Part shown: positions 1 through 64,000 of the stretch, piece after piece | How positions within the stretch are numbered: the stretch's first letter is position 1 | How the letters are laid out: each line of letters begins with the position of its first letter | NCBI GenBank assembly: GCA_965112735.1 | Contig: OZ218965.1 | Coordinates: 434,001 to 498,000 of the forward strand | DNA: 64,000 nucleotides | From: Phaeosaccion multiseriatum | Taxonomy: Eukaryota; Protista; Ochrophyta, other classes | Direction of reading: 5' to 3' | Translations under genes and position numbers: made by a program | Notes under the pieces: model-generated | Told to the model about the DNA's origin: nothing | Databases searched by the model: none | What the model saw: the letters and a program-made list of their open reading frames with translations, nothing else

Positions 1-13025
<13,025 letters not shown>

Positions 13026-13357
13026 AGGCATGGAAGGAGGGGAGTGAGTCGGAGGGCGTGGGGGAAGGTATCGCTCGAGAGAGTTAGTCACGGATGGAGA
13101 AAGAGGAGAGGGGCAGGCCCAAACGTATTTATACTATATATATAGCTTTTAGCTTTTGGCTTTTTGTCTGTCATTATAATAATATTGCTACGGGCCTTTC
13201 CGGCCGTTCTTGCAAACGGTTGCTGGCAGCTTGCGATGAAGCAGGAAATCTGCTCACGCAATGGGTAGAGTCTGAATTCAATCTCTCTGTTTACGCACTG
13301 AGTCTCTGAGTTTCACCGAGCCTCTCCTCAGTGACTTACTAAGAAGTGACAAGTGCC

Positions 13358-16300
13358 TCACGCAGTCCTGTCGTAAGCGAGGATGGGACTGAGCCACCTC
13401 TCGCACTCTTCCACCGTCATGCCCTTGCGCTTGGCGTAGCTCTCCACCTGGTCCTTGCCGATCTTGCCCACGGCAAAGTACTCGCTGCCGGGGTTGGCGA
13501 ACACGAGCGCAGACACCGAGGCGGCCGGCATCATGCTGAAGCTGTCCGACAGCTTGGTGCCGCACAGCTCCTCCGCTTGCAGCAGCTCCCACATGGTCTT
13601 CTTCTCCGTGTGGTCGGGCTGCGAGGGGTAGCCAGGAGCGGGGCGGATGCCCTGGTACTTGACCTTGAACAGATCCTCCCCTTCGAGCTTCTCGTCCGGC
13701 GCGTAGCCCCACAGGCTGCGCCTCATGTCGAGATGCAGCAGCTCAGCAAAGGCCTCCACGAGCCTATCCGCCAGGGCCTGCACCATGATCTTGCTGTAAT
13801 CGTCGTTGGCATCCTCGTGGCGCTTGCACTCCTCCTCGGCCCCTATGCATGACACTGCGAACATGCCCAGGTAGTCGGCGATGCCGCTCTCCTTGGGCGC
13901 GATGAAGTCGGCCTGCGAGAGGTAGGGGTCCTTGGTCTCCTTCTCCGCCTGCTGCCGGAGCATGCACATCCTCGCTGACACCGTGCTGCGAGACTCGTCC
14001 GTGTAGATCTGCGGGGAGGGGGAGGGGCGCGAGGGCGAAAGTGAGTGATTCGTTTCGTCTGTGATGCTTCTTCAAGGAGACTGACTCCACATGTGTCTTG
14101 TTGGGTGGGTGGAGCGGCCGCCCCAGCGCGGTGAGTGAACGTAACACACACAAAACATTGACGCACGCCGTTTGCACTTGCCACTCACTCACCTCAACGT
14201 CCTCTCCGTCTCGGTTCGCGGCGAAGTGCCCCACCACTCCCCGGAGGGCGAGGCGCTTGTTATCAATGATGTCCTTGAGCAGCGCCTGCGCGTCGTCGAA
14301 CAGCTTCTTGGCCTCCTCGCCCACTGTGGCGTCGTTGAAGATCTTGGGGTAGCCGCGGTTGGGGTATCTGTCATGTGTGGGAGGCGCTTCGGTTACAAAC
14401 TGGTAGCTGTAACTGTATGCAGCAAGTGTGCCGGCACAGGCAGACAGGGGGACACAGATGGACAGACCGGCTTCTCAAAGTCGTGTAGGCAGCTCTACCC
14501 ACTCACCGGCCGCGCAGCTCCCAGGTCTGGAAGAATGGGTTCCAGTCAATGAAGGGGAGCACTTGCTCGAGACAGTACTCGTTGACTGTCGTCACGCCCA
14601 GCGAGTTGGGGGCCGCCACGGGCTTGGTGTCTCCCGAGGTGAAGTCTAGCTTCTTTCCCTTGGCAATGGCCTGGTCCAGCGTAAGGTAGTGCCTCTCCTC
14701 CAGCCCGGCGTAGTGCTCCTCACGCATCTCTGCGTACTCCTAAGGGCAATGGACAGGGGCAGGTGAGGCAGAGAGAGAGAGAGAGAAGAATAAGAGGAGT
14801 GAGAGGGAGAGGGCGAGAGGGAGAAAGGGGGGCTGTGTGCGTGTACTGCGTGACTCACTCACATCCATGATGTCCTCCACGTACTCGAGCTTGGCATCTC
14901 CGAGCAGGCTCTGCACCACAGTCACAGCCCGGGAAGCGTCCAACACGTGGATCACAGGGTGCTGCGAGAGAGAGGAGGGGGGGGGGGGGGGGGTGAGAGG
15001 GTCGAACAACAGCAGGTCGCCGAGGTGTCGTTCCTTCCTTTGGCATCCTCTGCAGTGCTGTGGTGCTATTCATCTCTTGCAGTGAACCAACCTCAGGGCT
15101 CATGTACTGAGGCGCGATCTTGACTGCGGTGTGCATCTTGCTGGTGGTGGCACCTCCAATGAGGATGGGGATGCTGACGCCTGCCCGCTTGGCCTCGCCT
15201 GCCACGAACACCATCTCGTCCAGAGAGGGCGTGATGAGACCGGACAGACCGATGACGTCCACGTTGTGCTCTTTGGCAGCGTCGAGGATCTGGTCGCACT
15301 GCTGCATGACGCCGATGTCTATGACCTTGTAGTTGTTGCAGCCCAGAACCACTCCCACAATGTTCTTGCCGATGTCGTGCACGTCTCCCTTGACGGTGGC
15401 CATGAGCACCTGCGATGGCAGTGGGTGGCAGGGGGTGGCAGTACAGTACATGGGTGAGGAGGAGGGCCTTGTAGGAAGAGCGAGAGAGAAGGAAGACAGC
15501 TTCAGCCGCAGCCTCACCCACCTTGCCGGCGTACTGGGCATCGTCATCCACCTCGGCTTCAGGGTTCACGCCCTCCGCCTCGAGCTTGAGGCGCTTCTCT
15601 TCCTCCATGAAGGGCAGCAGGTACGCCACCGCCTTCTTCATCACACGGGCAGACTTGATCACCTACATAAGGTTACATAAGGAAGAAAAGGCATGCATGG
15701 CGCACGTACACGTTTCATTGGTCAATATCGACCATTGACAGGAAGGACCCTTCGGTCCCTTCGGTCCCTTCGGTCCGTAGTTGGGCGGCATCGTGTCCGA
15801 GGGGAGGAGCGGAGCGCCTCCCTTTGTTCCTTGCTCACCTGCGGCAGGAACATCTTGCCGGCGCCGAAGAGGTCTCCCACGACGTTCATGCCGTCCATGA
15901 GAGGTCCCTCGATGACATTCAGAGGCTTGTCGCAGATCTGCCGGGCCTCCTCCACGTCTTCGTTGATGAACTGGTCAATGCCCTTGATGAGCGAGTACTC
16001 CAACCTCTCCTTGGTGGGCTTGGCCCTCCACGCCGCCGCATCCTGCGCGGGACCGCCCTTGCCCTTCCTCTGCTTCTGCAGCTCCTGCTCGACCTGGGAG
16101 AGAGAGAGAGAGAGAAGAGAGCACAGAGCACAGAAAGAGGATGAGCGGGTGTCCCCATGCCCATTCTCTCTCTCCCTCTCACGACCCTTGGTCTAATAAC
16201 CTGAAACTGAAAACTTCCTCTCTCTCTCTCTCTCTCTCTCTCTCACCTGCGCCCTGTCGAGGAGCTTCTCCGTGGCCTCCGGGTTCCTGTTGAGCACCAC

Positions 16301-18933
16301 ATCCTCCACGATCTCCAGTAAGTCAGCGGGGATGTCGTCGTACACCTGCAGCAGCCCCGCGTTGACGATGCCCATGTCCATGCCCGCCTGGATGGCGTGG
16401 TACAGAAACACTGAGTGCATCGCCTCTCGGATCACATTCACGCCGCGGAAGCCGAAGGACAGGTTGCTGACGCCGCCGCTGATGTGGGCGTGGGGGCACT
16501 GCTCGACAATGACCTTGGTGGCCTCGATAAAGTCCACGGCGTAGTTGTTGTGCTCGGGAAGGCCCGTGGCGATGGTGAGAATGTTGGGGTCGAAGATGAT
16601 ATCCTCGGGGGGGAAGTCCAACTCGTCCACAAGGATGTCGTAGGAGCGCTTGCAGATGCGGATCTGAAGGGGATGGTTGTAGGTTCCGTTTAGAGACCAA
16701 GTGGGAGCTGCACGGCAGCCACACGCCTCTCCCTCCCTCTACGGAAGTACACACACTCACCTTGCTTTCACAGTCCGCCGCCTGGCCCTCCTCGTCGAAG
16801 GCCATGACCACGCACGCGGCTCCGTGATCACGCACCACGCATGCCTGGCGCTTGAACTCCTCCACGCCCACCTTGAGGGAGATGGAGTTGAAAATGCACT
16901 TTCCCTGCACCCACTTGATTCCCTGCTCAGCAATATCGAACTTACTCGAATCGATCATGAAGGGCACCTTGGCTACGTCGGGCTCCGTCACCGCGATCTT
17001 GCAGAACTTGCTCATCGCGCTCATTCCGTCGAGCAGCCCGTCGTCCACGTTGATGTCGATGACCATGGCCCCGTCCTCCACCTGCGCCTTGGCCACATCC
17101 ATGGCCGCCTGATAGTCGCCAGCCATGATGAGCTTCTTGAACTTGATGCTGCCCGCCACGTTGCAGCGCTCTCCGAGGTTCACGAACTTGATCACGTCCT
17201 GTGCGCGGGTTGTATTTAAGGTAAGAGGGGAGGAGGAGGGGAGTCGGTTAATCATTAGCATGTAGGGCACACACACACTTTGTTTGGTGGGAAGGACTGC
17301 GCGCTATGCCGTGCTCTGTACTGTCTGCCTACCAGCCAGCTTCCCTCCCGCCCAACCAACTGCCCCACTGTTCCTCCCTCCCCTCCTCACCTTCGAAATC
17401 TTGAGAGCCTCGAGCCCAGACAGCCACATGGTGGGCGTCTCAGGTACGGCCGGCAGGGGGCGCGGAGGCAGGTGCTGCACAGCATCCTTGATGGCCTTGA
17501 TGTGCGGGGGCGTGGAGCCGCAGCAGCCGCCCATCATGTTCACCAGCCCCTCCTCGGCGAAGATGTAGTTGTCCCTGGCCATGTCTGAAGGGGTGTCATC
17601 GTAACCGCCCATGGCGTTGGGCAGCCCCGCGTTGGCGTACACATGCACGAAGCACTCAGCCACTGCCGCCAGGCGCTGCAGGAAGGGCCGCATCTGAGGG
17701 GCCCCGAGCGCGCAGTTCAGCCCCACGCAGAAGGGCTTGACATGCCGAACGGACACGTAAAAGCCTTCCGTGGTCTGCCCGGACAGCGTCCGTCCCGACT
17801 GGTCCACCAGGGTACCGCTGATCATGAGCGGGATGTCCTCCTTACCCGCCCCCCGCAGGTACTTCCTGACGGCGAAGATGGCCGCCTTGGCGTTTAGCGT
17901 GTCGAAGATGGTCTCCACAATGATAATGTCGCAGCCCCCCTCCACCAGAGCCTTGCATTGCAAAGAGTAGGCCTCCACCAGCTCGTCGAAGTGCACGTTG
18001 CGCGAAGAGGGGTCCTCCACGTCCGGAGAGATGGAGGCTGTCCTGTTGGTGGGGCCTGTGTGGGGGGGGGGGGGCAGCGCCAGAGGGTTTGGGGGGGTGA
18101 GTAGGCATGCCCCTCGCTGCGGACATGTGCGGGAAACAGAACGCCAGCTCCTCTCTTCCCATACATACCGATGGCGCCGGCCACGAACCGCGGCCTATCA
18201 GGGTCCTTCGCCGTGGCTTCCTCGCACACCTTCAGCGCAATCTTGACGCTGTCGTAATTGATTTGGTACACCAGATCCTCCTGGTCCATGTCGTAGTCGG
18301 CCATGGCGATGGTTGTTCCCGAAAAGGTATTGGTACCGATAATGTCCGAGCCTTTCTCCAGGTACTGAGGAAGGGAGGAGACAGCACCGGCAGCAGCAAC
18401 AGCAACAGAAGCAGCAGCAGGAGAAGAGCTTCAGCAAAAGCCCAACTTCTCTCCCAACCCCGCTGCGCTGCAGGAGCAGCAGGGCTTCAGCCAAAGGCCC
18501 GCCCAGTCTGTCCAGCCTCACCCCGTACCTCGCGCTGGATGCCCTCAATAACATGAGGTTGGGTGATGGAAAGGAGATCGTTGTTGCCCTTGATGTTCAT
18601 GTGGTAGTCCTTAAATTGCTCCCCTCTATAATCCTCCTCCTCCAGCTTGGGGCGGTAATTCTGAATCATCGTGCCCATCGCCCCGTCATACATTACAATA
18701 CGCTCCTAAGAAGGGGGAGAGAGAAGACGGAGAGAAGGGAGTGAGGCCGCTGCTGAGCCAAGCGAGGGCGATCAAGGGCAAAAATTGTGGGTGCCACCGC
18801 CGACGCAGAAAGATCGACCAACCTGGAACATCCTCGTGAGGTACGCCGTCACGCTGTCCTTCCCCCTTGTGAACCGCGGATAGTCCGCCACCCCCGCTCC
18901 ATTGCCCTCCCCTATGAAGGACTTGGGCGCCAT
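13358..18933 (-). CDS. METH: Cobalamin-dependent methionine synthase (MetH/MTR), multi-exon
   Basis: ATG at 18933, TGA at 13358-13360. Motifs: [22 protein letters not shown] (Hcy/Zn domain), GERCNVAGS (pterin-binding), [22 protein letters not shown] (B12 DxHxxG), [31 protein letters not shown] (AdoMet activation domain). Confidence 0.97.
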
Positions 18934-19336
18934 GCTGTATACGGCTTTCGGCTTTTGTTGGTTGGTTTGTTGTCTTGGATGTGGAAATTTGGTGGTGGAT
19001 TTGGTGGCCGTAGGATTGAACAGTTCGACGACCTCGAACTCAAACTGCAGGACCTGTACGCACGCGACAAGGCACGCCCCACGCAAATGCATCATGTCAC
19101 GTTAGCAGTAGAGGTGAGGCAGGTTTCAGCAGCCTCTTCTTTATTAGGTAGAAGTGAATTTGAAATCATCCAAGGCGTACCACGAGGGAGTTGAGAGATT
19201 GAGCAAGGCGCGGGAGCTCTACGCGCCTTCCTTCCTTCCTGCCCCCTACCCCCCTCTCCGCCCCCCGCCCAACAATCGTCGAAACAAGCTGTCCTGTCCC
19301 GGATCAGCACGCACGCTGCTGTTGCTGCTGCTGCTG

Positions 19337-19373
<37 letters not shown>

Positions 19374-19777
19374 GCCCTGTCGACGTTCCTGGTGGCAGGA
19401 GTGCCCCTCTACCTGACACCTTGGCTGCGTCGTCCACAAAGGTGGAGTGCCTCCATCCGAGAGAGAGCTCTGCATCATCGAGGGATGCGACAGTCCGCGG
19501 CCTCAGCCTGGCTGGATGCTTGGCTGGACAAAGCCTTGGCTGGACGCTTGGCTGAGGCTACTTGGATACTTGCTGTCTCGTGCGTTCCCCCCTGGACGTG
19601 AGGGAAGTGCAACAGTCGGGTGCTCCACCGGCGCCCTGTCCTATCGAGCCCTGTCAAGTGCCTGCTCGCTCCGTCGGCTCCAATGTGCGAGAGCCACCCA
19701 CCCCACATCGCTCGAACACAGAGGAGCAGAGGGACAGACAAGCTCGACTCACTCCCTTCTCCCAAAGCGAGAGTGCG

Positions 19778-21620
19778 TCAAGTGTGAATGCCCACAAGCG
19801 GGGGGCATTGGTAACCCGTTCGCTGAAACAGGTAAATAATCTCCACGTCCTTCGTGAGCGGAATGACGAGGTCGCGGTACAGCTTGGCAATGACATCCTG
19901 CAGGGCCAACAAACACAGCACAATGGGATGCATGCATGCGCAGGGGAGGGGTGAGACTCGAACCAACCACCCGCTCCACCTCTGTCTCTGCCTCTGCATA
20001 CTTCGGCGTCTCCTTGTACGCACGTACCGGCTGGACCTTGTACTCCGTCTCCTCGCTGTCCGTGTCACCGCCAAGGTCTTGCCCGTACGTGGACGCCTTC
20101 AGAGCGGCGCGCTCAAGCACCCTCTTCTCGACCGCCTGCGAGAGGCAAGACACAGATGCAGACGCAGAAAGCAGTTGGTCATACAGCGTCCATCAGGTCA
20201 GACTGACCAGGAACGAAGAGCCCCTGTCCACCTCAGCTACCCACCTTGTTGGTGAGGAGGTCGTTGACGCCTCTGACGTCCCCCGCCTTGCACAGCTGTC
20301 GGTACAGCTGGCCGTCCTCCTGGTACTTGCTCTCGGCGACGAACTTGCCCAGGTGGATGCGCCGGCTGAGCGCCTGCTTGCCGTTGGAAGCAGAGGGGAG
20401 GCAGTCAGCAAGAACGAAGCTGGGGGGCGGGCTGGCCTGGAAAGGGGAAATTGCTACGCACGCCCTTCACGACTTACCTGCAGCACAGTAATGTCTGCCA
20501 GGCAAGTGCTGCCGTGCTGCTCGTCGTCCCCGCTCTTGGCCACGGCGGGCACCACCTCACTCACGTAGCGCTCGTAGATCTGCCGGCACACGAACAGGGA
20601 GAGATAGAGAGACAGAGAGAGAAGAGAAAGAGAGAAAGAGAGAGAAAGAGACAGAGAGACAGACAGAGCGAGACAGAGAGACAGAGATAGAGTGAGTCCT
20701 TGACTTCTCCTGCGGGGAATCATTCGCTCCACCTCGTACCTGGTCGTTCACGTTGGCACTGTTCGGCGCCAGAATCTGCGGAAAGTCCAGGGTCGGGAGG
20801 ATCGGCTCGGGCAAGAAGCCCGGGAAGAACGCCTGCTCCTCCGGGGACATGTACCTTCGCACGCGAGAGTGCTGCGTTGCGGAGGAGGCCAGAGGCACAC
20901 ACACAAAAGCGTAAGGAGGCTGCTGTCTATCTGCTACGCAGGCTGTACGACCAACCCGTGTGCACTAACCAACTTTTCCGTCTCGCAGAGCATGTATTCC
21001 AGAAAGGAGGCGTCCCTGTCGAACAGCTCTGGGGAGCCATCCTTGTGAATACGAAAGGTCTGCGAAGAACGCGGCGTGAGTGATAATGAGCGAGACAACG
21101 AGAGGAGGCGCACAGACAAACAGGGACCTCTCTACCTTTTGCGTGTAGATGGCAGTGTTTTGTCTGAACATGGCCCGCTCGATCAAGCCGAAGATTATAG
21201 TCTCTTCCTGAATGTGCGAGCCGTAAGTAAGCCGCAAGTGAGACACAGGCAACACGTGGCTTCTTCTTCACATAAGGAACTCACTTGTCTGATGAGTGTG
21301 CTACGTATACTGTCCAGGCTGAGGACATCAGCTGTCTTCACGTTGGGTCGATTGACGTCCACTGATTCCGGCAGGACTAGGGATGGTATCACCCCGTCGT
21401 TGCATGGCTCTGCTGCTGTTGAGTGATCCGAGCTGCTGCCTGGTGGCGGTGATTCGAGGGGTTTGCCTCCCTCAGGCACGGCCGTGGTGGCCGCAGCTTT
21501 TTGGCGCTGCGAGAGGGGGGTGGCACATCGCACGCCTCCCCACGTTTGGAAGGCCAGAGTCGGCCGCACGTGGAGGAACAACGACAGCGAGAGAAGCAGC
21601 AGGAGGCCCTTCTCCATCAT
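19778..21620 (-). CDS. Chorismate mutase, eukaryotic AroQ (ARO7) class, with bipartite plastid presequence
   Basis: Spliced peptides LSLDSIRSTLIRQ|EETIIFGLIERA, ETEKL|HSRVRRYMSPEEQAFFP, DITVLQ|ALSRRIHLGKFVAESK, VIPLTKDVEIIYL. N-terminus MMEKGLLLLLSLSLFLHVRPTLA-FQT (signal peptide then Phe). The 3' end is approximate. Confidence 0.93.
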
Positions 21621-21750
21621 GAAAAAACACTCACTCTGCACCCATGGCTGGGCGCCAGCCACGTCCAAAATTTTACTTTTGGTAATCCTCTCGCCCCCTC
21701 AATGGTATCTTCCTCTGAAAAAGGCAGAGCCAAAGGGGACAGTGAGGGTC

Positions 21751-22980
21751 ATGAAGCTATTCTTTGTCTTGCTCTCTGTGCCTCTGGCGGTGTCCTTCTA
21801 TACCGCTCCCGTTGCATTCAGATGTAGGAGAGGCAGCGGCAGACAGCCGCGCCTGTACATGAGTGATCCGGAGAGAGGAGGGCCTCGACCTCAAAGACGG
21901 AGGTCACGGGCTCCTCCATCGAGGCGCATACCGGAAAATGAGGCAGAGGCGGATTATGAGGGGAGCTACCGGAGGAGAAGGTGCGTTTGGCCGGCTGGAG
22001 CGTTGGATCTACTCTCCCATCTCTTACCCATTTTTGGCGCGCCCTTATCAGGAGGAGGCGTGATGGGGAGCAGCGAGGAAGGGAGCCCGACATGGAATCA
22101 AGTGAAACCTTGGGGAGGGTACGACAAGGGCGTGGCAGGTGGACAGCACCCAGAAGGCAAATAACTCATCCTTTTGCATCATCCATTTCTCGCCCACCTT
22201 TGCGCAGGATGCCCTCTTGCGAAACGGCTTCTTCGCAGTGAGTGTACTGTCTTTTGCGCAAGGAGCGCTGCGGTCGGGGCCAGACCCCGAGGTCAAGGAG
22301 AGAGAGAGACCTGCGAGGAAGCGGGAGGCTGTGCCCACACCAACGAGCAGTGGAAAAGGTGTGTATCCCACAGGCAGTTGAAACCCCCTACCCCTCTAGT
22401 CGTGCAGCCAATCTCACTCACCTGCTGTTCCCGGCTCGTGTCGTCCGTACAGACCCAGACCCCGCCGAGAGAGACGACTTGGTGTTTCACGGCTCGAGCG
22501 AGGGCTTTGTAGACGGGGTGTTCATGCTGAAGGCCGCTCGGGCGGAGCTCACGCTCATGAAGACATATCTAAAGAAGAAGCCTGCGCGAGTGAAACAGGC
22601 CTTTGCCAAGGTGGAGGCGCTGGACCCCAAGCTCTTTCGAGGACGGTGTGACGTGCTGGCCAACATCGCCCCATTCTCCGAGCAAGAGGTATGTTTGTTG
22701 TTGAAGGCAGACCAGTGTCAAGCAGACAAGTGTCAAGCAGACAAGTGTCAAGCAGACAAGTGTCAAGCAGACAGGAACCAAGTGAGAGGCTCAAGTGTTT
22801 GTTGTATGCCTGCCTGCCTGCCTGCGACAGGCGTCTATTCGAGCGTGCGCAGAGGCCTCGGACAAGTTTGATGCGCTGAGCCAACAAGCGCTGCGCGGGA
22901 ACATCAACATAGAGAGGGGCATCGACCAAGTGCTGGCGTCCATCGGCAAAATCGTCGACACGATACTGCCCGCCACGTAG
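21751..22980 (+). CDS. Hypothetical plastid-targeted protein, 5 exons
   Basis: Phase-consistent exons 21751-21980, 22052-22118, 22208-22358, 22453-22688, 22831-22980. N-terminus MKLFFVLLSVPLAVS-FYTAP followed by an Arg-rich transit-like segment; helical C-terminal domain. Confidence 0.7.
22712..22772 (+). repeat. Intronic 15-bp tandem repeat, about 4 copies
   Basis: (CAAGTGTCAAGCAGA)n inside intron 22689-22830. Confidence 0.85.
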
Positions 22981-23028
22981 TCAGTCTTTAATTCAATAGT
23001 CTGATTCATTCTGCATTCTGATTCTGTC

Positions 23029-24503
23029 TCACCCCGATAGGAGCTCCCACTCTTTCGCGACTGAGTACCGCCTCGCGTCCTGCACCCACAAGGCCCTAAA
23101 GGTCTCAAACTGAAACATGCTTCGCTCGTTCCGCTCCACGATCTCGCCGCTTCTAATGAGGAAGGCCTCCGCCTCGTCTGTACTCACAGTGCTCCAAATC
23201 ACCTCCAGGCGGAGCACTCTCCGGCGAGAGCTGTGCTTGTTGTAGAGCAGCGCATCCCTCCCCCCGCCCGTGGTTGTGCTGCTGCCACTACCACCACTGC
23301 CGGTGCCTGTGCCTGAGCCCTTGCGCTTCATGGACAAGAAGCTGTCTCGCAGGACGTGTGCGGCGATGGTGCGCTCTCCGACAAACTCGCCTCTGCCCCG
23401 CTCCGCGACGCTACTCGAGCTCAACACGCTCCGGCAGCTCATGTCCCCCATCGGGCCTGCCGCAGCTGCCACGCTGTTGTTCACGAGTCCCCCTTTGGCG
23501 TCAAGGTACAGGCGCTCTGAGAGAGAGGCACAGAGAGAAGGGGGGAGGGGGGGCTTCACTTTCTGCATCGGCATTCGCAACACGGGGGGGGGGGGGGGAG
23601 GGGAGGGGCGGACCTGTAAAGATGATGCAGTCGCCGACGACCACGTCTCCGTTCGCATCGCGTTGAAAGATATCCGCAGCGTTGAGTGGCTTCAACACGA
23701 CCACCTGGTCCTGCGGTAGAGTGCTGACTTGTGTCTTGTCGCTCCACTCGCTAGTGCCGCCGTCTATGTTTAGCGCAGCAACCCGGAACCAGTACACTGC
23801 ATTCGAAATGAGCCCGGTGACCTTGACCGTGTTGTCCACGCCCTCGTAGACTGTGACCCACTCCTACCGCATGGGCCGCGCGTTCGTTAGCGACAAAGGA
23901 GGAGGAGGAGGAGGAGGAGGAGGAGGAGGAGGAGGAGGAGGAGGAGGAGGAGGAGGAGGAGGAGGAGGAGGAGGAGGAGGAGGAGGAGGAGGAGGAGGAG
24001 GAGGAGGATGAGGACGAGGAGGAGGAGGAGGAGGAGGAGGAGGAGGAGGAGGAGGAGGAGGAGGAGGAGGAGGAGGAGTGGAGGCAGTGAGAGAGTGAGC
24101 GAGATGGAAGTCATAAGAAGCGCGTCCTCTGCGGTAAGTCATAAGAAGCGGGTCCTCTGTGGTAAGTCCGCTCGTGACGGCACGACGTGGTGCACCTCTC
24201 TGGACTTCCTTGCTTGCTTTGCCGCGCCCGTCCTCACCTCGTCTGCCGACTTCCGCGAGACCAGGCTCCCTCCCACCGTGTCCAGGCTTTCCTTAAAGCG
24301 ACTCATCAGGCGGTACTTGTGTGCGCCTCCCGCCCCGGGATACCACTTCAGCACCACCGCCTTGGCTTCAGCTCTCGCCACGCACGGGCTCACGGGGGGG
24401 CGGGGGGCGGTCATCACCTTGGCAGCTTGGGAAAGCGAGCTTTGCGTCCGAGCTTCGCACATGGAAGTGGGCAAGCGGGTGATTCGGGAGGAGGATCAGG
24501 TGT

Positions 24504-24562
<59 letters not shown>

Positions 24563-27500
24563 TAGGTAGGTCGTTATCATCTGAGGTCAGGGGCAGGCAG
24601 GCTGTTGTATCCTCTGAGCGAGCAGCCCCGCGCACGCACACTCGAGAGCCCTAACTAAAGGCCGACGACACTCACCATTGACGATTCGCACTCGGAAGAC
24701 GTAGCGCGTATTGGGACTGAGGCCTGCTACTTCACAGAACGGCTCCTTGCCTCTGAAGCTGACGATGTTCATCGCAGCCGCGCCGCGGGTCTTTCCCTTC
24801 TCATCGCCCAAGAACTCAAGCTCCTTGCCGCTGACGCCCTCGTCCCTCTTCAACACATACGTCACGTCGTCTCGATGCCACCACTTCTCGAACTCTTCGA
24901 AGGACAGCACTCCGTCATTGTTCGTGTCGAGCTCCGTGAGGGCTTCGTTCACGCGCTCCTTCGTCGGCTCTACGCCCAAGTCCTGCAGGAGGGGGGAGAG
25001 GGGGGGAGGGGGGGAGGGGGCGGGTGGACAAATCATGAGCCACGCCACGCCGCACCACGGCGCACTCGGGCGACGCCTTCCGTACCTCCAACAGTTTTGC
25101 GAGCTCTTCACTGTCGATTGTTCCGTTGCCGTCCTCGTCGTATCCTTCGAAGATGCTGCGAAGGTTCACTCCATCGTTGCCCGACGGAGCTTTCGTCCAC
25201 TGCGACAGCATCTTGTCCACGTGTGCCTTGCTTCGCAGCGCTCCCTTGCGCGGCCGAGTCGCCGAGTCCCACTTGAGTCTGACTGTGGTGCAGGAGGGAG
25301 GTCTGCTCGGCTTGGGGGGCAGCGGCTTGTCCAGAAGGCAGTTCACGACCACCGACGGGCTCCAGCTACTCTGAAGGCCGTCGCCGTTAACCGCCTGCAC
25401 GCGGAAGCGGTACCCTGCACCTGCCTCAAGCATCTTGATCTGCGCCGTGTGTGCCGAACCCTTCCACACCCGCTTCCACTGCCCATACACCTCCCCCACG
25501 CACTGCTCCACGATGTACCGCCCCGCTTGGTCGCTGTGCGGCCCCTCCCCTCCCGCCCTGCTGGTGGCGGATTGACTCTCCCCGTCAAAGGCACCAGTGT
25601 TACTGTTGGGAGGGGGTGGGGCAGCAGAAAGGGCATCAAACACGTGTGTGGTTAGGTGTACTTGTCTTTCCTCAAGAAGCCCCGCCCCCCCTGCTCCACC
25701 CGCTTACTGTCATTCATACCTGAAGAAGCCCAGAAACTCTTTCCACGAGAGCCTCTCGTCATCGTTGGTCTCAATGGCGTCAAACTCTGCCCCTGCCAAG
25801 GCGCTTGTCTCAAGGAGTTTGAAGAGGCCCGTGTGCTTGCTCTGCAGCGCCTCCAGTAGCTCCGCCCTGCTCACGTCGCCAGACCTGTCCGTGTCCACCT
25901 CGTCGAAGACCTTCCGCAGCTCCTCATGCTTCTCCAGCTGCTTCTTCGACAACTTCCACCGAAGCGTCACCTCGGAGGCGGTCACTCGCTCCACCCTGGG
26001 CTGCGGGGGGCGCTCGGGCCGCGTGGTGAAGGCCCTGTGAGTGTACGGGCCGGGTCCAAAGCCGTTGAAGGCACGCATACGAAAGTCGTACTTGGTGTTG
26101 GGCTGCAGATCCGTGACCCAAAACTGGTACTCCGCATCCCCGTCCGCGTTTGGGGGGTCCCTGTAGATTTCGCAAAAGTCGCCGTTGCGGAAAGACCTCG
26201 TTCCTGCGGCCCCACTCCACTCCAGCGAGTAAAAGGCCACCATTTCGTCCTTGGGCGGCTGCCAGCACAGCAGCAGCTCGTTGGTCAGCGCCCGGTCGTC
26301 ATCGTCACCCCGCACGTCCCTGTGCCCCAGCTTGGCTGCATAGAGCGTGGGGGCCGAAGGCGGTTTGCCCTTGTCCAGCATGCCCCTCAGCTCACTGGCC
26401 TCTCGATTCGCCTTGGCCAGCACCTTGAGTTGGCGAAGGCCCTTCTGGCGGTCGTCGGCCCCCCACGTAACCTGATCGCATGTGCGTAGAGTGATCTGCT
26501 GCGGGGCCTCTCTCGTCTGGCCCCTCCCAGAAGCAGAGTGATGGTCATCGTCGTCCTCATAGCCCTCATCATCATCCGAGTAGTGATCTTCGTCCTCCTC
26601 CTCCGAGCCCCCTAGACCGTACCGCCGGAGGATGTCCAGCCGTTTCTTCCTCTCTGGCAGCTCTGTCTTTCTGCGCACCTCCTTGTTGCTCAGTGTGGCA
26701 AAGGTAATCGTGCCACCCCATTCGGACTGCTTCTTGTCGCCCTGCTCGCCCCCCCCCGCCCCATCTCTGCACAGCGAGAAAGCGTTGGGCATGCCCGTCT
26801 CTCGACAGGAGGTGGCCCACACGCAGCGTTGAGCAAGTCGCTTGCGTGCATCCCCTCTCTTCTGGCCGCGCTTTCCTCCGGTGAATTCCTTAAACTCCTC
26901 CCACGAGACCTTCTGGTCGTTGTCCTTGTCGAAGGCATCCACCAGCTGAGACAGCTCGTCCTTACCCATCACTATCCCGAGCTCACGTACGAGCAGCTGC
27001 GCAAGCTCCCTCTTGTCGAGCTTCTCGTCCTCTTCGGAGATGGATAGGCCCGCCTCGTAGTGCTCCCCGTCTCTGCTGCGGGCGGCGTTTCGCCTCCTCC
27101 GGTGCTCCACCACCCGCACAAAGGCCTCTCTGTAGTCCACCCCGGGCCGCAACAGTTTCAAGAACGTGTCCCTGAGTGCGCTGTAGCCCGCTGAGTGCAC
27201 GTCGCAGGCTTTAGGTGGGAAGCAGTCCCACAGGACTTGACAATGGTACGCGCTCAGGCTGTTGTGGCTTCCTTTGCAGCACCAGTTCACCCACTCTTTC
27301 TGCAGTCGAACGTCAACCTGCTTGAGAGCTTGCCCAACGCGAATGCAGTACTCCTCCCCTCCCCTCTCGGGTGCCGGGTCTATGAATGACAGACTCTTCA
27401 CCGCCGCCTCCACTTGCGCCTTGTGCTGAGTCCACCCCTCAAACTGTTTGGCGCTGTCTTCGGCCAACTGGTCCCGCGCCTCTTTGCCACTGTTCCGCTT

Positions 27501-28751
27501 CAGATCTTTGCGCAGATCATCGAGCTGCTTGTTGCACTTCTCCAGATCTCCCTGCGCCCCCTGCCGCCCTTTGCTGAGAGCATGCACGTACTTGAGTCCC
27601 TGCTGGTCGCGCACAAGATCGAGGGTGGAACGCGCAATGACGTTCTTATTCGGCCGCACCACGGCCTTCCCACTGCCAAAGTCGAAGCGCGGGGGCTTCC
27701 ACGCCTGGACAGTGTGCACCGCCGCAGGAATGCGTATGCGCTTCTCATCCTTGGAGCGAACAAAGCCCGCGTGTACCGCCGCAGCCTCGGTCTTCTTGTC
27801 CCTCATGCTCTCGATCTTCTTCTCCTTCTCTCTATCTTCGTCCTGCTCAATCATAACCATCAGCTGGCGCACTCCTAATGTAGACAGCCCAGTCGCCATG
27901 AGCCGCGCCCTACTCTCCGCTGTCATGTGGAGCATCCCGCTCCGGCCGTCCGGTCGGTCTTCACCGTCCTTTCCTTCTCCAGTCTTGCTTTCGGGGCCTT
28001 CCTCCTTGCCTTCTCCCTTCTCGCTGCGCCCCACCAGCCGCCTAACCTCCCCTTCCTCAAGCATGGCCGCCAGTCTCTCTCTCATCTCCCGATTCGCGGA
28101 CACCCAAGCCAGCTTTAAACGTCGCAGAAATATTACATTCTGCGCCTTCTGATCCGCCGTCATGGGACGCGCTTTCAAGCCCCGTCGCGGCGGATCTGGG
28201 GGAAAATTGTACTTGAGGCTGGGCATGATCCAGTCCCCGTCATCTTCGCCCTCCTGCACCATCAGCTCCTTCATGGCGGCCGATAATGTCTTGAGCTCAG
28301 CAGCACTGATACGCACGTCTGGGAAGGTGTAGTAGCTCTTCGTCCACTCTTTGAAAGCGTCGAACATGCACTGAGGCCCAGCCTTGGTCGACGTGTGCTG
28401 CACACCGCCCTTTCCCATGGCCGCCGACAGATCGACGCCCATGGACTTGTCCACCGCAGCCAAGGCCACCGCCACCTCCTTGAAGGACTCTGCGTCATCT
28501 GCCCGACTCTGCTGAAGCTTGGCGAACAGTTCCAGTCCCCGATCGAAATTGTTCTTACGCTTGACCCACGCTTCGAATGCGCCTTTCGAGGAGGCCTTCT
28601 CTGCCCCAGTGCCAACTCCTTCGCTGCTACAGCTGTTGGCACTCCTGCTGCTGCTGAGGCTACTGCTCCTCTTGTGGCGCGGGTGTTCTCTTGCGGCGCG
28701 CACAGTCCCTGCTGCTGCGTTGGCACCAGCCAATGGACCCATGCCAACCAT
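23029..28751 (-). CDS. Large EF-hand plus fibronectin type III protein, about 6 exons
   Basis: 3-kb first exon (28751-25720), then 25602-25086, 24982-24676 and three more. EF-hands DKDNDQKVSWEE, DTDRSGDVSRAE, DEDGNGTIDSEE, DTNNDGVLSFEE. FN3 motifs LQPNTKYDFRMRAFNGFGPGPY, YRFRVQAVNGDG, LSPNTRYVFRVR, YWFRVAALNIDG. Confidence 0.85.
23897..24078 (+). repeat. (GAG)n microsatellite in an intron
   Basis: About 60 GAG units; it produces the spurious poly-Pro/Leu/Arg ORFs. Confidence 0.95.
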
Positions 28752-28998
28752 GCCGCTACAAGCACACGAGCCCCTTAGGCCATATCCTTGAAAACAAAGC
28801 AGAAGGACGCGTAGTGTAACGGATTGACATCGACTTTGAATCGAGATTCATAAGTCAATAAAATAGATGGCACCTTACGGGCGTGATTTCATTCCTCTAG
28901 CCGTGTCAACTTCCCCCCACTCTCCCCCTCTTGCAGTCTTGTTTGCCTGGAACCTTTTATCCTATTGAAATGTGATTTGAGGGGAACTGCGGTACGAT

Positions 28999-30169
28999 AT
29001 GGGCAAAGCGAGTGGGAGGATGATGTCTCAGCTGCTCATGGTCGTACTCGCATTCCAGGCCGGGTTGCAGCCCCTGCTCATAAAGACATGCATCGATGAT
29101 CAGGTAAGAAGGCGTCTTGTCGCGTGAGGGCCGGGCTATGTGCAGCTCCTTGTGCCTCCCATGTCTCACGGCCGGCATTTTGTATGTGTTTTGTTTTCCG
29201 GCACAGGTCCAGCGAGCTTCGGTGGTGGTGGCAACGGAGGTCGCCAAAATCTTGCTCTGCAGCGCAACAATTGCACTGGGAGGCCGAGTCCGCGCCATCC
29301 GGAAGGAGTGGTCGCTTGGAAGCTCGCTCTCGACTGCTGCGTTCCCTGCCATGTGCTATGCGCTCCAGAACATGCTTTGCCAGGCCGCGTATCAGCACCT
29401 TGACTCAGTGACGTACAATGTGCTCAACCAAACCAAAACGTTGTCCGCGGCTCTGTGTTGCTACCTCATCATGGGTCGGAGGCAGTCTAAGCCTCAGCTT
29501 TTGGCTCTGTTCCTCTTGTTCGTAGCAGCTCTGAGTCTGAATGGCGGAGTGGGCTCTGGCGGATGGGACCGGGCAGACCACTTGGGCCGCACAGCGCTGA
29601 CTATCGGCGTTCCTGCAGTCCTGTCAGCGTCTTTTCTCAGCGGCCTGGGAGGCGCCATTACACAGCGCACCTTACAAACACACGGACGAGACAGCTCTCT
29701 GCTTTCCATGGAGCTGGCTGCATTTGGGGTTGTGACGCTTCTCTTCTCTCGACTTTTGCAGGGTGGCTCGGGGCTGGCAGGCTTCTTTGATGGATGGACA
29801 CCCCTGACGGCCGTGCCGGTCCTGACCTCAGCTCTCGGAGGAATCGTTGTGGGACAAGTCACGAAGCACGCGGGAAGTGTAAAGAAAGGGTTTGCCCTCA
29901 TTGCGGGAATCATTCTGACTGCTGTCCTGCAGTCTTTGTTCGAAAAGGTGGGTGGATGCGTGGGTCGGAATGTGTACTCTGGTCTGGTTTCTCCTCTGAG
30001 AACTCACGTTGGCTCTCTTCTCCTCCTCGCCCTCTTGCAGGATCACCCGCTCTCGGCACACCACGTGGTCGCTGCCGCGCTGACTGGCCTGGGCATAGCC
30101 CTCCATGCAAATTTCCCACCCGAGACTGCTGCTGCTGCAGCAGCAGCACCCGGGAAGAAGAAAGATTAA
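28999..30169 (+). CDS. Nucleotide-sugar transporter, SLC35A family (UDP-Gal/CMP-Sia-like)
   Basis: Exons 28999-29103, 29207-29947, 30041-30169. Motifs VATEVAK, PAMCYALQNML, TYNVLNQTKTLSAAL, GGIVVGQVTKHAGSVKKGFA; multiple TM helices; C-terminal KKKD. Confidence 0.9.
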
Positions 30170-30300
30170 CTCCTTCCTCCATGTTCATGTTGACGAAAAG
30201 AGATGGCTTTAATTGTTTTTAAAATTAATAATAACCCCATCGCCCCCTCACTCTCACCCCAGCAAAACGGGCGTTGATTTTACCTTGCCGGAACGCCGCT

Positions 30301-31099
30301 CTACTTGCCTCTCTGGAGCTCTGCGATCATTCTGTCCTTACGGGCTATTTCCGCCTTGGCCGTGTTGAAGAGGCAACTAATATTGTTCTCCAACGTTCTG
30401 TTTCGCTCGAGCAAGGACGCGTTCGCCTCGCGGCGCTTCTCCTCCTGATGGACGGCACACAGATGGGGAGAGGGGAGGGACACGCAGAGATGAGAGAGAG
30501 AGAGCAAGATTACAACGAGAAAGGGGAAAGGGTTCCAGATAAAAGGGAGAAAGGGAAGGGACAGATGTGCATGGATAAAGAGAGGTAAAAGAGACTGAGG
30601 GAGGGAGACGAGAGTGACGGAAAGACAAGAGCAGAGGGAGAGAGAGAAGAGAGAAGAGCGAGATGACAGAGAGGGTTCGAGAGAAGAGCAAAAGAGAGAC
30701 AGGAGAGAGATATGGATAGAGAGAGGGAAAGGTAAGAGAGGCTGAGAGAGGAAGATGGGAGCGACAAAGAGACGAGAGAGGGAGAGAGAGAGGAGAGAGG
30801 AGGGGAGACAGAAAGAGGAGAGAGAGCCAGATACGAGTGAGAGAAAGAGACAAGACAGAGAATTGGATAGAGAGAGGGAAGAGAGACTGAGAGGTCCTCC
30901 CTACCTGCGCGGCAAGAGCCTTGAGCTTGGCCTCCAGCAAAGCGCACTTCTCGGCAAGCTGAAGGGAGAGGGAAAAGGGTGTAAGAAAAGGAAAAATGAA
31001 CACACGCCTCTCCCGAGGGGGGCGCCTTACCTCAGTCGCAAGGAGCTTGTCTGCCGAGGTGCCAAGTCCAGCGTAGATGTCGTCCTCGTCCTCGTCCAT
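30301..31099 (-). CDS. 88-aa coiled-coil protein resembling the N-terminal domain of FLASH/CASP8AP2
   Basis: Exons 31099-31031, 30958-30905, 30444-30301 give MDEDEDDIYAGLG...RNRTLENNISCLFNTAKAEIARKDRMIAELQRGK, close to the FLASH N-terminal coiled coil (NISALIKTARVEINRKD, from memory). Confidence 0.75.
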
Positions 31100-31305
31100 C
31101 AAGGTACTTGTACAAGTAGAAGGGGACCGCGAGGGGATATTGTCAATGAGTGGCGGGGCAGTTTCAGTTTCAATTCACTATTCTCCTCAACCAAGGGACG
31201 GTCTCACAAGAAAGGATGGCCGGAGCAGGAGGAGGAAGAGGGAACCGCGGTATTTCTTGAAAAGAGTCTATCTTCGTGGGTCCTACTTGCTTGGGGCGGG
31301 TGGGT

Positions 31306-33492
31306 ATGGCGAATAGGATTACTTCGATCAGGATAGGTGGCTTCTTATTTCGCTCGGGAGGACTTGGCCGATCAGGGCGCAGACGAGGGCGGGCCTTCTC
31401 CACTTCTACAGACTCTGCGCCGAGCAAGTCAAAGCCTTCGTATCTTCGATATATACACCGGAATGACGTGGCTGTGGCTGCCGAGAGTGGAAACAGGAAA
31501 TCGGGGGAAGGCAGTGCCAGCAGGGATAGGGGGGACGCTATAGCTCCTCTGCTTGCTTTAGATACAACGACCCCCAAGCACATTGACGATGCTGCGGCTG
31601 CCGGTGATGCTGTTGGGAAGGCGTTGGAAAACTTGCCGAGAGGTTCCGTTGCCGGCGACGTGTTGCGGCAAAAGCAGGTACGAGAAAAGGAGGGGATTGA
31701 AAATGCCGGCCAGCTCTGCAGGCACGCCTTCCCTCTTTCTTCAGGTTGCCTCTGCCCTCTGCCTCTCTGTTCGCGTGATGCGCATATTCTTCTCCCCCCC
31801 CCCCGCGTCTCTCTGTCCCTTTCGGTCTCTCCCTCTCTTATCTCTTCTCTCTCACCCAACCCCCCTAACTCTCTCTCTTCATCTCTCTCCACCCAGCTGC
31901 TTCGTCAGCAACTCCATGTGCCTGGCAACTGTACAGTGGACGAGGCTATCACCATGATGGTGAATCAAAGGGTCACGTCATTCTTAGTGGTGAACCGCAA
32001 AAGAGAAGTGATTGGGATGTTCACGAGCAGAGATGTGATGGGAGAACTCGCTCGCTTCCCCCACAAGGCGGACGGGCTAGGAGCCAAGGCCCACGAGTTT
32101 ATGATTCCCATCAACCAGATGGTGTACTGCTCCCCAGAGGACTCCCTCCAGCGCTGCCTCTTGATCATGTCCGAATTGAAGATTCGGAACCTGCCTGTCG
32201 TCGTGGAAGGCGAAGTGGCCGGCATTATCAACGTGAATGACATCGCAGACTTCTCTTTCAGCACGTCGGAGCTCGGCGGTAAGAGCTCCTACATCAAGAA
32301 CATTGCAGAGCGCAAAGGACTGCCGCGGGGGGTGAGGCCAACCTCCACGCATGAGGAGGTGCGGGACGAGCATATTTCTGCTTCCGTTGGGGCCGCGGCG
32401 CTTCCGCACCCCTTCAAGGGCAAGGACGGCGTGAGCGCGTCTGCTCGGGAGCATCGCCACCTCGACATTTGTACAGACCCCACCCTGAGCGAGGACGCGC
32501 ACTTCACACTTTCTGTGTCTTGGCCCTCTGCGCACTCGGACACGGTGCACTACGTGGGGGTGGCGGATGGGGTGGGCAGCTGGCGCGCTATGGGCGTGGA
32601 CCCCAGGAACTTCTCCAACAAGCTCATGCACTGGGCGCAGCAGTTTGTGCTGTCAAGCGCCCCCTCCCCGGGCAACGCTGCACGGCCTCCGCCCAAGCCG
32701 CACGAGGTGCTCAGCGCGGCGTGGGAGATGACCATCGCGGAGAAGGCCGTGGGCAGCAGCACCGCCTGCGTAGCTTCTCTGGACTACGAGCTCGATCAGC
32801 TCACCTTTAGCAACATTGGGGACAGCGGGGTGGTGGTGCTACGCCACATTGACAGCGACGTGGCGGGCTACATGAGAGAGACGCAGACGCCGCGGCACTT
32901 GAGGGCCGACGACCTCCGCCTGGCCTTTATTTCGCAGCAGCAGCTGCGGTCCTTCAACCTGCCCTACCAGTTTGGCTACACAAACGTGGACAAGGACAAT
33001 GCCAATTTTGAGACTCCCAAAGACGCGGTCAACACCTCCTTTCCGGTGACTCCAGGTGACATTATTATCATCGCGACGGATGGGCTCTTCGATAACATGG
33101 AGCTCGACGAGGTTTGCGACTTGGCCCTCAAGTGGGAAACGAAATGGTTTGGAGGGCCAAGTCACGGACTCGAAACGCACAACAACGCCGCAATGGAGGA
33201 TCTGTCACAAACTCTCGCCAAGAGGGCGCGGGACTTGTCCCTGGACAGCTCCCGCGACTCCCCCTTCGCGCTCCTGGCCAAGGAGAACGACATCATGTGG
33301 TCGGGGGGAATGCCCGACGACGTCACCATCGTCACCATGGTGAGTTGCGCATGCTCTCCTACTGTTTCGACTGCCGCTACTTTCCTCACTGTATATCCCC
33401 CTCCCCCCCTCCATGTATGTACAATGCCTCTGCAGAGAGTCACCAAGAAGGCAAAGCCAGTAGCGGAACGCGATGAAGACGATTTTCCGTAA
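31306..33492 (+). CDS. Tandem CBS domains fused to a PTC7-like PP2C phosphatase, with putative mitochondrial presequence
   Basis: Exons 31306-31677, 31897-33339, 33436-33492. CBS motifs TVDEAITMM..VIGMFTSRDV and IRNLPVV..GIINVNDI. PP2C motifs SEDAHF, GVADGVGSW, GSSTAC, NIGDSG, FNLPYQFG, ATDGLFDN, GGMPDDVT. Arg/Ser-rich N-terminus ending RAFST. Confidence 0.9.
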   Translation: MANRITSIRIGGFLFRSGGLGRSGRRRGRAFSTSTDSAPSKSKPSYLRYIHRNDVAVAAESGNRKSGEGSASRDRGDAIAPLLALDTTTPKHIDDAAAAGDAVGKALENLPRGSVAGDVLRQKQVREKEGIENAGQLCRHAFPLSSGCLCPLPLCSRDAHILLPPPRVSLSLSVSPSLISSLSPNPPNSLSSSLSTQLLRQQLHVPGNCTVDEAITMMVNQRVTSFLVVNRKREVIGMFTSRDVMGELARFPHKADGLGAKAHEFMIPINQMVYCSPEDSLQRCLLIMSELKIRNLPVVVEGEVAGIINVNDIADFSFSTSELGGKSSYIKNIAERKGLPRGVRPTSTHEEVRDEHISASVGAAALPHPFKGKDGVSASAREHRHLDICTDPTLSEDAHFTLSVSWPSAHSDTVHYVGVADGVGSWRAMGVDPRNFSNKLMHWAQQFVLSSAPSPGNAARPPPKPHEVLSAAWEMTIAEKAVGSSTACVASLDYELDQLTFSNIGDSGVVVLRHIDSDVAGYMRETQTPRHLRADDLRLAFISQQQLRSFNLPYQFGYTNVDKDNANFETPKDAVNTSFPVTPGDIIIIATDGLFDNMELDEVCDLALKWETKWFGGPSHGLETHNNAAMEDLSQTLAKRARDLSLDSSRDSPFALLAKENDIMWSGGMPDDVTIVTMVSCACSPTVSTAATFLTVYPPPPLHVCTMPLQRVTKKAKPVAERDEDDFP

Positions 33493-33541
33493 TTACGTGT
33501 GGAATGTCTCGCCTCTACCTCTCTCTCCGTGTTAATACAAT

Positions 33542-34064
33542 TCAGGTCTTTCTTGACTCCAGCCGAGCCTTAATGTCGCGATCCCGTTGGTACATCTCGT
33601 GATCGAACTCGTCCTGGCAAACCTGCGCAAGAAAGGAGGGCCGCGGGGGAAAAGTCTGGCATGATGAAACAGCATGCATGCGAAAACAACTTACACACAC
33701 CTTCAGACCCTCGCCTTCCCCCAGTCAAAGCTCGGCTTATAAGTGTATCCATCGCCGCGCTTCTGGCTAAATAACAAACCTAATAACTCGCATCATAGCA
33801 GAGCGTCCCTCCCCCCCGACTCTCCACGCCCGTGTTTGATGAACACCCCCCATTTGCCTCTTCCTGTCGCATCTTGTACCCAATACCTCTTCCTGTTTGG
33901 CATCTTGTGGCCCCCACTTTACGATAGGCGCTCCCCAACTTGCAATGAGCACTCACCCGCCTTGGCTCCCCGGTAACCCAGACATTCGACCTCTCCAGCA
34001 GAAATCCCACCAGAGTCATCCCCCCCCCGATGATGATAAGCGGTGGGACGGACTGCCAAGGCAT
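33542..34064 (-). CDS. NDUFA1: Complex I accessory subunit NDUFA1 (MWFE), 62 aa
   Basis: Exons 34064-33957 and 33622-33542: MPWQSVPPLIIIGGGMTLVGFLL...GEPRR|VCQDEFDHEMYQRDRDIKARLESRKT; N-terminal TM plus the RxxxDxxDxxMxxRD pattern. Confidence 0.8.
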
Positions 34065-34270
34065 ATTGCTCTCACTCCGAAAAGCCTCTCTCTGCTGCAG
34101 CTTAGTCCGGTTGCTGCCGCTGCTACCCCTTACTGCTGCTCCTGCTGGTCTCCTTTTTTGTCTCTCGATCGTCCCTCTCTCTGAAATGCTCTGCCGCCGG
34201 ACAAAACCCCCTGGGATGGAGGCTTTTCATTTTCCCTCCCTCTCCCTTGCTCGTGGACTGAGCACAAACT

Positions 34271-36138
34271 ATGGAGGCGCTTGACCGGTTCGAGGCTGTT
34301 CTCTCAGCGCTGCGGCAAGCAGTGCACGAGACCGTGCAGACGAAAGCGGCGGGGGGCAAATTGGAGGAGCAATTGACGCAGGGCGCAGCCACTCTGGTCG
34401 AGCTGAAGGCGGTCAGTCGCAAGACCCACGTCTCGATCGACTCTTGCAGGTAAGGAAGAGGAGCTTGGACTGTGCACCGCTCTCCCGCCTCTGCCATTGA
34501 CGTGTGTGCCTTGCGAATCTGCGCGCCTGCAGGCAACAAGTGTCTAAATGCAAGACGGAAATGGACAGCTACAATCTTCAGCTGCAGAATTTACAGTACG
34601 AGAGGGACCACTTGCTGCGCGAGATCCAGCTGTGCAAGGACTTTACTACGAGAGAGCTGGATCGCATGGAGGAAGAGGAGAGGAGGGTTATTCTGGACAA
34701 GAGTGGTTCGCATCTGAGCCAGGAAAAGCACCAGACCAATCTGGATACCCTCGAGGAAGAAATGAAGCAGCGGGAAATCACGCAAAAGAGTCTCTTGGGG
34801 ATGAGGTCTCGAGCGGATGAGCAGGCTGAAAGGAACCAGGAAGACGCAGCTTTTGTGGAGGGCTTGCCCGATCGAATAGCGAAAGTGCGCGCTTGCGCTA
34901 GTCCTCTGGAGAAATTTCTCGGCCCGTGTGCGGGCGAGAGGAGGGACGCCCGGGCAATGGACCTACCCGCTCCTCTCTACGTGCTGTACTGCCAGCTGGA
35001 GGCTTACTGTCATACTTGGGGAACGGGTGGGTCTGAGGTGGCGGCAACGGCGGCAGTGTGCATATCGGAAGTCCAACAAGCCCAGGGGGACGAACAGCCT
35101 CGAAAACGCCAGAAGAAGACAGGGGCAGGAGGAGGAGAGGAACAGGCGTGGGAGGGGCCCACGGACGAGGACTTGACGAGTCTTTCTCCCTTGGCTGTGG
35201 ATCTTGCACTTGAATTTCCAGAGCACCCCGATGCTCCGGCGCTGTCCGTTCGCTTCCAGTACATGCCCGTTCTCAAGGTCGTGGCAGTGTCCGCGCCAGC
35301 GTCTTTCCCGAACCTCCTGGTCAATCTCTTCCCAGACGACACAGGCGCAGACACGCCCAACCTAGCCAACTATTTTGCTGGGCTGGACAAGTTTCCTTCC
35401 GATATGACTGCGCGGCCGTACAAGTGGGCCCAGTGGCTGGCAGGACTGTGCTTCCGCGACTCGAGCACTATTGGGCACGAGCACTACAGGCGCATTGTGC
35501 CTTCCACCAGAGCAGTTGTGTCGCGTCTGGCTCACAGGGCAGTTTCTCTCATGGCTCTGGAATCGCAACTTGTGGAACTCGCGGCGCTAAAGATTCCAGT
35601 GGGACCCCACTTAGAGAGGGCTTCGGCTGAGATGGGGAACAGTAGTCTGACGTTCACCACGTGGAAAGAGGTTCCAGCGCCTGCGTCAGGGCTTGGAACG
35701 GAGGCGAAGGAGGGCGGGGCTACTCTGTCTAAAAGTCAAAGACGCGCACCACAGGAGCTCGCGCGGTGCCGCTACTTTAAAGGCGTGGTGGCTACACCCC
35801 TGGCGAACACGCAAGTGAACGTGCTGGTTCAGCTCAGCCCGGAGTACCCGCTTCTGGCGCCCCTGATACAGTTGAGGACCCAAGGAGGGCACGAAAGCAA
35901 TGACGTGCGCTGGATAGAGACAGAAGTGAACGCGTACTGGGGCGACCTGCTACGCGAGGACCATGCCTCGAGCGCGTCGTGGGACTACGTGCTGTCCTTC
36001 CAGCTTCAAAGGCTGATGGCGTGTCTAGCGTCACTGTCCAAGGGGGACGATGGTGCCGCTGGGAGGCGGCGGGGCCGAGGGAGGCGCAAGGTTATCGAAT
36101 TTAACGGGCCTGCCAGACAATTAAGCGTAGTGAAGTAG
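34271..36138 (+). CDS. THOC5: THO complex subunit 5 (FMIP)
   Basis: Exons 34271-34449 and 34533-36138. Motifs LQLQNLQYERDHLLREIQLCKDF, LPAPLYVLY, LFPDDTGADTPNLAN, RPYKWAQWLAGL, and C-terminal RGRGRR. Confidence 0.92.
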
Positions 36139-36183
36139 AAATGAGCACTGACACTGTTTGTTTGTAAGAGCGTTTATGCTATG

Positions 36184-38226
36184 CTATGGTGTGGGCAAAC
36201 TTGCTTCCAGAGGCTCACTCGCTCGCTGTGCCTCCCACATTTCCCTGTAGAGTCCTCCTTGCTTCTTGACAAGCTCCCAGTGGGGCCCTCTTTCCGCCAC
36301 CCGCCCACGGTCCAACACTATAATCTCATCTGCGTCTTGAATGGTGCTCAGTCGGTGGGCGATAATGATGGTCGTCCGACTCCTCCCCAGTGCCTTGAGG
36401 TGACCCATAATGTTCATCTCCGTACGCGTGTCGAGCGAAGAGGTGGGCTCGTCGCAAAGAAGGACGGGCGCGTCCTTGAGCATGGCTCGCGCGATTGCGA
36501 CCCGTTGCTTCTCTCCCCCGGAAATCATCAGCCCCCTCTCCCCCACAATGGTGTCGTACTTGTTCGGCATGCGGTTAATGAAGGTATCCAGCTGGGCCTT
36601 CTTCGTCACCGCTTCGACGCTCTCCCAAGGCTCGCGTAGACTCCCGTAGTGAATGTTGTAGCCGATGGTGTCGTTGAACAGCATTGTATCCTGAGGAACA
36701 ACTCCAATGTGCTTCCGAAGGCTCGCCAGCTGCACCTGACTAATGTCTTGACCGTCGATGGAAATCTCCCCTTGGTCTACTCCATAGAAGCGATAGAGCA
36801 GACGAAGGATGGTGGACTTGCCACAACCACTCTGCCCCACAATGGCCACTGTCTTCCCGCTGGGGACCTCAAAGGTCAAGCCGTTCAAAATACTGCGCTC
36901 CCCATCGTACCCAAAGTGAACATTGTCGAATCTGATGGAGCCGCTCCTGCCCCTACCACCAGAATCGGTGCTGCTGCTGCTGCTGCTGCTGCTGCTATTC
37001 ACACTGACAGCCAGCGGTACCGCACCCACGACATCCTTCACCTCCGGCACCGTGTCGTTGAGGTCAAACATGGCTGTCATGTCGATGAGCGCCTGGCGGA
37101 CCTCTCGGTACGTGCTCCCCACAAAGTTCAGCGGAATCGCCAGCTGGAACAATAGACCATTCACAAGAACCAAGTCTCCCACGGTGGCCTGCCCCGCCAC
37201 AATGTCTTGAGCCGCCAGCATCATCACAGACGCCAGCCCCACACTGAAGATGGCATTCTGCCCAAAGTTTAAAGCGGACAGGGAAGTTTGCGTCTTCAAA
37301 GCGGCGCGCTGGAAGCCTTTGAGGGACTCATCGTAGCGGTTCGCCTCATGGAGCTCATTGTTAAAGTACTTGACAGTCTCGTAGTTGAGGAGCGTGTCTG
37401 ACACCTTGGCACTGCCCTCGTTCTCCAGCTTGATCATGGCCTTCCGAAACTGGGTCCGCCACTGAGTGACTCCGATTGTGTACGAGCTGTACGCAGTGAT
37501 GGTTCCAAAAGTCACTGCCGCATACTTCCAGGAGGCCTGCGAAGCCATGATTCCACTCACGAGGCCAATCTCTAGAAGCGTCGGAAACACGTTGAAGAGC
37601 ATGGACTGTAACGTGTACTGGATGGACCTCCCTCCGCGATCGATGATGCGACTGACCGCCCCTGTATTCTTCTTCAGATGGTACTCCATGTCCAGGTCAT
37701 GCAGGTGCATAAAGACATCCCTCGAGACCTTGCGAATGGCTCGCTGCGCCACAGTCGCGAAAATTGCGTTGCGGAGCTCCTGAAAACCTGCAGCCGTGCA
37801 GCGCGCAATCCCGTAGCCCGCCACGAGAGCCACGGGCACAGCTGCAGCCACAGGGGTTGAGGCTGCTAGAGAGTCAGCCCCAACACTACTCGTGTGAGTC
37901 AAAGTGTCGACCAGCTCTTTGAACAGAAAAGGGACCTGCAGTGTAACCAGCTTCCCCGCAAGCAAAAGGGTGACTGACAATACCACCCGGCCCTTGATGC
38001 TGGCGTGGTCTTTTTGAAGCTCGGCACAGGGCCATAGATGTGTAGCGAGCGTGCGCAAAATGCGCTTCGCATTGTCGGCTTCACCCCCTTCCTCGACTTT
38101 AGGGGCGATGGATCTGGTCGGCTCTCTTTGTCCCCCCCGCGCAGCAGCAAGTCCTCGAATGCAACACACGAGTTGGCGGCTCTCCCACCCTCGAGGACGG
38201 ATCCTCGACACGGTCCGTGAGAACAT
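36184..38226 (-). CDS. ATM1: Mitochondrial ABC half-transporter ATM1/ABCB7 (Fe-S/glutathione export), single exon
   Basis: Walker [10 protein letters not shown], signature [27 protein letters not shown]; ATM1-type [33 protein letters not shown]; Arg-rich presequence. Confidence 0.96.
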
Positions 38227-39367
38227 CAACGCTCTACAAAAAGCCTGTGAATCTCTCCCTCGCCATCACGGTGTGTGGGAAGTTCACGATGTGGAATCTA
38301 TAACAACGTCACAGATTCGGAGAAGTGGTTGGAAGAGAGTGGCGGCTGTGCGCGCGCTGTATACCCGCTGGGACGGTGGGGCCTGGATCCTGTTAAAGAA
38401 AAGGGGTGTAGGGCATGTGGTCGACGAGAATGACTCATTTTGCCCCCTTCCTCCCGTTTTTGCCATGCCATGCCATGCCATCAGGGGGGGGGGGGCGCTT
38501 GGCCTTGGCCGCGTACGCCCGGGCCGCGCGGGAGCCGCAGTCGTCCTTCATTTAGGTAAGTTGGGGATTGCGTTTGGCCTGGGACATGACGATGGGCCGC
38601 TGCGCAGTCGTTGGTGCTGCCCGTGCATACTATCGTCGTTTGCTCAAGAGGGGTTGGTTCGAGGGGAGGGCGGGTATCTGCTTTGGGCCTCCCACGGCAG
38701 GACCGTGGGCCAGAATGGGGGGGGGAAGACACCAGGATGAGCGGCTGTATTGGGCAGTGACGACGACTGTGACCATGAGGGGGAAGAGGGCGTGTCAGTG
38801 GACGCGACGTCATAGACAAGAGGACGAGGAGGAGGATGGAGGAGGTGTCTACGCGTGGGCGCGGCGTCAAGAAGCCCAAAGACTTCCTGCCAGGTATTGG
38901 CTCGGGGTACACGAGAGGAAGCATAAAGTACTGACGGAAGCGACGAGGTAACCACTTGTCAGATATGCGGAGAGGACACCGACCACGGAACCCCATTGCT
39001 CCGTGAGACCTGCGACAAGGAGTTTCATACGTACTGCCTTGATTCGCCTTTCTCCGAGGTCCCTGGCCGGGTATGGTACTGCCCAGACCGCGTATCGTAG
39101 GCACGCACGAGGGGGGAAGTGGCACCCCAGTGGGGGGCGTGAAGGAAGGCAGGCAGCCAGTAGACGGGGTGCAGGCAGGGAGCGGAGGCAAGGAGCGTCG
39201 ACAGTATCAGCTTCGGGAAGGCAGCAGATGGAGCTGAGGGAATGTCGATGCCATGCCATCGGTTGACTTGAGGTCAACCGAGGGAGCAGAATTGCGTGAA
39301 GTCCCTACTGCCCCAGCGTCGAGCCCTCCCTCCCCATTCTTCCTTCGCCTCCTGTACCGCGGCTTAG

Positions 39368-40343
39368 GCGATCGTCGACGTGTACGACGCAATCATGTGC
39401 TTCGTAGGCGAGGAGGAGCACACCTTCCTCGCGTCGGTGAGCAAGCGATGGAGAGACGCGGCCACTGTGCAGCACCTGGCCCTCACCTCCCACCGGAGTG
39501 CCGTGGCGTCTGTGGAGCGTCTGTACTGGGCCAAGCGCAGCGGCTACGAGCTCGACAGGGAGAGCTTCAAGGCGGCTACGTGCTCAACAGGGAGAGCTTC
39601 AAAGCGGCCACGTGCTCAACAGGGAGAGCTTCAAGGCGGCTGCGCGGTACGGAGACGTACGCATGTGCAAGGCCTTGTTGATCTTGGGGTTGTCCGTGGT
39701 ACGTGCGGCAGTGCAGGCGGTCCGCAACAAACACCACGGCGTGGCCGTCCTTCAGTGGCTGCGATCCGTCGATCTGCTCCACAAGCACCAATGCCCCTGG
39801 TGCGAGTGGGACGAGGAAGTGGTGGCGGAGGCTGTGGGGGAGCAGGAGTAGGGGATTGACAAGCTCAGGTGGCTGCTGTCGGACGAAGGAGGCTTTCCCT
39901 TCACCGATTACCTTTGGGCGTATGCCCTGTACATCGCAAACATCCCCGTGCTCGAGTTTCTGCTCGCCCACCCCAAGGTCAGAGCCAAGCTGGAAGAGGC
40001 CGAGGTGGGCAGCAAGTGGAGGAACGGGCCCGTGTCTGCCATTCAAGGCTGGCGCCCTCTACCTATCCTCAAGTTGCTCCACGCCAACGCCAAGCAGCTG
40101 TGCGACTGGGACGCGAGGGCATGCGCCTGTGCTGTGGGGTACGAGCAGAGCCTGTCGTCTCTCAAGTGGCTCCGTTCGGAGGAGGTCAACTGTCCGTGGG
40201 ACGAAACCGCCTGCCCGGAAGTGTACGGGACATTGCCTGTGGCTGGGGAGAGTCGGCACTGGTCGTGGCGGAAGCCTGCGAAGATGCAGGTCATCAAGCA
40301 GTGGGTGCACGACAACGGACACCCGTGCAGCTGCCAGGACTGA
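39368..40343 (+). pseudogene. F-box-like/ankyrin-like 'CPWD-repeat' protein pseudogene
   Basis: FLASVSKRWR, SVERLYWAK, LQWLRS..CPW, LKWLRSEEVNCPWDETAC. Frameshifted by triplication of a 32-bp unit (39546-39641), with an in-frame TAG at 39849-39851. Preceded by a pyrimidine tract and TAG acceptor ending at 39367. Confidence 0.8.
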
Positions 40344-40819
40344 GTCGCTTACTGACTCACTGACTCACTGACTTCGTCATGGGACGAGTATGAGCGTGTG
40401 TGTGCGTGTGTGTGCCGAGAGAAGATGGTCCCATACTGTACGAGCGGCAGGGCCATGCTGCTTGCTGTTGGAGCGGCGCGTCTCTGCCTATCCAACCACT
40501 TGTTTGTTGGAGCGTGGTACGAAGCGAGGGACGACAGTAAAGTGTGTACCTACTTTCATTGTATAATTTCCAATGCGCTAATCTAAGCCAGAACGAACGA
40601 ACGACCGACCGACCGAACGAGCGCACATGCCCATCTCTCGCTGCCTTGTTGCGCCACGCACTGCACCGCCTCTCGTGTCGTCTGTTGACTTACTGCTTAA
40701 TCTGCCGTCACGCACGCACACACATAGATTCAACTACTTGCTCCTCCTCGTCCTTAGTGGCTTACTCGGCCAACCCTATCTCCGCTTCCTTCACCACTCC
40801 CTTCACGCTACTTACCTTC

Positions 40820-41715
40820 TACACATACTTCTCCTTGCTGCTGCGGCCCTTGTTGGCGGAAGTGGAGGGCCTTTCCCTGTCTCTGCTGGAGGGGCTCACG
40901 CCACGCAACTCCTCGTCCTGCACCGCCCGCTGCTCCTGATCAGGCCAAGGCAGAGCACACACACACACACACACACACACAAACGCACGCACACACACAC
41001 TCATCTTTATGCGCATACACAAACACATGCACACACACACGCACATGCACAACACGGGCACAGGGCAAATGGTGTTGGTCACTTTCCCAGAAGCGCATCC
41101 ATGGGGCTCAGAGCTCAGAGGTCTCCATGGAGCGGCACTTCTGCAGGCAGACGTGTTTCCTGTCTCCTCTCCTCATCTCACTGACTTACTGCCCCACCCA
41201 TACGGAGCCCACACACGCACACACACATACGCACAGACACGCACGCACATGCACACGCACACAGGCATACGCACACAACGCACGCACGCACACATACACG
41301 CACGCACACACATACATGCACGCACGCGCACGCACACACACACGCATGCACGCACGCACACACGCACGTACCCACGCACGCACGCACGCACCACGCAGGC
41401 AAACACACGCAAACACACGCACACGCACACACACATCCTCTAGCAGATCGACTGCTGCTCTTGGCCCTCGACAACGAAGAGCCTGCGCCTCGATCTCGAC
41501 CAGAGCTGCTTCCTCCGAGGTCCTGCTCACAGCCGTGGCTGCGAGTGTAGTCACGGCCCTCACGTCCACTGCGTCTGCTCCGGCTGTCCTCCTCTTTGCG
41601 TTGGCTACTTCCCTCTGTGCGTCGCTTCTCCACTTGTCCGCTTTCCCTTCCGTCGCTTCCGCTTGCTCTTGCCGAAGGCCTCTGCTGGGACTTCTCCCTC
41701 TCGGCGCGGCTTCTG
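40820..41715 (-). pseudogene. Possible relic exons of a charged coiled-coil protein among (GT)n-rich intron-like DNA
   Basis: Acceptor-like starts near 41713 (EAAPRGR..EQAEATEGKADKW..) and 40935 (EQRAVQDEELR..); in-frame stop and degenerate donors. Confidence 0.3.
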
Positions 41716-41724
41716 GGGTGTGGG

Positions 41725-43640
41725 GGGAGGGAGGGAGGGAGAGAGGGACGAGGGAGGGAGGGGGGGGGGAGGGGGAGGGAGGGAGAGAGAGGGACGAGGG
41801 AGGGAGGGAGGGACGGAGGGAGGGAGGGAGTGATGAAGGGAAGGAGGGAAGCACGGAGGGAGGGAGGTAGGGAGGGAGGGAGGGAGGGAGGGAGGAAGGG
41901 AGGGATGAAGGGAGAGAGGGAGGGAGGGAGGAGGGAGAGGGAGGAAATCGGCGAGTGACTCATCTCTCTTCTCTAGGGAGTGAGAAAGTGAGTGAGCGAG
42001 AGTGTGAGGGAGGGACGGACGAAGAAAGGTAGGTAGGGAGGGAGGGAGGGAGGGAGTGAGGTACGGAGAAAGGCGGGAGGGAGCGAGGGAGGGAGGGAGA
42101 GAGAAGGAGGGAGGGAGGGAGGGAGGGAGGAAGAGAGGGAGGGAGGGAGGGAGGGAGGGAGGGAGGGAGGGAGGGAGGGAGGGAGGGAGGGAGGGAGGGA
42201 GGAAGGGAGGGAGGGAGGGAGAAAGAGAGGGAGGGAGGGAGGGAGGGACAGAGGGAGGGAGGAAGGGAGGGAGGGAGGGAGGCACGGAGGGAGGGAGGGA
42301 GAAAGGGGGGAGGGAGGGAGAAAGGGAGGGAGGGAAGGAAGAAGGGAAGGAAGGAGGGAGGGACGGGGTAAGAGGGAGGGAGGGAGTAAGAGAGGGAGGG
42401 ACAGAGGGAGGGAGGTTGGGAAGAGGGGAGGGGGGGAGGGGGGGAGGGAGGGAGGGAGGGAGGGAGGGAGGGAGGGAGGGAGGGAGAGAGAGGGAGAGAG
42501 GAAGGGAGGAGGGAGAGAGGGAGGGGATCGGCGAGTGACTCATCTCTCTTCTCTAGGGAGTGAGAAAGTGAGTGAGCGAGAGTGTGAGGGAGGGACGGAC
42601 GAAGAAAGGTAGGTAGGTAGGTAGGTAGGGAGGGAGGGAGGGAGGGAGGGAGTGAGGTACGGAGAAAGGCGGGAGGGAGCGAGGGAGGGAGGGAGAGAGA
42701 AGGAGGTAGGGAGGGAGGGAGGGAGGAAGAGAGGGAGGGAGGGAGGGAGGGAGGGAGGGAGGGAGGAAGGGAGGGAGGGAGGGAGAAAGAGAGGGAGGGA
42801 GGGAGGGAGGGATAGAGGGAGGGAGGAAGGGAGGGAGGGAGGGAGGCACGGAGGGAGGGAGGGAGAAAGGGGGGAGGGAGGGAGAAAGGGAGGGAGGGAA
42901 GGAAGAAGGGAAGGAAGGAGGGAGGGACGGGGTAAGAGGGAGGGAGGGAGTAAGAGAGGGAGGGACAGAGGGAGGGAGGTTGGGAAGAGGGGAGGGGGGG
43001 AGGGGGGGAGGGAGGGAGGGAGGGAGGGAGGGAGGGAGGGAGGGAGGGAGGGAGGGAGGGAGGGAGGGAGGGAGGGAGGGAGGGAGGGAGGGAGGGAGGG
43101 AGGGAGGGAGGGAGGGAGGGAGGGAGGGAGGGAGGGAGGGAGGGAGGGAGGGAGGGAGGGAGGGAGGGAGGGAGGGAGGGAGGGAGGGAGGGAGGGAGGG
43201 AGGGAGGGAGGGAGGGAGGGAGGAAGGGAGGGAGGGAGAGAGGGAGGGGATCGGCGAGTGACTCATCTCTCTTCTCTAGGGAGTAAGAAGGTGAGTGAGC
43301 GAGAGTGTGAGGGAGGGACGGAGGGAGGGAGGGAGGGAGGGAGGTAGGGAGGGAGGGAGGGAGGGAGGGAGGGAAGGAGGGAAGGAGGGAGGGAGGGGGG
43401 GAGGGAAGGAAGGAAGGAATGACGGAAGGAGGGAGGGACGGAGTAAGAGGGAGGGATGGAGTAAGAGAGGGAGGTAGAGAGGGAGAGAGGTTGGGAAGGG
43501 GCGAGGGAGGGAGGGAGGGAGGGAGAGGGGAAGGGAACGACGGACGAGCGGAGGGACGGACGGAGAGAGGGAGAGGGAGGCGAGGGATAAAGGCTGGATG
43601 GAGGGAGGGATGGAAGGACGGAGGAAGGAAGGGAGGGACT
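41725..43640 (+). repeat. (GGGA)-rich higher-order repeat: three units of about 580-720 bp, each with a unique core
   Basis: Core CGGCGAGTGACTCATCTCTCTTCTCTAGGGAGT at about 41949, 42529 and 43252. Confidence 0.9.
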
Positions 43641-43749
43641 CACTCCTTGTCCTGACACCCACCCACCCACTGTGTCTGACATCCCTCCGCGCAGGTGGCG
43701 GCGGAGGCGAGAAGGGCTCTCAACGCGCTGAACGAAGAGGTGAGGAGTG

Positions 43750-46636
43750 GGTGTCAGGACAGTGGGTGGGTGAGTGTCAGGACAGTGGGTGGTTGGGGGT
43801 CAGGACAGTGGGTGGGTGGGTGTAAGGACAGTGGGTGGGTGTCAGGACTGAGAGTGGGTGGGTGTCAGGACAGTGGGTGGGCGTCAGGACAGTGGGACGT
43901 CAGGGCAGTGGGTGGGTGGGTGTCAGGACAGTGGGTGGGTGTCAGGACAGTGGGTGGGTGTCAGGACAGTGGGTGGGTGCGTGTCAGGACAGTGGGTAGG
44001 TGAGTATCAGGACAGTGGTGTGTGGGTGTCAGGACAGAGGGTGGGTGGGTGTCAGGACAGTGGGTAGGTGAGTATCAGGACAGTGGTGTGTGGGTGTCAG
44101 GACAGAGGGTGGGTGTGTGTCAGGACAGTGGGTAGGTGAGTATCAGGACAGTGGTGCGTGGGTGTCAGGACAGAGGGTGGGTGTCAGGACAGTGGGTGGG
44201 TGTCAGGACAGTGGGTGGGTGTCAGGACAGTGGGTGGGTGCGTGTCAGGACAGTGGGTAGGTGAGTATCAGGACAGTGGTGTGTGGGTGTCAGGACAGAG
44301 GGTGGGTGTGTGTCAGGACAGTGGGTAGGTGAGTATCAGGACAGTGGTGCGTGGGTGTCAGGACAGAGGGTGGGTGTCAGGACAGAGGGTGGGTGGGTGT
44401 CAGGCCAGAGGGTGGGTGGGTGTCAGGACAGTGGGTGGGTGTCAGGACAGAGGGTGGGTGGGTGTCAGGACAGTGGGTAGGTGAGTATCAGGACAGTGGT
44501 GTGTGGGTGTCAGGACAGAGGGTGGGTGTGTGTCAGGACAGTGGGTAGGTGAGTATCAGGACAGTGGTGCGTGGGTGTCAGGACAGTGGGTGGGTGTCAG
44601 GACAGTGGGTGGGTGTCAGGACAGTGGGTGGGTGTCAGGACAGTGGGTGGGTGCGTGTCAGGACAGTGGGTAGGTGAGTATCAGGACAGTGGTGTGTGGG
44701 TGTCAGGACAGAGGGTGGGTGGGTGTCAGGACAGTGGGTAGGTGAGTATCAGGACAGTGGTGTGTGGGTGTCAGGACAGAGGGTGGGTGTGTGTCAGGAC
44801 AGTGGGTAGGTGAGTATCAGGACAGTGGTGCGTGGGTGTCAGGACAGAGGGTGGGTGTCAGGACAGTGGGTGGGTGTCAGGACAGTGGGTGGGTGTCAGG
44901 ACAGTGGGTGGGTGCGTGTCAGGACAGTGGGTAGGTGAGTATCAGGACAGTGGTGTGTGGGTGTCAGGACAGAGGGTGGGTGGGTGTCAGGACAGTGGGT
45001 AGGTGAGTATCAGGACAGTGGTGTGTGGGTGTCAGGACAGAGGGTGGGTGTGTGTCAGGACAGTGGGTAGGTGAGTATCAGGACAGTGGTGCGTGGGTGT
45101 CAGGACAGAGGGTGGGTGTCAGGACAGAGGGTGGGTGGGTGTCAGGCCAGAGGGTGGGCGGGTGTCAGGACAGTGGGTGGGTGTCAGGACAGAGGGTGGG
45201 TGGGTGTCAGGACAGTGGGTGGGTGTCAGGACAGAGGGTGGGTGGGTGTCAGGACAGTGGGTAGGTGAGTATCAGGACAGTGGTGTGTGGGTGTCAGGAC
45301 AGAGGGTGGGTGTGTGTCAGGACAGTGGGTAGGTGAGTATCAGGACAGTGGTGCGTGGGTGTCAGGACAGAGGGTGGGTGTCAGGACAGAGGGTGGGTGG
45401 GTGTCAGGCCAGAGGGTGGGTGGGTGTCAGGACAGTGGGTGGGTGTCAGGACAGAGGGTGGGTGGGTGTCAGGACAGTGGGTAGGTGAGTATCAGGACAG
45501 TGGTGCGTGGGTGTCAGGACAGAGGGTGGGTGTGTGTCAGGACGGTGGGTGGGTGTCAGGTGAGGGTATCAGGACAGTGGTGTGGGTGGGTGGGTGCAGG
45601 ACAGTGGGTAGGTGAGGACAGTGGGTGGGTGTCAGGCCAGAGGGTGGGTGGGTATCAGGACAGTGGTGCGTGGGTGTCAGGACAGTGGGTGGGTGTCAGG
45701 ACAGTGGGTGGGTGTCAGGCCAGAGGGTGGGTGGGTGTCAGGACAGTGGGTAGGTGAGTATCAGGACAGTGGTGTGTGGGTGTCAGGACAGAGGGTGGGT
45801 GTGTGTCAGGACAGTGGGTAGGTGAGTATCAGGACAGTGGTGCGTGGGTGTCAGGACAGAGGGTGGGTGTCAGGACAGTGGGTGGGTGTCAGGACAGTGG
45901 GTGGGTGTCAGGACAGTGGGTGGGTGCGTGTCAGGACAGTGGGTAGGTGAGTATCAGGACAGTGGTGTGTGGGTGTCAGGACAGAGGGTGGGTGGGTGTC
46001 AGGACAGTGGGTAGGTGAGTATCAGGACAGTGGTGTGTGGGTGTCAGGACAGAGGGTGGGTGTGTGTCAGGACAGTGGGTAGGTGAGTATCAGGACAGTG
46101 GTGCGTGGGTGTCAGGACAGAGGGTGGGTGTCAGGACAGAGGGTGGGTGGGTGTCAGGCCAGAGGGTGGGCGGGTGTCAGGACAGTGGGTGGGTGTCAGG
46201 ACAGTGGGTGGGTGGGTGTCAGGACAGTGGGTGGGTGTCAGGACAGAGGGTGGGTGGGTGTCAGGACAGTGGGTAGGTGAGTATCAGGACAGTGGTGTGT
46301 GGGTGTCAGGACAGAGGGTGGGTGGGTGTCAGACCAGAGGGTGGGTGTCAGGACTGAGGGTGGGTGGGTGTCAGGACAGTGGGTAGGTGAGTATCAGGAC
46401 AGTGGTGTGTGGGTGTCAGGACAGAGGGTGGGTGTGTGTCAGGACAGTGGGTAGGTGAGTATCAGGACAGTGGTGTGTGGGTGTCAGGACAGAGGGTGGG
46501 TGGGTGTCAGGCCAGAGGGTGGGTGTCAGGACTGAGGGTGGGTGGGTGTCAGGACAGTGGGTAGGTGAGTATCAGGACATTAAGTAAGTGGGTGTCAGGA
46601 CACAGGAGTGCACAGGAATGGGTGGGTGTCAGGACT
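43750..46636 (+). repeat. G-rich minisatellite with core GTGTCAGGACAGTG and variable GGGT spacers
   Basis: More than 100 copies of (G/A)TCAGGACAG in 19-25 bp units with higher-order blocks. Confidence 0.97.
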
Positions 46637-46704
46637 AAGGTCCCGCCTTTCTTTTGGCATATTCCTACTTTGCCCTCTTACGTACCATAACGTAGCACAC
46701 CAAA

Positions 46705-47131
46705 TGTCCTGACACCCAACGCTGATCACTCACGGTCCTGACACCTAAAACACTGACCACTCACTGTCCTGACACCTTACACTGACCACTCACTGTCCTG
46801 ACACCTAACACACTGACCACTCACTGTCCTGACACCTAGCACACTGACGACTCACTATCCTGACACCTAACACTGACCACTCACTGTCCTGACACCTAAA
46901 ACACTGACGACTCACAGTCCTGACACATAACACTGACCACTCACTGTCCTGACACCCAACACTGACCACTCACTGTCCTGACACCCAACACTGATCACTC
47001 ACTGTCCTGACACCTAACACTGACCACTCACTGTCCTGACACCCAACACTGACCACTCACTGTCCTGACACCCAACACTGATCACTCACTGTCCTGACAC
47101 CCAACACTGACCACTCACTGTCCTGACACCC
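46705..47131 (+). repeat. About 32-bp minisatellite carrying the reverse complement of the upstream core
   Basis: About 13 copies of CACTGACCACTCACTGTCCTGACACC(T/C)AA. Confidence 0.95.
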
Positions 47132-49304
47132 ACTGCTGCAGGCTATGGCAGCGGAGCGCCGTGCTCGAGGAATATCTCACTCTCTGCCGTCCCCTCCTCT
47201 CGAGCTTGACCACGGGGAGAATCGAGATAGTCGACGTCGTCGTCGAAGCACCAATCCGCAAACAACAACAGATGACGACTGCTCGGAGGACTCACAGTTG
47301 TCGGAAGAGGAAGGGGAAGGAGAGAGGCGAAAGAAGAGACGACGGGGTTCGAGGGGGGATGGCAGTGGAAGGCGGAGGAGTGGAAAGCAGCAGGTGGGTG
47401 GGGTGGGTGGATGGCAGTGAATGACAGTGGGTGGGGTGGGGGGATGGCAGTGAATGACAGTGAGTGAGGTGGGGGGTGGCAGTGAATAACAGTGGGGTGG
47501 GTGTGGTGGGTGGGTGGTAAAGAGGAGAGGAGAGAGGGGGTGTAGTGCTGGCTACTTGTTTTGGCTTGCTTGGTACTTGTTTTGGCTTGCTTGCTTGCTT
47601 GCCATACAATCAACCACCTTGTTGAGTCACTGTGGAGTCACTGCGGTGTCACTGTCGATTGGAACTTGCTTTCTGTATCATTCCATCCTATAGAGGGAAA
47701 GGGTGTGGCGACATCGGTAGCTGCTTCAGCCTCTCTTCTCCTCTTCTCTTCCTCTAACCATCCCCTCCCCTCCTCTTCCCCCTCTCCTTCCTCCTTTGCC
47801 CTCCCCCTCCCTTGCCCCCCCCCTCCCCTCCCCTCCCCTCCTCTTCTCTCTCCTATCCCCTCATCCTCCCTCCCCTCCCCTCCCCTCCCCTCCTCCTCCT
47901 CCTCCTCCTCCTCCTCCTCCTCCTCCTCCTCCTCCTCCTCCTCCTCCTCCTCCTCCTCGTCCTCCTCCTCCTCCTCCACCTCCTCCTCCTCCTCCTCCTC
48001 CTCCTCCTCCTCCTCCTCCTCCTCCTCCTCCTCCTCCTCCTCCTCCTCCTCCTCCTCGTCCTCCCCTCCCCTCCTTCACCGTACTCAAGCGCACATGTCC
48101 TTCCTCCTCCGGTGGAGTATGCGTTTCCGACGATGACGACAACAACCGTTTCGGAAACGATGAGGGTGAAGGGGAAGATGGAAACGACTCCTCCCACCCC
48201 CGCCCTCCCCGACAGCGCAACCGCAGCGAATCACCAGTTGCTTCCTATGGCGTCCTCACAGGCAACAACAACAACAACAACAAGAACAATCATACCACCA
48301 ACACCTCCGGCAGCGGCAGCAGCGGCAGCAACAGCAAGAGCGGGCGCCCCTCCTCCTCTGGATCCAAGAAGAAGAACGACAGTACCTCCCCGTGCCAGAC
48401 GGTTGCGGCTTTGGATTAAAGGACGGAAGGGCGGAGGGAAGGAGTGAGGGTTGGAGGGACGGACCGAGGGACGAGGGAGGGAAGGAGGGAGGGCGGGAGG
48501 GAGGGAGGGAGCTAGGGAGGGAAGGAGGGAGGGAGAGAGAGGGAGAGGGAAATGGAGAAACTGACGGACGGAGGGATGGATGGATAGAGGAAGGGAGGGA
48601 GGGAGGGAAGGAGGGAGAGAGGGGGAGAGGGAAGGAGGGAGGGAGGGAGGGAGGGAGGGAGGGAGGGAGGAAGGGAGGGAGCGAGGGAGGGAGCGAGGGG
48701 GGTGGAGGGACAAGATGTGGGCTGACACACCGCACTTGGCATGTCGCCATGTGTATGGCTGGCTCCCTCCCTCGGACGCAGCCTCACTCACTCTCTCCCT
48801 CGGTGCGTGTGGGCGCGTGTGTGTATGCGCGTCTTCCCTAACATTGGCTCCCCACACCGTCAAGTTCGGCGACGGCGCTGCCCTGCACCCCGACCAGTCG
48901 GAGGAGCAACTGAAGATGGCCTTCACCACCATCCGCCTGCGCAGCCCCTCCCCGCCCGGCGCCAGTTGAGAATACAAGTAGCTCGGTGTGATTGGGCGTC
49001 CACATCTTAGAGCGATTGGGCATCCGCTGCTTGTGATTGGGGAAAGGGCTCACTCAGGGTCCTATTCTCTCGACCCACCCACTTGTCATCCACTGCCATG
49101 GACTACGTGCATTCATCCCTTTATCCATTATGCGTCCTTCCGTCCCGCGGATGGTTCAAGATGAGAGTGTGTACGCCCTCACACACATCTTTCTGCCTCT
49201 AGGCGTCCCTCTTCACTTCCTGTCGCCCCCTCCCTCCCTCCTTCCCCAAGTTTCTTCCTCCCTCCTTCCTTCCCTGCCTCCCTCCTTCCTACCCTCCCTT
49301 CTCT

Positions 49305-51186
49305 CTCCCTCCCTCCCTCCCTCCCTCCCTCCCTCCCTCCCTCCCTCCCTCCCTCCCTCCCTCCCTCCCTCCCTCCCTCCCTCCCTCCCTCCCTCCCTCC
49401 CTCCCTCCCTCCCTCCCTCCCTCCCTCCCTCCCTCCCTCCCTCCCTCCCTCCCTCCCTCCCTCCCTCCCTCCCTCCCTCCCTCCCTCCCTCCCTCCCTCC
49501 CTCCCTCCCTCCCTCCCTCCCTCCCTCCCTCCCTCCCTCCCTCCCTCCCTCCCTCCCTCCCTCCCTCCCTCCCTCCCTCCCTCCCTCCCTCCCTCCCTCC
49601 CTCCCTCCCTCCCTCCCTCCCTCCCTCCCTCCCTCCCTCCCTCCCTCCCTCCCTCCCTCCCTCCCTCCCTCCCTCCCTCCCTCCCTCCCTCCCTCCCTCC
49701 CTCCCTCCCTCCCTCCCTCCCTCCCTCCCTCCCTCCCTCCCTCCCTCCCTCCCTCCCTCCCTCCCTCCCTCCCTCCCTCCCTCCCTCCCTCCCTCCCTCC
49801 CTCCCTCCCTCCCTCCCTCCCTCCCTCCCTCCCTCCCTCCCTCCCTCCCTCCCTCCCTCCCTCCCTCCCTCCCTCCCTCCCTCCCTCCCTCCCTCCCTCC
49901 CTCCCTCCCTCCCTCCCTCCCTCCCTCCCTCCCTCCCTCCCTCCCTCCCTCCCTCCCTCCCTCCCTCCCTCCCTCCCTCCCTCCCTCCCTCCCTCCCTCC
50001 CTCCCTCCCTCCCTCCCTCCCTCCCTCCCTCCCTCCCTCCCTCCCTCCCTCCCTCCCTCCCTCCCTCCCTCCCTCCCTCCCTCCCTCCCTCCCTCCCTCC
50101 CTCCCTCCCTCCCTCCCTCCCTCCCTCCCTCCCTCCCTCCCTCCCTCCCTCCCTCCCTCCCTCCCTCCCTCCCTCCCTCCCTCCCTCCCTCCCTCCCTCC
50201 CTCCCTCCCTCCCTCCCTCCCTCCCTCCCTCCCTCCCTCCCTCCCTCCCTCCCTCCCTCCCTCCCTCCCTCCCTCCCTCCCTCCCTCCCTCCCTCCCTCC
50301 CTCCCTCCCTCCCTCCCTCCCTCCCTCCCTCCCTCCCTCCCTCCCTCCCTCCCTCCCTCCCTCCCTCCCTCCTCCCTCCCTCCCTCCCTCCCTCCCTCCC
50401 TCCCTCCCTCCCTCCCTCCCTCCCTCCCTCCCTCCCTCCCTCCCTCCCTCCCTCCCTCCCTCCCTCCCTCCCTCCCTCCCTCCCTCCCTCCCTCCCTCCC
50501 TCCCTCCCTCCCTCCCTCCCTCCCTCCCTCCCTCCCTCCCTCCCTCCCTCCCTCCCTCCCTCCCTCCCTCCCTCCCTCCCTCCCTCCCTCCCTCCCTCCC
50601 TCCCTCCCTCCCTCCCTCCCTCCCTCCCTCCCTCCCTCCCTCCCTCCCTCCCTCCCTCCCTCCCTCCCTCCCTCCCTCCCTCCCTCCCTCCCTCCCTCCC
50701 TCCCTCCCTCCCTCCCTCCCTCCCTCCCTCCCTCCCTCCCTCCCTCCCTCCCTCCCTCCCTCCCTCCCTCCCTCCCTCCCTCCCTCCCTCCCTCCCTCCC
50801 TCCCTCCCTCCCTCCCTCCCTCCCTCCCTCCCTCCCTCCCTCCCTCCCTCCCTCCCTCCCTCCCTCCCTCCCTCCCTCCCTCCCTCCCTCCCTCCCTCCC
50901 TCCCTCCCTCCCTCCCTCCCTCCCTCCCTCCCTCCCTCCCTCCCTCCCTCCCTCCCTCCCTCCCTCCCTCCCTCCCTCCCTCCCTCCCTCCCTCCCTCCC
51001 TCCCTCCCTCCCTCCCTCCCTCCCTCCCTCCCTCCCTCCCTCCCTCCCTCCCTCCCTCCCTCCCTCCCTCCCTCCCTCCCTCCCTCCCTCCCTCCCTCCA
51101 TCCCTCCCTCCCTCCCTCCCTCCCTCCCTCCCTCCCTCCCTCCCTCCCTCCCTCCCTCCCTCCCTCCCTCCCTCCCTCCCTCCCTC
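49305..51186 (+). repeat. Near-perfect (TCCC)n tract of about 1.9 kb
   Basis: Only two visible interruptions (about 50371 and 51100). Confidence 0.97.
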
Positions 51187-52285
51187 GCTTTCCCACTCCC
51201 TCCCTCACTCCCTCCCTCCTTCCCTTCCCCCCTCCCTCCTTTCCTCCCTCTGTCCCTCTCTCACACTCTCGCTCACTCACTCACTCAGTCCCTAGAGAAG
51301 CGAGATGAGTCACTCGCCGACTCTTTCACTCCCTCCCTCCCTCCGTTCCTCCTTCGCTCCCTCCCTCCATCCCTCCCTCCCTCCCTCCCTCCCTCCCTCC
51401 CTCCCTCCCTCCCTCCCTCCCTCCCTCCCTCCCTCCCTCCGTCCGTCCGTGCCTGCATTTTTCTGTCCCTCCCTTCCGTCTCTCCCTCCCTCTCTCCCTC
51501 CCTTCCTCCCCTCCTCCCTCCCTCCCTCCCTCCCTCCCTCCCTCCCTCCTTCCCCCCCTCCCTCCCTCCCTCCCTCCCTCCCTTCCTCCCTCCCTCCATC
51601 CCTTCCTCCCTCCCTCGCTCCCTCCCTCCCTCCCTCCCTCCCTCCCTCCATACCTCTGTTCCACCTACATCCCATCCTCCCTCCCTCCCTCCCTCCCTCC
51701 CTCCATACCTCTGTTCCACCTACATCCCTTCCTGACTCCCTCCCTCCCTCCGCCCCTCACTACTTCTCTCTGTTCCTCCGTCCTGCCGTCACGCCCACCT
51801 TCCCTCCGTCCTTTTGTCCCGGCCTCCTTCCCCCCTTCCCTTCTTCCCTCCGTTCCTCCCTCCCTCGCTCCCTTGCTCCCTCGCTCCCTCCCTCCCTCCC
51901 TCCCTCCCTCCCTCCGTCCCTCCGTCCCTCCGTCCCTCCCTCCCTCCCTCCCTCCCTCCCTCCCTCCCTCCCTCCCTCCCTCCCTCCCTCGCTCCCTCCC
52001 TCCCTCCCTCCCTCCTCCTCCTCGTTCTCCTCCTCCTCCTCCTCCTCCTCCTCCTCCTCCTCCTCCTCCTCCTCCTCCCCCTCCTCCCCCTCCTCCCCCT
52101 CACCCTCCTCCTCCTCCTCCTCCTCCTCCTCCTCCTCCTCCTGGTCCTCCCCGTCCTCCTCCTCCTCCTCCTCCTCCTCCTCCTCCTCCTCTCCCTCATT
52201 CTCCTCGGGTGACAGAATAGCTACTGCGTCGCCCGTAGGTAAGACAGAGACAGGGATGGTCATGCTTGAGGTGAAAGTGCATGAG

Positions 52286-52803
52286 GTGAGTGAGTGAGTG
52301 AGTGAGTGAGTGAGTGAGTGAGTGAGTGAGTGAGTGAGTGAGTGAGTGAGTGAGTGAGTGAGTGAGTGAGTGAGTGAGTGAGTGAGTGAGTGAGTGAGTG
52401 AGTGAGTGAGTGAGTGAGTGAGTGAGTGAGTGAGTGCCTGAGTGAGGGAAAGAGAGAAGGGAGGGAGGGAGGGAGGGAGGGAGCGAGGGAGGGAGGGAGG
52501 GAGGGAGGGAGGGAGGGAGGGAGGGAGGGAGGGAGGGAGGGAGGGAGGGAGGGAGGGAGGGAGGGAGGGAGGGAGGGAGGGAGGGAGGGAGGGAGGGAGG
52601 GAGGGAGGGAGGGAGGGAGGGAGGGAGGGAGGGAGGGAGGGAGGGAGGGAGGGAGGGAGGGAGGGAGGGAGGGAGGGAGGGAGGGAGGGAGGGAGGGAGG
52701 GAGGGAGGGAGGGAGGGAGGGAGGGAGGGAGGGAGGGAGGGAGGGAGGGAGGGAGGGAGGGAGGGAGGGAGGGAGGGAGGGAGGGAGGGAGGGAGGGAGG
52801 GAG
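52286..52803 (+). repeat. (GTGA)n followed by (GGGA)n at the 5' end of an intron
   Basis: GTGAGT donor expanded to about 37 GTGA units (52286-52435), then (GGGA)n at about 52460-52803. Confidence 0.95.
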
Positions 52804-53343
52804 TGAGGGACGGAGGGAGCGAGGGAGCGAGGGAGAGGGGGAGCGAGGAAGGAGGGACGAAGACGGGGAAAGAGGGAAGGAGGGTGGGAGGGGGGGGAGG
52901 GAGGGAGGGAGGGAGGGCATGGGGGTTGATTTGGTGACGCTGTAGAGAATGGGAATATGGGCTCAGTTTGTTCACCTGGGGCCTGGGGAGGGGAGGAGTG
53001 AGGAAGAGGAGGGCTGTGCTCACTCCACATTCGCCAGTCCTGAAGGACGGAAGGAAGGAAGGAAGGAAGGACGAAAGGAAGGAAGGAAGGAAGGAAGGAA
53101 GGGGCAGATGGAGACAACACTGCACTGCTGTACCACCAACTGCTGCGGTTGCTGCTCGTTGTTGTGAAGCTTTGCGTTTTTTTGCTGTACCTCATTTTTC
53201 ATTTTGCTTGCGATTGCTGACATACTGTACACAACACACAAACAGGGCCAGGTGTGGCAGGTGCAGACCGACGTCATGAAGATTGTGTCTGTAGGGGCGG
53301 ACAGTGTCGTTGCGGTGACGGACATCAGCTCGGGAGAGCTCAT

Positions 53344-55318
53344 TGTTGAAAGTCAGTATTATGTCAATGGCCCAGGCCCAGGCAAATACGGTGAGAAACG
53401 GTGCGTGGCCCGTTTCTCACTCACCTCCCAGCAGGTTGGTCGTTTAGGATGGCTCACGGATAAAGCTAATAGAGACAAGGCTGGCTGCCAGGCTGGCTTT
53501 GGGGTTGCTATTACCTTGTCCATGCGGCTACTCCTATCCTAGGTGGAGAGCAACGTGACTCTTTACAACCCCAAAGAATCCCGAAGGCAGCTGACCTTGG
53601 CCAAGAGGCTCAGGCAGCAGCTCGGTAGCTTTGAGTTTGCCGGGAGCGGTGCCTTACAGCGGGCATGGCTTTCGAGTGTGGCAGCAGTACGGATGTTGCT
53701 GTTACACGGAAATTGCTGCTGGAGCTTGGTGGGCAGTGGAGATGGAGAATTGCCGGGAGCGGTGCCTTACAGCGGGCACGGCTTTCGAGTGTGGCAGCAG
53801 CACGGATGTTGCTGTTACACGGAAATTGCTGCTGGAGCTTGGTGGGCCGTGGAGATAGAGAATTGCCGGGAGCGGTGCCTTACAGCGGGCACGGCTTTCG
53901 AGTGTGGCAGCAGCACGGATGTTGCTGTTACACGGAAATTGCTGCTGGAGCTTGGTGGGCCGTGGAGATAGAGAATTGCCGGGAGCGGTGCCTTACAGCG
54001 GGCATGGCTTTCGAGTGTGGCAGCAGCACGGATGTTGCTGTTACACGGAAATTGCTGCTGGAGCTTGGTGGGCCGTGGAGATAGAGAATTGCCGGGAGCG
54101 GTGCCTTACAGCGGGCACGGCTTTCGAGTGTGGCAGCAGCACGGATGTTGCTGTTGCACGGAAATTGCTGCTGGAGCTTGGTGGGCCGTGGAGATAGAGA
54201 ATTGCCGGGAGTGGTGCCTTAGTCAGCGGGCATGGCTTTCGAGTGTGGCAGCAGCACGGATGTTGCTGTTGCACGGAAATTGCTGCTGGAGCTTGGTGGG
54301 CCGTGGAGATAGAGAATTGCCGAGAGCGGTGCCCTACAGCGGGCACGGCTTTCGAGTGTGGCAGCAGCGCGGCTGTTGCTGTTGCACGGAGCTTGGCGGG
54401 AGACAGAGAAGGATACTCGCAAGGCTGCTTTAGGGACTGTCTGGGTGCCTTGTAGGCACACCAGTAAACACTTGAGCAGTCAGCATTAGTGGTGCGCAAC
54501 GAGGCTTTGGCAACGCTGGTGGCGAGTAGGAGTGGAGATAGAGAATTGCGCGGGTGAGTTTGAGTCATGGGATGTTCTCATCCGTGAGCCTGTGTGGGTG
54601 AGTTTGAGTCGTGGGGTTTTCTCACCAATACAGGAGGGTGTGTGTTGGAGGAGCGGTCGCACACACCTGGGTGAGTTTTGCATATTTCTCATCCGTTTTT
54701 ATTGGAAGCAACATGGAGGCTTTTGCTACAAGTCGAGCTTTAGTAGGCGAACCCGCTTTGAGTTGCGTGGGGACACGCAATAGTTTAGTTCAGGGGGATG
54801 TTAGAAGTGCAGGGATGGCTGACGGGGATGTTGAAAGTCAGTATTATGTCAATGGCCCAGGCCCAGGCAAATACGGTGAGAAACGGTGCGTGGCCCGTTT
54901 CTCACTCACCTCCCAGCAGGTTGGTCGTTTAGGATGGCTCACGGATAAAGCTAATAGAGACAAGGCTGGCTGCCAGGCTGGCTTTGGGGTTGCTATTACC
55001 TTGTCCATGCGGCTACTCCTATCCTAGGTGGAGAGCAACGTGACCCTTAACATACGACTTCTAACAAGACCGTTGCTAGAAGACGAGCCCCCCCCCCCCA
55101 CCGCACATAGTGGAGAGAAGTAACTCGCAGTCTGAGAATCAGCATCATGGGCCTGCAAGCTGGTAACAGTTTTCGCCGAAAAATACGCTTTTTCACAAGC
55201 GACAGCTAAGGTTCGAACTCACAACTAGCCTTGTTAGAAGTCGTACTTTTGCTAGAGACACCTGCCCTCTGAATTCAGACCGGGAGGTATCAGTCTAGCA
55301 AAAGTACGACTTCTAACA
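53344..55318 (+). mobile_element. Non-autonomous LTR retroelement A (TRIM-like) with an extra 3' palindromic module
   Basis: 224-bp LTRs 53344-53567 and 54829-55052 (TG..CA; 2 mismatches seen). GGGGA purine run before the 3' LTR. Internal 113-bp array 53633-54390. TSD TCAT at 53340-53343 and 55319-55322. No gag/pol ORF. Confidence 0.92.
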
Positions 55319-55837
55319 TCATGATGAGCCTAATAGGGCACGCCTACGCTGTGTTACTGCAGCAGGCCTTCGACACCAAGAAGATCCTCTCGGCCTCCAG
55401 CGATGGCACCCTAAGGTGAGGCCGGACAGAGGAAGAGAGAGAGAGAGAGCGGCGTGACTTTGCTCTGCCGACCGCGGAGAGGGGGTGGGGAGGGTACTCA
55501 GAGGAGAGGAGCGGCACAGTGGAGAGGCCTACGGGTAGGGAGGTACTTGGGTATACACCCCCACCTCCTCCCCCCTCCCCCCTCACCCCCATCCACTGCC
55601 ATCCTCTGCAGATACTGGAGGTGGGTGGACTCTCGCAAGAAGCGTGAACACAAGTACCATATTGTGTCTGCAGGGGAGGGCCTCAGCCGAATTGCAGCCA
55701 AGCATGACGTGTCAGTCAGAGACCTCACGCGCTGGAGCGGAGTCACGGACCCGCGGTGGTGGTGGGTCACAACGGGTGCGTGTGGTGCAAGAGCAGAGGG
55801 GCAGATGGGGAAGTTATTTATTGACTTAATAGGCATC

Positions 55838-57596
55838 TGTAAAACGACGTACGCACGACCGACATGCGCTGTCGCCTACAGATAGGATAGAACTAGACAC
55901 ACGGACAAGGTAACAGCAACCCCAAAGCCAGCCTAGCAGCCAGCCTTGCCTCTATTAACTTATCGCATGCTAGTCCTAAACGACCACCTTCGCACATAGG
56001 ATAGTGAGAGCCACGCCACCCGTTCTCACTGTATCTGCCTGGGCCTGGGCCATTGACTTATGGCCCATCTCATGTGAGGCCTTCCAACATCCCCAATGCC
56101 TATCCCGGGGCCTTCCAACATCCCCAATAGCTATCCGCCACTTCCAACATCCCCTTGACAAGACTGTTGCGTGTCCCCACGCAACACAAGCGGATTCGCC
56201 TACTGAAGCTCGACTGTCGCACAAGCCTCCATGCTGCTTCCAAAAAAAGAAAACGGATGAGCATTATGCAACACTCACCCAGATGTGTGCGACCGCTCCT
56301 CCCACACACACCCCCTGTATTGATGAGAAAGTCCCACGACTCAAACTCACCCACACAGGCTCACGGATGAGAACATCCCACGACTCAAACTCACCCGCGC
56401 CATACCTTTCTCCACTCCTACTCGCCACCAGCGTTGCCAAAGCCTCGTTGCGCACCCCTAATGCTGACTGCTAAAGTGTTTACTGGTGTGCCTACAAGGC
56501 ACCCAGACAGTCCCTAAAGCAGCCTTGCGAGTATCCTTCTCTGTCTCCCGCCAAGCTCCGTGCAACAACAACATCCGTGCTGCTACCACACTCGAAAGCC
56601 GTGCCCGCTGTAGGCACCGCTCTCGGCAATTCTCTGTCTCCACTGCCCACCAACCTCCAGCATCCATTTCCGTGCAACAACAACATCCGTGCTGCTGCCA
56701 CACTCGAAAGCCGTGCCCGCTGTAGGCACCGCTCTCGGCAATTCTCTGTCTCCACTGCCCACCAACCTTCAGCATCCATTTCCGTGCAACAACAACATCC
56801 GTGCTGCTGCCGCACTCGAAAGCCGTGCCCGCTGTAAGACACCGCTCCCGGCAACTCTCTCTCTCCACTGCCCACCAACCTCCAGCATCCATTTCCGTGC
56901 AACAACAACATCCGTGCTGCTACCACACTCGAAAGCCGTGCCCGCTGTAAGACACCGCTCCCGGCAATTCTCTGTCTCCACTGCCCACCAACCTTCAGCA
57001 TCCATTTCCGTGCAACAACAACATCCGTGCTGCTGCCACACTCGAAAGCTGTGCCCGCTGTAGACACCACTCCCGGCAATTCTCTGTCTCCACTGCCCAC
57101 CAACCTTCAGCATCCATTTCCGTGCAACAACATCCGTGCTGCTGCCACACTCGAAAGCTGTGCCCGCTGTAGACACCACTCCCGGCAATTCTCTCCCTCC
57201 ACTCCCGCCTCTCCGTGCAACAACAACTCCGCTGCTGTCGCACGTCGTACGGCACTGCTTATGTGCCGCACTGTGCTCCCCTAACACGCCTCTTCCTTCC
57301 CTGCCTAAGCCTTTGGCTAAGTGCTGCTTTCGGGCCTTTGGGGTTGTAAAACGACGTACGCACGACCGACATGCGCTGTCGCCTACAGATAGGATAGAAC
57401 TAGACACACGGACAAGGTAACAGCAACCCCAAAGCCAGCCTAGCAGCCAGCCTTGCCTCTATTAACTTATCGCATGCTAGTCCTAAACGACCACCTTCGC
57501 ACATAGGATAGTGAGAGCCACGCCACCCGTTCTCACTGTATCTGCCTGGGCCTGGGCCATTGACTTATGGCCCATCTCATGTGAGGCCTTCCAACA
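55838..57596 (-). mobile_element. Non-autonomous LTR retroelement B, same family, inverted orientation
   Basis: 252-bp LTRs 55838-56089 and 57345-57596 (TG..CA, identical by eye). TSD CATC at 55834-55837 and 57597-57600. Internal 112-113-bp array at about 56555-57240. The interior is the diverged reverse complement of element A. Confidence 0.94.
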
Positions 57597-57811
57597 CATC
57601 ACCCTAAAAAACTGGAAGTGTGTGTGTAGCAGAGTAGAGCAGAGGGGATGGGAGGGGAAGGGAAGGGAGGGGTGAGGGAAGTGGCAGTCACCCAGACTTG
57701 AGACCACACGCACGCACGCACATAGGCATATATAGAAACGCAGGGACGCACACATATCGCACACATATATCTAAACATCCAAAGCACATGCACACACACG
57801 GCATACCCATC

Positions 57812-58304
57812 GCTCCCTCCCTCCTTCCCTCCCTCCCTCCCTCCCTCCCTCCCTCCCTCCCTCCCTCCCTCCCTCCCTCCCTCCCTCCCTCCCTCCCTCC
57901 CTCCCTCCCTCCCTCCCTCCCTCCCTCCCTCCCTCCCTCCCTCCCTCCCTCCCTCCCCCCCTCCCTCCCTCCCTCCCTCCCTCTCCCTCCCTCCCTCTCT
58001 CCCTCTCTCCCTCCCTCCCTCCCTCCCTCCCTCCCTCCCTCCCTCCCTCCCTCCCTCCCTCCCTCCCTCCCTCCCTCCCTCCCTCCCTCCCTCCCTCCCT
58101 CCCTCCCTCCCTCCCTCCCTCCCTCCCTCCCTCCCTCCCTCCCTCCCTCCCTCCCCCTCCCCCTCCCTCCCTCCCTCCCTCCCTCCCTCCCTCCCTCCCT
58201 CCCTCCCTCCCTCCCTCCCTCCCTCCCTCCCTCCCTCCCTCCCTCCCTCCCTCCCTCCCTCCCTCCCTCCCTCCCTCCCTCCCTCCCTCCCTCCCTCCCT
58301 CCCT
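57812..58304 (+). repeat. (TCCC)n tract
   Basis: About 490 bp, directly visible. Confidence 0.95.
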
Positions 58305-58590
58305 CGTACATACGCACCCCAACGCCACCGCTACGAACAAAATCTTCCCCTCTATCGCTCTAGTCACCGCAAGGTCCTCCAGCACAGTGGGGGCTCCTGC
58401 GCTGGCGGATGGTTCCCATAGGCGTCTCGTTTGGCAGAACGGAACGGACTGTGAAGAAGGTACCAGGCAGGGACAGTGGCTCCGTTGATGGTGAGGTCGC
58501 GGAGGTGGGGCCACAAGGGAACGTCGCCGAAGGAGTGCTCGATCCGTGTGGCGTTGAAGTGGGTAGGAGCGAAGGGAGGCCAAACAGAAA

Positions 58591-58664
58591 AGGGGGGGGG
58601 AGCTGGGATAGGCTCAATTACGTATTAAGGGGGGGGGAGCTGGGATAGGCTCAATTACGTATTA
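58591..58664 (+). repeat. 37-bp tandem duplication
   Basis: AGGGGGGGGGAGCTGGGATAGGCTCAATTACGTATTA x2. Confidence 0.9.
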
Positions 58665-59392
58665 TTAGGTAGGCAGGACAGTAAGTCAATGATGTGGGAC
58701 GCGGCCTTTTTGGGGGCTGGTTGGCCCCTCCGAATTACACTCCTGAACCCGTATAGACCAAGTGGATAGCTCTCCTTAAACAAGGAGGCTGTCCAGGGTC
58801 TTAGGGTGGGATAGCCCTTGTTATTTTAATACACTTGGTGCCAGCTTTGGACTCTTCTCTCTCCCTTATTGGGACCGGAACGCAGCGCCTAGCTTGGGGG
58901 TACCTTCCTCCTCTTAGGCAGAGGGAGGTAGCGGCCCCACACAAGGCAGGCACCCAAATCGCCGTGGGAAGCGACGAGACCACGGCCATGGAGCTCGACG
59001 ACGGAAGGGGAGAAACTCTTCGCTCCAGTGGCACTGTGGAGTCTCATAGATGTTGCACAAGTTGGAATGCGGTCTGTAGTCCTCATCTGGAGCTGGCCCC
59101 TCTTGCATGAACTGTTTCAGTCGCAGGTGGTGGAAAGAGGGAAGGAGGGTTGATAAGGGTCAATACAGACAACATCGAAGTACATACGATCTCCTAGCTG
59201 TTGGTTATCCTGTGTGTGCATTGGCGGCGACTCCACACACAGGGTGGCTCACCACGCCTGCCAAAGGCGGCGTCGCTGAGGAAAGTCCACTCCACCCACG
59301 CCTGATCAGTAGGCCGTTGGTAGAGTGGGTCTTCATGTAGCCGACGCGTGGAAGCCGCTCCGACTCCTTAGCGGCCATGCCGACCACCCGCG

Positions 59393-59605
59393 TGTGGAAA
59401 GTCAGTCGTATGTCAGTGGCCCAGGCCTAGGCAACGCAGTGAGAAACGGTGCCCGTTTCTCACCATCCTCCTGCAGGTGGTCGTTTAGGACAGTGCATAG
59501 ATAGGCTAATAGATACAAGGCCGGCTGTCAGGCTAGCTTTGGGGTGCTGCTGCCTTATCTGTGTGTCTAGTCCGTTTCGTGGAGGTCTAAGCACGACTTT
59601 CCACA
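59393..59605 (+). mobile_element. Solo LTR of the same family
   Basis: TGTGGAAAGTC...GACTTTCCACA ends. Shares GGCCCAGGC, the GTGAGAAACGG/CCGTTTCTCAC hairpin, GGTCGTTTAGGA and CTTTGGGGT with LTR A. No matching TSD. Confidence 0.85.
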
Positions 59606-59641
59606 CCTCCACATCCTGCACTCGCCATTTGTGACTCCCTC

Positions 59642-61779
59642 CTAATTTGCTTCTCCTTCCTCGCCTGCCCCGTTCACCTTTTTCTCCTCCACTCCATCTT
59701 CTTCTCCCAGTTCTTGAGAAGCCCACCCCTCTTCCCTCCTCCCCTTCCTCCCCCCTGCTGAGGGTGCAGCCCGAAGGCCCGTCTTGTTCATCCTAATGAT
59801 ATCTTGAATGCGGTCCGTTACCTTCTCAACGTAATCAGCCTCATACTGGTCTTCCTCATACACTTGGCCGGTTACGCTCGAGAGCTTAAGCAGAAGCTTC
59901 TGCCAGGCCTCCGGCCAGCCTTTCTCCGATTCACCTTCCTGTTCCCATGCCTTCCACTGCTTGTCTATCTCGGGATGAGCCTTGAGCAGCCGCTCCGTTC
60001 CGCTGTAGCAGTCGCCAGGGGTGAGTTTGTAGAAGAGGGGCACCACCCGGAAGTCCTCCTCCTTCTTCTCAAGCCTCTCCATGAAAATCTCTGTCTCCTT
60101 GAGGCACCACTCGCGGCAGAGGAAGTCAGGGCTGAGCACTAAGTCTTTCAATGCCTGCGCTCGCTTGTTCGAGCTGTCCATCGCATCTGGCATACGGAGG
60201 GAGACAACGAATCGACGCTCCTGCTCCTCAGCAGGAGTGCCACCACCGATGACCCCATGCTCAGCCTTCTCAAAAATGATGCCCAGGTCCATCAACCTTC
60301 CCAGCAGAGCCTTCACTTGTTGTTCGTCGAAAGCCCCTCCCCCGCCCCCTCCGCGACGAAGGAGAACGGCGTTCCATACCGATCCGGCAAAACCACTCGT
60401 CAGCACCCCGTCCTTCTTGAGTTTGTCGGCACCGCGCCTGTCCAGCTCAAGTCCAGAGTCGCCGTCGTCCTCTTGTCGCTTCGGCTTCAGTGCGGGTGTC
60501 AGAAGTCCCTTCGTTGGGGGGCAGAAGTAAAGAGCAATGCCGAGGATACGGCAGATGATGGAGGCAAACAAAGAGAACAATGTAGACAAGAGGGGGGGGC
60601 ATGTCAGACGGACGAAACATTACTAAACTCTGACCAACTTCTATTCATTCCTCTCTCTTTCCCATCTCCCTCAAGCACACACATACACACACCTTGTTGC
60701 GACCCAGTAGCACTTCACCACCGTCTGTAATGATGTCACCCGCCGGAGTCAGGAGTGGACTGATCAACTGGGAAAACAAGGCCGCCTCTGTAAGCACAAT
60801 AGCTGCACCTTTCTCCACGTCTCCAGCCAGCCACCACAAGTCTTCCGTTCTTGCTTGTCCTGCACGCACACCGAGAGATACATACAATGAGAGAGGCGCG
60901 GGAAAGCGATCTAGCTACCCCCGCGCGCGCCCCCCACGTGTGCTTGCGTTCCCTCTTGCCTCGGGCTCAAACCGTAACCTTGACCTTGTTCCAAACCGTA
61001 ATCACGCCAACCAAACCCTGTGAATCTCAACCATACCCAGCCAATAGGCGAGCTCAACTCCGCACGCAATCGCCCCGAACCCCCCCCCCGCACTTACAGC
61101 ATTTTGACTCCGCACTGGAGCATCACATCCGCAAGCTCCTTGTCCTCGTCTCCGTCTCCGTCCTTCTCGCACTTCACCTTCCACGCTTTCTTCACTTCAC
61201 CCATTCTTGTCACGAAGACGTGAATGTCTGCCATGTTGCCCAGCAGGGTCACTGCTTTCTGGAGCAAGGGACCCATTACGTACGTCTGGCCTAGGCCCAG
61301 TAACGTCTCCACCAACACCTTCAGCTCCTGCTCCCGGCCTCCCTCCTTCTGGCAGCTCGTCATGTGTATTTCTACCCCCAACACTATGCGCCCCTCCCGC
61401 AGCTCCTCTTTCACAGCACCGTGAACAAGCTCACAGTGTGCCGATAAATCGCTCTGACCCTCCCACGGGTCGCATTGATTGGCTACAAAGGAGCGCAGTG
61501 GACTCCGAAGCGCCGTGCCGGAAAGCTCTTTGGTCACGTACAAAAATCAAGCCCCATCCTCCAGAATATCCCTCTTCCAGAGAGCCAATCTTCTCACCAT
61601 ACAGCCTGTTGAAGGGCAGCTCGAACCTGGCGACATCCATTCTCCACCCGCACTCCATACCAATGCTCCAAGGGTCGTTCGGTGTACCATCCCCAAAAAT
61701 GATTCCACCCCTCTCCGTCTGTGGCCGCGAAGAGGGCCTTGAGTACGTCACGCCACTGCTCATCTACGCTCACCATCAT
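59642..61779 (-). pseudogene. Decayed LRR-(Roc)-COR-TIR Roco-type gene
   Basis: LRR N-cap RDVLKALFAATDGEGWNHFWGWYTERPLEHWYGVRVENG, frameshifted into VARFELPFNRLYG. Possible Roc G4 remnant FVANQCD. COR-like LLGRLMDLGIIFE..RFVVSLRMP fused directly to the C-terminal half of a TIR (LVLSPDFLCREWCLKET..VVPLFYKLTPGDC). Confidence 0.7.
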
Positions 61780-62355
61780 TTACTGGGTTGGGTTGGTTCT
61801 CGTTCGCGGTAACTCCTCCAATCCTGCCAAAGCATGCCCGAGAATCGCCCAAGCTTCCATGAACAATGCGACTGCTTGTTGGGCCTCAAAAGCAGGCCCC
61901 GAGCAGCAAACTCCTCGTGCAGTACTCAGACGGTAATTGTAGATCGAATGGTCAGGCGAAAGGAGTCGCCGCTTGCTCAGGCCGGGAAAGCTGTCCTTAC
62001 CCCAGTTGTCCTGTTCTGCTGCTCTTTTTCCTCTCCCTCCTGCTCCTGCCTCTGACCCTGCTGCTGCACAGATTTTTGTGAGGCGCAAGTGCTGCTCCAC
62101 CTACTGCTGTTGCTACAAGGAATCCTTCTACCACTGCTCCTGTCAGTCGTGCTGCGGAGGATAGCACCCCGGTGCCAATGGCAGGTGAATGTGCAACACG
62201 TAAGTCACAAATGGGTCGCAGAGGCGGGAAATGACAGCCTGCGCGTGTTCTCGGTGGGGCCGAGACGACGTACCGTCCTAGATCTGTGCAGCTCTGATAA
62301 GCGTGAGATGAGCTGCGTGACGAGGAAAGGTAAAGAGAGAATTTGCAATCACATG

Positions 62356-64000
62356 CTATTTTTTAGGCGCAGCCTTCTTTTCATCGAACTCCCTCACTAT
62401 CGTGTTCACCTCCTCGGTGACTCGCCTGGCGAAAGCGAACAGATCCTCTTGCTGGTCATTGCGGAGACCCGTGTGTGCTCCCACACCCCCCAGCAGGTCT
62501 TTCGCAAGCTCGTCCGCTGTCTTGAACTTGTCCTTCTCAAGCCAACCCCAATCCCCTCCCTCCCCTTCGCTCCACTTTCCCCATGTCTCCTTCACGCCGC
62601 GATGGTTGTCTTCTAATTTGCCCGTGTCCCCACATTCGTCAACCGTCAGCCCGAAAAAAAGCGGCACCAGCACTGCTTCCTTTTTCTCCGCCCTGTCCGT
62701 GAAGATTTGCATCTCCCGAAGAGGCCACTCTCGGCACACAAAAGACGGACTCAGCACGACCACGCCAATCGGGGCGGCGTTGGCTACCTCGAGCATCTTG
62801 TCCTCCGCGCCATCTCCTGCGCGCAAACTTGTCTCGTCCAAGAACGTCGCAATGCCTCTCATCTCCAGCATCCTGTAGAGCAGAAATACAATGCCCCGCT
62901 TCTCCGGCCCCGCGTGACTCAGGAAGACGTCGTAATTGTCAGTGTCACACCCTGCCCCTATCGAACTGAGGCTTGAAAACAGACCTTCCTTTGGAGGGAC
63001 ATCAGGGAGCTCGCTGTACAGCAGCCCCGGAAACCTATTGTCGAGAGTGCTCTTGAGCCATCCGTAGCACCTGTTCCGCACTTCTGAGACTCTTTCCCCA
63101 CCCCCGCTTGTTGGTACTGCGTACACAGCCGCATATTTTTCTCCCACCGCTACAAAAACCGCAATGTCTCCGACCAAGAGGAACGCGCTACTGCTCGAAC
63201 ACGCCTTTATGTCCACTCCTGTGTGACCACTGCCGACCGAAGCCAGAAAGAGCGCCAACGTGCTCACTGGAAAGGGCATGTTGTCGGCTCTGATCCCCTT
63301 TTCCCATACTTTGCCCCCTGCGCCCCAGCATCTGAATGCACGCAGAGGGCCCTGCTCACTCACACTCGCCAGGCGAGCTGGAACGACATATTCGCAAGTC
63401 TCCGCACCCTCCATCCCGACGGAAATGAGAATGCCCTGCCGCACCAAGGTGTCCCGCGTGCTCGTGAACAAGGCACCGTCTCCGAGGACTCTGTCTCGAG
63501 CGTCTTTCACCGCCTCGCTGTCTTCTTGAGCCTCTTCACCCTCCATCCGGCACTGGTGCCAATGCTTCCACAGAATGAATAGGTAGGCGGAATTCAGCCG
63601 GCCCGTGCTGCAAAAGGCGCCGTCCTGCTCGAGCAGCTTGCTGTACACCACTTTTTCTCCCACAAGGCATGTCTCAGTCTCCTCGGGCGCGAAGAGCTCT
63701 CCTTTACATTGGTTCCAGGCACCGCCCTCCTTTGTCTGACGCTCGCTCAGCTTGTGGTCAGCCAACGGCCTGATCAACGCCATCAACCACGTCGGGTCAA
63801 GATGCACCACCTCCAGGCCAGCAGCGCCTCCCAAAAGCACAAAGCCTGCAGTTTCGTGCAAGCGCAAGGCCTCCCTTGCGGTGTTACTGTCTCCCCCCCC
63901 CCTACAGCACGTCTTCCATGCGAACAGCCCTCTTGGTGTTGGTCGTGCCTTTTTTACCACGTCAGAAAAAGGAGAAACTACATGTCCCTCCTCCCTCATG
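62356..64000 (-). CDS. COR-TIR C-terminal part of a Roco-type protein, probably 5'-truncated by the window edge
   Basis: 547-aa open frame. COR-like ALRLHETAGFVL..VVHLDPTWLMALIRPL and LVRQGILI..YVVPARL. TIR YDVFLSHAGPEK..GIATFLDETSLRAGD..VVVLSPSFVCREWPLREM..LVPLFFGLT. Confidence 0.85.
   Translation of the reverse strand, partial: MREEGHVVSPFSDVVKKARPTPRGLFAWKTCCRGGGDSNTAREALRLHETAGFVLLGGAAGLEVVHLDPTWLMALIRPLADHKLSERQTKEGGAWNQCKGELFAPEETETCLVGEKVVYSKLLEQDGAFCSTGRLNSAYLFILWKHWHQCRMEGEEAQEDSEAVKDARDRVLGDGALFTSTRDTLVRQGILISVGMEGAETCEYVVPARLASVSEQGPLRAFRCWGAGGKVWEKGIRADNMPFPVSTLALFLASVGSGHTGVDIKACSSSSAFLLVGDIAVFVAVGEKYAAVYAVPTSGGGERVSEVRNRCYGWLKSTLDNRFPGLLYSELPDVPPKEGLFSSLSSIGAGCDTDNYDVFLSHAGPEKRGIVFLLYRMLEMRGIATFLDETSLRAGDGAEDKMLEVANAAPIGVVVLSPSFVCREWPLREMQIFTDRAEKKEAVLVPLFFGLTVDECGDTGKLEDNHRGVKETWGKWSEGEGGDWGWLEKDKFKTADELAKDLLGGVGAHTGLRNDQQEDLFAFARRVTEEVNTIVREFDEKKAAPKK

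Follow-up and report, generated by a model that had tools for sequence, protein, structure and literature searches.

Predicted Tf1-like self-priming in young non-autonomous LTR retrotransposons of the alga Phaeosaccion multiseriatum

Two LTR elements and a solo LTR at the locus

The window analysed here, i.e. the whole stretch of 64,000 nucleotides from Phaeosaccion multiseriatum (GCA_965112735.1, OZ218965.1:434001-498000), contains two non-coding LTR elements, A and B, and a solo LTR. Element A (53344-55052, plus strand, 1709 bp) begins with a 5' LTR of 224 nt with TG..CA ends (53344-53567), and copies 100% identical to this LTR occur elsewhere in the genome. The LTR carries a TATA-like AT-rich box, GATAAAGCTAATAG (53459-53472), and, 30 nt from the start of TAATAG, the motif CTTTGGGGTTG (53497-53507), whose 11 nt are predicted to open the transcript and to mark the start of R. 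The terminal CA of the LTR and the following 9 nt form the predicted primer-binding site CAACCCCAAAG (53566-53576), which is paired with the motif in the minimum-energy fold. The internal region (53568-54828) is non-coding and contains no retroelement Pfam domain. A 113-bp tandem array occupies about 53633-54390, and a purine-rich polypurine tract, GGCTGACGGGGA (54817-54828), adjoins the 3' LTR (54829-55052) with the boundary GACGGGGA/TGTTG. All of these features lie on the plus strand.

The two LTRs of A differ by two mismatches in 224 nt (LTR positions 217 and 221), and those of B are identical over 252 nt, in agreement with the near-identity and recent activity noted in a preliminary description of this DNA. 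That description had also assigned 4-bp target-site duplications to both elements. This holds for their length, but the TCAT copies of A (53340-53343 and 55319-55322) enclose more than the element itself. Its 3' LTR is fused to a piece of 266 bp (55053-55318) from an unrelated fold-back repeat, which also lies inside the duplication. A complete copy of this repeat with TG..CA ends was found at L041 2018-2554. In-silico excision of 53344-55322 opened a WD40-like reading frame again, which indicates that the families have been active enough to disrupt one host coding exon within the window.

Element B (55838-57596, minus strand, 1759 bp) is likewise non-coding. On the minus strand, its 5' LTR (57345-57596) carries the motif CTTTGGGGTTG at 57424-57434, 30 nt past TAATAG, and is followed by the predicted primer-binding site CAACCCCAAAG (57336-57346). 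The 3' LTR (55838-56089) is preceded by a polypurine region with three repeats of GGGGA/TGTTGGAAG (56090-56175), and the polypurine/LTR boundary CATTGGGGA/TGTTGG occurs three times in the element. The duplication is CATC (55834-55837 and 57597-57600), and the LTRs of A and B both read TGTTG...ACA. The solo LTR (59393-59605, plus strand) belongs to a third lineage, LS, with the motif CTTTGGGG-TG at 59537-59546. It was present with its motif as previously described; its start is at 59393 instead of 59394, and the flanks (CGCG and CCTC) show no matching target duplication. Complete LS copies with a primer site are present in L028 and L037.

Abundance, age and coding capacity of the families

Near-identical LTR matches numbered at least 45 for the A type and at least 49 for the B type, and exact ACAACCCCAAAG junctions occurred 81 times in the genome compared to 7 occurrences of a control pattern. 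Within elements, LTR identity was 99-100%, and the target duplications comprised 4 bp (TCAT in A, CATC in B, CATA in the L031 copy). The A and B family is abundant and young. None of the seven longest sense ORFs of the A and B internal regions gave a Pfam match above the cut-off or contained a retroelement domain. A and B, without their flanks, are represented in RNA contigs from four runs of one study, which give no starts, ends or strand and may include DNA carry-over.

The elements are 1.2-4 kb long, and their length varies with the copy number of the 113-bp array; in copies other than A and B, the spacing from LTR start to LTR start is about 1.25-4 kb. The elements had been proposed to be non-coding, TRIM-like parasites. 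The interior is indeed free of retroelement domains, but with 1709 and 1759 bp A and B exceed the size of classical TRIMs (below approximately 1 kb), so that "TRIM-like" describes a mode of working and not strict membership. Both are LTR retrotransposons that are young and non-autonomous, built from LTRs, a primer site, a polypurine tract and a non-coding body that holds the 113-bp array.

Several coding sequences next to family members were considered and rejected as parts of these elements or as their helpers. In L031, two A-type LTRs enclose a copia element that at first resembled the helper. It is bounded by LTRs and a 5-bp duplication (TGTTC) of its own and represents a nested Ty1/copia insertion. 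A class-4 gypsy ORF after a B body (L035) has no DNA in common with B and marks a junction of two elements, while an ORF directly after a B LTR (L042) is explained by B being nested inside a copy of the Ty3/gypsy element G2 (see below). A class-5 gypsy element in L037 comes with LTRs of its own (237 nt) and with a palindromic site, and the adjacent LS LTR is a separate element.

Complementarity between the LTR motif and the primer site

No TGG primer site follows the 5' LTR of A or B, which confirms the earlier observation that a tRNA-type site is missing. Instead, the 11 nt of CAACCCCAAAG across the end of the 5' LTR are in both elements the exact complement of CTTTGGGGTTG within the LTR downstream of the AT-rich box, as previously noted, and this pairing is kept in other genomic copies. 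Junction-anchored complements of this length (offset of at most 2 nt) arose in only 2-10 of 5000 LTR shuffles per lineage; for A and B, the complement was equalled or exceeded in 3 and 10 of 5000, respectively. In LS, the motif lacks one T, which breaks two pairs, while two pairs are added at the opposite end (AGCTTTGGGGT with ACCCCAAAGCT). As a result, the duplex again comprises 11 bp in a shifted register, as compared to 11 bp in A and in B and 9 bp in G2.

In each of the four lineages (A, B, LS and G2), the motif follows the TATA-like box at a distance of 28-30 nt, and the R-U5 segment between motif and primer site spans 69-90 nt with internal stem-loops. Minimum-energy folding joined the 5' end to the primer site in A, B and LS irrespective of whether a leader of 30 nt was added; G2 shows this pairing without the leader and prefers another structure with it. 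Fold Z-scores for the pairing ranged from -2.1 to -4.6. No covariation was found among the copies inside single families, as these are too young and too alike.

The site might alternatively be served in trans by a fragment of a host tRNA, or by another small RNA, that has CTTTGGGGT(TG) at its end, comparable to the use of internal initiator tRNA parts by copia/Ty5, in which case the copy in the LTR would be incidental; the motif may bear a distant likeness to the anticodon loop of proline tRNA, which we count in favour of such a primer. Half-tRNA priming is moreover known in Ty1/copia lineages (PMC6317226). A match of the site to a host tRNA had been named as an observation that would speak against self-priming. 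Using a T-loop consensus, which reaches canonical tRNAs and leaves atypical tRNAs and other small RNAs outside, we detected no canonical T-loop 5-35 nt downstream or 3-20 nt upstream of CTTTGGGGT in the 67-Mb genome, i.e. no tRNA-like context for the 9-mer. An Rfam tRNA search of the genome scored organelle tRNAs only and gave no loci, and the T-loop patterns are therefore the basis of the tRNA test. ARAGORN detected no tRNA gene in the window.

A Ty3/gypsy element as candidate helper

The gypsy helper postulated for the elements has a candidate in G2, a 13-kb Ty3/gypsy element that has its LTR ends and polypurine region in common with B. Over 47 nt of the polypurine region and the first 40 nt of the LTR, B and G2 are 90% identical, and both LTRs terminate in TTTTACA. 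The pol of G2 is Ty3-like, with the Ty3 reverse transcriptase as best solved relative, and a 3'-5' exonuclease-like domain is located between RNase H and integrase. The 2332-aa ORF of G2 gave no match to the Chromo domain, whereas other gypsy classes of this genome have one. A protein database search with the G2 RT-RNase H revealed no close relative (at most 39% identity among the proteins listed), and a metagenome search with the RT retrieved one distant 1.5-kb contig only. A and B are most likely mobilised in trans by Ty3/gypsy proteins, and G2 is the probable helper of B.

In a MAFFT alignment, CTTTGGGGTTG of the A and B LTRs aligns with CAAACGGGTTC of the G2 LTR. The 5' LTR of G2 is followed by ACCCGTTTTGAC (L049, L052), and here AAACGGGTT pairs with AACCCGTTT, a duplex that differs in sequence but occupies the corresponding place in the LTR. 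Between the A/B duplex and that of G2 there are four double changes (three from T-A to A-T, one from G-C to C-G), while five pairs are unchanged. According to these alignments, which cover three lineages of one genome, the motif/primer-site pair is maintained by compensatory change between A/B and G2. A primer supplied in trans would leave this joint change, as well as the shift of the LS duplex, unexplained.

Hairpin units

At fifteen junctions, ACAACCCCAAAG leads into the complement of the LTR portion that precedes the motif, an arrangement that the control pattern showed in no case. The resulting hairpin units consist of LTR, primer site and inverted U3. Three of the five units that were fully read have perfect 4-bp duplications (L038 ATCC, L039 CCTG, L040 CCAA). 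In four of the five, the inverted arm extends to LTR position 1, and in L038 it stops at an upstream polypurine-like site; both ends are plus-strand start points. The 18-nt junction predicted for G2, ACAACCCGTTTGCAAGCC, has exactly one exact occurrence, which belongs to the G2-type hairpin at C16:506275-506794 and abuts a G2 LTR end, and no inverted G2 LTR start was found beside it.

A DNA strand ending in the primer site could anneal to its own LTR motif and be extended, which would yield a hairpin unit; the units integrated in the genome would thus be a side effect of the pairing of primer site and motif in cis. They indicate that motif and primer site anneal during reverse transcription, whereas the use of the RNA 5' end as primer is a separate matter. 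The hairpin junctions run straight into the LTR complement with no extra primer-derived bases, which further argues against a tRNA fragment or small RNA as primer, and we regard such a trans-acting primer as quite improbable.

The presence of units with a full inverted U3 in the same family could also suggest that the complementarity is a relic, namely an inverted LTR fragment beside the 5' LTR that was deleted down to 9-11 nt and is now functionless. In that case A, B and LS would not all have retained 11 bp precisely, in LS by means of a compensating shift, nor would the complement have been rebuilt in G2 at the same place with a different sequence. The hairpin units, moreover, are best understood as having arisen from the pairing, and we consider a relic origin very improbable.

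We slightly favour the view that the units are integrated fossils of strong-stop DNA that was self-primed via the same pairing that primes the RNA. If so, they would constitute a natural in vivo record, kept in the genome, of the two sites annealing during reverse transcription. They would also point to a built-in cost of self-priming, with approximately one in five family junctions being a dead-end hairpin, and could give rise to TG..CA-ended fold-back repeats resembling that joined to A.

Proposed priming mechanism

For A, B and the solo-LTR lineage, self-priming of reverse transcription as in Tf1 is, on the available sequences, the best reading, to which we assign a probability of roughly 0.7. 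Transcription would begin approximately 30 nt past the TATA-like box, at CTTTGGGGTTG. The RNA 5' end would then fold back across the R-U5 segment and pair with CAACCCCAAAG adjoining the 5' LTR. RNase H of the helper may cut past the duplex, and the resulting 11-nt RNA could prime minus-strand DNA, as in the Tf1 element of S. pombe. With the primer as well as its site encoded in cis, a separate pair is possible for every lineage, as was observed. Of the checks suggested in the preliminary description, all those that were run spoke for self-priming.

The pairing might instead reflect a conserved structure of the RNA or DNA that serves some other purpose, e.g. packaging, dimerisation or assistance in strand transfer, with a different primer for the minus strand. 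Covariation and folds prove selection on the pairing and not its function, and the transcript start at the motif is a predicted position, both of which leave room for such a role. However, the paired site directly adjoins the final base of the 5' LTR, where the minus-strand primer must sit for the LTR to be regenerated, and there is no alternative candidate primer site, neither a TGG nor a tRNA-like match. The distance of the motif from the TATA-like box is that expected of a transcript start, and the 11-bp duplex matches that of Tf1 in length. In view of this evidence a role other than priming appears unlikely, and self-priming remains the preferred reading.

Comparison with known systems

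To our knowledge, experimental proof of self-primed reverse transcription exists for fission-yeast Tf1 only, while it is deduced from sequence elsewhere. Known or predicted cases of self-priming come from fungi, vertebrates, mosses and the TAR lineage of plants (PMC6317226). In line with the preliminary description, a literature search retrieved no report of self-priming elements in stramenopiles. Like A and B, Tf1/Tf2 of Schizosaccharomyces pombe and the Tf1/sushi elements have no tRNA primer site. They share the 11-nt site adjoining the 5' LTR that is complementary to an LTR site at the expected transcript start, and an R-U5 segment between the two sites; the helper, here, is a Ty3/gypsy element. 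In A and B, unlike in Tf1, both the start of the transcript and the cut by RNase H are predictions. Further differences from Tf1/sushi are that the candidate helper G2 has no detectable chromodomain but a 3'-5' exonuclease-like domain, and that the host is an alga, reportedly a stramenopile. Self-priming in P. multiseriatum is most likely a known mechanism in a new host group.

For the Tcn1 chromoviruses of mosses and the TAR Ty1/copia elements, self-priming was predicted from LTR/primer-site complementarity alone (PMC6317226), as is the case here. Those elements are autonomous and reside in land plants, whereas A and B are non-autonomous and carry a pair that differs from that of their probable helper. 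This case shows that non-autonomous elements can possess their own cis-encoded primer/primer-site pair, which would free them from host tRNA and from a sequence match to the helper. With TRIMs, these elements share short LTRs (213-252 nt), a non-coding interior, a high copy number, target duplications and presumed mobilisation in trans. Classical plant TRIMs stay below about 1 kb and carry a primer site for tRNA-Met, in contrast to the 1.2-4 kb and the self-complementary primer site of the elements described here. Pipelines that seek tRNA primer sites will miss or misclassify such families.

The hairpin units have a counterpart in retroviral snap-back in vitro, where minus-strand strong-stop DNA of HIV-1 folds on an internal complement and self-primes, yielding a hairpin. 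In both cases a strand folds onto an internal complement and is extended. In P. multiseriatum, unlike in HIV-1, the primer-site/motif pair takes the place of the TAR hairpin, and the units are integrated in the genome with 4-bp duplications, where they provide an unusual natural read-out of the pairing.

Young non-coding LTR elements in the window

The window (C16:434001-498000; the searched genome comprises 67 Mb in 22 contigs) contains two LTR elements, A (53344-55052, plus strand, LTRs of 224 nt) and B (55838-57596, minus strand, LTRs of 252 nt). In line with the preliminary description, the LTR pairs are near-identical (2 mismatches in A, identical over the full length in B), target duplications are 4 bp long and the internal regions are non-coding, as none of their ORFs matched a retroelement domain. 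Both internal regions harbour a 113-bp tandem array, LTRs of both types run TGTTG...ACA, and the 3' LTRs are preceded by a purine run with GGGGA at its end. B is flanked on both sides by CATC. The duplication of A is TCAT, the right copy of which lies beyond a 266-bp fragment (55053-55318) that is joined to the 3' LTR and derives from an unrelated fold-back repeat. In silico excision of 53344-55322 gives back an open WD40-like reading frame, which indicates that A was inserted in a host coding exon. This exon is broken by A and the fold-back fragment (flanks 53281-53343 and 55323-55416); the flanks joined with one TCAT encode ..SSGELMMSLIGH..SASSDGTLR, consistent with A having inserted very recently. 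A third lineage, LS, is represented by a solo LTR (59393-59605) without a matching duplication. Genome-wide, at least 45 LTR copies of the A type and at least 49 of the B type were found, mostly 94-100% identical, and ACAACCCCAAAG occurs 81 times, compared to 7 occurrences of a control pattern; the family is abundant and young. Long simple repeats with an 8-nt period of the (GGGA)n/(CCCT)n type flank the element region (50000-52920 and 57820-58300) and make inverted arms of 460-474 nt around 50370-52917.

A and B contigs were present in four metatranscriptome runs of one study, in which DNA carry-over is possible, and show neither starts, ends nor strand. No contig of the single-copy flanks of A and B, including the WD40-like exon flanks, was found in these runs.

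Pairing of the primer site with an LTR-internal motif

As described previously, TGG is absent after the 5' LTRs of A and B. The final two LTR bases and the following 9 nt read CAACCCCAAAG in both elements, which is exactly complementary to the motif CTTTGGGGTTG at LTR position 154 (A) or 163 (B), 30 nt downstream of TAATAG in an AT-rich box; the proposed complementarity is therefore borne out. With the word anchored no more than 2 nt from the LTR junction, 5000 LTR shuffles per lineage yielded an equally long complement 2-10 times. In each of the four lineages (A, B, LS and the Ty3/gypsy element G2 of the same genome), 28-30 nt separate the AT-rich box from the motif. When the predicted R-U5-primer-site RNAs are folded at minimum energy, the 5' end pairs with the primer site, in A, B and LS irrespective of whether extra leader is included, in G2 only when it is left out. 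On balance, A and B probably prime reverse transcription on themselves in a Tf1-like manner, with a rough probability of 0.7; their transcripts would then begin at the motif.

A probable helper and compensatory changes

Scans for reverse transcriptase (RT) and integrase revealed several Ty3/gypsy classes, among them G2, which is ~13 kb long based on pairs of LTR starts and ends. Its 200-nt LTR starts with TGTTGGAAGGCCTCAG, ends with TTTTACA and is preceded by GGGATAGGCATTGGGGA. Over the 47 nt upstream of the LTR and the first 40 LTR nt, G2 and B are 90% identical. The search for a gypsy element with the same LTR ends, as suggested earlier, was thus successful, and G2, which also shares the polypurine region, is the probable helper of B. 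Its pol comprises RT, RNase H, 3'-5' exonuclease-like and integrase domains; no chromodomain was found in it. The nearest solved relative is the Ty3 RT, and matches listed from a large protein collection were at most 39% identical. The exonuclease domain (DNA_pol_A_exo1, E 4e-15, residues 1233-1418 of the polyprotein, L042 ORF 1974-8969) lies between RNase H and integrase, is present in a second copy (L035) and is an accessory domain out of the ordinary in a Ty3/gypsy element. Another candidate helper, a 7-kb copy in L031 found first from LTR-to-LTR spacing, was rejected, as its coding part belongs to a nested Ty1/copia insertion that has LTRs of its own as well as a 5-bp duplication.

In two G2 copies, ACCCGTTTTGAC directly follows the 5' LTR, and AAACGGGTT is located within the LTR, 29 nt downstream of TATAA. 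A MAFFT alignment of the LTRs places the motif CTTTGGGGTTG of A and B on CAAACGGGTTC of G2. At these homologous positions, five pairs are the same, three have changed from T-A to A-T and one from G-C to C-G. The LS motif lacks one T, by which two pairs adjoining the LTR end are lost; with G replaced by A upstream of the motif and CT following AAAG in the primer site, an 11-bp duplex (AGCTTTGGGGT / ACCCCAAAGCT) is regained. Motif and primer site covary between the lineages.

Alternatively, the primer might be a trans-acting RNA such as a host tRNA. This would leave the covariation of the LTR motif without explanation, and a genome-wide pattern search turned up no CTTTGGGGT positioned 5-35 nt ahead of a canonical T-loop or 3-20 nt beyond one. 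With these patterns, no tRNA-like context was found. ARAGORN detected no tRNA genes in the window, and an Rfam tRNA search of the genome scored organelle genes only. Pairing, covariation and the lack of tRNA-like context together support the earlier reading of A and B as self-priming elements resembling TRIMs (miniature retrotransposons with terminal repeats).

Integrated hairpin units

Several B-type LTRs are followed, in place of the normal leader, by LTR positions 1-173 in reverse complement. As this segment consists of U3 and motif, the inverted copy begins exactly at the primer site. Three of the five fully read units show perfect 4-bp duplications (L038 774-1544, ATCC; L039 3086-2606, CCTG; L040 964-1388, CCAA), and the same arrangement recurs in L041 with an A-like LTR that is 77%-diverged. 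In four of the five units the inverted arm extends to LTR position 1, in L038 to an upstream GGGGA-TGTTGGAAG site; these arm ends are points of plus-strand DNA start. GGGGA-TGTTGGAAG, the polypurine end plus LTR start, occurs three times before the 3' LTR of B (56090-56175, minus strand) and twice before that of A (54780-54828). Such upstream repeats lie at the start or end of the L038 and L039 units, which suggests that they are alternative plus-strand start sites.

The junction ACAACCCCAAAGCCAGCC occurs 15 times genome-wide (control, 0). The equivalent G2 junction ACAACCCGTTTGCAAGCC, predicted beforehand from this pattern, has exactly one genomic occurrence (C16:506580-506607), overlapping a G2 LTR end; by chance, ~0.002 matches to an 18-mer would be expected in a genome of this size. 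Next to this junction, an inverted G2 LTR start was not found. If a plus strand terminates in the primer site, this end could anneal to the motif within the strand's own LTR and be extended to a hairpin product, which would then be integrated. In the simplest reading, the hairpin units are integrated products of such self-annealing. This would imply that primer site and motif pair during reverse transcription, which does not in itself prove the RNA 5' end as primer.

Related structures elsewhere in the genome

The fold-back repeat is abundant (55053-55318 in the window; L041 2018-2554; L031 1-400 and 7950-8301) and consists of the ends TGTTAGAAGTCG...CGACTTCTAACA, nested hairpins, a C-run and a core with GGTTCGAAC. 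In L041, the copy runs from TG to CA, with arms of 234 nt and a 79-nt loop, and is flanked by CGCG on either side. The repeat may be descended from a hairpin LTR unit. Perfect palindromes occupy the primer-site position in three other LTR families: a copia element (L031 6547-6558, minus strand, CGACAATTGTCG), gypsy class 5 (L037 ~6575-6584, minus strand, GAACTAGTTC) and chromovirus class 3 (L043 ~587-598, ATAATCGATTAT).

Three further loci hold A-type sequences. In an aberrant copy in L009 (~1501-1800; C8:1601801-1602102), a full LTR is followed by ACCCCAA, LTR positions 163-224 again and the primer site in its normal form; this amounts to a duplication of the R-U5 segment, with the join inside primer-site/motif sequence. 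L024 (C10:647989-648474) is a minimal derivative with two LTRs and a 38-nt spacer of ACCCCAAA plus polypurine region, and in L026 (C9:1529141-1529870) two A LTRs stand face to face, each followed by ACCCCATTCAATCG.

Comparison with known self-priming systems

A limited literature search, like the preliminary description, found no report of self-priming in stramenopiles, diatoms, oomycetes or brown algae. Self-priming is established for Tf1 and predicted for Tf2, Maggy, Skippy, Cft-1, Boty and others (PMC6934838), as well as for the Tf1/sushi group, the Tcn1 clade of mosses, the TAR copia lineage and 12% of surveyed plant elements (PMC6317226). The mechanism is already known; what the elements described here would add is a cis-encoded primer pair that is unlike between parasite and helper, and hairpin by-products integrated in the genome.

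Follow-up and report, generated by a model that had tools for sequence, protein, structure and literature searches.

LRR-ROCO proteins of brown algae (Ectocarpus, Cladosiphon, and others) are regarded as candidate immune receptors (Zambounis 2012, PMC3341825; Teng 2024, PMC11378527). Although they have been proposed as such since 2012, they lack a recognisable output domain, which makes the proposal hard to test. All 111 of the published brown-algal ROCOs are devoid of a TIR domain, and they either have nothing beyond ROC-COR or possess a peptidase or DUF900 domain (PMC11378527); brown algae have the simple LRR-ROCO form only (PMC11378527). PSI-BLAST failed to link the distal COR of the Ectocarpus ROCOs (Zambounis 2012, PMC3341825). 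Combinations of ROCO and TIR are already known from other groups: a TPR-ROCO-TIR protein is listed in the red alga Chondrus crispus (PMC11378527), and molluscs have proteins with TIR and ROC-COR (PMC9334734). In the literature searched, we found no description of an LRR-ROCO-TIR in stramenopile algae, nor of the Chrysoparadoxa genes considered below.

The window analysed here is a stretch of 64,000 nucleotides from the ochrophyte Phaeosaccion multiseriatum (contig OZ218965.1), and the gene of interest occupies its right end. According to the ORF list and the translation, a single ORF of 547 codons with no internal stop runs on the minus strand from its first full codon at 63999 down to 62359, is followed by a TAG stop at 62356-62358, and is still open at the window end. 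An earlier note on this DNA had read a COR-like region and a complete TIR in this ORF, as the end of an LRR-Roc-COR-TIR gene. The following features were assigned to it:

62359..63999, minus strand: probable last coding exon of the ROCO-TIR gene, 547 codons (ORF list, translation); the gene extends past 64000
63379..63999, minus strand: predicted COR-A part, aa 1-207 (homology to what follows Roc in the LRR-ROCOs of Cladosiphon, Ectocarpus, Pylaiella, and Sphacelaria)
62980..63378, minus strand: predicted COR-B part, aa 208-340, the dimerisation half of COR (AlphaFold model, LRRK2 COR-B alignment)
62539..62937, minus strand: TIR domain, aa 355-487 (Pfam PF01582 and PF13676, PDB TIRs, PADLOC)
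62713..62715, minus strand: codon of Glu429 in the W-P-L-R-E motif, the catalytic-position Glu of helix C (translation, alignment)
62359..62538, minus strand: post-TIR helical tail, aa 488-547, common to the Chrysoparadoxa genes and the neighbouring relic (family alignment, tblastn)

Residues 40-486 of the ORF are colinear with the Roc-COR-TIR proteins P0001 and P0003 of Chrysoparadoxa, with no intron-sized gap. The alignment enters these relatives only at about 285 residues from their start, which places the N-terminal 40-50 residues of COR-A past 64000, outside the window, together with the Roc domain and any LRRs. It is very likely that the gene ending at 62356 is a full LRR-Roc-COR-TIR gene with its Roc and LRR parts beyond the window. 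More specifically, we consider 62359-63999 (minus strand) to be probably the last exon of an ochrophyte LRR-Roc-COR-TIR gene that belongs to the brown-alga-type LRR-ROCO family and ends in a TIR of the plant/bacterial enzymatic type. This C-terminal TIR may have been either gained or kept by this member of the ROCO family.

The ORF was searched with HMMER against 1.84 billion (1.84e9) representative proteins (E<=1e-3), and just eight proteins were matched. The true matches were two Roc-X-TIR proteins from Chrysoparadoxa australica, an LRR-Roc-X protein from Cladosiphon (P0007, E 5.5e-4 in this whole-library search), a Sphacelaria fragment, and three unnamed assembly ORFs, two of which carry a sub-threshold Pfam COR-B match. 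P0002 was rejected as a relative, being a repeat-protein artefact with 16 weak stretches. A word-index protein search with the same ORF was empty, though true relatives exist, and two further word searches returned 7 and 2 proteins only. Pfam Roc was found in P0001, P0003, P0005, and P0007, and the COR region always occupies the post-Roc position in the relatives, their region X being aligned to aa 34-336 of the ORF. A profile of the family matched P0007 and P0010-P0015, which are brown-algal ROCOs, with E values from 1e-31 to 1e-119, and the brown-algal ROCOs matched back onto the window by tblastn (E 1e-14 to 4e-7). These alignments indicate that the COR region is homologous to that of the Ectocarpales LRR-ROCOs.

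The complete architecture was read directly from two Chrysoparadoxa contigs (L001 and L002), in which 72-nt LRR exons are followed by a linker, Roc, COR, and TIR. The LRR exons encode G-S-I-P-A-E-L-G-Q-L-S-S-L-x-x-L-x-L-x-x-N-x-L-S-G and are flanked by look-alike introns, and from the linker onward there is a single reading frame. The Roc domain shows the P-loop L-L-G-S-S-G-A-G-K-T-S and the motifs D-F-A-G-Q and T-H-S-D. The LRR-Roc-COR-TIR architecture of the Chrysoparadoxa relatives is therefore real, and it bears out the domain reading of the earlier note: a COR followed by a TIR ends the gene here, and the relatives show the whole order. The Chrysoparadoxa australica proteins CAM9907097.1, CAM9660036.1, and P0016 resemble the present ORF in their colinear Roc-COR-TIR organisation (33% identity over 420-450 residues), in their TIR motifs, and in the post-TIR tail. 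They differ from it in GC content (0.50, vs 0.60 here), and they are unnamed, public annotation having split or truncated the LRR-Roc-COR-TIR genes of Chrysoparadoxa.

Assignment of the first 340 residues to a COR domain depended on fold and family rather than on domain profiles. No Pfam or NCBIfam COR match was obtained in aa 1-350, searched whole and in halves at E<=10, where a chance RPEL repeat was the only hit; neither COR-A (PF16095) nor COR-B (PF25497) of Pfam matched the ORF at E<=10, and a profile made from eight COR regions of the family found no match among PDB sequences. In the relatives P0004 and P0006 the Pfam COR-B matches were both sub-threshold, and the published brown-algal ROCOs are likewise unmatched by Pfam COR. 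Since both Pfam and PSI-BLAST also fail on the COR of brown-algal ROCOs, it is the divergence of this lineage that leaves its COR without a profile match. The COR-A part carries the family motif H-L-D-P-x-W-L...P-L-A-D-H, and the near-invariant COR residues (G52, L55, P69, W71, D81, H82, W95, F129, G133, and R209) are all kept.

A single-sequence AlphaFold prediction of the whole ORF was not usable (pLDDT 36). A model of the COR region was built on a family alignment of 14 sequences, and it was of moderate quality, with a mean pLDDT of 66.9 and a pTM of 0.63 (pLDDT 80-94 over aa 220-340 and below 50 for aa 1-41). When this model was used in Foldseek, the best nine PDB matches were all CORs of Roco, LRRK1, or LRRK2, the best one being 3dpt_A (E 3.5e-5 over 320 columns). 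COR also ranked first among 48,161 representatives in a search run without Foldseek, 4 Z units over unrelated folds. VIA-align superimposed residues 65-333 of the model on the COR of the Chlorobium (C. tepidum) Roco (Z 13.1, 176 residues) and residues 208-336 on residues 1671-1815 of LRRK2, within COR-B (Z 10, rmsd 2.9 over 115 residues), and gave a Z of 9.4 with the COR of LRRK1. The shape neighbours of the model in the ESM Atlas were all Roc-COR proteins, and the feature search agreed. The resemblance to the C. tepidum Roco, LRRK1, and LRRK2 is one of COR-A/COR-B fold; sequence identity is 10-13%, and in the present gene COR is followed by a TIR and not by a kinase. On the predicted fold and the family homology, we assign aa 1-340 to COR despite the absent Pfam match. 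The earlier note had named the lack of a COR profile match as a reason to give up its proposal; Pfam does lack such a match, but COR is retained on structure and family homology.

The TIR domain, in contrast to COR, was matched by its profiles. Pfam TIR (PF01582) aligned over model positions 1-141 of 179 with an E value of 1.5e-13 (51.4 bits vs a cut-off of 21.3), and TIR_2 (PF13676) was also matched (E 5.5e-11, 43.5 bits vs a cut-off of 28). On the minus strand, Y-D-V-F is encoded at 62934-62923, F-L-S-H at 62925-62914, and W-P-L-R-E at 62727-62713, so that the full TIR with FLSH, WPLRE, and its Glu described in the earlier note was found exactly where that note had placed it. Strand A carries the motif D-V-F-L-S-H-A, and the BB loop has the pattern D-x3-L-x2-G-D. 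Among solved structures, the TIR matched the bacterial TIRs 7uxr (3.3e-11), BtpA 4lzp (7.8e-10), AbTIR 8g83 (1.5e-9), and PdTIR (5.7e-9), and the plant TIRs AT1G72930 (5.1e-9), Roq1 (3.4e-8), and L6 (2.9e-7); Roq1, L6, and RUN1 together span E values from 3e-8 to 4e-6. The match to SARM1 was marginal (E about 0.01), and no TLR, MyD88, or other adaptor TIR was among the PDB matches at E<=1. PADLOC profiles PDC-S66 (3e-18) and ThsB (4e-8) were matched as well, together with the NCBIfam profile for the TIR of a retron anti-phage protein (2.4e-12). The domain is thus a complete TIR of the plant/bacterial "enzymatic" kind. In language-model (Atlas) features, which we treat as a lead only, this TIR lay nearest to Roq1-like plant and BdTIR-like clusters.

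In AbTIR and BtpA, the residue aligned with Glu429 is the glutamate of the W-x-x-x-E motif; in the family alignment this glutamate is kept in P0001, P0003, P0016, and the neighbouring relic. In SARM1, plant TIRs, and AbTIR it is the catalytic residue, and Glu429 occupies the same position. A glutamate at the catalytic position is necessary for NADase activity and is not proof of it.

Compared with the brown-algal LRR-ROCOs, the present family has a homologous COR, a neighbouring relic with the same N-terminal cap, and closest relatives with 72-nt exons of one LRR each; unlike them, it has a TIR at its end and belongs to an ochrophyte outside the brown algae. The Chondrus and mollusc proteins also join a Roc-COR core with a TIR, but they contain TPR, a TLR ectodomain, or death domains and no exon-cassette LRR array, and no sequence relative from red algae or molluscs was found in the exhaustive search of 1.84e9 representatives. 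With plant TIR-NB-LRR proteins (Roq1, RPP1) and SARM1 the family has in common a repeat sensor, a nucleotide switch, and a TIR with the catalytic Glu. Unlike the plant proteins, its switch would be a Roc GTPase with a COR dimeriser and not a STAND ATPase, its TIR is C-terminal and not N-terminal, and a dimer would be expected in place of a tetrameric resistosome. Pfam detected no NB-ARC or NACHT in the part of the gene that lies in the window, and the switch of the relatives is Roc, with a faint NACHT match at the P-loop level in P0001 only. The predicted ROCO-TIR protein would function in the manner of an NLR or a plant TNL but, having no STAND ATPase, belongs to neither group.

A second copy of the family lies on the same strand at 59645-61779, 577 bases downstream of the ROCO-TIR gene, and the following parts of it were recognised:

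61636..61779, minus strand: start codon and N-terminal LRR cap (BLASTP vs the N-terminus of the Pylaiella LRR-ROCO P0013, E 2e-7)
61596..61637, minus strand: the sole LRR, F-E-L-P-F-N-R-L-Y-G, then GTGAG (three-frame reading)
61097..61546, minus strand: C-terminal Roc (F-V-A-N-Q-C-D, G4-like) and linker (BLASTP vs Ectocarpus P0014)
59780..60154, minus strand: TIR from strand C onward, and tail (family TIR and Pfam TIR profiles)

The cap ends in W-Y-G-V-R-V-E-N-G (61636-61662), and its frame differs from that of the LRR, the break falling at about 61636-61637. Contigs of the sequencing runs X1 and X3 match the window at this break with no difference, although these may be the assembly's own data. 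The Roc block matched residues 320-379 of the Ectocarpus ROCO P0014 (E 9e-5), whose Pfam Roc spans 212-332, and neither the G1-G3 motifs, P-loop included, nor Pfam Roc was detected in 61097-61546. COR-A-like scraps lie between the Roc tail and the last ORF (59645-60619, stop at 59642-59644), in which the COR profile scored 4.8 bits upstream of the TIR half. The family TIR profile aligned with positions 73-193 only (E 1.4e-37) and with nothing upstream, and Pfam TIR with model positions 62-132 only; the N-terminal half of this TIR is missing or unrecognisable. The remaining half keeps W-C-L-K-E, with its Glu at 60095-60097. It is 37-43% identical to Chrysoparadoxa P0003 vs 32% to the adjacent gene, which indicates that the two copies are old distinct lineages and not a recent tandem duplicate. 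We read 59645-61779 as a colinear pseudogene relic with internal deletions and not as an intact paralogue. The tandem paralogue with an LRR cap that had been claimed for this region is thus confirmed as a same-strand copy with a cap and a TIR remnant, but it is broken and internally deleted and does not represent a second receptor.

Several other explanations of the gene were weighed against that of an immune receptor with an enzymatic TIR. The gene could be organised as described and its TIR be a non-enzymatic docking module that recruits TIR proteins, as in TLR/MyD88, with no cleavage of NAD+; the TIR-ROCO combinations of molluscs have been read as adaptors of the TLR/MyD88 type (PMC9334734). 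This is unlikely, since adaptor TIRs were missing from the PDB matches, the best of which were NADase-active bacterial TIRs and plant TIRs, and since every family member, the Chrysoparadoxa genes included, retains the W-x-L-x-E glutamate. It is also quite unlikely that the gene codes for a ROCO signalling GTPase of housekeeping or developmental function, like that of Dictyostelium, with a TIR for general stress or NAD+ signalling. ROCO proteins do have diverse non-immune roles (background in PMC11378527), but the present family belongs to the ROCOs with LRR exon cassettes, whose evolution proceeds by exon shuffling (PMC3341825), and its relatives have the 72-nt exons; moreover, it is multi-copy with decayed copies, and its lineage is very restricted (8 matches in 1.84e9). 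Exon cassettes, decayed copies, and a narrow lineage together form the pattern of fast birth-and-death receptor families.

The ROCO-TIR copy might itself be dead, either as a COR-TIR piece severed from Roc and LRRs or as an unexpressed gene, like its neighbour. Besides the relic state of that neighbour, the differences found in a second sample speak for this, as 11 of 11 in the main ORF are nonsynonymous, seven of them in aa 273-303 of COR-B; this could reflect relaxed constraint, or contigs derived from paralogues. No RNA run containing the locus was found, the stretch being contained in DNA contigs only. A dead copy is nevertheless very improbable, since all 547 codons are stop-free, the near-invariant COR residues and all TIR motifs are kept, and the frame stays open as far as the window end, just where the relatives run on into COR-A and Roc.

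Under the preferred reading, that of an LRR-Roc-COR-TIR receptor, a mechanism can be proposed from what is known of its parts. COR dimerises Roco proteins and is coupled to the nucleotide cycle of Roc; TIR NADases require self-association to form the active site; and brown-algal LRR-ROCOs evolve like receptors. In the proposed mechanism, the LRR array would bind a ligand, and binding would act on Roc, shifting its nucleotide state, and on the dimer formed through COR. With the dimer changed, the two TIRs at the C-termini would meet and form an active assembly. In this scheme Roc-COR would fill the place of NB-ARC in plant TIR-NLRs. The assembled TIRs would then cleave NAD+ by means of Glu429, a step to which we give, by analogy with other TIRs, slightly better than even chances. 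Cleavage would yield ADP-ribose-type signals or deplete NAD+, as a defence or cell-death output. By the same kind of analogy, we infer that the ROCO-TIR gene may act as an immune receptor.

A sister family with the same sensor and switch, ending in a TIR with an intact catalytic Glu, would provide the brown-algal receptor proposal with a candidate output that can be assayed, namely NAD+ cleavage. It would also represent a third coupling of sensor to TIR, after STAND ATPases and SARM1-type octamers, and offers a means of asking whether stramenopile algae use TIR-nucleotide signalling; its interest is tempered by the Roco-TIR combinations of the red alga and molluscs. A broader proposal, tentative and in our view rather doubtful, is that non-brown ochrophytes (Phaeosaccion multiseriatum and Chrysoparadoxa) possess an expanded birth-and-death family of LRR-Roc-COR-TIR proteins acting as GTPase-gated NADase immune sensors with a plant-like TIR, an independent invention of the logic of plant TNLs. 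If so, TIR-nucleotide immune signalling would extend into stramenopile algae, and the ROCO receptors of brown algae would seem to have lost a terminal TIR.

Over 61133-62509 and 62781-63767, sequencing contigs from two runs of one sample show no difference from the window. At the TIR cores (62480-62787 and 60016-60323) and at the relic blocks the contigs break and the summed depth rises several-fold, which fits the presence of many near-identical pieces of the family elsewhere in the genome and is not to be read as a copy count.

In Chrysoparadoxa australica (GCA_964200425.2), relatives of the ROCO-TIR gene were located on two contigs (L002, 995-3781; L001, 1-3590), and the public annotation treats one LRR-Roc-COR-TIR reading frame as two genes, one of 263 aa (Roc) and one of 497 aa (COR-TIR). 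The 72-nt LRR exons upstream of Roc are without public annotation, and in the public gene model of L001 the start was placed within Roc. Since no Pfam COR-A or COR-B match was found in the brown-algal LRR-ROCO proteins P0007 and P0010-P0015, domain-based censuses will undercount COR in that lineage.

Across the main ORF (the COR-TIR last exon), contigs of the second sample showed 11 base differences (stretch noted, 62980-63550), all of them nonsynonymous, and seven fell in COR-B, between aa 273 and 303. The contigs could come from paralogues, or the amino-acid differences could reflect either relaxed constraint or diversifying selection. Pieces of the TIR cores and of the relic, the broken neighbouring copy, have near-identical (95% or more) copies elsewhere in the genome. 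Contigs break and summed contig depth rises several-fold over these TIR cores and relic blocks:

62480-62787
60016-60323
60632-60785
61094-61401

The stop codon of the relic is only 37 bases from position 59605, the end of a very high-copy repeat (stretch noted, 59400-59707) whose summed contig depth exceeds that of single-copy sequence by a factor of a few hundred. At 59605 the contig breaks in three runs, and beyond it contigs of the second sample carry different sequence. This boundary is probably the end of an LTR element (53344-59605), the insertion of which may be polymorphic. Other repeats in the window were as follows:

41725-43638, 49228-52015, 52283-52917 and 57813-58305, (GGGA)n / (CCCT)n tracts, both orientations
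43747-46606, 23/68-nt satellite
53637-54390 and 56557-57203, two arrays with a 112-113-nt unit

The consensus unit of each array contains reverse-complement stretches of the other, indicating that both are one repeat in opposite orientations. The kilobase-long (GGGA)n / (CCCT)n tracts account for the extreme GC skew.
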